64,000 bases of DNA from Hydrolagus affinis. Its lineage: Eukaryota. The DNA is taken from positions 62,001 to 126,000 of the forward strand of contig JAAILG010000151.1 of NCBI GenBank assembly GCA_012026655.1, written 5' to 3'. Within the stretch, counting starts at the first letter, position 1. Each line of letters begins with the position of its first letter. The position numbers and the translations under genes are program-made. This document shows positions 1 through 64,000 of the stretch, in pieces. A model generated the notes under the pieces. That model was given only the letters and a program-made list of their open reading frames with translations. It was not told the origin of the DNA and did no database searches.

Positions 1-519
1 AGTGTATTGTCACATGCTTTGTGCAACTTTCAAGGCCCAATATCAGCACACAAAACCAACAGTGTGAGCTTCCAAAATGAGATTTTCTTATCGTTTCTTT
101 CACTGTGGGGGTAATTGGAACTTAGCAGCATATTAAGAGGCTGATAAGTGACATTTGTATTTTGTTGTTTTGACCTGAGGGAAGCGGGAACGTTTTTGCC
201 TCATCTTTTATTTGTCCTACTAATCCCTTTGATGTTTCTGCTGCTCCAAGAGTTCTGTATAGAGCCGAGCACAATGGTTAAAAGGGTTTTTGCTGTTTCT
301 TGACCCGTCATCTTAAGAACTTGCCATTTTTTAGTCAATTGAATGGATCTCCTTCATTATCATTTAAATGAGCCCTGTATCCCTCCAAATGCTGCAATTT
401 GAATGTGGTTGTAAAGCTGTGATAATTTGAAATATTCATTCCCTCAAGGGTAACATTTCAGAGGCACTGAATGCCATTGTTGCACATTCTCATATTTTTC
501 TGGGTGAGATGGGAAAATA

Positions 520-960
520 GGCTGGTAATTGTCTGCTAGCCGCTGGAATGGGTGCCCCGGTTAGCCCAGACATTGGCTCTAATTGTCATGGGGGGGGGAG
601 CTTGCCTGATGAATCACGGTGTATGCGAACAGCAGTCGGGGCCAAATTGAGTGATATAGCCAGAGCTCTGTGCAAATTGGCAATTATTAGCACAGCAGAA
701 AGGCTGGCAGGTGTGGAATGCCTTGCGAGCTTTTGATTGAAATAGGAAATAGCAAAATTTCTGTGATGAAGGCTATCTGATTAGAGCTGATGAAGCAGGT
801 ATTGGCTGCTGTGCTCGGGAACCTGACTGGAGTGGAGGTGCAGCCATTATTGGAATATTTGATTAAATTCTGATTACAGCACTGGTCGATTATTAATTTC
901 ATACCTGAATACTCTTTCAGCTACCACATGTTCTCTAAAGAGCCAATGATTAGTATCTAC
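520..960. promoter_or_regulatory. Candidate conserved non-coding element
   Basis: Repeat-free block rich in TAAT/ATTA/TGATT motifs inside an AUTS2-family locus. Conservation not verified. Confidence 0.4.
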
Positions 961-1914
961 CTTAGAATAGAAAATGTTTCCACAATAGCGATTGCAGTGT
1001 TTTTTGTCTAATTTAGAGTATATTTCGAGCAGCAATTTGTCATCAAACATATGCTCGATGCCCCCCTGGATTTAAAAATTGCCAGTTTATTTTGCTGGTC
1101 ACGTGCAGGGGAGGTCATGGGATTGAAAGGGTGGCATGTTACACTAATGGGATTTGTTAGAGTGCTAATGGTATATCACACACGTTCCTCCTTCAACTTC
1201 CAAATCTCATGATTTTTTTCCCTTCCTAAAAATTAGAATTTTAAATCTTGCTCGGTTTCTTGCCGTGTCAGGGCTCCCCACTTTTAATTTTTTTATGTAT
1301 TTGAGGACAGGCTTACAGCGATTCAAATGAGACAAACCAGAGTCACCTCTGGGACACTGTAGTACCTACACAGTAATGAATCATCCCAGGTAAAACAGGA
1401 TGGCTGCAAAAAATGAGTCGTGTTGTTTGAAGCACATTGGGTCGCAATGCACACAGGAAAGTAGGAGTTTTTCTTTTACTTCATTGGGCAGACAGACACT
1501 GAGAGATTGACGATGTGATTTCTTTCAGTCTCTTGAAGTGATTTTCAGAACTGAAATGTGGAAGCCCCCCAATATTGTCCCATGATCACCCCCCCACCCC
1601 TTCTGTCCCCCCTCCTCCTCGCCCCCCCCCACCCAAAATGAAAATAGCACTCCCACTAATTACATTTAATTAGGATTGGTCAAACCCTGAAATGAGCTGG
1701 CTCGATGAGAATATGGAACAAAGGATATTGTTAAATGTTTGAGCCAAGTCTGTCACCAAGTCAGGTGGAGCTGGCAATAATAGCTCAGCCCCCGCTGCCT
1801 GCCTGCCTGCTTGCCCTCCCTCCCAGTGCTGGGTACTGTGACTGGTGTTGTAATTGTCTGGCCGTTCAATACTGACTCTAACCTGTGTTTTTTTCCGCTT
1901 CTCTTTCTCCCCAG

Positions 1915-1950
1915 AGTTCTGCACATTCATTTTCAGGACGAGGATACTCT
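1915..1950 (+). CDS. FBRSL1: 36-nt internal coding exon of fibrosin-like 1 (AUTS2 family), equivalent to exon 4; peptide SSAHSFSGRGYS
   Basis: Branch-like CTGAC/CTAAC (1872-1882), long polypyrimidine tract ending CCCCAG at 1914, and donor GTAAGT at 1951. The exon is phase 0/0. The peptide is 10/12 identical to the human FBRSL1 segment as I recall it (SSAHAVSGRGYS); the paralogous AUTS2 36-nt exon reads SSAPSSLGTGYF. Confidence 0.87.
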
Positions 1951-2883
1951 GTAAGTCTTTGTAAATCTTTGAATATTACAGTCCAGCTCTCCGGAGTATC
2001 GGTGTTCTGTTTCCGAGCTAATTGCAGCATTTCAGCACACACACACGCGTCACAGCCACTTAGACAAAGTAATAAATTGCAAAAATAGGCTTCTAGCATG
2101 GGACTTCATTACATTCCTAGTAAAGGTAACATTAGATCCTGCTTAGTTTACGATACTCCTTTGATCTCAGGAAAGAAAGGGATAAACTATTAAGGGCAGG
2201 ATTTTAATTGTTTTCAGTCCCCTTTCGAACCCAAACATAGTTTTAGCTCTCAGCGATAGTTGCAGTTTTGCTTAATTACCAAATTGATGGCACCACACGC
2301 AATAAAGTTTGTAGAGTTTGCACACGTTTGTAAGGTCAAACTTTCATGCAAATCCTATTTTAAAACAACCTGCTTTCATGTCGTGCCCTTCACGCCAGAC
2401 GGGTTCTCGAATGCGCTTTACATTGAAGTCAATGGTTTGTCCTCCCCACCTGCTTCCAGGGCCTCCTGGGTGTCAGAGACCTAGTCGGGTTAGTTCATGC
2501 ACCATGTGCCTCCTTCCAAGTTCCATATCTCTTGATTGTTCTGTTCCTAAAACATTTTTATTTTGAGATTTGTTGTTGTTTCTCCCCTCCGTCTCCCCCC
2601 CCACCCCCACCCCCGGCTCAGTGTCAGACTCCACCATTGTCAAGCCTTCTGGGATGCGAACTGGGATGCGTCAACAACGTGATATAAATAAATGCATGTG
2701 TAATTCTAGCCACACCCCCACACCCCATACCATAATAATTATACCCAACCTTTAGCTAAAGATCTTCTCTCTCTCTTTTTCATTCAGTTAGCCATGCAAG
2801 TTCCCATCTGCATGTTCTGTGGTTAATGTGTACATTTTAGCAACACTTCAATACACACAATGCAAAAATTGGGAATCATATAT

Positions 2884-2990
2884 AGTAATAATCCTTGCAT
2901 TTGATGTAGCGCTTTTCACATCTTATTGACGTCCCAAAGCACTTCACAGAATATAATATAAAGTGAATTGACTGTATATTTGTGGGCGAG
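2884..2990 (-). mobile_element. 5'-truncated SINE 3' fragment
   Basis: AATAATCCTTGCATTTGAT...GTGAATTGACTGTATATTTGTGGGCG matches the full-length copies. Confidence 0.88.
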
Positions 2991-4027
2991 AGACAATCAT
3001 AGTATCTTCAGTGTATTGTGTCAGCCAAATAAGGCTTGGCTGGTGTACACTGGCTGGGTGTGTGGCACCTGAGATCAAGCATGTTTATCTTCCCATCAAT
3101 CCTGCATTTGAGACCACAATATAAAGGATTTTTACATTTCCATTAGTTTATTTCGTAGACAAATACAATGTTGGTAATGTATTTCACACTGTCAGAACAT
3201 GTAGAATTGAGAGGCCAGTATTGTTCTTTAACTGTGTGATTTGCAGCTTGTGTCCTCCTCGCAATTCAGGTAAGTTCAAATGAGAGGAGTGGAGAACAGA
3301 ATGACCCAATGCAAACTCTCCACACACAGGAGGAATGGTTCATGATTACTGACCAAAGACTATTCACTAAATAACCCTGCGTGTTTAAGTTGTCAACTGT
3401 TTTTCTAAAAGACCTGGTTTCATATTCTGCATTGTTTCTGCGGTGAAGTATATCATGAAGTAATAACTCATAGTGTATTGCATTGCTTTCAACATTCAAC
3501 ATTCGGCTGGTAGACAGGTATAAACGGAATAAAACAAATGTATTTAATTTTATGTAACTTTTTAAACTAACATTATTGATTTCAACAGGAACAGCGTAAT
3601 ATATAGTGATACACAGAGGCTGGAGATATTAGATATCTGTTTAACAGAAGGTAACTGTACAGTAGAGCAGTTTGTCCAACCTTAATTTTTAAAGCCAAGG
3701 TTTGTTCTCACAGGCAGTATCTTCCAGGCCCTGATCTCTGCTCAGCGGAGCCACGATTGCCCTTCCTGAAGCAGCGTTGCTGTCAGAGGGAAGTCAGTCT
3801 GGAAGTGTGGCTTTTCAGGAGCTGTGACTTGTGTAAATGTTGAGGTTTGCTATCTTCTGGCCTCAGCGGTTTCCAGCAGGTCCTGAAAAGCCTTTTTGCT
3901 GTAACACGGCAGCCAAGTCCTTGTTTTAATGTTTCCAGGCTGACATTAATGGATCACATTACTGCCTGACATTGGAGTCTGAGGTCGGTGACACTCACTG
4001 CGAAATGAGAGATGTTGCTTATGCAGT

Positions 4028-4304
4028 ACAAAAACACAAAGTGACATTTGCCTTTCACGTCATGAGGACGTCCCAAGGCGTAAACAGTCAGGGTTTAGGA
4101 GTTCTGGAGGATCTACAGCTTGTGGAGGGGAGAGCTGGGACGACTGACGAGCATAGTCGAGTCTGGTTATATAATAAAGGCATAGATGAGATTTTGGCGG
4201 CCTGAGGGGTGAGGCCGTGGCAGAGCAATGTTGCGGAGATGGGGGAGAGTCATGGCACGGATTTGAGGGAGGAAGGACAGTTGAAGGTCGAACAAGACGC
4301 CTAG
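4028..4304 (-). mobile_element. Decayed L2 LINE fragment: ORF2 C-terminal piece fused to the 3' tail
   Basis: Minus-strand ORF contains LGVLFDLQLSFLPQIR...HLRNIA...LIYAFI, typical of L2 ORF2 after the RT domain. Tail at 4028-4085. Confidence 0.85.
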
Positions 4305-5416
4305 TAGTACATCCTTGAATGCTGATGCTGCCAGTGGCTGAGATGTGGAGGCGCTGGCACCAGCCAATCAGGAGAGCTTCGGTCTTGGCTGACGTTCAAC
4401 TGTAGCAAGTTGTTGAATTTACTGTACTGCGTCTTCACACTGAAAGTACTTCTCCGTCCAGTAGTACTTCCGAGGTGTTGAATTACAGTCTGGTCTTTTC
4501 TGGTTGGTGGAGGATGTAGGGAAGGAATTGAAAGTTCTCCTCACAAGAATTAGGCAGCGCTGACGACACTTGGGAACCAGAACGCTTGACCTTTTGCTCA
4601 TAGTTACTGCACAAATCGGGAGACAGGCGGACCTGGAGGAACAAAATAATTTAACTGGAAAAGTAAACCTTTCCAGGTCTCCCTGTCTGTCTTTTAATCA
4701 TGTATTCACTGGGTGAGATCTTACAACTGCTCAAATCCTAACGCAGTGCCAGCTAAGTTGGCTTAATATAGGTGGCGTTCCATCTTCCCTCAGGCCTTGC
4801 AAATTTGTTTGACTCCAGTTTGTAGAACCTGTTTACCCAACCAAGTAAAGGCTCTTCACGTGACATAGCATCTGTATTGGCTGCTTAATCTCAGTTTCAC
4901 CTGGTGGTTCCTCTCTTGACAAATTTAGTCAGTTCGCCTTACCTGCCTTGTGCTTAACGCCGAGAGAAGTGCTCCTGCCTGGCCAATGTAACTCAATCGT
5001 GCAAATGGGCAGGCCGCAGAAACTTTAAAGGTGGCAAATGCTGACTATGAGAGTGATGTGATCAGACAGAGCAGAATTTGTAAATCAATGTCATGTCAAA
5101 AGAGATAAAACCTTATCAGCGAGGGGTTGGGGGGCACTGCACACGGCATTGATAGAAAAAGTAGCTTTACAAATGGCGAAGGGAATAAGAGGTGATAGGA
5201 AATCAATTCTAACAAAAGAAAATTTACTGAACAATGTAAAATAAATGTGCTCTTTGACTCCAGCAAAAAAAAACCTTAGTAACAATGTGTCGGCTACATT
5301 TTGAGAAATCTGTGTTGTGGTTGATGTCAAATTGTGTGGGGAGCTGAAGACATCAGGTGCCCAGCAAGTGTTTAACATTTAACTAGAGGTCTCTACTGGT
5401 CAATATTTCAATCACA

Positions 5417-5436
5417 CAGAGAGAGAGAGAGAGAGA

Positions 5437-5475
<39 letters not shown>

Positions 5476-5484
5476 ACACACACA
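5417..5484. repeat. Compound (GA)n-(CA)n microsatellite
   Basis: Directly visible. Confidence 0.95.
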
Positions 5485-6714
5485 GCATGTGCAAACAAGC
5501 GAAGAGAAATCACAGCCCTGTCCAACATTAGGCCTGTTAATGAACCATCGGATGTTTGGTGACAGCAGTGAAATTGGACTTCTTCATTCTCAGCCACCTT
5601 TCCATGGACTAAGATTCAGGTCTTCACTGGTCCCGAAAACATCAGAGTCGAATCAACCCCCAAAAAATAAAAGCACACCATTCTTCACAGGTGACTTCGG
5701 AAGCAGCCTCTGTATGTATGTACCTGCCATCCAGCCAGCCTCGTGCACTGTGTGTGTGTGTATATATATGTAGGGCTCTCTTGTGGTGCTTCAGTGTATT
5801 GTCATCATGTCTGCTGTGCTATTGGATCCATTTCTGTGAAATGGACCCAAAAAGTCACAAAAGTCACATGGGGTGGGGATCTGCTCACTGGAGCTCTGGC
5901 TGTCACAGATCACTGTGAGGCACTCTCTGCGTGGAGGGTGCTACATGATAAGTGCATATTGTCGTAAGGAGGCCATTCAGACAAGAGTCCAGCAAATGTC
6001 CCTCTCCTCTCTCTACACCTGCCCCCATGAGGGGCTTGGATAACTCACCCATTTATAAGGATTCTCACACCTCCAGCCAAAGCCAGGTGAATGTAGGCAC
6101 CTTGTTGTGACAGGCTGCTTGATGCCTGTTTCAGTTGTCGTCACAGCCAGTAGGAATGTACAGGTCCGTACCCTCGATGTGAGATGGCAGGATTCCTGAG
6201 CCACATTGCCAGAGCCATTAGCTCTTCAGACAACCGAACAGGGAAACTCAACAGACCTGACCTTGGCTCTTTTGCCGCACCGATATTGAACTCACCCCAT
6301 TTTGGTGCTGAACCGCACGGTGACTCTTGGCATAATAAAATAAGCTTTGCTACACCACCAGTCACATCGATAGATTGCAAAGGCTGGGCGAGGTTGGCTA
6401 GAGTTGGACCACGTGTGACTTTGCTCAACCATTCCTTTCTTGCCGTTGAGGGAGCACCTGAACGGCTTCTGCCTGAGTGTGGAGGCTTTCTGGCAGCACG
6501 GACACGATACAGATCATAAACTATAGATCAAGTTCAGTCCTTGCTGTGTTGGTGGGGGTGGGGGGGAGTGGGGTTGGGTGAGGAATGGACCCCAGAGACG
6601 GTAGATGATGGTAATGAATTTCTGTATCATTGTCTCCTCCACAACTGCTGGTCATTATCTTCCCATACGATGAGGAACTTTAGATTTTTTTTTCTCTACT
6701 TTTGTGTGTAGTTT

Positions 6715-7030
6715 ATCATTATTAATCAGATTTAATGTAATTCTATTTCAGAGCACCATTCGGTGGTGACAAGGTCAGCGCTGCATTAATGGTAACTGGC
6801 AGGATTGTCATTGAATGTCAGCACCTGATTAGATGTGACAGATTTGCATATTATCACACAGACGATGTCCATATCGCTCTAATTTAGCTAAATTGTGCCG
6901 TGTAGATTGCACTGATGTACATTCCACTCGTGGGGCTGTTCAGACTATATATGGCCTCATTACGACCTGTTCTCATCTGCCTTGATGTGTAATGCACACT
7001 CAATAACTCCATCCTTTGCATTTGATAAAG
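6715..7030. promoter_or_regulatory. Candidate conserved enhancer
   Basis: E-box CACCTG, Meis TGACAG (6836-6841) abutting octamer ATTTGCAT (6842-6849), and several TAAT cores. Confidence 0.5.
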
Positions 7031-10000
7031 GAACTTCTTTTAGAATTACGAATTGATGGCTTCAAATTGCTTCTGAATTTATCAGATAAGTGTGGTTTTC
7101 TAACCTTTTGCAAACAGTTTTACAGATATCTGGTACCTGTTAGTCCAGAGCTGTAACTATACTTGGATTAATTACTCAGTCAGTGTACCAGGACTTGGAA
7201 GCTCAGCAACATCCATTCCGAACCTGAAGATCAACAGTTTTATATGGTTCCTGTGGTTTATAGAATAATAGTAACTCAAAGCAGACAAGGGAGTCTGCAC
7301 TTTGAACTGTCTGCAAGTTGAAGATAATGCCAAATCAATATCTCTTCTCTATCCCCGTTCATGTACTTCGGACTTTTAACTGCCTGGTAAAGAAGAGGTG
7401 AGTTGTGATGAGAGTGCTTAAGCAACGGAGTCTGTTCTCAGACCGCTCGAGACTGCTGAAAATGGCCTTGTTTATTTTAGCGGCATAAACCAAGACACTC
7501 GGTAGAAAATGGAAAGGTGGCGACAATGTGAACGAGCCTAGGACTTGGCCACATTGTTCACGTAGATAGAACAAGCGCCTGACGTGGAGGGTGCTATAAA
7601 AATACAAGTTGTTGTTGTTGTTGCAGCAGGTGGATGGACTTTGGTGCACACAGGCCCAAGAAAAGAGTTTCTCCCAGTGCCCTGACCATCGATTTCCCTC
7701 CCCCAAAAAACTGCTGTGTTTTTTTTACCCACAAAATACAGAATCACACCATTTGACATTATATTCTGTAAATCATGTTGAGATGTCTCAGCAGCATAAT
7801 AATAGGCTACAACCAAATGCAAGGATTATTATATTACTGTCAAGTTTTTTTTCGCTGTTTCATAGAGTATTTTTAATAGTGTTTCTAATTATCTTTTTAT
7901 TCCAATGCTTGTGTGTAACCGGCACCTGCTGTCTTTAGACAACTTTAAACTTGGGTTGCAAAGAAATGTGATGGTTTTGCCCTGTTTGAATCAGTTTGGT
8001 GTCTTGGGACCCTTAAGACGTTACGAATAGATAGCAATCATTGGATTTGGTAACATTTAAAAGTGTGAATGAGATCTTTCTTTAGATCCTCTGTCCAAGG
8101 CTATACACACGTCTTAGGGGAGAGGTGACTGATGAGAAATAGCACATTATGGGGCATCAACAGATTCTGCAGCAATATATAAAAAAAAGCACTTTCGTTG
8201 CAAGATCTGCCATTTGCTTTGCTCTTAAATAGGGCAGCGCCATGCTGTAATCAGACATAAAAGGAGCCCAGTCTGTCTGATCGGTTCCACGTCTTATCGT
8301 AACGTTGATGATTAAATCAGAAGATAAGTTAGATGAGTGTACAGCAAGGTTCACTATTAGTGAGTTCAGGCTGCATTTTGGGGAAGGGGAGTGGGCTTGT
8401 GGGAGGCATGAAACAGGAAGTTCTGAAATACCAGCCCCAGTCTTGTTATCTGGGTAGTATCTGTGGTCAGTCTCTCTATAGCTTGTGGCTGACTTCTGGT
8501 TTCATAGAAATATGAGCTCAGTGAAACTGCACTTTGGTTCTCACATGTTTTGTCAGTTAGATTCTGATGTCTGTGGTAACGATGAGTCCTGGAGGTGTCT
8601 GGGTGCGGTTACAGCAACAGGAAGAGGGAGACATTTGGCCTGCAGAGACAGGAATAACTCTTATCAGATGGTAACCAAAAACGCTGATAAAGACGTGTGC
8701 TTTTTCTCAACCCGTTTCAGAAGGAAGCGAGATTGCAGCTACAAAATATTTAGTTTTTAAGTACAAAATTGGAAGTCTTTTAATTTATGTAAGTTGCCTT
8801 GTGATCCCCATTCCCCCCCCCCCCCCACCCCCCCTCGTGTTCTCAGCCCGTTTGCTGCACTTCTGCACTTCACTGCATTGCAGTGGGTCTCATGCTGGAA
8901 ATGCTTTGTTCTGCTGCACAATGGTGTGAGGCCTGCTGAAGGCCGTGTCATTTTCATCCCCACGGCAATGTCTGCAGGAGCCGAGAGCGACGCCCCGTAC
9001 AGCAGCGCGGCTGGCGGGAGTGTTTGCCGCCTGGCCACGCCTCAGTCTGACAGGGTGCACGAGACGGGAACCGTCACTTCACCCGGGGAGGGAAAGGTCA
9101 CAGAATGTGCCCCCCCACCTTCTTTGCACCACAATTGCATCATTTGCAAAGTATCGCGGACGCTTCCTCCTCAGCCCACATGCACTTGTGGAAGAACAGC
9201 AAAACAAGTTACGTGATAACTTGGCAATATCACTCACGTTCCTTCAACTGTCGTTACAACCAAAGTTTTGGTGTTAATTCAGATCATCGGGTTAGTCGGA
9301 GGTGAATTCTGTCTCTCTCTCTCTCTAGAGAGAGAGAGACAAACAGACAGAGAGAGAGGCGATGTGCACAGTTCAAGGAAAGCGAACTGCCTGTACTGAC
9401 CACCGCAGTGTCGCAGTTTCCTCAGGCATCGGGGTTCGAGCCGCGGCTTTACACACACCGACCGCAATGGAAGAAATCAAGTGTGAAATGATTCATATCG
9501 GTCCCTTCACTCACTCGCTTCATTTTCACAGTTCACACCAAGAGAGCGTTGGTATTTCTACCTTCATCTGCTTGCAGCGAGTCATGCATGCACCAAACAG
9601 ACAAACAGCAGAGAGAGTGGTTCCACCGGGCACGCCCACACAGAGCACGATGTTTTTCAGAGGGACAGGGTTATATGAAATTAACTACAATTCGGATTCT
9701 TTTCAAATGGTCTAAAACGGTTGTAAAATCCACTGCTAAAGCTCATGGGACCTGGGTTAGTGATTTCCCTGGTGCCGTTTATCAAATCACCCTTAAAGAA
9801 ACCAATGCTGTTTTGTTTACTGATGGATGTGGGGGAAATGTTTGTTCGGCCAAATCGACTCCAACAACCTGCATTAATGCAGCGCCTTTTCATATCAAAT
9901 AAATATCTTGACGCAGGTTACAAACTATTGTTGTTATTAGAAACAAGGCAACCCGAGAGGCCAATTTGAACCATTTTGCACTTAATTTTCCATCGTGGCT

Positions 10001-12490
10001 CATGTATCCGGAGGTTCAGGCGAACACCGGGGTTTAATCTGAACCAGCAGCGCCCCATAATCAGCAATAGGGTCCGGAGCCGTTTGAATTTAGGGGCAAA
10101 TTTGGATACGGAGAAAAGACATCAGGTAAGCAGCAGCGCAGGTCGCCAGTGTACACCACACCTGTTTGCTGAAACGTAAACATCGCGTGTAATAATTTGC
10201 CCTCAGAGGCTGCCCAATGTCTCGGATTTGATTTGTCCGAATGGGAAGCGGAAGTGTCTTGATGTGACACCAGATTTATTTACAGTGCGGGTGGGTGCCT
10301 CCCGACCCCTCAAACTGCCAGTGACGTTTTGAGTTGAAGTACTTGATGCTAACCTTGAGAAACCACTGAATATTCCAAGCTCAAGCTCATTGATGGCAAT
10401 CAAGATGAATATTGTTTGTCTGGTTTCAAACAGTGGCTGTCTGTAAAGTGTCACAAGAGATTTTTTTGTGAAGAAACGACACCTGTCTTTGTGAGTGGAT
10501 GACTGGATCTCCGATTATACTTAGTTGCTGTGTGATGCCTGTGAAGATAGATGCTATGCCACTGAATGCAGAGCCTGGGAGATCTCTTCAGTCTTGTCCA
10601 ACATTCGCACAAATGTGCTTCCCAGCCGAGGTCACTTTAACAGGGATCAATGCTTGGAATCTGACTGAATATTTTCCCTTTCCCGGTCCAAGGGAACCAA
10701 GGCCAACTTCAGCAGAACCGACACTAACTCCCTGGCAGGGCTTGAGCCTAGAGCTTGTTTGCCGGGTCTCAGTGCCGAGCCACACAACTTATTATTTACT
10801 GGATTACCTGTGGGAAAGTCGGCTTTTGATTTCTTGAGAAGAATATGGTGTGTATTCATGTGTACAGTCGGCAACCTGTGGCCCAGTCTGGCACGCGCTT
10901 TAAACGGTACAGAGAGGCATTTAGTGTGAGATTCCCGAGGAGACCAGAGCAAACACAACGGTTTTGCTGGGTTTTTTTGTGTGTGGTTACAGAAGCAGTA
11001 AAACCCCAAAAATTTCAAGCGATTTCGACACCACTTTGATCTGTTTTCCCTGGGCGCGATCTGCTGGCACGTGTCTTTGTGATTTGATTGAAGTTGGTTA
11101 TGTATCTCTGGCTATTTTTCTGTCTTTCCTCCTTGAGCTTCATCTGATGAAGTTTCACCCGTTTGCCGGCAGAAATGATTTCTTCCGCAACCTCAAACAG
11201 CTTTTTCAACATTGCAGTGTTGTTATTAGAACACATTGCTGAAGAGAGAACTAAATCTGCAGGCATTAGGAATAGCCAACCGATAAAATGAACATAACCA
11301 CCCCGCACCCACCCTATTATCAAAGCTTTTACTTATCAGATTCCTGATTTATAATTTTATTTGCAGAATAAATTCATGTTCTATCAGATGAGAGAACGCA
11401 TTGTGCATGGGATACAGGGTTAACCGCTCAGTCAGTAACTGCTACAAAAGCCTGGTTGAAGGAACGTCCCAATTATAGCGTTCCACTGTCTTTATTTCCG
11501 TTTAATCTGGACTATCTATCATACTTTTGCTCATTTCACAGTCTGTATCAGTTCAGTGACTCTGGCCTGCTCTCAACAAAGGATACACTTGGATTATCTC
11601 TCGCCAGGCAGTCGTCCCCAGCGGTTTGCAGGTGCTCGCGTTTCATTGCCCTCACACACTGAGACGCACAGCACAAATTAGTAACAGAGTCCAATAGCTC
11701 AGCACGCCACCATCAAAGGATTGACATTTTCAGCCTTTCCAAAGGGGTTTCTTTGTCAAAACCACACCATGAACCCTGTCCAGCTGAAAGGCTATTTGTC
11801 TGGCCCTGTGTGCGGCACTACTGTAGTGTTGAAGCCTGCTGCTCGCCTCACGCTGAGACCCTGACTGTTGCTGCTAGCAACAGATAAAAATCACTGTTAA
11901 CTGCAGCAAGACCCACAGCACATCAATCACAGGCCTAGATGAAGGCTTTGGGGTCTAGCCTATTCTCTAGATTTTACTGCGCGCTTTCCAGTGACTGAAC
12001 ACTCTATGGTGCAGGCTGGCTCATTCAGTTCAGAAAACTTTATTTCCATGAATAAAGGTTTTGACTGATTTTTCTTAAAAGGCGCTGTATTTAAAAGAAG
12101 TTAATTCTTGTCAGGACATTTGTCCAAAGGGAGGCAAGGTTTTGAAGAGAGTTGGGCTGTGTCATGCTCTTAAAGTGGGACAATTGAGTAAAGCCTCGTG
12201 TAATTGTGTACAAAGGGCTTTTTAAAATAAGCCAAAACTGCTCCCGCGTTTAGGGGTCATCTCTAAAGCTTGCTTTATGTGCAGTTTTTAGCCTTTTATT
12301 GAGATTGTTATAAGGCCGACCTTTAGATGACAGGAGGGTGAAGCATGTTCTGATGGAGTGTTTGAATGGAGCCAATGAAATGTGTTAACACTTCATTTCT
12401 CGGACAAAGCTCATTATTTTCACTGGGAACAACCTGACCCACAGAGCGGTTTGTACTGCAGTCCCCAACACCTCCCCCCCCTGCACCTCA

Positions 12491-12603
12491 CTCCCCTCAC
12501 CCACCAGCCCACACTCCCCTCACCCACCAGCCCTCACCCCTCCTCACCCACCAGCCCTCACCCCCCTCACCCACCAGCCCACACTCCCCTCACCCACCAC
12601 CAC
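12491..12603. repeat. C-rich minisatellite, ~23-24-bp unit CTCCCCTCACCCACCAGCCCACA, about 5 copies
   Basis: CCTCACCCACCA recurs five times at 23-24-bp spacing. Confidence 0.92.
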
Positions 12604-15600
12604 CTTCCTCCACCAGGCTCCTCTCTCTGAGAGATCATATTCTGACCCGGGCACCTGATCCACTGAAAATAGACACGTTTTTTTTTCTAAATGGTCTTTG
12701 AGTTTCACTGTAAACAAGCAATGAGAGCAGCATTATGGAACGTTAGACGTTGGGTCATGTGCTACTTACTTTGGGAGTGGATCCAGTTTAGGGACTCCTG
12801 TGTTTTGAAACAGTGGACGTGTTTCTAAGCCCCTCTAGTGTCCTCGGGGATCTACCTGATTTTGTGCTTTGTTTCTCTCTGAGCCCCTGACGTGCCGCAG
12901 TCACTGCTGTGAATAATGGGGAACTAAGAGCCGTTGAAACCCTCATCTGCAAAAAGGGGCGACATTTTACCCCCACCCCCCCCCCCCACTCTCTCCCCTC
13001 CCCCAATTCACAGACTGTCCAAAAGGCTGCCATTGTTGGCACACTGTCTGGTGCTTTGTTGTGTCTGATGGCGGGTGATTGCATTGACCCACCCACGCAG
13101 GTGAGTGATGGGGAGTGTGTGGGCGAGGGGTGGGGGGGGGAGGGGGGTTCTGTCTCCCAGCCTATATCAATCATTGCCGCTCACAATTAAACCTGAGCGC
13201 GCTTGGTTAGGCACAGGTTTCCCCCCCACCCCCCCCCACCCCCTCTTCTGTTGCTGTGGAACCTGCCCTTACCTCTTACCTTAATAGAAACTCCATCGTC
13301 TGTGCGATTGGGGAGTTCCGCAGTCACCTCCCCACACAGCTCTGCCCTCTTAACAGTGTATGATGGGAACATTTTGGGATCTGTATTTCCCTCTCTCTCC
13401 CCACCCCCATCCCCCCTCGCACTATTGTCTGATTATTGTCCTTTACTCTGAAAGGTGACCAAATACTTCAAACGTATCTTATGGTGGTGTGAATGCTGCT
13501 TATTTTGAATGCGGTTTCTGTTCCCCAGGGCTTGAGGCTTCAGTACCTGAGGACAGTAGCTGTTTAATACACTGTGAGACACGGCTAGTAAAAGATTAAT
13601 TAATTTGACACAATCCGGGGCTAGCTACTGTCCTCAGGGAGCTTTAGTCGGCAGTGCCTGGAGCCAGCCTGTGGTCGTGTACAAGAGATTCTTTTGATCG
13701 AAAATCATTGCTTGTGTAGCATTTACAGGCTGCATTACACTCCCAACTCAGTTGAATATGGACTAAATCAGTGTAGAAAAAGCTTTGCATAGGTACAGCG
13801 CTGACTTATTGTGGTCAGGATTAATAGAGACAGGCACTTGTGAATCATAGTAATGCACTTGGTAAATTGAATGGGCTCAAAACCTAAGGTTTTTATGTTT
13901 TGAGCTGACTGTTTTCCTGGCTTGGGCTAATAAAATACTGTAATCTCTTGTGCCTCTTGGACCTGGGATATTCTCCCCCTCCCCTAACCCACAGAAAGTG
14001 TTCAGAGGATTGGAATCTACACAGCGAGTTGTGAAATGGGCAAGCTATTAAACATCAGAGCTGTGAGGTTGCATTTGCTGCCGTTATTGAAAATGGAATA
14101 ACCTTTAATGGTGCTCTAAGACGAACAGGAGTATTTTATATTGCGAGTAGTCCCACTAGAACTTAAAAAAATATGATTTGCCTGTTCTGTCCTTGCAGCA
14201 ACAATTGTTGACTTTAATATCGTTAGGCCGCTGACGCCTGCTCATGAAGTAGGCTCACTCTTTCACAGTGTCTGTGACAGGAGCAGCCTCCTGATTGCTG
14301 ATGTGGATGGAGCCTGGGCTCGCTCGCTCGATCGGGGAATATATAATAAGCTGCTGCTGAACCTCCCATCGACTCCTGTATCTACTGACCAGGGGGAGCT
14401 CTGTCTTCAGCCGGCTCCTCTCTGCACCAGTCAAAGGTGCAACACTGAAACAAAAATCCTCTGTACAGGGAAAGATCTGACAAAGTGCTGCTTTTCTCGA
14501 GCTATGAGAAGCCGTGTACTTACTCTGGACTTTTTTTTTTGCCCATTAGCCTGGAACTTTCAGATGCTCGTAGACATAAAAACCTTCATTAAAGTATCAA
14601 TGACCAATTCCACCTATTGTACTTGTGTGTGTTGTCATGGCGACAACCCATCCATCCTCTGTCTGCAGTGATTTCAGGCAGGAGTAGGCCATATCCATAT
14701 CATCGACCCGTCCGATTCCCGATAAAAGTCCCTTGTTACATTTGTCTCTAAGTCTTACCACCCTCAAATCCCTTTTAGTTGATGAGAACTTGTCTCTTCC
14801 GTTCATTGGAACATTTGCTATGTCATTTTGTTTTGCTATCTTGGGAGTGTTACTGTGGTTTAAGGTTAACCCTTCAAATACTGGAGATGTGCTCCCTCGT
14901 TTGCTAGTTTGGTTTTTACGTTGAGGTAAGTGAGGGTGAATTAGTTACTTAACTGCCCCTGGTGTTTTACTGTTATTACTATTTGCTTGTTTCCACTTTT
15001 TTTATTGTGCTATCACAATTTTTCATGCGCTTAATAGAGGCCGAGTCTGTGAGTTTGCAGCTCCCTGCATTAGGGGAAAGCCTAGCAATGTTTGTTCAAA
15101 ACTGACGTCTCAAATGGCTCGCTGGCGAAGCCCTTTTTACCTGTCTCTTTGCCACGAATCTCCTTGGTCACCTGTCGGCGCTGGCTAACCGAGGGAACAA
15201 TCCGCAACACAACACAGTCTGCCCTGTTATTGTTTTGCTTCTATTTTATTCCTTCGATTTATTCAGCAATTTTTTTTCCCCCTCCTTTTTGCAGATCGCA
15301 CGTCACAATCGCCCTCCTGGCAACCGTTAGAGGTCGGTGAGAGCTGAGTGACTCTCCATAGGGTTGCTCCTCAGCTTGACACCACCGTGCAAATCAACGT
15401 GTCGCTTGTCATTGAGCCCCTTCTCTCAGCCTGGTTCTCTGGGCCAGCAGAACTTCAGCTCTGTCACAGAATCTCACCTGTTAGCCTGACAGCCTGAGAA
15501 TTCATCAAATGTCTGAGGCTGGGACTGCAAGAAAACTGCCCCTCGCCCCCCCACCCCCCCACCACACCACCTCCCCCGCAGCTCTGTGAAACCAAGGCCC

Positions 15601-17838
15601 TCTCAGCCACCTTTTCCTCCTCTTAGCTGTTTCCTGTTCTAGTTGTTTGACTCCTCTCTGCTTTCTTTCGCTCCTGCCCCCTGGACACATGCCTGCACAT
15701 ACTTTGATTGACTGGATTTCATTTTATCAGTAACGTGTCTTGTCAGAAAAGCCTCCGGAGTTGTATCTGAAATAGATATTGTCTTTTCAGAGCGCACGGC
15801 CTTCATGACTAAGGCATAACATATCAATTTTACATGGCTACTGGGACTGTTTGGATTAGGCAATTTAAGCCCCTAGGTACTGTTACAATGTCCCTGATGT
15901 GCTATTTTCAGCAACCCGGGGGGAACATCACGCAGTATCCATTCTGCTAAATCAAAGCACAAACAAGCCTTGCAAAAAATATACAAGGTGTCTCTTAGTA
16001 CAGCACTCGCATTGAGGGAACGCAGTCACCACAATAAACCTCAAAAGCAGAGAACAACAGGCCCTGTCGCCCTCGTCACGTGCCGCTCTGCTCAGGACTG
16101 GCGTGTGCTGTAGTGCGACTGAGGTGTTCAGATTTGTGAATTTCTTTGGCCTTTTCATTGCCTGCCAGCACATTCTCTAACTCCCCGGTGAAAACCTTTA
16201 ATCGACTGCAGTCAGCGCAGTATTTGTTGCTTGGGTGAATTCAGCAGTACTTTAATAATCTTAGCGTGAGACTGCAGGCAGGAGACGGAAGCAAGGGAAA
16301 TCTAAAACACAGGCCCTGCCTTGTGGGTATCAGCCCACTAAATACCATAATGGGCCTCTTTATTTGGCTCTTTCATTTTGCAGCTTACTCTGTCACAAGT
16401 TAATCTCCAAATCTCACCAAGGTGATTCGGAAACTAAATCAGCATATTTCTCTCCTCCCGACTCAATTAAAGTAATTTTTTGTTTGTTGTCGTCTATTTG
16501 TATTGCCTTCGGCCGATTGGCCTTCAGATCTGAAACTGCTCTGCTCCCCTCCCCTCTCCGCGTCACTAGATGATCGAGTGACAGTTCTTGTTCCGAGTAT
16601 CCCACGCCACGTGTTATCAGGGCAGTGTCGCAACTGAGCCCGATCATCATGCCAACCACACGTCAATAGATATCAGTTAGGAGTGGGAACCCTGGCTGCT
16701 ATACCTGTTTTAGCCTTGCACCCCTCTGTAGCCGACATCAAAGTCACCATTGACAAACATACAATTAAATGAAGATTTTCTTGATCCGTATGATTACCCC
16801 CTCAGCCACTAGAGCAACAACAACACACAGTGTTCTCCCCAAACGGCAGAAGCAGCCCCAGTAGAAATGGGGCCTTTTCTGGTTGGACAGCGAAGGCTCC
16901 CGCCCAATTGTTTTTCCTTGGCAGCAAAGTTCAGAGTGAAATAAATTGACAGCTTTGCTATCATTAAGTATGTGAAACTAAGTACTGTACTGTGTGCTGG
17001 AGGGGGGTGGAGGAGTACAGCTGTTGCGTATCACTTGGCTATCGCCACCTTGAACAGAAAATTATCAGTTACAAAGCTTGCTAGTTACACACTTGTGAAG
17101 TACTGTACATTTATACAGCCCACTCATTAATTGTAGGATTATTGAACAGCCAACCAAAAGAGCTACAGTTAACACCAAGCTTCTTCAGCTTTGTTGAACT
17201 TCAAGTGCTTCTTTTGTTCATCTGCAAATACTGTACAATAGATTTTTTTTTCAAGTTTGATAGATTTTTTCATATTCTGTTTGGCCTGAAGTATTGTGTC
17301 TATCTCTCCACCTCATTTGACAGAATTGATACCTACATGTGGGGAATGAGTGGTAAAGGGGATTATTATTTTATTTTTTCCAAACATGGGAAACATGAAA
17401 TCTGCACGAGATTGCCTGTTGTGAGGCTTGCCTTGAAAAGCTGTTTGAAAGCGTGGGATGGACGGGATGTGAGTTTGTGTTTGTTGGTTTCATCAGATTA
17501 AAAGCTCTGAAGCCAAGGACACAGACCCATAGAGTGGATTGGCCTGACATACCACCACTGGAATGCCAGAGATTGATACCACCTTTGAACACTCCTGTCA
17601 ATGTCTCCCCACTGTGCATTCTTGCAATTCAGCCTTTCCACTTCTTTTGTGATGGGATGAGCTGCTTGTTTATGTGCGCTCTATCTCTACAGCTTGAGTT
17701 GGAATCTCCCTATTTGGCTGACGTTTGGTTTGGCTTTATCTGTAGTCTCCGTGCTCTAACTCTAAACAAAGAGCGAACATTGTACTCATTGTAGATGCAT
17801 GTGTAATATATATATATATATATTATTTTATTATATAC

Positions 17839-17935
17839 AATGATAATCTTGCATTTGATATAGGGCTTTTGACGTCTTCAGGATGGTGTCTCAAAGCGCT
17901 TCACAGAATATAAAGTGAATTGACTGTATATTTGT
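17839..17935 (-). mobile_element. SINE 3' fragment
   Basis: Tail and body match the family. Confidence 0.85.
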
Positions 17936-20353
17936 GTACATGAAGCCTGTTACCCATCCTGTAATCCAGCCACTGCACAACACAATTTCACGCTGTGGAA
18001 TTCAGAAACAAATACCAGAGATATGGCCTGCACAGGCTCTGGTCTGTGCTAACAGGTGGCAATAGACTTCTACATTCACCCTCCGTATCTCTAGGCTTCG
18101 GGTGGCACTGTCTTCAAGTCATTCCTGGTAACACATGCAAAATCTGTCAGCACGCTCGGCCTCATCGTGTACCTCCCCCCACAGCTCAGTAGCCTGCCCA
18201 CTCTCCCCCTGCCGAGCAGTGTGTTGTTTGCTGACGGCTGCTCCTGGAACCCCATTGTCAAAGGAGGAGTTTTTTTTTTAATGATCTGTTTACCACCTGA
18301 TCATCTTGCGATTGAATGAACTGCTGATGAGCAACTGGCAATTTCTTTGTGATTTCCGTAGGAGGTAACCTTCCCTTCAGCTGTAACATCACACAATCAC
18401 CAGAGTCTTCAATAACTCCCTCCTTTGTTTAGTGTATGGTGACCAGAAATCATTCCTTTTGTCTCAACGCAGTCTTTCTTTATAACTGTGTCTGCAAAGT
18501 ATAACCTCGTCTATTACCACAATTAGACTTTAGCACTGTGTGTCGGGGAGACTTATCCTCTATCAAAATTACTTTGCCTTTCTTGGTTTGTCTCACTTTC
18601 CTCTTTAATTATATGTAATCCAAAGCAACATCAAGCCGAGGCTGAAGTTAATGTATAATTTTTAAAAAAAATGCACAATGGCAATTTTGAATTATAGGTG
18701 TAAAGAATTAATATCGGGAGCGTTTTGTCAAAACTACAGAAGTCAAATCCCAGGCAACTTTTTTTTTCTGCTGAATTCCATTCATGGTAAATTATGGTAA
18801 TTTGGTCCTAATGGAATTTTAAGGTAGACAGCAGTAGAACAAGTACAATTATAGCGCTGCTCTGTGCACTGTAATTTACCAACGACTCTTTAGCGATGAA
18901 AGGAATTCAGCTGCCACTGCCTTAGGACTTGAAATGAAGGAAAAAACACAAACATTTATCAGATGAAAGCACATGATCGTTTAACATGACAATTTGCATG
19001 TTCATGGATCAAATACAGCTTTCACATTCCCGTTTACCCTGTGGACAGAAATACTTTATAGTCATAAAAGCAGATTAGTTTGCCTCTATGTTTTGCCTTG
19101 AAACAATGTCCGCGTTGTTTGCCTGTTGCGTAACCGTCAGTGGTCAGATGGAAGTATATGTTAACAGTGACCGTGTTATGGAGTTGGACTGGATTTGGGC
19201 GAGTGGTAGATCACTGGGAAGGTGATGTACCAGATCAAGGTGACTGTATGGTGCGTCTTCGAAGAATTTGTGCTGCGCAGACTTTTAAGAGGAAAGTTAT
19301 TTGCCATAAAGAAAGCTTTGGTTGCATTTTTTTTTTTAAAAACTCCCCTGGGTATGTCAGTGACAACGGCAGTGTCAGCATGTATTCTGAGCATGTGACG
19401 GTGGTGAAGGCTTCTCTTTAAGCAGCGGTAGCCCTTATGCAATGGTGGATGGAAATCTGGTTAGTGGTGGTGGTAAACACCAGGAGGAAATGGAACCTTT
19501 TGTGAACTGTTCAAGTCTGCGCAGTTTATAGCCCAGTGGGAGTGTGCCAGACAGCTCTGCCCACCGCAGCCTCTCAATGTGAATGGAACGCTTGTCTTGG
19601 TTTATGTAACTCTTGTGGGTCAGCATCGGACCCTCTCGCGCAGCCTGAGGCTGGAGGAAGACGCCAGGTGAAGTTCCCTACCTTCGGTGAAGTACTTGCT
19701 CTAGGACACCACACGGCGCGAGGTAAGTTGTTGTTGTTGTGTAATCTCAGCAGAACATTGCAACGCTGGCCTGTTTGTTTGGCAACCATTCCACCATCTT
19801 GGTGAAACTGTCAGCATTGTGCTACAGGCTGGCAAAGCCCCGCAAGTACATGTGGACTGGGTTTGAACTCAGATGGCAGACCTGCCTCCCAATTCCCTGT
19901 CTGTCAGTACAGTTTACACTCCTGACCTGACCTAACGCAACGCACCTTCTATATGCAATGCGCTTGGTTTCCTCCCCGTCGAGAGCGGCTCGATCTGAGC
20001 AGGAAGCACTCGTGATTTGTGTACCGTTGATCTTTACTGGGATCAGAGGATGAGGGAACTTGACCTCAACACACACTGTTCACACTACCCTGAGAGATCC
20101 CTCGTGTGATGCAGAAGCAATTCATACCATCCCAAATAAAATCGTCTTACATCGAACGAATAAAACGCCGTCCTCTTCACACAAAAAATTGGGGTTTGTG
20201 AACCAAGATAAAATTTGCGTTTATATAGGACTCCTTACGCCGGACAGCATCTCGGGGGCATTTAAACATCAGAGCTGGTTTGCATTAGTGAGAATATATG
20301 GAGTGATCTTAATGGGGCTTTGATAGAGTTTTACATTTGGTGTAAACTAGGCT

Positions 20354-20488
20354 TAATAATGATAATAATCCTTGCATTTGATATAGAGCTTTTCACATCT
20401 TATCAACATCTCAAAGCGCTTCACATAATATATTGTGAAGTAAAGTGAATTGCCTTTATATTTGTGGGCGAAACGCGGCAGCCAATTG
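20354..20488 (-). mobile_element. SINE 3' fragment
   Basis: Near-identical to the tail end of the 29153 copy. Confidence 0.9.
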
Positions 20489-21232
20489 ACGCAGATAGAG
20501 ATTAAGATTGCATTTGCTATGAATATGACACAGATAACTAGCAGTGAGCACACATACTGCCTTTTCCTCTTTTTTTTTGAGTCTTGTGTTCTAATCCCAG
20601 CAGAAGTTGTTTCATGTCATGCCTCTCTCACTTAGGAAAACATGTCCTTATTAGCCCTGAAAGGCGAAATTGGCCAGTGCCTGTGTGCAGGCATGCAGAG
20701 TTCATTTCAACTGTCTTCTTTGATTACACCATTTCAAATTCTCCCTTCTGACACGTTTAGCTGCCCTGTTAGTTTGCGGAGTCTCTGGGGGATTTCACAG
20801 TTGTTATCTGAGAGCGTTTTAGCTTTCCTCTAATCACTGAAACAACCTGTCTCATAGCCTTCCATCAGCTCTCTGTATCTGGCTGCTGCTGCAGGGATCT
20901 CTGGGTAAGATGTCGCAATTCCCACCACCTCCCCCCCCCACACCAAGCACGTTTCAAACTACAATGGCAGCCAAGACTTTCCCTCACAACACCGGTGTCC
21001 TGGGAGCTGCCTGATGCCAAGAGGTTGGGCATTTTGTGGTAGTGAGCTGTACAGACGAGAAGGGAGAAGGTCACAGGTCCTGGTTGGTGATGGGTTAGTG
21101 GACCCCAGCTGAGGGGCTACTCTCCTCTGTGGCCCTGGTGTAAAAGGCGTCTCTATCCCTGCTGATTAACCGCCAGCCCCCAAGCAGGCAGAGAGTCAGG
21201 CGGGTGTGTGAGGTGTGCAGTTTTTTTGTTTT

Positions 21233-21458
21233 GCGCGATTGGCTGCTGGATTTCACCCACAAAGTACACAGTCACTTCACCCAGCGCCTTGGGACTTCTT
21301 CCCGACGTGAAAGGCGCTCTATAAATGTCAGTTTGTTGTTGTTTTTCAGTAAATATCAAATGCAAGGATTATTATTTTCATCGTCCAGTGAAGCACTTTG
21401 AGTTGTCTCGATGATGTGATCAGGCGCTACATCAAATGCAAGATTGTTCATTATTATT
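21233..21458 (+). mobile_element. Composite: SINE body, nested L2-type tail (21283-21343), SINE tail end, then a second SINE tail
   Basis: Each segment matches other copies in the window. Confidence 0.78.
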
Positions 21459-21674
21459 AATATTGTAGTTGGAAGAGGAAAATGCAGCATGCTGGAGTGA
21501 GTGTGTGAGTGAGTGACTCCCTCCCTCCCTCCCTCCAGTGAAGGATTGAAGGTTAAAACACTGCAGTTCAAAGCTAATGTTGCCAAAGCAGAGTGTAAAG
21601 GAACAAAGCTTTTGGCAGGTGCTGTGGCAATTGTTCAGTTGTTTCTCCTTTTACACTCCTGTGGAACATATCGT

Positions 21675-21950
21675 TGGGAATTGAGCTAAATTAACCCCTC
21701 AATCCATCTGTCATTAGGCTGCAAGATGAAAGATTATGTGTTGAGGCTTGTAATTTATCTGCCAGGTGAGACTGTTCAATTTACTATGAAAATAACTATT
21801 ACTGATAACTATTCATCCCTGGGGCCAGCAGCAGAGATTACAAGGTGTAATAGGCACTGAGGTACAAAATGGCTGTGTTAAAGTGAAATGCATCAGCTTG
21901 AAGAATGATGGAAGACTAAGCATGCAATTTTCAATTTATAATTGCAAAAC
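21675..21950. promoter_or_regulatory. Candidate conserved enhancer
   Basis: CTGTCA (Meis) at 21708-21713, TAATTT/TAAATTA homeobox cores, CAGGTG E-box; repeat-free. Confidence 0.42.
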
Positions 21951-22938
21951 AAAAATAATATGCGTCTCCCAAAGCAAGCTCATTTGTTACACTTCACCGG
22001 AACACACAATTAAAAGAAATAATATTGATATTAGTTTATATTAAATGGGTTTCACAGTTGCCCTCCCAGTCTCTCAGTGGTCTGGTTCATCTCTCGTTTG
22101 GCTAAATGTGGCGGGGGGGGGAGGTATTTAGGTTAAATTAGCCAGTTATCCTTCCACCATCAGCACTGCGCTGGTCACTAGGGCTCACAGATGTAGATGT
22201 AAAATGTAGATTTACATGTTGTTGGGTGGCATCAGATGCCTTGGAACGTCCTCCCGACTTAAAAGGTGCTATACAAGTATCATTTGTTTTTTTGTTGGTG
22301 GTGGTTTGTCTGCAGTTAGTACGATTCTCCTGAACAAGGATATTGTTGTAATACTTTAAGACCTAGGCTTCTTCCTCCCCTCCTCCCCCATCTCTCCCTC
22401 TCACTCCCTCTATTTTCTTTCCTCCCTCATTCCACCTTTTCTCTCCTTTCTTCTCCACTTCAAGAGCTGAGGAACTAACAAAAAGGGCTTCAGTGCTTCA
22501 GTAACTCACCTAAGAATGATGATGAGCTAGTGATGGGTGGGACTGGATACTCAGTGCTGGCATTTTCAGTCACTCCCTCCCAACCAGGGAACCTCACCAG
22601 AAGAGCCTGCAGGCAGCCGAGAGCTACTCTTTACTGCCAGACCGTGAATCAGAAGTTCTGCTGCTCTAACAAGGTTATAGATGTTTGGACTGAATATCGA
22701 ACCTGTAATTTAATCTTGTCTTTAAATTACATCATAAACCACAGGAGCATAGTTGGAATAGTGTGTCATTTGAACTTTGAGGTTCAAATTTACAGGCTCT
22801 TAACTTGCTCAATACCATTTGTTTATTTTCAATCGTTATTCTTATTGTGGATAAAAAAGCCAGAGAGGGATGTCTGAGTCCTTCCCCCTTGTTATACTGT
22901 TTAGTTACCAGATACAACAAGATTGTACATGCAAGCGG

Positions 22939-23070
22939 CAAAATACTACAGCTGGTGGAAATCTGAAATAAAAACAGAAGTCGCTGGGAACACTCAGCAG
23001 CTCAGGCAGCATCTATGGAGAGAGGAAAAGTGAGTCAACATTTCGGATTGATGAGCTATCATCAGAACTG
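22939..23070 (-). mobile_element. Second, decayed copy of the 130-bp element
   Basis: Reverse complement aligns end to end with 54187-54319. Reads CAGTT-CTGATGA...CC-GAAATGTTGACTC. Confidence 0.78.
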
Positions 23071-25868
23071 TAACAGGGCGTGCATTGTGAGGCATGCAAG
23101 GCAAATGGGGAGAGAAAAATGGTGTTCAAATCCTGGATTCATATTGGGTTGGTAGACATGGCAGATCCCACAAGCAAAAACCTGGGGAGGAGAGAGAGGC
23201 GGGAAGGCGGCACAGCTCCACCCAGCTCTCTATCAATCCTCTTCCAAGTCAAGGCAGTATTTTTTTGCGAGTGATGCTCTCCTGGAGTAAAATCTCGATG
23301 GAGAGACTGAAGAGAAAGAGAGGGGAGTTGAGTGGTTCTCCAGTCTCAAGGTGGGGGTTGCTGGATTAAGCTATTGAACCTTCTCCATCACTTGGAGCTG
23401 TCAAGGAGACATCAGCGCTCAGATCCTTGCCATGGGAAGACTTAAACTGCTGACTCTCCACCATCACCAACTACCCGTCCCATTTGAAGAAGGTTCTTTC
23501 ACAGGACGTGAAGGAGGCTGTTGACTGGCACACATCCCCTGCAAGGAGATATTCAGTATCTCAACAGCAGAGACAAGAGGGCATGTGATACGATGCGATA
23601 TCTGGCATGATTTGAGTAGCTCATCCTTGGGTGATGTTCTGAATGCCACGTTGAAGGGGCCGTTGCAGCTGGTTTTTTGTGCAGCTGGCTTCACGGCTCA
23701 TCAAACGCTGTCCCACGGGTGGTGTGGTGTCGGCCAGATTCGCGCAGATGAAAGTCGGGCAATAAAAGAATGGTTTCTCTTCAGATGGAAGGACGATAGA
23801 TCCTCCAGTGGCCGTGTAAGCTGATGACAGAGTCTTGGCGAAGGAATGACACATCTGGAGCTATCTGGAGAAGCGAGGACATATTGTCCCTCCAGTGAGG
23901 CAGAGGAAGGGATGGTAATCCTGTCAATTAATTGGACGAGCCATTGAAGCCCTTGGCATCTGGGTTTTTATGATCTGTTACTGGCTGATAGTTGTAACTC
24001 GTGCTGAAGTGATCCTGGTTGAAGGCTTCAGGTAACTGAAGCCATCGCTGCAGAATCCGCTCTTTTCACATGGCATTGTAATGAAGTTATTTTGAATTTT
24101 GGAATAAATTACAGGAAAATTAGAGCCAATTACATCTAATCTGTTAATGGCCCATCAAGCTGCCTCCTTATGTAGTCATTTTCTAACTTTCTGGTTTTAT
24201 TACTTCCCACTCCGTCTCCTCTTTTTATTTCCAACTGTTTTTTCGCCAATTTATCAACTCTTAATTCTCTCCTCTGCCGCAGACATTTGCCTTTTCATTT
24301 CTCTCCTGTAACTGTGATATGGTTCCCCCGGCACCAACCGCTACCCCGGCTGAGACGAGGTAAGTTAGCGCCAGGCACGGATTGGGATTTCACCCTCTCT
24401 AACAAGTGCTGCTGTGACCAGTCTGCTACCTTTCCTGTTCTATTCCCAAAGTGAACATGACAAATCTCCACTTCAAAAGGCGTATTAACGTTTACGTAGG
24501 AAAAGGGCATTCTCTGCAGACAAGGAGATCTTTTGCTGGTATTGTCGCACAAAATGGACCCATGAACAATGAACCAAGGTATAATTGGACTTTGTGGTCT
24601 CCCCACCCAGCCCCCAACAGAAATGGCCTCCTACGATGTCCAGCCTTTTGTTTGCCAGTTCTCTAGCTGGGTTATTGGGACACTGGTGTTCCTTACACCG
24701 CAGAATAAAGATTAGCAGTGTTTAGGTGCCATATGCCTTCTCACATCGGGTTCCCACGAGTCCTTTTATTTCCTTTTTGCACATATTCAGACATCAATTA
24801 AGTACACGTCTTAAAATAAATGAACGCCCGCCTGTGGGTAATTAACGGCATTCGGTTGCAGAATCTGTCAATGGGGTTTGAACGCGGAGCAAAAAAAATT
24901 GCTACCTTTGGCAACTGAGGGGTTTGTGTTTTGAAGGAGAAAAAAAAAAGTATATTTGCATCAGGCAAATGGTCCGCAAGTCAATTCTCCTTGAAGTACC
25001 GTTTGAAGCATCAGGGCTTGCAGTGTGAATTTTAATAAGCAACAATATTCTCAGTTGTGTCCGCTCCCTTCACCAGAGCAGGGAGGTTGTGTTCAGGTTG
25101 CCTGGCTGTGTCTTGCCTACAGACAGCCAGCCAATCTGTTCAAAATTTCGCTTCTGAGGTTGCAATCCTGCTTTCTGCTTAATCACAGGAGCCAGATGGG
25201 ACATGTATTAGGTTTCAAATCCCTAGAAAACATAATGGTTTTTGTTTTCATTTACAGTGGAAGTTATTACATTTTAATGCTACACCTTAGGGAGGGCCTT
25301 GCATCAATGGACCTACTTGAATAATGGTAGCTAACTGTTAGCACATGCTGGGGAGAAATGAAATTAGCAACCATGACAAGTTGCTGCTTTGCATACTGGC
25401 TCCTTCAAGTGCAGTTACTGGTGATTTAAGTCTCGTGCTTTGGGGGATAATTTTAGTTCAGTATTAAAAGCATTTTCAGTCTGTTTGGTTTTTCATTAAG
25501 ATGGCACATCTGTTCAGAAGTTTAGTCAAGTGATGTTTGATTCCACTTTCATCAGCTAATTTTAATTATTCACACCATTGGTGCTGTACCACGGTTCATC
25601 AACTTAAAAAGCCGTGACATTGCTTGTGGAACAATGATCTTTGAGCAGGGAATTAGTATAATTTACTTCCAACGAAGGTGCCCTGATGGCTGTTTCCGGA
25701 GCGTCTTGTGCTGCGTTTGACAGACGCAGAACAAAAGTCCTTTAATATGGTGCTGGTAGGTATCCTCCAGCATTGTTAAAAAAAATATAAAACAAAGAAA
25801 TTATCTTACTGAGTAGTGATGCTAGAGCCACAGTTTAATAAACCCTCCAAAAATAAATAATAATGATT

Positions 25869-26044
25869 CGGTGATTCAATCCACCACTGGTTATGGGACA
25901 CTTCTAATTGTGCGCAATTGGCTGCCGCCTTTCGCCAACAAAATATTACAGTGAATTCACTTTACAGTATATGCTGCGAAGCGTTTTGAGACGTCTCGAA
26001 GACGTGATAAGGCACTGTGTCAAATGCAAAGGATTATTATATTA
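25869..26044 (+). mobile_element. SINE 3' half
   Basis: GCGCAATTGGCTGCCGC...AAATGCAAAGGATTATTAT. Confidence 0.85.
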
Positions 26045-26232
26045 GAATGTCCATTAATAGTGGGATGAATATGGCTGTAATGCCCCCTGATATCTATAAT
26101 GCCCGTTCATGTGAAATACGATCACTGTAGTACTAGTCAGCCCCTTTGGGAGAAACGTGGATAACATTTTTATAAACAACTCGGCAGCACTTTGCAGAGA
26201 AAGTAACTATTCACGACTTGGAAGTGTAATTG

Positions 26233-26599
26233 CAACAACAACCAAATTACATTTATGGAGCACCTTTCACGTCGGGAGGACGTCCCAAGGCGCTGAAGTT
26301 CCGTGGAGGGCCTTGAAAGTGAGAAGGACAATTTTGAATTTTATCCTCTTGAGGAATGGCGAGCCAGTGGAGCCAGGCGAGGGTCAGGGGTGATGGGGGC
26401 GTGGGGGGGGGTCACACAGCCTGGTGCGAGATGCAGAGTTCTGGATGATCCGCAACTTGTGGCGGGAAGAGTTGGGAAGGCCGACATGGAGGGGGATTCC
26501 ATAGTCGAGCCTTGAACTGATGAATGCGTATATGAGAGGTTTGGTGGCCTGAAGTGCGAGGGGGTGGGGGAGGCAGGCAATGTTGCGGAGGTGGTGGAA
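26233..26599 (-). mobile_element. Decayed L2 LINE fragment with 3' tail
   Basis: Frameshifted translation gives HLRNIA..LIYAFISSRLDY..KLRIIQNSA..PITP..IKFKIVLLTFKALHG, followed directly by the stem tail and (TTG)n. Confidence 0.88.
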
Positions 26600-27573
26600 C
26601 CTCTATATAGAGGCTGAACGATGCCTTAGCCAGGAGCAGGCTGCTCTGATATCTCCAGTGTGGTGTCTCCACCATGCTCCCATTCATGTTTCCACTTCAT
26701 GAGGTCAATCCCCGCACTAAAAGTTAAGTGCCATTGAGAGCGATTGCTAACAAGAGAAGGACCCATCGGAAATGCTTCAAGACTTTTCAGGAGTTGTTTA
26801 GATTCCATGCTCCATCGTCAGTCAAATCTTGCTCTTGGCAAATTAAGCGAAGGAGATTCAGGAATGAGGTGTAAATTAATCTAGTGCACAAAGGAATTTT
26901 TCAGAAAGAGGGTGTGTGGGGGGGGGAAGATATTTTTCTTGGGTACGAAAAACTAATCACATACATTATTAGCATTTTCTCATGTTAAACCTTGCTGGGA
27001 ATCTGCAGTCAGACGTGTGAAGCAGGCACCTCAAACACCTACTAGACTACTCCACCAGTCTGCACAAGACTTTGCAGTACGATTCCTCAAAGGATTTCAC
27101 ACTACATTCCACATCTGTAATGAGATTAAAACGTTTAGGATTTTGTTTAGCCTTTATTTTCCTCTTTAATGAGCTTTGCCATCAGGACTGAAGTATAACT
27201 TCCTCCCCCAACCCTGGGGACCCATAGTCAAGGAGTTTCCCACAGGACTGAGCTCCTGATTTCATCCAGAGTCAGAAATTACACATGGCGCAGAACGAGT
27301 GCCTGGCGACATTGTGTTTCTGGATGTCCTGAGATGGCCCCGAGTGTTTCCATTTCAATATCCTGAGCGGCTTGGATCAGCGCCTGCCCCGGAGCCTGTA
27401 ACAGGTGGATGAGAGAACAACCCTGAGGAGAACCCCACCCCCCCATGTTACTGTGAACAGAGTGAAGGTTCTTTGTCTGGCTGCAGTGGTGAATGGTTGG
27501 TGGGCGGTGGTCTGGCTGGGGGTTGCGCAGCTTCTGACACTGCGACACCTTTCAGGACTAAGACAATTTTATT

Positions 27574-27712
27574 ATAGAATTACACAACTCAGAAGGAGGC
27601 CATTCGGGCCATCGTGTCTATGCCAGATTTTTAAAAAGAGCTTTTCCAAATCAATCCCACCCACCCCCACCCCGCCTCCGCGCTCTCCCCATAAATAGCC
27701 CTTCCCCAAACT
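27574..27712 (-). mobile_element. CR1 3' UTR fragment
   Basis: ATAGAAT...GGAGGCCATTCGGGCCATCG...TCAATCCCAC...CTCTCCCCATAA, shared with the two copies above. Confidence 0.8.
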
Positions 27713-27950
27713 TGACCACACGCTATCCAATTGAAACATGTTAAAGTGCTTCTTCACAGGTAATCAGTGAAGTGCACTGAATGTTTTTTTGCAGGTTGAC
27801 CAGGGCAACGTTTAAATCAGACTAATGCTAGGAATTCAAATGATTTATGTGTCTGAAGGATTGTTGGCCAGAAGACAGGCGGAAGCTCCCTCTCCCTTTT
27901 CAGATAGCATCATGAGATCTTTAACCTCCATTTTAACAGATTGGACCTTA

Positions 27951-28137
27951 GCTCCCCCGTTACCCCAGTCCTTGCCAGACTTCACTGGGCTCAGCTAAAG
28001 ACCTTTCTCTTCGATCGTGCCTTCGGTCACCTTTCTACCCCTGCCCCTGGCTCGGTCCCGGGATCCGTTGTTGTGAAGCGCTCTGAGACGCCGTCCGCCC
28101 TGGAGGGCGCTATATAACTTGAAATTGTTGTAGTTGA
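27951..28137 (+). mobile_element. Internally deleted L2 3' end inserted in a Deu-domain SINE relic
   Basis: PVTPVLARLHW is fused to LKTFLFDRAFG, followed by a 3' UTR, the AGCGCTCT/AGGGCGCT stem and a GTT-rich end. Confidence 0.82.
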
Positions 28138-29152
28138 GGTTGTGTGTCTCACCTGAAACACTAGTCTGCGTGAGAATCCTTTCTATTGACTATGTCAGGG
28201 GCTGCTTACCAATGTGATGTTCTTTGAGGCTTCAAAGTGGCAACTGGGGGGAGAAACACGATTTGAAAGAATTCTGTTGGAATCAGGGTATTAAACGTAG
28301 TGGAGAGTAACAGTCTGTAAATGCAAAATGTCACAAATCTGGCCTCCTTCGTCCTCCTGCACATGACCTACATTGGGCTTAATAAAATAAGTGTTTCTGT
28401 TCAGGACTTTGTTTTCAGAATTCATTGTGTTGCAGTCAGTGGAATAATATTGCGGTCTTTGAGATAATTGCAGTTGTTTTTACGCAGTCTTCAGAACAAA
28501 ACCAGCTGAAAGCTTTGAAATAAACAGCTTTGAGGTGTTTCACACTCACTCCTCATTATCAGATTCTTTGAATAAACGTGTTTGTTCCTGCTCGCATAAA
28601 GGCGAGAAATCTCACACCTGATAAAACTACAACTTGGGTTTCTGGCTGCAGCCCAAAGATACAATCACATACACTGCCGAGCAAAGACAGAAGTAGCAGA
28701 ATTATCATTGTTGATCTAACCAGAGCCCCGCTTTACACAAGCAATGTGAAATCTACAACGAAGCTCACAGGGTAACCACACCACAATGATCTCTCCATTA
28801 GCCTGGGTGTGAACAGCCTTGTCAGGGGCTTGCTTCGGTACATGCCCCTAATCTTGTTTTAATACTCATCATTCCAAATTTATGGGCCATTTAACGCCGC
28901 CTCCCAGTGCCACTGCTGTAGGAAACACCTTGTTTATATTGCAGGACACAAAACCATTGCCCAGATTGACTCGGTTTAAAAAGAAGCCGTGAACTTGCAG
29001 CTTATCTGAGGTCTCCGCTGCCGCAGGTGAGCTGAGGAGGGTTGTCTGACTGCACAGGAGCTCAAGCGCCTTTGGTTGCTGTTGTCTGCGATGACCAGAA
29101 GAACAACATGTGCACAGAGACATGCTTTCTTCCGACTGACAAGCCGGCCAGC

Positions 29153-29484
29153 ATAATAATAATAATCCTTGCATTTGATACAGCGCTTTTCACATCTTAT
29201 CAACATCTCAAAGCGCTTCACAGAATATACTGTAAAGTGAATTGACTGTATATTTGTGGGCGAAACACGGCAGCCAATTGCGCACAGCAGCGTCCCCCAC
29301 AAACAGTCGTGGATTGATTGAAATGACCAATTTTTATTAATGTGGTTCTTTGGGGAGGGATTATTATTAGGCGCGTGTGTGTGGAGTAAGGAAACTTGCC
29401 CAAGGTTTCGCCCTGACCTGCCTGGATTCGAACACGGGTCTCACGCTTGTAAGGCGAGTGGTCTCACCACTGAGCTACAGCAGC
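29153..29484 (-). mobile_element. Full-length tRNA-derived SINE (~330 bp) with L2-type 3' tail ending (ATT)n
   Basis: Minus strand reads AGCTGCTGTAGCTCAGTGGTGAGA (A box) and GTTCGAATCC (B box), then a body and a tail ending AAATGCAAGGATTATTATT. Closely similar to the copy at 59262. Confidence 0.92.
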
Positions 29485-32400
29485 TCCAAGATCCTCCCAA
29501 ATTATGCACTTTATAAAAAAAAATCTCGTCTCTTTCATCAAATGTACTGGATGCATGATGATGGCGTCCACCATTCCGGGGTGGAGAAAATAGTGCCAGG
29601 TTCTCTCTCTGTATTCTGGTGGGGGGGTGGGGGGGGCAGGAGATGGGGAACAGCCCAGGAGAAGTGTCTGATTCTCAAGCGCAGCTTCCACTACTTAAAT
29701 AAAGCCAGTTGGGAAAACAAAGGCGTTTTGTTTCAAGCAGTTGTGTAGCTGCCATTCAGTGTCTTCGGGAGGGAAGGAGAGAAACCCTTCTTTTGAAAGA
29801 TCCCCACAAGGTCGATGCACTCCTTTTGTGCCTGATTTTCTTCACTGTTAATTTCTTTTCCCAACAAATCAATCGGCCGCTTGCCTCTCTCGGAGGCCGG
29901 GTGTGCCTGCCGGGGACCTTGCTCCCAAAGCATGGTGATGGGCTTCTCTTGGCCGGCAGCCAGTGTGAGATCTTTCCCTCCACCTCATGTGGAGCCGCCT
30001 GGCCCTGTGATTGGCACCTCGCGCGGCAGCACAACACAGAAGATCTCCCATAAAAAAAACAGTCGCGTCACTGTCTCTGATCACAAATTATAGCATGTTT
30101 TCCCCCAGAGTACGTACAGAATATTGTCTTCTCTCTCCACTTACCCCCCCAAAATCCAACATTTAGTCTGGAGGTCAGGCGGGCACTTTGGGTGATGACA
30201 GGAGATAGTGCGTGAATTTTGTCGGAGCCCTTACACATTTAGGTTGCAGCGATTCAGATGTGAAGCATTTGAATCATTTTTGGTGCGTGAAGACCCTATA
30301 ACAAATTCAGGATCGGTTTCTTCCTTTCTCTGGCCCACGTTCAATCAGACCGTGGCAGCGTCAGAATCTAAATGCCCGTCCATTCGGACGTGTGAAGCGT
30401 CTTGCCTGTATCTGGGAAATATAGATAGATCGCAGCTCGGCACGTTACTATGGGCTGATTGTTAAAAACCCCATCAACAATGACCTCAGAATAAATGGAA
30501 CATTACAATGGGCGATGGTGTGCTCAAATTGGTCTTTCACTCATGAGAAGGATCTTCATCGGCCCTCTCGTCCCTGTGGTGCTCTTGAATTATGTGTCTT
30601 TCACGTTTATGAAAGAACAGTACGAACAGATTGTTGCCCATTTCGACAGCTAGGATTTGTTTTGCTTTGGTTTTTATACATCCAGAGAGAGGTATGTGAC
30701 AGGGTGTTGTGGCTGTGCCAAATATCTGTCATATTTTATAAGACAGTGAATTACAAAGACTATGTACTGTACCAGGCAACCAGATTAGGAGCATTAATGT
30801 GGGTCCGCTATACATCTCGGTCTTGTTTCTCATTCCGTGCCTCCTCACCCACACCCCAAAAATAGTTTTAATGATGCCATTATACAGTCGTCAACTCCCT
30901 GAAGTGTTGTACAGCAACGGCTGCGACTTAACGTAGGAATTTTCTCCCAGTTCTGTCGCAGACTGTAAAAAAAAACAGCTCTCGATGTGTTCAGATGGGC
31001 TGGATTCTCACCACAAAACCCTCGCAAAATCATCTTCCTACATTTCAGACGAGTTTAGAGCAACAACATCGTCTTTTCCCAAGGGTATAATCAGTCTGCT
31101 GTAATATATGTAAGATGTAATTTAGGCTTTTTTTATTATACACTGACAGAAGTGCTGAAACTCCCAGCTCTAAAGGCATTCCAAAGTTTACAAAAACGCA
31201 AAATACTGCAGATGCTGGAAGTTTACAATCTAATCATTACAGAGTTTTAAAGACGAAAAGTGTAACTGAAGTGTGAACATTTTTGCTTTCAATTTAATGC
31301 GGAGCTAGCACTAATTCGCAGCCTGTAATTTCTCTCAAATGCTGAATCATTATCTGATTGGCTTTGTTGCTTATTGTGGAAGGAAATCGTTTTTTAAATG
31401 CAGTTTTTATAAACAAATGTATTTGGGTAAATGCGGCAAATTAGTCTATTTATTTATTCATTTACAAGTCGTCTACATTTCTTTTTCTTTCTTCACCGTT
31501 TATCTCCTTCCTGTTGCAACACTGTGCTGTCTGTGAGGGGTGGACATCCTTTGAAGAAATGAGTGAAATAATTCCTTCGAATGTCTCCGTACCCCTCCAT
31601 CAGTGCCACTGTTCCCATCACAAGGAGCCTCTTTTCGATAACTCCCATTGAGAGAGGACTCTTTCAGCTGGTTGTAGAGTGTTAAAGGTACAAGGGTAGA
31701 GTTACTACACAAGTGCCAGTCAAGCTGCAGCCAGCCAGACCACTTGTCTCAAGCCCAGGCGATGAGCGATGAGGATAGTCCTCTCCTGACCCAGTACAGG
31801 GGCTCAGTAACACTGGTTCATATTTCTCCCTCTCTTTGCTGAAGCCAAAATTGTGTTTTCAAATGTTTGGCTGACATCAATTAAATCAGCCCAGACTTGG
31901 ATCAAGCCTTGAATTCTCCTGCTCTCTGTGGCTCAGCTCCACTTGCAGCAATGCGTGTTTCAATCCGGTCATCCGGGAGACTGGAACGTGGTGTTTGGAC
32001 AGAGTTATTTAGTTAGTCAGAATTGAATCTGATTCAACGAACACCTTGGTTTCCTTTGCCTGCGGTACTTGGTTCATACAGTATCCCATTATCCGCCGAT
32101 GCATGCAGCAGTGTCATGGAGACAGGTGGGAATTAGCCTCACCGTTTAGCAGCCTGACTTGAATTGCCTTATTTTGGAGCAGATTTCTTGTCTTCTCCTT
32201 TGGAGCCCAGTTTCATAACACGAGTTGAGTAAATTTGTATAATCTCCACTCGTATCGGCCTGCCACACACCCAGAGTTGTCGGTGTACGTGTAGATGTCG
32301 AGAAAGCTTACTACACTCCAGCTGAAAAATGCAATAAAACGATCACAAGTGAGACAAATAAATCAATTCCCAAATTCGCAACAACGAATAATGCTTGCAG

Positions 32401-33369
32401 TGAGCGCGCGCGCGCGTGTGTGTATGTGTGTGCAATACACAATCTCCTTGGATTGTAAACTCTGTTAACTGTTAGCCCCATTGTGCTGCTCGTCCGCAAA
32501 AAGAATCGCTGAGAAAATCTGAAGCTGGTCATTGTGGCACCTTTTGGGTTGGTTTTATCATTTTATTTCCCCCCCTCCCCCCCAATAAACCCACTGCCTC
32601 ACCAGCCAGAATTAATGATCCAATAAGTCTCTGGACTAACACCCAAAGAGGTGTTGCATTGGTCTGGATGGATCTCCACCAAATGGATAAAGCCTCTGGC
32701 ACTGACTCGGTGCTTTGGGTTCTGTGCAGAATCCAGTGATTTTCCCTGTGGCGATTGGTATGTGGAGCAGAGCTACAAACGATGACTCGTGCTAATGATC
32801 TTGCGGAGCCTGTGGGGAGTGTGAGTGTGATTGAGTTGCCTAAAGAGCGACCACTTAGCCTAAGTGCTGGAGAGCTGCCAGGACCTGTGGAACCACACCT
32901 CAGCCTTCAGGAGTACCGGGAACAGACCTGGACACAAGAAAGTATTTTGGACCCGCTTTAAGCAGGTTTAAGTTGTTCTCTCATAGGTAATAACTATTAA
33001 TTGTCAAGTGGGTGGGGGTGGGTCTAGACTGCCGTAGACATGTCCAGTCCACAGTGCCGCACTTGAAAACACTCCTACAATTACCCAGTGTTAGGAATGG
33101 AGCAAAATTCTTTCCTTCTCAACCACTGCGCTCACTTGGTCTTTCCTGGGGGGATCTCTCACTTCCTGGGAAATCAAATCTTGGAGCTTTATTAATGGAT
33201 ACCTATCAGTGTGAAAAGTCGGTTGCCCTTCCTCTCACATCCCTCAAGCTCTGTGGCTCAGCTCAGTGAAGGCCCAGACAAGGCAATGCGGAGGTTCCAC
33301 CAGCATTGGCTTCTTGTGAGGAAACGTGGGCATTGTTTGTCTCCCATCTTCTGACACACCATTTGGTGC

Positions 33370-33691
33370 AGCCCTGTAGCTCAGTGGTTAGAGCACTCGC
33401 CTTGCAAACGAGTGCTCTAACTGACCTGGGTTCAATTCCCAGCAGGTCAGGGTGAAACCTTGGGCAAGTTTCTTTAATCCACACCTAATAATAATGCCTC
33501 AAAAAAAAAAAAAAAATGTGGTTATTTTCAATCCCAAGACTGTTTGTGGGATACCACTGAACAAAATTGGCTACTGCGTTTTGCCCACAAATATACAGTC
33601 AATTCACTTCACAGTATATTCTGTGAAGCGCTTTGAGACGTCTAGAAGATGTGAAAAGTGCAATATCAATTGCAAGGATTATTATTATTAT
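33370..33691 (+). mobile_element. Full-length tRNA-derived SINE, same family
   Basis: TAGCTCAGTGG A box, GGTTCAATTCC B box, shared body and GCAAGGATT(ATT)n tail. Confidence 0.92.
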
Positions 33692-33988
33692 CAAAGATAG
33701 CTGGTGCAATACAAGAATTGTATACATTGCAGGAGTCTTAAAAATTGTTATTCAAATTGAATTTAGAGTTATCTTAATTCAAGCAGTTTACGGTATATCA
33801 CAGGAGCTGCCAACGAGAATCCAGTGTCCACAAACCGGAAAAGAATGGGTTTGCACCTAATATTGACTGAGTGTAATACGCTTTCCTCCTGACCACAAGC
33901 CTCAGCACCATAATCCAACATCTTTGGGCAAATGTAATTGAAAGTTAGATAATAAATTGCACCTGAATGCTATAGGCTGTGCGGAAGA

Positions 33989-34502
33989 GTTCATTTTAAC
34001 AACCCGGATCTAATGGCTGTTCTACAATATGTAAAAGAGCACGCAATAGTCATTAAGGGAGCAAAACGCACCCAATGTTACCAGCTTCCATCTTGCGAGT
34101 GTTGATGCAAACTATCATTTTGTGCTCACAAGTTACCAATGAAAGATCTGCAGTCAGCAGGGAAGTTCACTCAGAGCTGTAGTGTTATCAGGGTGGGGAA
34201 ACAACAACTGCCTGGTATACCTACATTTGTTGTCCGATAATTCAGTGGTTCGGGATCCTCTTTATGAGAACTGTAACCACTGTATTAACCACTGTTTCCC
34301 CTCCCTGATTTCACTGCAGCACTGAGCTTCCCGACTGTCTGCAGATCCTCGATTAGTAACTTGTGGGCACAAAATGATGGTTTGCGTTGACGCTCGTAAA
34401 ATGGCAGCTGGAAACACTGGGCACATTCTGCGCAGTTAGGGCTATTGTGTACTCGTTTAGATATTGTAAAACAACCATTAGATCACCATTGTTAAAATGA
34501 AC
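33989..34502. repeat. Long imperfect palindrome (arms ~33989-34203 and 34293-34502), probably an old fold-back/MITE element
   Basis: Ends GTTCATTTTAACAA and TTGTTAAAATGAAC. The arms are collinear over ~210 bp at roughly 75-80% identity by eye. Confidence 0.88.
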
Positions 34503-34899
34503 GCGGCTGTGATTATTTAATTGCTTGACAAGTAAATGATTGTGTAAGTAGTGAAGTGCTTGAATAAAAGAATAATTAGTTTAAAGTTATCTTAATTCTT
34601 GCCACATTTGCAGTGCACTGTGTATTAGCTTGAGAGCACAGAATTACATGACTGGACTTAATTCACTTTTCTAACGCTGCAGTACTTGCTGAAGGAATGA
34701 GGTGAGGAACTTGGTTATTTAAATGCCGTCTCTATGCCAATGTCTGACCTGAGATTTCAGGATTTTATCCCACACGTCGTCTAAACTGTAGCAGCAAAAA
34801 TGCTTATATTTCCAACGCTCTAAAATGTGTTATCTTTGTTCAATAAATAGGTTTGGACTTTTCTTTATCCAAAAAAGAGATGCTAGTTTCTCCCGTGCA

Positions 34900-35146
34900 A
34901 TCACTGTACAGTCACTTCACAGTGTATTCTGTGAAGCACTTTGAGACGTTTCGGAGACATATTAAGGCACTGTGTCAAATGCCCTGGCCAACAACCCTCC
35001 TGTTAAATCGGTCATTCCAGCTCTCCTGGCTTTTTTGTGTTGTGTGGGCTGTGTTTGCCTACAAATATAAAACATCCCACAATAATTACCGTGAAGCATT
35101 TTGAAGTCTTTTGATATGATAAGGCGCTAAATCAAATGGAAGGGAT
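34900..35146 (+). mobile_element. Two decayed SINE 3' fragments in tandem
   Basis: Two separate GTGAAGCA...AAGGC...CAAATG tail motifs. Confidence 0.7.
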
Positions 35147-35162
35147 ATTTGTAGAAGTGTTA

Positions 35163-35270
35163 GACTCGCATTCCTTTCTCCATAGATCTTGCCTGACCTG
35201 CTGAGTGTTCTGAGAGGTCGGGCAGCATCTATGGAGAAAGGAAAGTGAGCGATTTCTGTTTTTGTGTTAG
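35163..35270 (+). mobile_element. Third copy of the element, with an internal inverted duplication
   Basis: TTTCTCCATAGAT..TGCCTGACCTGCTGAGTGTTC, then its own reverse complement, then TTCTGTTTTTG. Confidence 0.75.
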
Positions 35271-37761
35271 TCTAAGTGTGTTCCCGCAGTTTCCCATTGC
35301 TTCTTGCTTTCGTAGCTGTGCTTGACTCTCCGTACACTGGCTTTCTACCACAGAACAAAATCTTACTAACTGTTAATATCTAGTGTTGATTACTCATACT
35401 GGCACCTGGGGTTTCCACTGTGGCATTTTCTGGGGTAAGTAATAGCTAAGTGAAGTTCCTGCGCAAAATATTCGGTTTGTGTTTCCGTGGAACAGTCACT
35501 ACTTTCTACCATATTTAAAACTTTCACGAGGTTCAGTGGGAACTCTGCACCCTCAGCTTAACAAGACCACAGCGCAGCAGTCTGGTACCTGGTTACTAAC
35601 TGATTGCTCACTTATGGAGATCCTGATAACCACATCACCAAGAGGAGATGCTGACTGGAAGCCAGACAGCCTCCCAATGGGGGAAAGAGAGTTAGAGATG
35701 GCACCTTGAGTGATGGTGACGCCTCCACTTGAAGTCCCATTATAGCAGCTATCCTGCCTGCTGGGCAATGCTGTAGTGGGTGGTTCAGGAGGCAAGAGAA
35801 GCGGAGAAAGCTATGCCTTTTCTCCCCTTTAATCTCTTTACCATCTGGGAGCGACAGGGCTCTGTGACACAAACCCTGCAACCCACCTGCTGACACACTA
35901 AGGCGAGAAGCTGCTGTTGGTGGGACATGGAGCATAGATGGCCGTTGATCTCAACAAGTCTGCTCCCACCAGCTATGGATTTGCACCATAAAAGACTTTA
36001 CAAGGCACCTGAGGGAGGTTCAGTGAAGACAGTTTAGCTTTGCGCAGATTGAGTTGAGTTGTGTTTTGCTGGGCTCTTGGATTTCGATGTATATTTGGAA
36101 GGGAAAGAGGACAGTCTCTGATCTCCTTTAGTTTGGATCTGAGCTCCGTAACAGTACAGGCCTCAATTAAATGTTAAATTATTCTCCTGTTTGATCGGTG
36201 AAAGTGTTCCACAATGACTAATATAGCTCATTTTGGTTGTTTGATCAGAGATTGAGTTCTGTGGGATTTCATTACTGATTTGAAATGTCAGATATTAACC
36301 AAATGACTGTATACATGCTTGATGTTGATTCTATCTCTAGGCAGCTTTCTGCATTCAGCCAAACTGTTCTGACTCACACATTTACATATCAGCATTTCTG
36401 TATATATATATATAAAAAAAACTCCATCACAGCATGCAGTTTATCTCTGTGGAAAGTGTAACCATTAACCCTTTTCATTTGATTTTCCTTTGTATTTCTG
36501 TTCTCTTATACCTAAGAAAACATTAGTCTAACTGGGGAAGAAGCGCTGAGCATAGTAAAGAGTGGGTAGGGAATGAACTAAATAAGTGAGAGACTTTGTA
36601 TTGTATTATATACTCCCTCCCTCCACAGATGAAAATATAATCCTTCCTGGATTTTTTTTTTTAAAAAAAGCCTTTTCTTTGACTTGTGTAAAGTGTGTTG
36701 ATGTGTTCATGTCTGATAGCACAGGTTCTGTGTTGAAGCTGACAGTTCCTGAATAAAAGCTTTACACGCCACCATTAGCCAGTTAGGCCGACGTATTAAA
36801 CAGCTTGCAGTTCAGTTGCCTTTGGTGGATCATCGTGTAAATGCACGGCGCAGTGGGCTGCTGGGTTAGGGTGAGATACCGGCGCTGGCTCCTTGGCTTG
36901 TTGCCTTGTCTCTGTTGAGCCACTTGTTTGGGTAGAAGTCTAGTCATGCCCAGTCTCTCCAGGATGGGAGGTGGAAAGAGAATAAAACCTACCAGAGCTC
37001 CTGCCACCAATGTAGCTGGCGAATGCTTCGTGAGGACAGAGTCAGACTGTTTGTGGTGTGGTTGGTGGTGTTGAGTGACATATCGAGAGAGGGCTGCTCA
37101 GATAAGGTCCTGGGAGGGAGTCCGTGTCGAGGTGGCAAGTAAAAGAAAACCATTCGGAAGACGGGACGATCCCTCAAACCCAGAAGGTCCCAAGATGAAT
37201 CATTGTTCTTTACTGAGTTAGACGATCAGTCAGTGGAGTGATGAGGAGCAGGATCTCTGGCTGATTCTCTCTCTTTTCTGCCCCCTCCCTCCACTACCCC
37301 ATATTATAGACATGGTTTGGGAGAGTGCCCACGTGACCATAACCTGGTAGAGAAGAAAACGTCAACGCCTGCAGGAGAGCATTGGGGGAGGGGAACAATC
37401 TATGTACATAAAATACTTAAGGCTGTGCTTGCTTTCTGCATTTAGTAATTTATTTACATACACAAGTACTGGTCTTAAAAAAATATAGATTTTTGGCCTG
37501 GGAATTGAGCTAATGTCCTTTAGTAATGGCACAGCAAGCTTTGTAAATTAAAAAGAAATTGACCTTTGCTTAATGAGGATTATTGTTGATTTCAGCTTCC
37601 ATGGTCCTTCCTGTGAACATCCAGTTGGATGTTTGATGGGAAAAGGCACAGAGGGGAGGCAGTTGTTTTGTCTGTGGGCCTGCTCCTTTCCTTTGTTTGC
37701 ACTAAATGTTCATCTACTGCGTCAAATGAAACAAACCAGCTTCAAACAATATTTGGGAGTC

Positions 37762-38278
37762 ATTTGGCTTAGTGGTTAAGCCCACTTGTCTCACAAGGGA
37801 GAGGACCTGGGGTCAATTCCCGGTCAGTGCGAAACATTGGGCAAGTTTCCTTACTCCATACACCTCTTGTTCACCTACCAGTAAATTGGGACCTGGTTGT
37901 GAGTTGATTGGTAGACTATTCCGGGAGTAGTAATAATCCTTTCCCCCCCAAAATTGGTCACTCCATCCACGACTTTTTGTGGGACACTACTGTGTTTACA
38001 GCGCCTTGGGACGTCCTCCCGACGTGAAAGGCGCTCTATAAGTGTAATTTGTTGTTGTTGTTGTGTGCAATTGGCTGCTGCATCTTGCCCATTATATATG
38101 TGTGTACATATATAAATATATATATACACAGTCAATTCACTTTCAGTATATCAACAACAACAACTTCGATTTATATAGCGCCCTCCATGCCAGACAGTGT
38201 CTAAGAGCGCTTCATATCTTTGAGATGTCTCAAAGCCATGATAAGGCGCCATATCATAATGCAACGATTATTAGTATT
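37762..38278 (+). mobile_element. Older SINE copy interrupted by two nested L2-type tail insertions (~37995-38062 on +, ~38152-38213 on -) and a TA expansion
   Basis: Head GGCTTAGTGG...GGTCAATTCC. The SINE body resumes on both sides of each insert. Confidence 0.8.
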
Positions 38279-39653
38279 TTCATTTTTCCAATAAGATGAA
38301 ATAAAGAATAGGCTTCAACTGTTGCTGCTCCAGCTGGAATATGCAAGCACTTGGCATAACTGCTAATAAACAGAAGAATAATTTTTTGTAAAGTATTAAT
38401 ATTTTTGGTAATAATTGGGAAAGTGAAATAATACAATTGTATTGGCGCAGTTAGGAAGTATTTGACTTGATTTATAATGGCTGAATTCCTAAAGGCCTCA
38501 AGGCATGATTGACTGACGAAGGTCTCCGCTCTGGACTGGGCTGTGTTGTGTCGAGGTATTTGGAGCTGAGGTGGGGGTGTTCTGCATCTGACCTCCAGAG
38601 TCCCCTCAACGATAGTCTGACCGACCGATAAGGGAAATGGAAAGTTTTTCTGCTGGAGGAGGTGGCACCTCGGACAGAAAGAGAGCAATGGAAACAAAAA
38701 GGAAAGTAGAAACATTGGCAACGGTGTGGGTTAGGGCAGTCTGCTGGGCTTGAGGCCCCAACCCAGTTAGGGCAGAGTACTGTAGTATTTTCCTTTCTTT
38801 CCCCAACACTGGGGAAACACAGAACTAATGGCCTGCACTTTGGTGCTGAGCACAGTCCACTTCTCCCAACACCCCCTCCCCTCTCCCCCTCACCCCCGCA
38901 AAAAAAAATTATTCAATTAAACTGTGAAAAGTAATCTCAGGAAACCTTGCCATTGCATTCCAGATGGGCATCTCCATATCATTTGCTGGAGCCTAAAACC
39001 ATTTACAGCCCGAACATACTGAGAAGATTAAGATACAGCAATCTGAATCTGAAGAATCCAGCCTAATAATTCACCTCAGACTGCGCTCTCCTCTCGTTTC
39101 CACATTGTCATGGCCGCCTACACATACATATTCCTTGGAAGGATGGGTGGGTGGGTGGGGGGGGAGGAATGGTATAGCGAGAGCTTTCAGTATTCTAAAG
39201 CTACGTTTCTCGAAAGGTTTCTGCATGTGTGCAGTCAGCCGCAATATTTCCTTTGAAATAATGGTGCAGGTGAGGCATGATTCTCCGTCACACTTCTGGC
39301 TGCTTGATGGATACAGATTTATTAATATGTGCAGTGTTGGACTGCTGATAGCAGTGTAATTTATCGCTAAGTATCATTTTGACATGATAGTTTTGTAACA
39401 AATACATAATGCATATTGTTCCATTTCCCCCCACCTCCACCAGTTTAAAATTAATGGAGTTAGACTCCCTCAATTCAGTGTAATCTCATGTCCGACGACT
39501 GTGCAGACTCTCTCCGCATACCAATAAGACTTCACTGACTCCTTCAGTTAGTGTCACCTTGAAACGGAACGATTTCAGCCAGCTTCCCATTTGTTTTGTG
39601 CTGTCAAATTAGGCAAGCCCTCACTTCTTCATGAGGAGCAATTCTTTATTCAT

Positions 39654-39697
39654 GAGCCTTGATTTCATAAAAATGGCTCACACGAGAGAGAGAGAGA
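39654..39697. repeat. (GA)n-rich microsatellite
   Basis: Directly visible purine tract. Confidence 0.9.
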
Positions 39698-40296
39698 GAG
39701 GGAGGGAGAGAGAGAAAGAAAGAGAGATTGCACACCCTCTCTGCTGCCTAGTCTGGGACTCCAGTGAAATTGAGACTGCACAGGAAGCAGAAAATGGCTG
39801 CTTAACTCAAATATATTTGATGCTTCGTTGGGTATTTACCATTTAATTTTTAATATTTGACTAATGCACCTTTCCGATCCGACCACATCCACTTGCAACC
39901 AGGGGCAGCGTAAGATTATGCCTAACCTATTGTTGGCAGTCGGAATTGAAGTCAAGATGCTCGCTTCACACACAGCCACAGCGAAGACTGATGAGCTCAA
40001 TCGTTTCTTCGTCCTGTGGTGGGTAAACATGGTTGGAGGCAAACAGATGCCATTGATGCTCATTTAATGGTGATGTTCCTTCTGGTTGGGCGGGGGAGGG
40101 AGTGGGGGATGGGGGGGAGGGAGAATTTCTCAGGCATTAATCAGTCGGTGTGGGATTGGTTGGGTATCACTGGGTGTTTCCTGGCACAGTGTACACCCAG
40201 CCAGGGGTTTAGCTTTACCGTGTCATTGTTCCTTGTTTGTGAAACATCTTCAGACAGGTCAAGTTGAGCACACGTAGCTGGTTCCAGATACTGTAC

Positions 40297-40620
40297 ATTA
40301 ATAATCCTTGTGTTTAATCAGGGCTGCTCCCTATCAAAGCATCGCAAAGTATTACAGTTTTTTTCTGAAAGGTACAGTATAAGTGTATTTGTCGACCAAC
40401 TCTGCAGCCAATTTGCTCACAGCAATAACCCTCACACAGCCAGAAAGCAAATGATCAATTTTCTGGAGGATTATTGGTGGGTAGGGGGTGGTGGGGGGGG
40501 TGGGGGGAGGGGGGGCAGCAGAAACAATTCCCTTTTCTTTTCAGATAATGGTATGGGTTCTTTAATGTCAGACCTGGGTCTGAGGGACAGCACCACTAAC
40601 AATGCAGTCCCACCCCAGCT
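40297..40620 (-). mobile_element. Highly decayed Deu-domain-type SINE
   Basis: Tail AATAATCCTTG, GCAGCCAATTTGCTCACAGCA, and CTTTTCAGATAATGGTATGGGTTCTTTAA...GACAGCACC, resembling the DeuSINE core as I recall it. A related piece lies at 27862-27950. Confidence 0.55.
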
Positions 40621-41060
40621 TCAATTATGATTTCCTTCGAGGGGGTAGATTTCTCTGTGAAACTTAAAGATATTATTGTAGGTACAGTACATCATATTTA
40701 CTGCTGATTGACAAAGGAGGGGAGGATTTGGGACAGAATGTACTATTAAGAAATTAAGTATTTTTCCAACTCCTTTCCTTCCCCTCGCAACAAATTGAAA
40801 AACAATTTCACTGGAAACAGCGAGTTGTTCAGTTCTACATTAAAAAAAATTGTCTGAAGTATGTTTTTAAGAGATTGTACGGTGCATTTATCTCAAGTTC
40901 TCCCTCTTGTCATTTTTTTTTACCACATCGTTGACTTATTCTAGAAATTGAACACATTGTTTGAAAGAAGTAGTTAGTTGCGTGTCTATATGCGGCCCGT
41001 GAAGTATGACTTATGGGTCTATGGTTCCTATCCAAAGATAACCCACAAGAGCAGCTGCTG

Positions 41061-41160
41061 NNNNNNNNNNNNNNNNNNNNNNNNNNNNNNNNNNNNNNNN
41101 NNNNNNNNNNNNNNNNNNNNNNNNNNNNNNNNNNNNNNNNNNNNNNNNNNNNNNNNNNNN
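41061..41160. other. Assembly gap (100 N) next to a poly-C run
   Basis: Exactly 100 N, usually a placeholder for a gap of unknown size. Confidence 0.99.
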
Positions 41161-42404
41161 CCCCCCCCCCCACTGATCACAAGCACAGTCGGAGGATTGT
41201 ATTCACCTGCCGTCGCCCCTAATGCAGGACTCCACACGACCAAATCTAGAGCAGCAGCAGCCACAGAGAGAGGCCTGAGAGAGGTTGGCCACTTGGTTAT
41301 GGAATGATATGTGGTGTGTCTGTGTGTGTGTTTCAAGCCCGCCAGACTTGAAAGGCGTTATACAAACGTTATACATTGTACACCAGCAACTTCAAAAGTT
41401 GCGGAGAAAACGAGAGGAGAATGAGATTTCCCATCCACGGTGTTTATTAATTATTCAAAATCTTATAAATTGCAGCACAGCCTGCCTTTCTTTGAAGAGA
41501 CAAATCTGAAATGGTTAAAAAAAAACACTATATAAGCAGCCAGAGTGCCACTAACCACTAAAGCCAAAGGACTGAACAGTTAAAATTGTCTCAATATCTG
41601 CTACAAGTCAACTCACTGTACCTATTATCTGTAAAATAAAGCTGGATCAACCTCCTGAATCTGAAATGGATTTTGTAGCGTTTTCTGGACTGTAATAGCA
41701 TTTCAATTCACACATAAAAAGCAAAGGCCTTCATTTCAATCCAAGAACTCTGAATGAATAATAAATTCATTGTTATTTATTCTTATTGTAAAAGAATTCC
41801 ATTCGGCCTATCCTGCCGGTGCCACCCAGTCCCGTTCCCCTGTACCTCTAGTGAAGTAAGAGCAGGGGGTAGAATATAATTGGATAATTGACTTCATTTT
41901 TTTAAATCCAGATGTCTACAGCTGACAATTTTTCTCACTTGAAAAGGATCAGTGCTGTCCCTGCTCTGCGCTCAGTGAGAGTGTAGGTTTCGCACACTCA
42001 TTGGTGAGGCCTTCTAACTACAAACAAACCTTTGTCAGTTCCCACCCACCCCCCCCCCCCCCAGCCCCCCTTTGCTCCCCACAACACCACCATTTCAACA
42101 GCTCCAGATGTGTGTTAATTATTTGCTTAATGCATCGATTCTGCGGCAGTGATGTAACTTCTCTGTTTGTCAGCTTCCTCATCGACGGAGAAACCACATA
42201 AAAACACCAGTCTGGACGGTCGCCCACATTCGGGTTTTGAAGATCTGTTACATAAACAGGTTTTACTTCATTCACTGAACTTGAAAATTTCCCAGTAATT
42301 TTGTGGTATCAAGAGCTTTCCACAGAAGGAGGCGGTGGGAGTGACCCCCAAATAATGCGCATCTGAGGGAGATTTGGCCTATCAATCATGTGAGATGCCC
42401 ACTG

Positions 42405-42507
42405 TATAATAATAATAATAATAATAATAATGATGATCCTTGCAGTAGACCTAGCGCGTTTCATGTCTTCTAGATGTCTCAAAGAAACATCACAAAATAT
42501 ACTGTAC
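42405..42507 (-). mobile_element. SINE tail with expanded (AAT)n
   Basis: (AAT)n followed by ATCCTTGCA...TCTCAAAG. Confidence 0.8.
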
Positions 42508-45054
42508 AATTGTACCATTGTACAATATATTGTCCAATCTTTCCCTGCCCCCTCACTTTACTGAGATCTTGGCTTTACCGTGTTGCTGTCAGCAGACAGA
42601 GGTGAAGTTCTCCCCACAGGTCCCTCCTGTTGTTCGTACGCCTTCTGGACAGTTATAGACCACTCTAGAGACATAGACGCTGAGGGGACATTGGTGAGTA
42701 ATGGGCATTAAACAATGACTTTGTCCCTTTCTCTCTATGCTCTCCCAGTGCAAAGTCCGCAGAGAGATTTGCGTTCACCAATCTGGGCCTGTGGGTTTCC
42801 TGAGAACATCCCCTTGTGGCTGTTACTGATGTCTCTCTTCCTCTCTTTCTTTACAAGCCCTTGGCTTCAGTGCTCACCTGAGATTGGTGGCAACACATGG
42901 CAGATGATGAGCTCCCATTCCGTGAGCTCCAAGGCCCTGCGATGCACACGTAAATCCTCTTGACAGACCCTAAAGAAAAGCCTTTACATCTGATTTCCCT
43001 TCTGCCTCAACGTTCCTCAATAAAATAAAATCGTAGCAATGGAAGAGGTTAAACGATTCTTTTTCCTTTTTGGTGGATTGTTAAAGCAAGTGGTTTTAAT
43101 TGTTTCATCTCCACCAAAAGGAAGTGATTCCTTGTGAAACTTTCAGATGTTTCAGAGTCCGTGAGTTCGGCCTTGGCTCAGTCTCTGTTTCCTATTCGGA
43201 AGCTGTACTCTAAGATTAAAAGTGGGGGAAGGAAAGACCCTGTGTAGGCGCCAGGGGTAGTATGTTGTTTGGTTGATTAGTACACGTTGGGCCGTATCAT
43301 TTCGATCACCCCAGGAAGTCATCTGTCAAACATGACTTCAGTCAAATGAGGAGATAGGAAGTGGATTGCGTTTTATTGACAAAAACTCATTTTGTCGCCA
43401 GTTACAAAGGAACAAGGGAATATTCGGCGAGTAATCCCTGTTTTTTGTATTAAAAAAAACACGTTATTTGTCCCCAACAATTTGTTATAATTTTTCTAGT
43501 TGTTTTTTTCCAAGTGACTATTTTCAGATAACATGGATTATGTGCTGATAGCAACATATACCGTTTCATCCTGAATTGTGTTGCGCTTACATCAGTGGGG
43601 GTTACGCGATGTCTTTTGACTGCACTTTTAGTGAGGCTGTGAAAGGTGTTTCGAAGCTTGTCCCTATCTATCTGCATTGCTCGCTCACTGAACCTGACAG
43701 TCACCTCGATATTTAGCCTTCATCAATGTAGTTTAGCGACATGTTGAAGTTGCAGTAACCCAACGTTGTTTGAATGTAGTAACCTAATTCAGAAATGAGA
43801 GTACAGTAGTTGAGTTGAATTCAAAGGAAGATTTTTACGTGCAGAGATAAAATGCTATGTCTTTTGACACAGCTTCACTTACAACTCCACAGTCACTACA
43901 CTTCGCAGTGAATCCTGTCAAAAGCTCTGGAGACATTTTGCCGAAGTGATGAGAGTACAGGAATTGAGTTATATTGTTATATTGAATGCTTGGATTATCA
44001 TTATTATTGTATAGATGGAAGTGTTCTGTTTCTACATGTTACCATTGACATTTACCACTCTCCAGAAGGAAGCTGGAGACGAAGGTAACGCAGGCTGTAC
44101 GTAGCCCGAATGGCCATTCTTCAGATCATTCTGCAGGTTATTGGATCAAATGCAAGGATTATTATTATGAGGGACATCAGCCTGGATCCTGTGCTCACCC
44201 AAACTCCAGGTGTGCGCTCGCTTTCACCAGTGGTTTTCCAGGAGGATCACACTTGATGATTTCTCATTGTTTCTCTTATCTCGCGTTCCCAAACCCAGGG
44301 GATTTGAAGCCAGTTTTAACACTTCTTCCACCACTCCATTGAGCGAGTGCAGACACGAGATTGAATCAGCCACCTTCTTTCTCAATGTGGCTCAGTTTTG
44401 TCCTGAAATTACTCACTAGGCCATTGGTGGGAGCTGTGAAGTACAGGATTTATCTTGTCATCAGGATTTATCCTCCAAGACTAGGGCCATTTATTGCGAC
44501 TCTTGTCTTTGGCAACGCTGAATTAATTGACTCTAAAGTGTACTGATCCACCCAGGGGCTCATCTACTTGTCTATGAAGGTTCTGTTCAGTTTGACCTAT
44601 ATCCAGAGCTATGAGGATGCAGAAACCACTTGAGGTCCAGTGTGGCCTGCTATAGAACAATTGGCGTGAACAGCTGAAAGGCAGGAGTGGGCTACTTCAG
44701 AAATCGATCTGGTCTTTAGTTTAGAAATTGCCAAGCCTGTGCAGTACTGCTCCTCGCTAAAACATTGTCATTAATGAACACCTAGAGACCTAAGTACCAT
44801 GGATGAATGAAGGCAGATTTCCAATAGTGCCTTGTAGTGTCCACTCTTTCTCTCTCAAGCCACCACCCCACCCCCCCCCACCACCATCCGCCAATCGTGA
44901 ATACTCACAAAATATAGCCTGAAATAAATATTGGCGACAGTCAGCTCCATTAGATCTCTGCTCTGTCAGAATAAACCCTAAACAGAAGTGTGTCACCACT
45001 GTATTTGTCAGTCTGATCCGCCTCTCAGAGGAACAGCTGGAAGTCTGTTCCCAG

Positions 45055-45250
45055 CACATTCATTACAGTGCCACTGTAATTAAGAGGTTTTCTTAAATTA
45101 TAGCTTTGCTTTCCTTTCAGATGTTCTTTAACAAGGCGGTCTACAAAGGTGTTAGTGTACAATATTCATCATTGTCAGGCACGGCTAATTACAGCCCCAT
45201 AAATCACACCAGTGACCTGCTCGCCTCCAGTACAGGAGCTGGGAAAACAC
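45055..45250. promoter_or_regulatory. Candidate Pbx-Hox/Meis enhancer
   Basis: CCATAAATCA (reverse TGATTTATGG) at 45197-45206, TGTCA at 45173-45177, two TAATTA palindromes. Confidence 0.55.
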
Positions 45251-46300
45251 AACTATTTTTTGGTGGTGGATGAGCGGTGGGAGGGGGAGGAGGGGGGAGG
45301 GGGTGGGGGGGAGGAGGGTCATAGACTTAAGAGTTCAAGGTAAAATACGGTCAACTGAACCGCTTAATGAGGCTCTGCGGTTTTTTTTCCTCTGCGAGGA
45401 AGCCCGAATATTTTACGCCATTAAAGATTTGAAATATTAATGTTCATTAACGGTGTCATTCAGCCATTTTAAATGATTATAATTTTAAGTCTCTCCTGGG
45501 TGAGCAGGCAAATTTTTAATGAAATGTTCCTCTTTGCCTGACCTGCAATAATACTAGCGGAATGCCGTTTTTATTAGGCAGGTTTATAGCATTCATTACT
45601 CCGCTACTTCAGATAGTTCATGCTTACTATAAATTTGGATATAAAAAACATAGCTTTCCCCGCAGCAAGTAGTCAGCTCTACTTTTGACCTTTAGGTTGT
45701 CACAGAAGGATTAACAGTAAAGTGGTGAGAGGTGTGAGCCAGGCCACAGAATCAATGTGGTAAAGTAAGAGATTTTCAATTCCAGTGAGCGCTACCTTTC
45801 ACCTTGACGTGTTACCTGCTAACGTTGCCAGCCAGGAAAGGACTTTTAACTCCAATTCAGTGACAGCTGCTCTCTCAGAGGTAGTCATTAGCTCTAAATG
45901 CCTCGGCTCAGCGGTAAGTCACTGTCTGCGTAAACCTGCACTTTTTGTGTGTGTGTGTGTGTGTGTGAGAGCGCAGCAATGACTGAGTGAGTAACTTTGT
46001 GGACCACTCATTTCAACAAAAGAAACTAAAAGCTTTGCTTGACCGCTGCGACAAGGATTTTTTAAACAGAATGGAAATGTTGAAATTTTTTAGCCTGTTT
46101 TCAGTGTATCAGTTTGATCGATGTAAACCCATCGTCCTTGCTGTATTTGCAGCGATGGTGCAATCTTTTGTGGATTTTGCCGGTGCTTTTCTGTCGTGGT
46201 TCTCACCCTTTGACACCCCACCGCCCTCTCCTTACTTAATGGCCGCACTCTACTAAATGCCTCGCCAAGAAATAAAAGTGATCTTAAAATTGGGTGGATA

Positions 46301-46521
46301 CAGTAAAAGCCCGTTTATCCGGCACTCTCGGGACCTGGCCAATGCCAGTTAAAGCGCGTGCCTGATATTCGGCCGAAAACACACACAGAAAAAAAAAATA
46401 GTAAAAATTAATACATTGTGCCGGATAAATTCCGGTTAATTGAATGCGGACCTTTTTTTTCACGGTGCCGGCTATATGGAAGTTACGGTTGATCGGGTCA
46501 TGGATAAACGGTCTTTTACTG
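46301..46521. mobile_element. 221-bp non-autonomous Tc1/mariner (pogo/Tigger-like) MITE
   Basis: 20-bp TIRs CAGTAAAAGCCCGTTTATCC and GGATAAACGGTCTTTTACTG (19/20), TA target duplications at 46299-46300 and 46522-46523, internal CCGG-rich subrepeats. Confidence 0.92.
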
Positions 46522-48039
46522 TATCAAGTATTGCCTGTACTATTAAGCACGGAACATCCTACTTATAGCACTTTGCTGCCAGTCAATGCGAAACAGTCAA
46601 ATCCAGTCTGATAATAGTCACTTTGAAATCTAATGGAAATATCGACCATGGCCATTATCTGGCTACTTTACTTGAAAATGGAAGCTAATGGCCAAATTTG
46701 AATGGTGAGGCATCACCCATCAACAGCTGTGGGAAATGATGTACAATCATCATAATGATATAGGAGCCAGTCACACACACACTCATCTGTCCTGGTCACC
46801 TCTACTATCCAAGCCTTTAGATAGGCCATTGCCTAGCCTGGGCTGGGAATTAATGTGTGACGTGTCCCAAAGGAACCATAAGCCACCGTCAGTGAATGGA
46901 CCAGATTATTTCCTGATGGGGATGTGGGTAAAGGCATCTCTCGGGGACTTGTCCTCTTTTTCCTCAGTCAGGCAGCTCCTCGACCCTGGCTGTTCTAAAC
47001 TGGGCTAAACCTGCTCCTGTGTCTTAAGCATTTGGCCCAAGACTAAAGTGCCTGCCACTGCCTGCTGTCTGATGGGGACAGGGTGAATACACGGACATTT
47101 AACTTGAAGAAGAGGAAATTCTAATTATCTTCAAATATTTTTCCTGCTAATGAAAGGAATAACAAGGAATAATTGGTGTGCAAATATAACTGGTAGGCAG
47201 GAGATAAGGAGGGCAGGCAGTCTCTTGGCAATGTACTGATTTATCTTGTTCGAACAAGATCACACAGAAGAGGGAAGAAAATCAAGACAGTCAGCCTACG
47301 TGCCACCTGAACGTAGCTTTACCCTAAGAGAGGAGCAATCTGACACACGGGGGCCACTGACTTTGAACTCTTTTTTTAAAAAAAAAATCTTATTAGACAA
47401 ATAAACAAATCTCTCTTCCCTCACTCACTCAGTCCAGTCTAAAACCTGGCAAAACAGTGTTTGAAATTAAGTGAAGCTCGAGGGGAAACAAACGCGCATC
47501 TGCTTGAGACTTTTGTTTCAAACAACATCAGAAGATTAGGAGATTTGGGTGAAGAAGGTTCTCTGGCCTATCTGATCTCATCTTTCCAGAAAACCTACCC
47601 CAGCCTCTGTTTGACATGGCGTTATGGCATTCTTAAGTCTGGCGTTGTGTTGGGATTTGATGAGCTGCACAATTTTCGCCCCAGATTTATTTTTTAAAAA
47701 AACACCTCACATTGTCTGCCTCATGTGTAGCTCATCATCAACTCATACACAGTCCTGTTTGTTTAACTAATGGGGAAAAGCTGAGTGCGATGAGATGGGA
47801 TTCAGTGATTAAAAATTGAAGCAAATCCGAAAGGTCAGACATTGTGTGTGTGTGTGTGTGTCAATGGCACGCATTGTAAACCCGAGTGCGCTCGCTCTCC
47901 CCGACAAAGAGTTCCGACAGTCTCCAAACAGCATGTCGCTGCGCGCCCTGTACAGGTGTTGCACAAAAGCACACACTACACACTACTACAACTACATTAA
48001 TGAATGCAGTCAACCCCAGCCTCAGTCATTGCTGAATTA

Positions 48040-48360
48040 TGTGTTTTGACAATTGGACTATTATGAAAATTGTAATCAAATTACTAAATAACAAGTGAAG
48101 GCTGGCAGGAAACCTGGAGCAGCAGTGACTGACTGACTGACTGACTGGCGGAGGGAGGGAGGGAGGCTGATGTGGATGGTGGGGGTGTGAGTAGCTGCAG
48201 GTGTGTCCTTTATTTGCATAAGTGATGTTTATTTCAGTTGAGATTTGCATGTGAGGTTTTTTTTTGCATGCTACCGGCGCACTGATGATTGCGAAATGCA
48301 AATTTTTGTCGGCTTTCCAATTCCATGTGTACAACAAATAATTATTGTTCCCTTGAAGTG
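48040..48360. promoter_or_regulatory. Candidate POU/SOX enhancer
   Basis: Three perfect octamers within 92 bp, plus SOX-like ATTGTT and forkhead-like TGTTTAT. Confidence 0.5.
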
Positions 48361-48961
48361 CCGCCCCCGAAGCTGTGTTATTGCACTTTAAACGTATGGA
48401 GTTTTCGTCTTTATTGGAAAGGTTGAGGGTTAAAAAGCACAGCGTCGTCTGGAGATAGGAAAGAATGCGAATGAGAAACCTAATCACACAAAGTGAAGTA
48501 AAAGGGGTTAGTTTACTTGTCTCCACTTGAATTTCATTTACATGAACTAAGTGGGGCCACTCATGACTTTTGCTGCACGGGAGCCTGAAATTCAGGCTGT
48601 TTTCTCTGCAGATCTGCAAGCCAGCTGCCAGTGTGATGATAATGGGCTATCTCGCAGGGCTGGCTGGCAGGCCAGTGCCCTGTTTCAGAAGGTTCAGGAA
48701 CCCTAGCTGCTTGTTTACACCCTGGGAGTCAAGTCAGACATTTCTGGAGAAGAGCAGCTCCGATATAATAGCAGGAGCCCTAATGGGAGTGAAGCTACTT
48801 CTGCCTCACTTTACTCTCACACCGTTTCACTTCCGCATTCGACTCTTGTGTGTGATACCCAGGAGCTGAGTGCTGTCGCATTGTGGCATTGTGGCCATCG
48901 TGGCGTTGGGTGTGGTGGGCAGACACGGAGCTGGAATGTTGGTTGAATCAGGCTTGTGATT

Positions 48962-49283
48962 CAATAACAACAACAACAACAAATGACATTTTTTGTAGCG
49001 CAATTCACATCGGGAGGACAAGAGTCAGAGGTCTGGAGCTGAGCAGGGGGTTGGGATCAGGAGTGGTGATGGTAGGAGGGTGACCAAAGGTACAGTCGAA
49101 GAGGAGGCTTTTGAAGGCATGCCTTGAAGCGGGCAAGGGAGTGAGGCAAAGGGAATGTGGGGATGGAGTTCCAGAGGGCGGGTACAGAGAGGCTGAAGGC
49201 CTGACCGCCGATGGTGGGGCAGGCCGGATGGGGGGGGGAAGGTAGAGCAGGCTGGAGCCAAATCCGCGCTGTGGAGGCTGAGG
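48962..49283 (-). mobile_element. L2 LINE 3' end
   Basis: Encodes PTIGGQAFSLSVPALWNSIP and FKSLLFDCTFG (L2 ORF2 C-terminus); ends in (TTG)n. Confidence 0.88.
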
Positions 49284-51644
49284 AAAGCTGTGGCTCAGTG
49301 ACACACAGTTCCGGGGTTCCATCATTTCCTACCATTCGCTGCCTGTGTCTGACCACGGATTTGTTTGAAGCTCCGGCTGGAAGCACAGAGCCCGGTTCAC
49401 ATGACACCTTCTCACCTAGAACATGGGAGTAAATAGTCACTGCGAGCGACAAAGTGGAGCGAGAGAATGTGCGCGTGATACAGCCACGTCAACACGCCTA
49501 CCAGGCTGCCTCAGTGTGGTGAGAATTTATCCATCTTTTGTACAGTGGAAGATTGAGCTGGACCCACGTTCTGATTTGATTGCTGGAGTGTTGTAGAGGA
49601 AATTAGGATTTTAGTGGCTGGGATTAAGCTGCACTGAGCGTGACGTTAGTTTATTATCTTTCTAGTCTCCATTTATAAAGTAAATGTGGGAAGGAAATTG
49701 TACTTCAAAGCTTTGTCCTGAATACCTGAAATAAATCAATACACCAGTCTTCTTTTTCGTAGGAACTGCAGTAACAATTATAAACCTTAGGTAGCGTTTG
49801 GTTTATCTGGAGCCACGCTAATTGCAGTTTGAGGGTGATTCTGGATTGATTCTTGAATAACTGAAAGCTGTGAGATGTGTCGTTTTATCTGGTTGAACTC
49901 CAGCTGTTACCCCAGGCCACACTCTCAGGTTCCTAAGTGTTGTCTGTTGTTGCCAACCTTTGCCTAATACTCTCCAGAATTATGTAAGGGTGGCGCGGGG
50001 TGGGGGAGGGGGTTAGTCCCCCTGAGGAGGGAGAGTGTGCACATTCCATTTCTAAACACAAGGGAAATTGTGCATGTGTGTCACTGTGTCTGGGTTGGAT
50101 ATTTTTAAGGAACGTGATGATTTCCGCATGCGTCAGACACTCGGCTGGCAACAAGAAGGTTTAGATGGGCTGAGAGAAACCGGAACGGGATCTCATCCAG
50201 ATGTAGATTCAATTGATCTTAAAGAAAAATTAAAATTAATCTTATCTTATCTATCAACAGAAAAAGTCTTGTAATCTTTTTCAAATGCTGTGTTAGTTCA
50301 AGGTTTGAGCGTAAATGTACTGTTATATAAAACATATTCCTGGACTGAAACAACCTGCAGAAAGAAAAAGGATTGTTGGCGGCAGTGTGGTGTGCGTTCT
50401 TGCCTGTTCCTGTCCATCTCTTTACAGTCTGCAGTTCTGAAGTCAGGTTGTGCCATTTTAGGGCATTTGACTGGAGGCTGAAAGTTATTGTTGAAAGAAG
50501 TCTTGAGAGGCTTTATTGTGGTTCCAGCTGTTTAGTGTAGCTATTTATTTAGCTTGTAAATTGTCTGGCCAAAGCACACCACATAATGACGGGGGAACCA
50601 CAAACGCATTGTTGTGATTATCATTAAAAAGCATACTTTTGTGATTTTATGAGAGAGGAAAAAAAAGTTGAAGTCTTTGTTGTCCAGATTAGTGACTCCC
50701 AATTTCCAGATTTTGCCTGTATAGAGATGTAAATTTCACATGCTGTTAATCATTAGGGAGGACACAATGGAGGGGGATTGCTGAGGAGCAAAGGCTGAGC
50801 ATAATACAGGATTTTATATCTCTTTTCTACTCCCTTCCACATCTTTGGGAGGGGAGAAAGCGCATTGAAGACCCCTCCAGAGAGGTGATTAAGAACAGAA
50901 CAGTCTCCTAACATGTACTCTTCATCCGAACAAACAAAAAAGGGCTGTAATTGGATTCACATTGTGGGAGATACTTAAAATACTGAAGTAATGAGAAAAA
51001 TCTGCTCAGTTAAATCAGTCATCGGTGTGGGTGTTTTTTTTATTTGCAAAGAGCATCGTCTCTCTGCTTTTGTTAAACGTACAGTTGCCTTGAGTTAGGG
51101 TTTAGAAATTGTAATTCTGTTCAAAGTGGAATACAACAAAAAGTTCTGCTTAATGCTACACGGTAATTTAATGCACAATCGAACAATATGTCAGCTCCAG
51201 TATTGCTTTCATCTGCTTTTGGTAAGGAGCTCTTGAAGCTAACAATTATTTATACCCCACCCCCATATACAGCATTTACAAATAAAACATTTAAAAGGCA
51301 ATGTTACACTCCCAACAAAGCAGCAAACTTTTAAAGTAAGGATAGTTGGATGAATTGGAGCCAGGAAATCGTGCCTTTGTTACTGCCCTCTGCCTCGCAC
51401 TCGCTTGTAGATGAGACAGTTTCTGGGCTGAAGACCTTTGTGTGGGAGGTGGACACTGCCCTGAGATCATCACTGAAAATATGCTCCAAATTTAGAGACT
51501 ACTGAGATCTTATCCACCATTCCCATCTTCCAATAGAAAACCAATAAAAGACCTTTTTTACATAGGAATGTATATGATAAGACATGAGAGGCAAAACTGT
51601 TAGCTCCCAAACGTGGGCAGGTGTAGGAATTTCATTGTTTAGTT

Positions 51645-51760
51645 GGGTTATTTTTGCCCCACAAAATCTACAGTTAATTCACTTTTATAATATATTCTGT
51701 GAAGCGCTTTGAGGCATCTCGAAGACACCATCAGGCTCCATATCAAACTCAGGGATTATT
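51645..51760 (+). mobile_element. SINE 3' fragment
   Basis: AATTCACTTT...TGTGAAGCGCTTTGAG...GGATTATT. Confidence 0.8.
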
Positions 51761-53364
51761 CATCCAGACAAACAACACGCATTGTTGACTCCTTCCCCCA
51801 ACAGCTTCCTCTTTAATGATCATCTCTGGCATTTTATGCTGTGAGTTGACTGTAATCGCTGACATAGGAAAATTGCTGAGGTAAACTGAAGAGGGCTGAC
51901 AATCACCACCTCCCCCTCGCCTGAGAGCCCGTCACCCACTCCTCCCAAATCCTGACACTGATTGATGAAGAGGCCTGTTTTATACGAGGGGTGGGAGTGG
52001 GTGGGGGGATGGGAGGGGTGGAGCGGTGGTGGGGGAGGTGTTTCCACTCCTTGCAGCCATGGTTTCCCTTCTGCTGCTTGTTCATCCAGGTCCGTGAAAG
52101 GAATTCCCATAAGAGCTAAATGTCTCTCTGTCCCTTTGTCACCGTTGACCCAACAGTCAATACAGAGCGGGTCACGGGGTGCAGCACAGAAGCTTTTGAA
52201 ATGCACTGGGCCATTGACCAAAATAACTGGGAACAATCGGGCGGCTCCCAATGCCGCCGTCATTCCAGATACTGCACGCTTTCCCAGCGTGGAATAAGCA
52301 GGAGGCACATCCCAAAAAACTGCAAAATATTTCTGAAGGATGTGCACCATTGGTTTTTTCTTCACTCCCATCTGCAGACTAAACCCCCCCCACCCCCAGT
52401 CTCACCCAATCGGCTCCTGTACTTTCTGTACAGTTCTAATGACCGGTTTCCATCGGTTTGGAAACAAAAGTTTGCCTCGGGGGGCGTTATTGAGCCAAGC
52501 CACCAACTTCTCCAGCTTTGAACCATGAACGTCAACACGCAGTGTGTTGGGTGTAAATAGGTAATTGTCAGCACACTCACTGTTGTGTTGTGTAAGTGTT
52601 CGTGGGTTGAAGATCGCGCACGCCAAGTTCCTCATTGTATCGCTTTTCATTACATAATATGCCCCCCACATCTTCTTTTACCATCTTGAGACTGCTGTTG
52701 GTCGGTGGGACCTTGGTCAATATTTGCACAGCGAATTCAGTCCAGCAAACCCAGGCCAGACTAAAGTCTGGACAGCAGCTCAAACTCCAGGGCCACTTTT
52801 AGAGGAGAGCCAAGGTCCTCCACTTAATTTAGTCATCATCAGTTATTATGGCTTGTGAAGGTTTTTTTGAAAGGGAAAGTTCATATCACTCTCAGTTATA
52901 CAATTCTTGCCTTCACTTTGGAAAAACAAAATCGCAGCCCTGCTTCCTCGCTCATTATAAGCTGCCTGTTTGATCTGTACCAGATGGTGACAGGGCTGGT
53001 AAGTATGAAGTCACCCTTATCTGAAGTTCATATTTATTTGACATTTTTGGACAGGCTCCATTAATGCAAAAACCCACTTGTGTCTGTGTGGTTTTCTTGC
53101 CAAATAGTGTTGTCTCAGTTTCTGGAAAAGGACGTGCACCAATTCCTCTCATTTCCAGGACTATTTATTAGCTTTGCTGACATAGCATTTCTCAAGCTCA
53201 CCAACATGATTGCTTGTTATGGCAATTCCCCTCTCCCCAACCCAACCCCCACTCCTATACCAGCCCCAAATCCTCAAGCCCCTTTCCACAGCTCTCTCTG
53301 CCAACTCCCTTTCCCCCTGCCCCCCTCTCCCATTGGAGTTTAGCCAAGGATGGGGTAATTGGGG

Positions 53365-53483
53365 TGAAGAACTTTCTCTTCGACCTTATGGTCACCTTCC
53401 CGCTCGGCCTCGAGCTCCGTCATTGTGAAGCGCTCTGAGTCACTACGCTGCATGTAGGGCACTGTCCAAATGCAAGTTGTTGT
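53365..53483 (+). mobile_element. L2 3' end fragment
   Basis: Similar to 27995-28137 (TTTCTCTTCGA...GGTCACCTT...TGTGAAGCGCTCTGAG...AAGTTGTTG). Confidence 0.78.
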
Positions 53484-54189
53484 AGGAGTTTGGAATCAAT
53501 TCTGCGAAGGCTTCTAATCAAATCAAGTTTTTTAATAGGTCAGATAGTGAAATTGGTTCCTAATCTCATTGCCAGTCTAGGAATTGGGGGTGTTGCCCAC
53601 AACAGCTCTGATTTACTCGCAAAAGGTTAAAGTCTTAGGCACCGACTCTCTCGATTAGTGCACATAATTTGCTTTGAAAATAATTGGATTCATTAAAAAA
53701 TAATATTGAAGTTTGTAGAGACAATGATGGTTAGCAGGAGGCACTGGCTCCTTGTATAATCCTATATCAAAATGTTTTATTGATAACAGCTGTGTTTTGA
53801 ACATGTATTTGGTATTGGAATAGTTTTTCTGCAGTTATTTCATGGTATCTCTCGTGACTGTGTCAGTTTTATGCTTATATAAGGGATCCAGAGCTCTTTA
53901 AACAATCTTGTACTCCAGTGTAGTTGCTGCGTGTTCAGACACAATGGCTGTGATCATATTACTGTCCGGGTTAATCCTTTGAGGTCTGCAGTAGCGCCTC
54001 TGCCTGAAAATGAAAAATATCCTCTATATAATCTCATTATATCTCACCAGTGGCAGCGAGTTACAGCAGTCTTTTCACTAGTGTGAAAGACCTGTAACTC
54101 ATGAATGCTGTGGGGGTAAGAGTTATAGTGGTATTTTGCACTTGTGAAGGAATGGCTGGAGATGGCTATCACTGGTGAGCTATTCTGTT

Positions 54190-54319
54190 CTGACGAAGGG
54201 TTGTAGACCCGAAATGTTGACTCCTTTTCCTCTCTCCATGGATGCTGCCTGACCTGCTGGTTTCCCCAGCAACTTCTGTTTTTGTTTCAGATTCCCAGCA
54301 TCTGTAGTATTTTGTGTTT
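54190..54319 (+). mobile_element. 130-bp Penelope-type short element starting with a hammerhead-like core, with a 14-bp TSD
   Basis: Direct repeat TGAGCTATTCTGTT at 54176-54189 and 54320-54333. Begins CTGACGA-A-GGGT(TGTAG)ACCC-GAAA. Homologous copies at 22939 and 35163. Confidence 0.75.
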
Positions 54320-55264
54320 TGAGCTATTCTGTTTGTTCACTGGCTCAAGGTTTCAGATGAATTGTTTTCCCCCTTAGATGAATCCTGTGTCTGGAAGCTG
54401 ATATTTTATGTACTATTTTTCACATTTATAATATTGATCCAGTGCAAAGAAAGGCTGCACATCACACACTTGCAATCATTTTCTTCTTACAACTTTGCTT
54501 AAAAGACCATTAAGCAACGCGGGCTGGTGGTATGCGTTTCCTCCAATTCCATATCTTATTCAGCTCTCACAAAATCTCGGGAGTCTTTTTGAAGTTGTTA
54601 TGAAGAAATTCGTATGCTTTGAAATAGCAAAGGGCATTTGAAATTGGAGGCATTATTAATAATAAACATCACAGGTAATTGATTTGCAGTTCGAGTGAAC
54701 CCTATTTGTTGGCAAACCCCACCGACAATGTCCGCCCAGCAGGTCCCATTGTGAAATGAAATGAGTGACCACAATAACAACAACAAAATTACATTTCTAG
54801 ATCTCGGGAGGACATCCCGTCCCAAGGCACTGATTAGTTTACCTGGAGGAGTGTTGGTTAGGACAGTGGGAGTGAGAAACTCTTTCTTCTCTTTCCTCGA
54901 GTAAGTACCAAGAGATGAACACTTTGTAGGAAAATTCACTCTCTAATATGGAATGCTTAATTTCTGTGACATGTATTTAAAAAATGCCTATTGCAACCTG
55001 CTGTAATAAAAATTTAATACATAAAGCTAAATATTTTTTATTCCATTAGATAGGCAGTGTTGTGTTTAGCCCATATCCTATCCCCATTTTCGTATCAGTT
55101 TACACATAGCCAGTACCCATGCTCTGAATACTCCAGGAAATCTACTTTAGCTAATTTATATAATTTCTTCATAAATACAGTGTTGCTGGCCTTTATAGAT
55201 AACGTCTCTGTGTAATGCTGCTGTGAGGGACTGCGCTGGACACAACACTTGCTCTTCTGACTGT

Positions 55265-55580
55265 ATGCATTGAGCTGCATGCTAATTGGTTAATGTGGAG
55301 CAAAGGTATGTTATTGCTGTGTTTAATGGGATGGCTGATGAATTTCCGACCTGGCTAATAAATTTTGTGATGGGTTAATTTGCGACCAGTAATGAGAAAC
55401 AGAATCCAGCCCCCGCAGCTATGCGCGATATCCTCGGTGTGTATCCCACCAGCCATCAGCTTCTCAACATGGCAGGATAGCACTGAATACAATCGTGTTC
55501 AGTATAGAGATTGTTACCGTAATTGCATCACTTCAAAATTACATTCTACAAATTTGTCGTTTATCTCTGATTAAGTCCGG
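55265..55580. promoter_or_regulatory. Candidate conserved non-coding element
   Basis: Dense CTAATTGG, TTAATG, CTAATAAA, TTAATTT and GTAATTG homeobox cores; repeat-free. Confidence 0.45.
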
Positions 55581-56049
55581 CTACAGTTGTGAAATCTGAG
55601 ATCTAACCGACTGGTTCATAGCACTTTAGGTGCTTTGAGCTTTCAAAACCCACCCAGTGTTTTTAACGTAATGCATTCAAACTTCAAACCTTTGGCTTAG
55701 GTCTAATGGGGGAAATGTAAGGACTCAGAAAGCATTTTAAAATCCATTTTTTTTTTAAAGTCAATTGAAAATGCTGCTCTCGGTTTCATGCTGTATGTAG
55801 AATTACTGCAGTTTCTTTGCTGAGCGTTAAAGATGCTGCCAGGAATCTCTTAATAACATATTGAGTAACTGTACTGTTTAATACAGAACATGAAGCAGTA
55901 GTTACCGTCCTTGGTATGTGCTGACTTAGTTGATCTGAGCCAGCAATGGACTTCAGTGAGCCAAGAGAGGGGAAGGCATGGTCAGGCTTCTCAAAGTTTA
56001 TTAAAGCCTTTTTGAAAGTGAATGTGTGAATGTACAACTCAGTTGGACT

Positions 56050-56393
56050 ATATTATCCTTGCATTTTGATATAACGCTTACAGACGTTATATAACTTATA
56101 GACATTGATAAAATATCTTATAGTCGTCTCAAAGCACTTCACAGAATATGCTGTAAAGTGAATTGACTGCGTTTGTGTGGGCGAAACACGGCAGCCAATT
56201 GCGCACAGCAGCGTCTCCACAAACAGCCGTGGATTGAAATGACCCAAGTTTGTAATTGCTTTTTTTCGAGAGATTACTGTTATCAGGCATGTGAAGTGAA
56301 GCAAGGAACCTTGCCCACAGTTTCACCCTGCTGGGAATCGAACCCAGGTTTCCTGCTTGCGTGGCGAGTGCTCTAACCACTGAGCTACAGGAC
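56050..56393 (-). mobile_element. Full-length tRNA-derived SINE, variant subfamily with a rearranged tail
   Basis: Minus strand has AGTCCTGTAGCTCAGTGGTTAGAGCAC and GGTTCGATTCC. The body matches the other copies, the middle diverges, and the tail carries extra sequence. Confidence 0.9.
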
Positions 56394-59261
56394 TCCGGGT
56401 GGCATAGTGGGTGGCTCGCTAAACCTCAGTGTATTCCACACGTTGCTTTGCTTTGTGTAAAATCAAGGTTCTGCCGACTCCCCCGTTGCCTTGACCTGAG
56501 TTGTAATTCTGTCCCGCAGTGTTTGGAAACCTTGGCCATATTGAACAATTCAGATCTGCAATCTAACAACCTTGAACAGACTGAACAATCTTAAAAGATA
56601 TCGATAGCTTACCTGGAATGGAATCAGATTTTTTGGTTGTTTGTGTGTGTGTGTCTGTGTGTGTATCTGTGTGTGTGAGCGATCACAAACGCCTGTCATT
56701 TCGTTGGTTGTGGAATGCTGATAGAATGTGTTCGCTGGGAAATGTTTGAGGGAAGTACGGTACGTTGCACGGTTTGGGTTGAAGTAGCTGATGAGAAATG
56801 ACCTTTTCAATATGACTGCGGATTTGAGAAGATCTTATAATTTGATTGCCAGGAGAGCGTTTCTCACAGTATTATTGAAAACTCAATAAATTTGGTCTCT
56901 GTGGCTCCTGCCCACAATCCCCTCGAGCTTGAGACGGCGATGATGGCAGTGTGAGACCTTATTTTAGCAGAATTTCTTAATTGGTATGTGGTCTACATCC
57001 CAAATTGAATATCCAGAGCACAAGTGAAGGTTAACATCTTAGCACTTGTTCTGAACGATTGGGAAATGAGTGGAGCACAGCTACTTTTCGCTCTGTTCCA
57101 GTAAGGTATAGTGTTACAGTGCAAATCGGGTTTGTTCCCTTTAGCGTTAAAGTGATGGGAGAGCTTTCAAGGAGGAGGTTCAAGGTGTTTGTTGTGAAAT
57201 GGGAACTGGAAATAAATGGAACAGATTCAAACACTTGAAGGAAGATTGTTGGTGAAGTTAGGTAAACGTTTTTCCTGTGCGATGCATTCCTTTCAAATCC
57301 CTTCTCTTTTCAAATTAGTCTAATTACATCGGTGGCCTAGTTACACGGTCCGGTCGCTCAACACAACCCAGTTGCGTTCAGATGAGAACGCTGACGTCAA
57401 TGCCAATCTTTGCCAAGCCCAACAACGAAGTTACGGGAACTGATTGATGTGGCTTGAGAAAAGGATAACTCAATCTGTTACAAATAGCGTGTTCAGAAGC
57501 ATCGGTGCCTCGACATATAGGTACCCCAGCTCAAACCCCCCCCCGTTGCTAAAATATATCTCAGGTGGTTACGCATAAAACACTTTGGAAGACACTTTGC
57601 ATATAACAGTGACTCCATGTTCCCATTTCACTTTCCCTTCAAGTGGAACAAAGTTATCTGCCACGAGTCTCTATCATTCTTGTGATTTGTAACATTAAAC
57701 ACACAGCTCCGGAGTTTGACTGCTGCGTGAATCAATTCCTGTATGTTGTAAATGCATTTTGTTTCTCTGCATAAATATTTTAGAAAGGTTTCGGCTCTTC
57801 CTTCAGCTGAGCGAGGGTTTGGAGTAAATTTAGTATTTAACAGCTTCCTGTCAGCATCTGTAGCTCAAAGCCATCAGATGTAAAATCATTAGCAGTTTAC
57901 GCGCATAATACATTCTGACATTTTTCGTTTCATGCAAGACTATGTGTGCATAATGGTGTGTGAGAATTCTGCCTCCTCTTTGTAAGTGTTGAAGGACGTC
58001 ACTTCTGTGTGTTGTTGTTCCCATGTTTGCTCATTCGCCTTTGGAAAGAAAGGCAGGATGATGTGTGTTCCTCCTCAGCTTTTCATGCCTTGTCCAGTCT
58101 GGGTTAATTATTAGAAGGTACAGTACACCTTTGTGAGGTTGTAATAACATTAATAAAATGATGATATTTTTGCGTCTCGGAATGAACGACCTGCTTCTGT
58201 AGATGATCATTTGAGAGAGTTAAGATCGAGGCTCGGCCTTGAAAAGCAAAGCAGATTGAAGGCGATGGAAAGGGCAAGGAGATGTTGGCGAAGGCCGTCA
58301 CACAAGGAGAAGTGAGCTCAGCTGAGACTTTTGCAAATAGAACGGTGAAAATGTAAATCCACTGCTAAACATCCCAACCGCAATTGGGTTGGCAAACTTG
58401 GCACAGCTTCTTCTTTGTTTGGTGCAAGGGGAGTGGAGGCTGGTACGATGGCAAGTTAGATAGTGGCCTCCAATATAGAGAGACATTACATCACTACCTC
58501 AGCGGGCATTTAAACTTCCCTAGTTACCCAAATGTCAAAGCTAAACAGTCTCGGGTATAAACCCTTAACTGTCCCAACGCCTCGGGACGTGAAAGACGCT
58601 GTATAAATGTCATTGGTTGGAGTTGTTGACTGGTTTATGCGTTTTTACTGGAAGTTATGGGTTCACATTAGTCTAAAGGTCCTCATGAAAGAAAGAAATT
58701 AGGAACCAAGTGATCACAAGACATGTACCAGAGGGCTGTTTTACAAACCTTCCAGACTTTACACTAATGCTTTGTTTCTATATTGCAACTTTTATAAAGA
58801 GTGCAGTGTGCTACAGAGCCAGCCTCCCAACATCATCAAAAGAGCCTGAAGTTCATTCACTTGAAGCTGTTCAGTTGGCAGCGTTCATGTGATCAGGGCA
58901 TCTCCAAATAAGATTTGAGAAAGTTAGGTTCCTGAAACTTGAGGGAAGTTTACAAAAGTAAATGTCTATCCCGGGCCAAAGTTGTCATTTCTGACACATT
59001 AATCCCTTTTATTTTTTTTCCAAAACACAGATTTGTTCCATATAATAGAATTCACAAAAGACAAGTTAGCATTCATATGTAATGCCTTTCACATCAGGAT
59101 GTCTTGAAGGTGCTTTATGTGTGTCTGTATTTCTTCTCTTGTTTAACTGTAATGTAACCGAACAAAGGATTAAAAACTCCCAAGTCACTGAATTAAAGTG
59201 ACAGTCCCAAGGTGTGAGTGATTTGCTGTGGGTACTAAACAGCCAAACGTGAGAGCTGTAA

Positions 59262-59588
59262 AGCTTCCTGTAGCTCAGTGGTTAGAGCACTCGCCTTACA
59301 AGCGTAAGAGCTGTGTTTGAATCCAGGCAGGTCAGGGCAAAACCTTCGGCAAGTTTCCTTATTCCACACACATGCCTAATAATAATCCCTCCAAAAAAAA
59401 CACAATAATAAAATTGGTCATTTCAATCCACGGCTATTTGTGGGGACACTACTGTGCACAATTGGCTGCCGCGTTTCATCCACAAATATACAGTCAATTC
59501 ACTTTACAGTATATTCCGTGAAGCGCTTTGAGAGACGTCGATAAGACGTGAAAAGCGCTATATCAAATGCGAGGATTATTATTATTAT
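59262..59588 (+). mobile_element. Full-length tRNA-derived SINE, same family
   Basis: CTGTAGCTCAGTGGTTAGAGCAC head, GTTTGAATCC B box, AGCGCTTT/AAAGCGCT tail stem, (ATT)n end. Confidence 0.93.
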
Positions 59589-60339
59589 AAATGAATTTGA
59601 TTGCTTTGGGCTGAGTGACGGGAATGTTCTTTGGGATTATTTGACTGTAGTGACTGTTCTCTGGAGTTTGTGTGTGAGTGTGTGTGTGTGTATGGACCTG
59701 CACTGGGGGAGGATCAAACTTCACATGCCCTATGTGCTAATGAACATCATATGGTCTTCTCTGTAACACTACAGATTAGCTGTGGGTTGGCAGATACAGA
59801 TGTTCAACTAAAGAGTTTCTCTGATGTAGGATTTCTGTATATCTATAGTTACTGCTATCATTAGTGAAAAATCTTTTAATACTTTAGATGTGAAGTTCAA
59901 TAGATCTATCCATTATTACCTGGATTATCTGAACACAAGTACTAATGTTGGTTTGGAAGTATAGTCAGACTAATTAATTTCACCAGTCCTCTGGATTTCA
60001 TTTGCTCACACCTCGATAGAGGAACCAGCTGAATTACCTTGTGCAGCAACAACAACAACAACAAAATTACATTTATACACCTATTATACATTTATACACC
60101 AGCCTTGTGCACTGAACACGAGGCTGGCCGATTTCAGTGCAAATTCATACAAGATCCACCATCTGTTCTGTGGCATAAACACTACCACATCCCAAACTGT
60201 CCAAACCCACCTCAGTCTGTGTCTGAGACCGACCCGGCTCGGGAAGAGTCTCCTCCTGAGTATCTGCTTGCTGCCCTTCAGTGTTTATGGGTAACGCAGG
60301 TACAGAGTGAATTTCTGTTGAGATTCCCCCTTCTCAGTT

Positions 60340-60605
60340 CATAGAATCATAGAATCTTACGGCACAAATGGAGGCCATTCGGCCCATCGAGTCAGTGCCA
60401 GCTCTTTAAAAAGAGCAATTCAATCCCACTCCCCAGCTCTCTCTCTCCCCATAACCTCGCGAACCCGTCCTCCCAAAATAAATGTCTACCTCTTTTTTAA
60501 AAGTTATTATCGAATCGGCCTCCACCACAATGCATTCCAGGCAATGCATTCCAGATTCCTACAACTCGCTGAGTGAAAACATTTATCCTCCACTCTGCTT
60601 CTTTT
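60340..60605 (-). mobile_element. CR1 LINE 3' end
   Basis: Terminal ATTCTATG-type octamer repeat (ATAGAATCATAGAAT on +); minus-strand FTQRVVGIWNALP motif. Confidence 0.88.
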
Positions 60606-61995
60606 TGAAACTATTTTAAGTCCGTGACCAAGTTATAGACTTGTTTTATTCCAACTGACTCTACTAAACCCGTGGCCTTTTGACTCTGCGTATGGTTCAG
60701 CTGTGTGCTTGGCACTGACTTGTCCAATGAGCCCACATCAGCAGCAAAGCCAAACTCCATTGAACCCTCTATATAATTGGTCTGTGCAATCTACACAGTT
60801 GAAGAATGTGATACTGAGCTGAAAGGAAGTTTCAGCTCAGGTAGGAAAAAGGAACGGAATGAGGCGGTCGGATTTGCCCGCTCTTTACTGAAATAGTAAC
60901 TAAATAACTCATATTTCCACTTGAGATAGTGGCTTATCATGTTGAAACATCTCAAAGAAGGTAAATGAGAGTTTCCTGTAAGGTGTAGTAAGTAGTTACT
61001 GCGGAGGCAAATGCAGTTAAAATCTCAACTGAATAAAGGCGACTCGAATATTGGAAGCTTTGAATACGTGCCCTGATTTATTCTGAATAAAATAACAAAG
61101 ATTTAGGAAGGTAGTAGTCAGGGTCACTTTGCTGGAGGCTCTCAGCTTGAAGTGAAGATTCACTTCAATGTGGTTTCCTGGCGGTGTCTGGTGATGGGGA
61201 GAAGCGCAGTTAACGTCACGTACGGGCCTGTTTTATGGGGGAACTTTCACACAGAAGAAAATAGCTGAAAATTGGAGGGTGGACAAAAAAATCTTGATGC
61301 ATTTCTGACTTCCTTCGACACACACCCACACTCTCTCTCACTCACTCACTCACACACACACACACACACACAGTGATGCCCCACGCTCCTGAAATGAGTC
61401 AGACTGGGCATGCTACATTTGCAGTACCATTCACCAGGCCTTCTGTACAAATGTTGTGGCAAACCATCTGGTTTGAGCCGTGTTGGTGAGGAACCACTGT
61501 CCCAATTCTCTCCAGGCCTTTGGTGAAGCTCCTCGGGCACCTTCTGAGCCGTTCCAGACATCTTGATGCTTGTCATACAGTGAAAGAAGCATCTCTTTTC
61601 AGTGAAGTGTTAATTGGTGATGTGTAAATATTTGTTTAGACATTGCAAGCAGGACAGCAAGACGATAAATCAAACAAGTAGTTTGCTTACAAATCCGTCA
61701 AGCCTCATTTGCATGGGGAGTTGAGAAGCAAAGGGTTGTGATTTTCAGGATGGAGCTGTTGGTTGACTTACAGTGTTGTTTTCACTGATCCTGCTCAAGT
61801 TCAACTTGCTAAAGTTCAACATAAGCAATTTTGAAAAATTGCTGCAAAAAGATTTGTAATCTGATCAAGTATTTTTTTCTCTTACTTTTTAGACCTAGAC
61901 ACACCCAAGAAAAATATATCTCATTTTGACATTCCAATTCATGCATCGAATGCATTGAAAATTCAAAAGTATCTTTGATGATGATAACAGGTCAT

Positions 61996-62205
61996 CATAG
62001 AATAATAGAATTTTACAGCACAAAAGGAGGCCATTCGGCCCATCTAGTCTGTGCCGGCTCTTTGAAAAGAGCAACTCAATCCCACTGCCCCGCTCTCTCC
62101 CCATAATCTAACAGACCTGTCCTCCCTAAATAAAGATCTAATTCTCTTTCAAAAGCTGTTATAGAATCGGCCTCCACCACCTTTTCATGGCAATGCATTC
62201 CAGAT
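61996..62205 (-). mobile_element. CR1 LINE 3' end
   Basis: Aligns with the 60340 copy (GGAGGCCATTCGGCCCATC; GAATCGGCCTCCACCAC; AATGCATTCCAGAT). Confidence 0.87.
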
Positions 62206-63824
62206 GTGACGGTGTTTCCTCAGACAGCAGCCCCCCCACCACCCCAGGAAGATTAAAATGATTCTCAATCCTCTTGACGATCTGATATTGCAGTTAGCAT
62301 TAGAACCACAGCACGCTCTGCCCCTTTAACGTAAATTAGAGAATAGGTGAGAAGGCTCACTCGCTTGATGTGACACCACCCCAAAGGCTGCCTTATTAGT
62401 GAGGCCCTGAATGGGGAGGTGGGGTAAAATGTGCTGATCTCCACGGAATTCTGCCTTTCCCTCCAGAGGAAGGGCTCGGCCTCCAGTCGGCACCTCACTT
62501 GATCAGGAATTTCCTGCGTGAGTAATGGTGAGTGCCATTTCATATTGTCATCAAACTGTCCATTCAGCTTCTCACAGTGACTGACAACGCAGTCTATACT
62601 GTGTGTATGTCAAGGCAAGTAATTGAGGTGCGTTCTGTGATATTCAACCCTGGATTCCCTTCCCTCGCCAACTTTAATGAGTAGTTTAAACAAAGCAGCG
62701 TTGGAAGTGATGGCCGCCAGCCTTGGAGGCAAAGGAAAAAATATCACAGAGGCAGTACCTTGAACTTTGTGAGCTGCCCCTTAGTTTGAAACTTTGTAGG
62801 AAAGTTCTGTTGATTCTTTACACCAAAAAGTAGGTTGATTTCTAATGGAATGTCTCACTAATTACTGAGCGCACATGGTCATTATGTTCTGGTGACCAGA
62901 AGTCCCATCACATGAACCTGTAGACAATCTTCTCTGAGTTAGCCGAATTCCAGTGTGAAACCCTGTGTGATGCGATTCCAGTGGATGTCGCCATTTGTTC
63001 CTTGAAGTATTTTCTGGAGGAATGCTGTTAGCTTCACTGCGTCCCCCTCAGCTCTGGCTCGGCTGCCTTGGGAGCAGTTGGAGATACACATGAGGACACA
63101 AGGTTGCAGAGGTATAACTGTGACCCTTCATTCATTATACAAAGCTGCTGTGCCAGGGTAACGATTTGACTCAGATCACACTGCGGAGATGTGTCTGGTC
63201 CTGTGTGGGAGCGGAACAAGTTCTTTCGCTCTTCCCTCTTCCTGGACATCCACATGTGGACTTGTAAGCTGGTGGGGGTTACTGGCCTATGGTCAGAGCA
63301 GAATCCCTAGTTTCCTCCCCTCTCTGCTCTGGGTCTATATTGACCTGGTGTAGCCTCCTGTGCTGCTGGGTTGAGAATTGTTTTAACTCGACCTAAATCC
63401 CAGCAGGTGCAGATGTCCTGTTGAGTAGCGTTGCTGAGGTCTGCACTGAGTCCGTACACAGACACCTGGAACAGAGTTTACAACTGTTACTGTTGCCAAA
63501 CCAGAGCTATGTTGGCACGTTTAGCTTTGACTGAAGTCAGTTGGATTGCGCAGAACTTCATGTCATCTCTCCCCCTCTCCTTCATAAGTCAGGCGATGAC
63601 AGAGGGCTGGAGATGGTACAAATAGCCAACGGCACCAAGCCATTGATCAAGCCTTGGCTCCTGTCACCCAGGTAAACACTGAGGGGAGTGAGAAGGCCTT
63701 GGGATGTCCTCTCGACGTGAGAGACGCGAGGCAAGTGTTGTTACAGTTGTTGTTGCTGAGAAGCAAATAGAACAAAGGCCTATTAAGCACTACAGCAGCA
63801 CCTCTTAAAAATCACCTCGTTATG

Positions 63825-64000
63825 ATAATGATAATAATAATCCTCGCAGTTGATACAGCGTCTTATCAAGTTTTCAAGACGTTTTCAAAGCACTTCACAG
63901 GATCTATTTTAATCGACTGTATATTCTGTGCGCGCAAAAGCGGCAGCCAATTGCGCACAGCAGTCTTACAAACAGCCATGAATTCAGTAACCAAACTATT
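63825..64000 (-). mobile_element. SINE 3' half, cut by the window edge
   Basis: (AAT)n tail and GGCAGCCAATTGCGCACAGCAG body. Confidence 0.85.

Follow-up and report, generated by a model that had tools for sequence, protein, structure and literature searches.

A 64-kb stretch of DNA (the window) contains a short insert whose 5′ portion resembles a minimal hammerhead ribozyme and which is flanked by a duplication. The question raised by this locus is what was inserted and by which route, as the initial annotation had proposed a non-autonomous, retrozyme-like unit mobilized on its own. A direct check of the window demonstrated that TGAGCTATTCTGTT is present twice, at 54176-54189 and 54320-54333; the claimed perfect 14-bp flanking duplication is real, both copies being exact. 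This was the sole exact 14-mer repeated at a spacing of 60 to 500 bp within the window, C-rich low-complexity runs and an N gap aside.

Boundaries of the insert and its parent element

Family positions are numbered here with 0 as the C of CUGA (window position 54190). The insert had been said to start exactly at CUGACGA. This motif does lie at 54190, but AGTT precedes the core in family copies and, hence, the insert need not start there. The 30 closest genomic copies (95 to 100% identical) had AGTT 5′ of the core and TG 3′ of the last base counted as insert in the initial annotation. The terminal-repeat unit spans about −4 to +132, or ~137 bp, with the AGUU of helix I located ~4 nt ahead of CUGA. 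As family copies carry AGTT before the core, the GTT at 54187-54189 belongs to the duplication and the element alike. Together with the TG, 5 of the 14 duplicated bases are common to the element and, therefore, 9 bp are unambiguous target DNA. On the plus strand, the left target-site duplication (14 bp, 54176-54189) shares its last 3 bases, GTT, with the element as microhomology and the right duplication (54320-54333) shares its first 2 bases, TG, with the family tail. The insert itself, a solo pLTR plus tail of a Penelope-like element, occupies 54187-54321 on the same strand and corresponds to family positions −3 to +132, with one base deleted relative to the family.

The core had also been placed within the FBRSL1 pre-mRNA. 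Pfam Auts2 matches were obtained at 7 places on 4 other contigs and at none on this contig, and scans with short motifs detected no FBRSL1 exon. At 13014-13100 of the window, 87 bp on the plus strand are flanked by good splice signals and form a candidate exon.

Other members of the family are present in the window. An older solo copy of the terminal-repeat unit is located on the minus strand at 22938-23069 (−4 to about +127). The same boundaries had been assigned to this copy; it does start at AGTT (−4) but ends ~5 nt early, has no clear duplication, and has a destroyed helix II. A tail-only stub of the same Penelope family at 31194-31218 (minus strand) is accompanied by a 9-bp duplication, TGTAAACTT (minus strand), and a decayed copy with an internal inverted arm at ~35161-35270, for which no strand was assigned, lacks the hammerhead core. 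The window also contains tRNA-like matches at 33370-33450, 56323-56394, 59264-59331, and 29418-29480, which resemble the heads of a tRNA-derived SINE family with bodies recurring across the window, and a ~500-bp MITE-like inverted-repeat element at 33989-34502 with arms that are 78 to 84% complementary.

Some unit copies extend upstream into a GIY-YIG endonuclease frame (E value of 1.3e-4 and 22.6 bits, at the Pfam cutoff). A protein search for this endonuclease yielded 3702 candidates, 150 of which were scored and 30 loci kept; in 19 of these 30, a single alignment covered both the endonuclease and the terminal-repeat unit, which were collinear. When the endonuclease region was searched as DNA, mostly an unrelated repeat at the query edge was detected, and those loci served as background only. 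One near-full element, L123, consists of a partial repeat (+56 to +133), an ORF, a ~270-bp 3′ region, and a full repeat and is enclosed by a 13-bp duplication. The window insert is 93% identical to the 3′ repeat of this element and also matches its 5′ partial repeat; its identity to the best genomic copies is 98%. As the unit is present at both ends of the L123 ORF, it represents the terminal repeat, with tail, of a coding element.

The L123 ORF has the order DKG, RT, YIDD, CxxxxCxxC linker, and GIY-YIG, with an RVT_1 match (E value of 1.5e-6 and 28.6 bits) just below the 29.6 cutoff. The linker reads CQRRRCNTC in L121, L123, and others and fits the CX2-5CxxC definition; such a linker before the endonuclease characterizes the clades Neptune and Nematis (PMC8557442). 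Judged from its predicted protein, the parent is a Penelope-like element with RT and GIY-YIG, of the Neptune/Nematis type, the linker motif being the sole basis for the clade. The features of an EN+ pLTR were found in the family, namely, linkage to an RT/GIY-YIG ORF, a repeat at both ends, an inverted arm or tail, and variable duplications.

Stretches picked by contig number, 400 kb in all, contained 12 insertions, giving a rough genome total of ~30,000 insertions, and a 28-base tail pattern had 3543 exact genomic matches. The family may already be named in Repbase/Dfam. RNA reads from a related organism (run X3) covered the whole L123 ORF, with a strong strand bias in the 5′ half; an L123-type element may be transcribed in that organism, and the strandedness of the library bears on this bias. 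Two further observations concern individual loci. L043 (positions 315-840; near-duplicate, L047) is a ~530-bp internally deleted, noncoding Penelope derivative with the order partial repeat, ORF start, 3′ region, and full repeat. L008 and L009 (G000:C7797) lie inverted on one contig and are identical over at least 2.5 kb, due to either a recent duplication or an assembly artifact.

The hammerhead motif

The letters of the motif were as described in the initial annotation, with CUGACGA at 54190, an extra A at 54197, helix II, and GAAA. All parts are on the plus strand. The 5′ strand of helix I, GUU (AGUU in the family), is at 54187-54189 and is followed by the core and the extra A at 54190-54197. 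Helix II (GGGUU-GUA-GACCC, 54198-54210) has 5 pairs, GGGUU/GACCC, and the loop GUA; it is closed by G-C in this copy and by A-U in an older subfamily. The GAAA (54211-54214), helix III palindrome, and predicted GUU cut site occupy 54211-54218, and the 3′ strand of helix I, GACU, is at 54219-54222. By hammerhead numbering, we take the predicted cut to fall between 54218 and 54219. The motif had been read as a Penelope-type minimal type I hammerhead in which one A is additional and helix III is a palindrome; this was borne out, but the AAUGUU given as the palindrome is a CpG-decayed form of the family AACGUU, helix III being ACGU in the family and AUGU in the window copy.

Conservation was assessed in 167 distinct copies from sets unselected on the core, with L001-L030 and L211-L240 left out of the column counts. 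The cells of helices I and II paired in 89 to 99%, C was present at the helix III CpG site in 130 copies, and the CUGANGA and GAAA boxes were both intact in 94, losses being mostly at CpG sites. The frequent changes were CpG decay, changes in N7 and loop II, and pair-keeping U-G/C-G swaps. Covariation in helix II, proposed earlier as a check, was detected in the closing pair, which changes on both sides between subfamilies: 40 copies comprised 33 A-U, 5 G-C, 1 A-C, and 1 G-U, as one inherited lineage event rather than 40 independent ones. This two-sided change points to selection on the source elements. A scan with the Rfam hammerhead models, also proposed earlier, reported no hammerhead at E values up to 5. 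Folding z-scores were not significant for the hammerhead or the whole unit (−0.2 to −0.8) and, hence, folding energy gives the hammerhead no support, which comes instead from the motif and the covariation.

In vitro, minimal motifs with a palindromic helix III did not cleave as monomers and cleaved at a low level as dimers (PMC4209133); dimer cleavage is also the subject of work by Lunse et al., cited in a review (PMC6765202). An ACGU helix III is too short to form in a monomer. The window copy is predicted to be inactive because its helix III is AUGU and there is no hammerhead neighbor; with helix III CpG decayed, this copy probably does not cleave its host RNA.

Copy ends and the route of insertion

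The first 90 copies among 100 listed of the 3543 tail-pattern matches, all on large contigs, were mapped, with the window's own match skipped (the tail set). The 5′ ends were located at +1 to +98 in 54 copies, at −7 to 0 in 28, and further upstream in 8, with about 20-fold more stops per base at −7 to 0 (hand arithmetic, tail set). Boundary constancy, which the initial annotation had proposed as a check, was observed only in part: there is a pile-up at −7 to 0, but most copies have other 5′ ends, the 54 being shorter. Genome-wide, 2602 exact matches reached −3 and 701 reached −9. No peak of 5′ ends was detected at the predicted ribozyme cut, with only 1 of the 90 tail-selected copies starting at +27 to +31. 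As ribozyme-cut RNA would start at +29, a cleaved template is not indicated.

These ends bear directly on whether the family is a true retrozyme, in which hammerhead-cut, circularized RNA is reverse transcribed as monomers or multimers. Such a reading would fit the conservation of the hammerhead between source lineages, with its two-sided change in helix II, and animal retrozymes derive from pLTRs (bioRxiv 10.64898/2026.07.22.740005). However, the scarcity of starts at +27 to +31 was matched by the absence of tail-to-head junctions (0 in 282 loci examined), and the segment upstream of the cut, which in a cleaved monomer would be located at the opposite end, is retained in the copies. There were 15 same-strand neighbors within 400 bp in the 282 loci, none of them a unit-length array. 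The true-retrozyme reading is scarcely credible and is already largely refuted. Nor is the proposed non-autonomous, retrozyme-like unit supported: what was inserted is an end repeat belonging to a coding Penelope element, most copies start elsewhere at the 5′ side, the 282 loci contain no tail-to-head junction, and young short and long copies are mixed (see below).

The unit-length copies do represent separate insertions with their own duplications, as originally supposed. A duplication of at least 10 bp, with one mismatch allowed, was detected in 20 of 49 solo unit-length copies, against a mean of 0.85 and a maximum of 4 for shuffled pairs. Duplications of unit-length copies were 10 to 16 bp in length. 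The tail set included 14 unit-length copies without an inverted arm, and just 3 of these had an exact duplication of at least 8 bp. Before counting, 14 to 15 loci were dropped as repeats of the same genomic place or as lying on a duplicated contig. Loose ends at the same boundaries were detected in sequencing runs X1 and X3 and mark inserted copies, not RNA ends. Many copies (L005, L010, L014, L023, L028, L157, L244, and L248) apparently lie within AT-rich (TAA/TTA)n SINE tails or bodies, and a target preference for such AT-rich SINE parts is possible.

An inverted arm was present in 47 of the 90 tail-selected copies. Of the inverted arms, 42 were mapped to the 3′ repeat; 28 of these stop at −7 to +2 and 34 have an outer end at +91 to +104, ~30 nt short of the tail end at +132. 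The 3′ ends of the family are, therefore, found at two sites ~30 nt apart. In the window insert, these end points bound the tail region at 54281-54321 (plus strand), with those of inverted arms at ~+91 to +104 and those of tail-bearing arms at ~+132, and they would correspond to start sites of reverse transcription.

The two-armed copies are also relevant to the possibility that solo units arose as solo LTRs do, when the repeats at either end of a full-length insertion recombine. Recombination or deletion has been proposed for the solo pLTRs of Adineta (PMC3846280), and recombination would leave the duplication intact along with the start at −4 and the extra G (see below), single-arm copies being indistinguishable by sequence from recombination products of full-length copies. 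This origin is, however, very improbable for the present family: recombination of direct repeats does not yield two-armed copies such as the 47 found, in which both arms often end near −4 without an ORF between them, the repeats are only ~137 bp long, and only 1 of 20 long stretches fetched (L123) extends back into the 5′ repeat.

The base at −5 was examined in 472 genome matches whose −5 base is not the C of the element, and G was present in 219 (46%). Base composition predicts 27%, and G was present in 10 of 38 matches at other junctions (Fisher P = 0.018), a small control. A was likewise frequent at this position (37 among the first 100 matches listed, by hand count), and C was the commonest base in local loci unselected for the site (16 C, 10 G, 4 A, and 2 T). 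In long copies, the family start at −4 lies within CCAGTTC, which we liken, by consensus, to an initiator (Inr). A 3′ splice site at CAG/TT was rejected, as stopped copies retain the AG and have no common upstream exon. In RNA run X3 (another organism, with reads mostly <95% alike), there was no site where many molecules begin. Five copies with a junction at −4 (L216, L224, L235, L238, and L036) contain a repeat of the TGACGA piece of the core just before AGTT, as if the RT had jumped back onto its template on reaching the end. An extra G at full-length 5′ junctions of L1 has been read as the mRNA cap (PMC11702581), and the Penelope element of D. virilis has its start site within the repeat and an internal promoter (PMC2377424; PMC8557442). 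No description of such a constant 5′ stop accompanied by an extra G was found in the open-access literature.

An ordinary truncation hotspot, due to an RT pause or to annealing of AGTT/GTT to AT-rich target ends, could produce the pile-up at −4 without any RNA end being involved, and GTT, TT, or AGTT is indeed common to the duplication and the element start in L001, L014, L021, and L215. A hotspot is nevertheless improbable, as the RT would meet the hammerhead helices before −4 and not at −4, inverted arms joined without target DNA stop at the same place, and the excess of G is left unexplained.

The insert is, in our favored reading, a terminal repeat that probably arose when the protein of the element primed reverse transcription within the 5′ repeat, on capped element RNA that had escaped cleavage, and ran off at the RNA start. 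The transcript would begin at −4, in the initiator-like CCAGTTC, and the extra G at −5 would be a copied cap. The element transcript would carry the priming signal in both repeats, and hence two product lengths would be expected: priming in the 5′ repeat would generate a ~137-nt cDNA ending at the cap, the unit-length insert, while priming in the 3′ repeat would generate long 5′-truncated copies. Priming on both target strands would result in fold-back copies, and the hammerhead would be a passenger in this insertion step. For an anole element in vitro, internal priming occurs at two tail-bounding sites, with uncleaved RNA as the main template (PMC11167929). On balance, the stubs are somewhat more likely than not the Penelope counterpart of strong-stop cDNA, accumulated by the ten thousand in a vertebrate genome, through two-site internal priming in the 5′ repeat of capped, uncleaved RNA at one or both target strands and with the cap copied as G. 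Nothing relevant on strong-stop products of Penelope-like elements was found in the open-access literature. If so, the genomic copies would map, in vivo, the start of transcription and the two sites of priming, and would show that ribozyme-cut RNA is not used.

Unit-length copies could alternatively be self-transcribed from an internal promoter and recopied in trans, forming a SINE-like non-autonomous family of Penelope origin. The internal promoter of the D. virilis element (PMC2377424) and the ability of pLTRs to act in trans (PMC3846280) are in keeping with such a family, as is the excess of unit-length over longer copies among those reaching the core (28 versus 8; tail set, n = 90), and all 27 arms of the oldest subfamily are unit-length, so that self-amplification may have taken place there. 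The relationships of short and long copies were examined in a tree that leaves out arms whose upstream scores were ambiguous. Among rows chosen without regard to length, short and long labels were unclustered, with 16 label changes against a null of 16.0; the young subfamily exhibited 32 changes against an expected 35.6 ± 2.9. Each of the 14 variants common in the young subfamily is present among long as well as short copies, and three of the five nearest neighbors of the window copy are long copies. Clustering was detected when all 234 arms were included (49 changes against 58.6; 0 of 500 shuffles), a set selected by length and subfamily. The mixing in unselected rows and the common variants are as expected for one source, and a SINE-like family is unlikely, if the least improbable of the alternatives.

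Comparison with known systems

The window insert is in itself unremarkable repeat DNA, with copies numbering in the tens of thousands, and its value is as a record of Penelope insertion, a still poorly understood process. Solo repeats, inverted repeats, and tails of Penelope-like elements are already published. The fixed ends, extra G, and near-absence of starts at the cut site provide in vivo predictions that go beyond the one study performed in vitro. A further implication concerns the purpose of the hammerhead, which is conserved between source lineages, yet cleaved RNA is apparently not the template. No paper on Penelope/Neptune retrotransposons of sharks was found in the open-access literature.

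The window motif is of the same kind as the minimal hammerheads of metazoan Penelope pLTRs (PMC4209133; Cervera and De la Pena 2014). It differs from these in having a 5-bp helix II, a GUU cut triplet, and one subfamily with A-U closing helix II, and the pile-up of ends and the extra G detected here are absent from the description available from that source. Non-LTR retrozymes (bioRxiv 10.64898/2026.07.22.740005), which have been found in one chondrichthyan, are likewise small, noncoding, related to pLTRs, and equipped with a type I hammerhead, and monomers are possible. These retrozymes are, however, defined by tandem units each with a hammerhead, while none were present in the 282 loci and the unit described here belongs to a coding element. 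The supplements of both papers (PMC4209133 and bioRxiv 10.64898/2026.07.22.740005) may contain related sequences.

The parent element is similar to EN+ elements of the Neptune/Nematis type (Craig et al. 2021, PMC8557442; Arkhipova et al. 2013, PMC3846280) in its RT, CX2-5CxxC linker, and GIY-YIG and in the two cysteines located between GIY and YIG. The likeness as described in those accounts extends to partial tandem repeats, inverted 5′ arms, an optional tail of 30 to 40 bp, variable duplications, solo pLTRs, and an Inr-like motif in the repeat. Unlike in the EN+ types, unit-length and fold-back stubs far outnumber long copies in this family, whose clade is assigned by motif only.

The closest parallel for the insertion step is with PAc, a Poseidon element of Anolis (Frangieh et al. 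2024, PMC11167929), for which two start sites bounding the tail were described, as here. Those sites are located just over 100 nt downstream from the hammerhead, and insertion occurs without need of cleavage. The PAc work was performed in vitro with an element of another clade, while the present evidence is genomic and includes, in addition, a 5′ stop at a fixed place together with the extra G.
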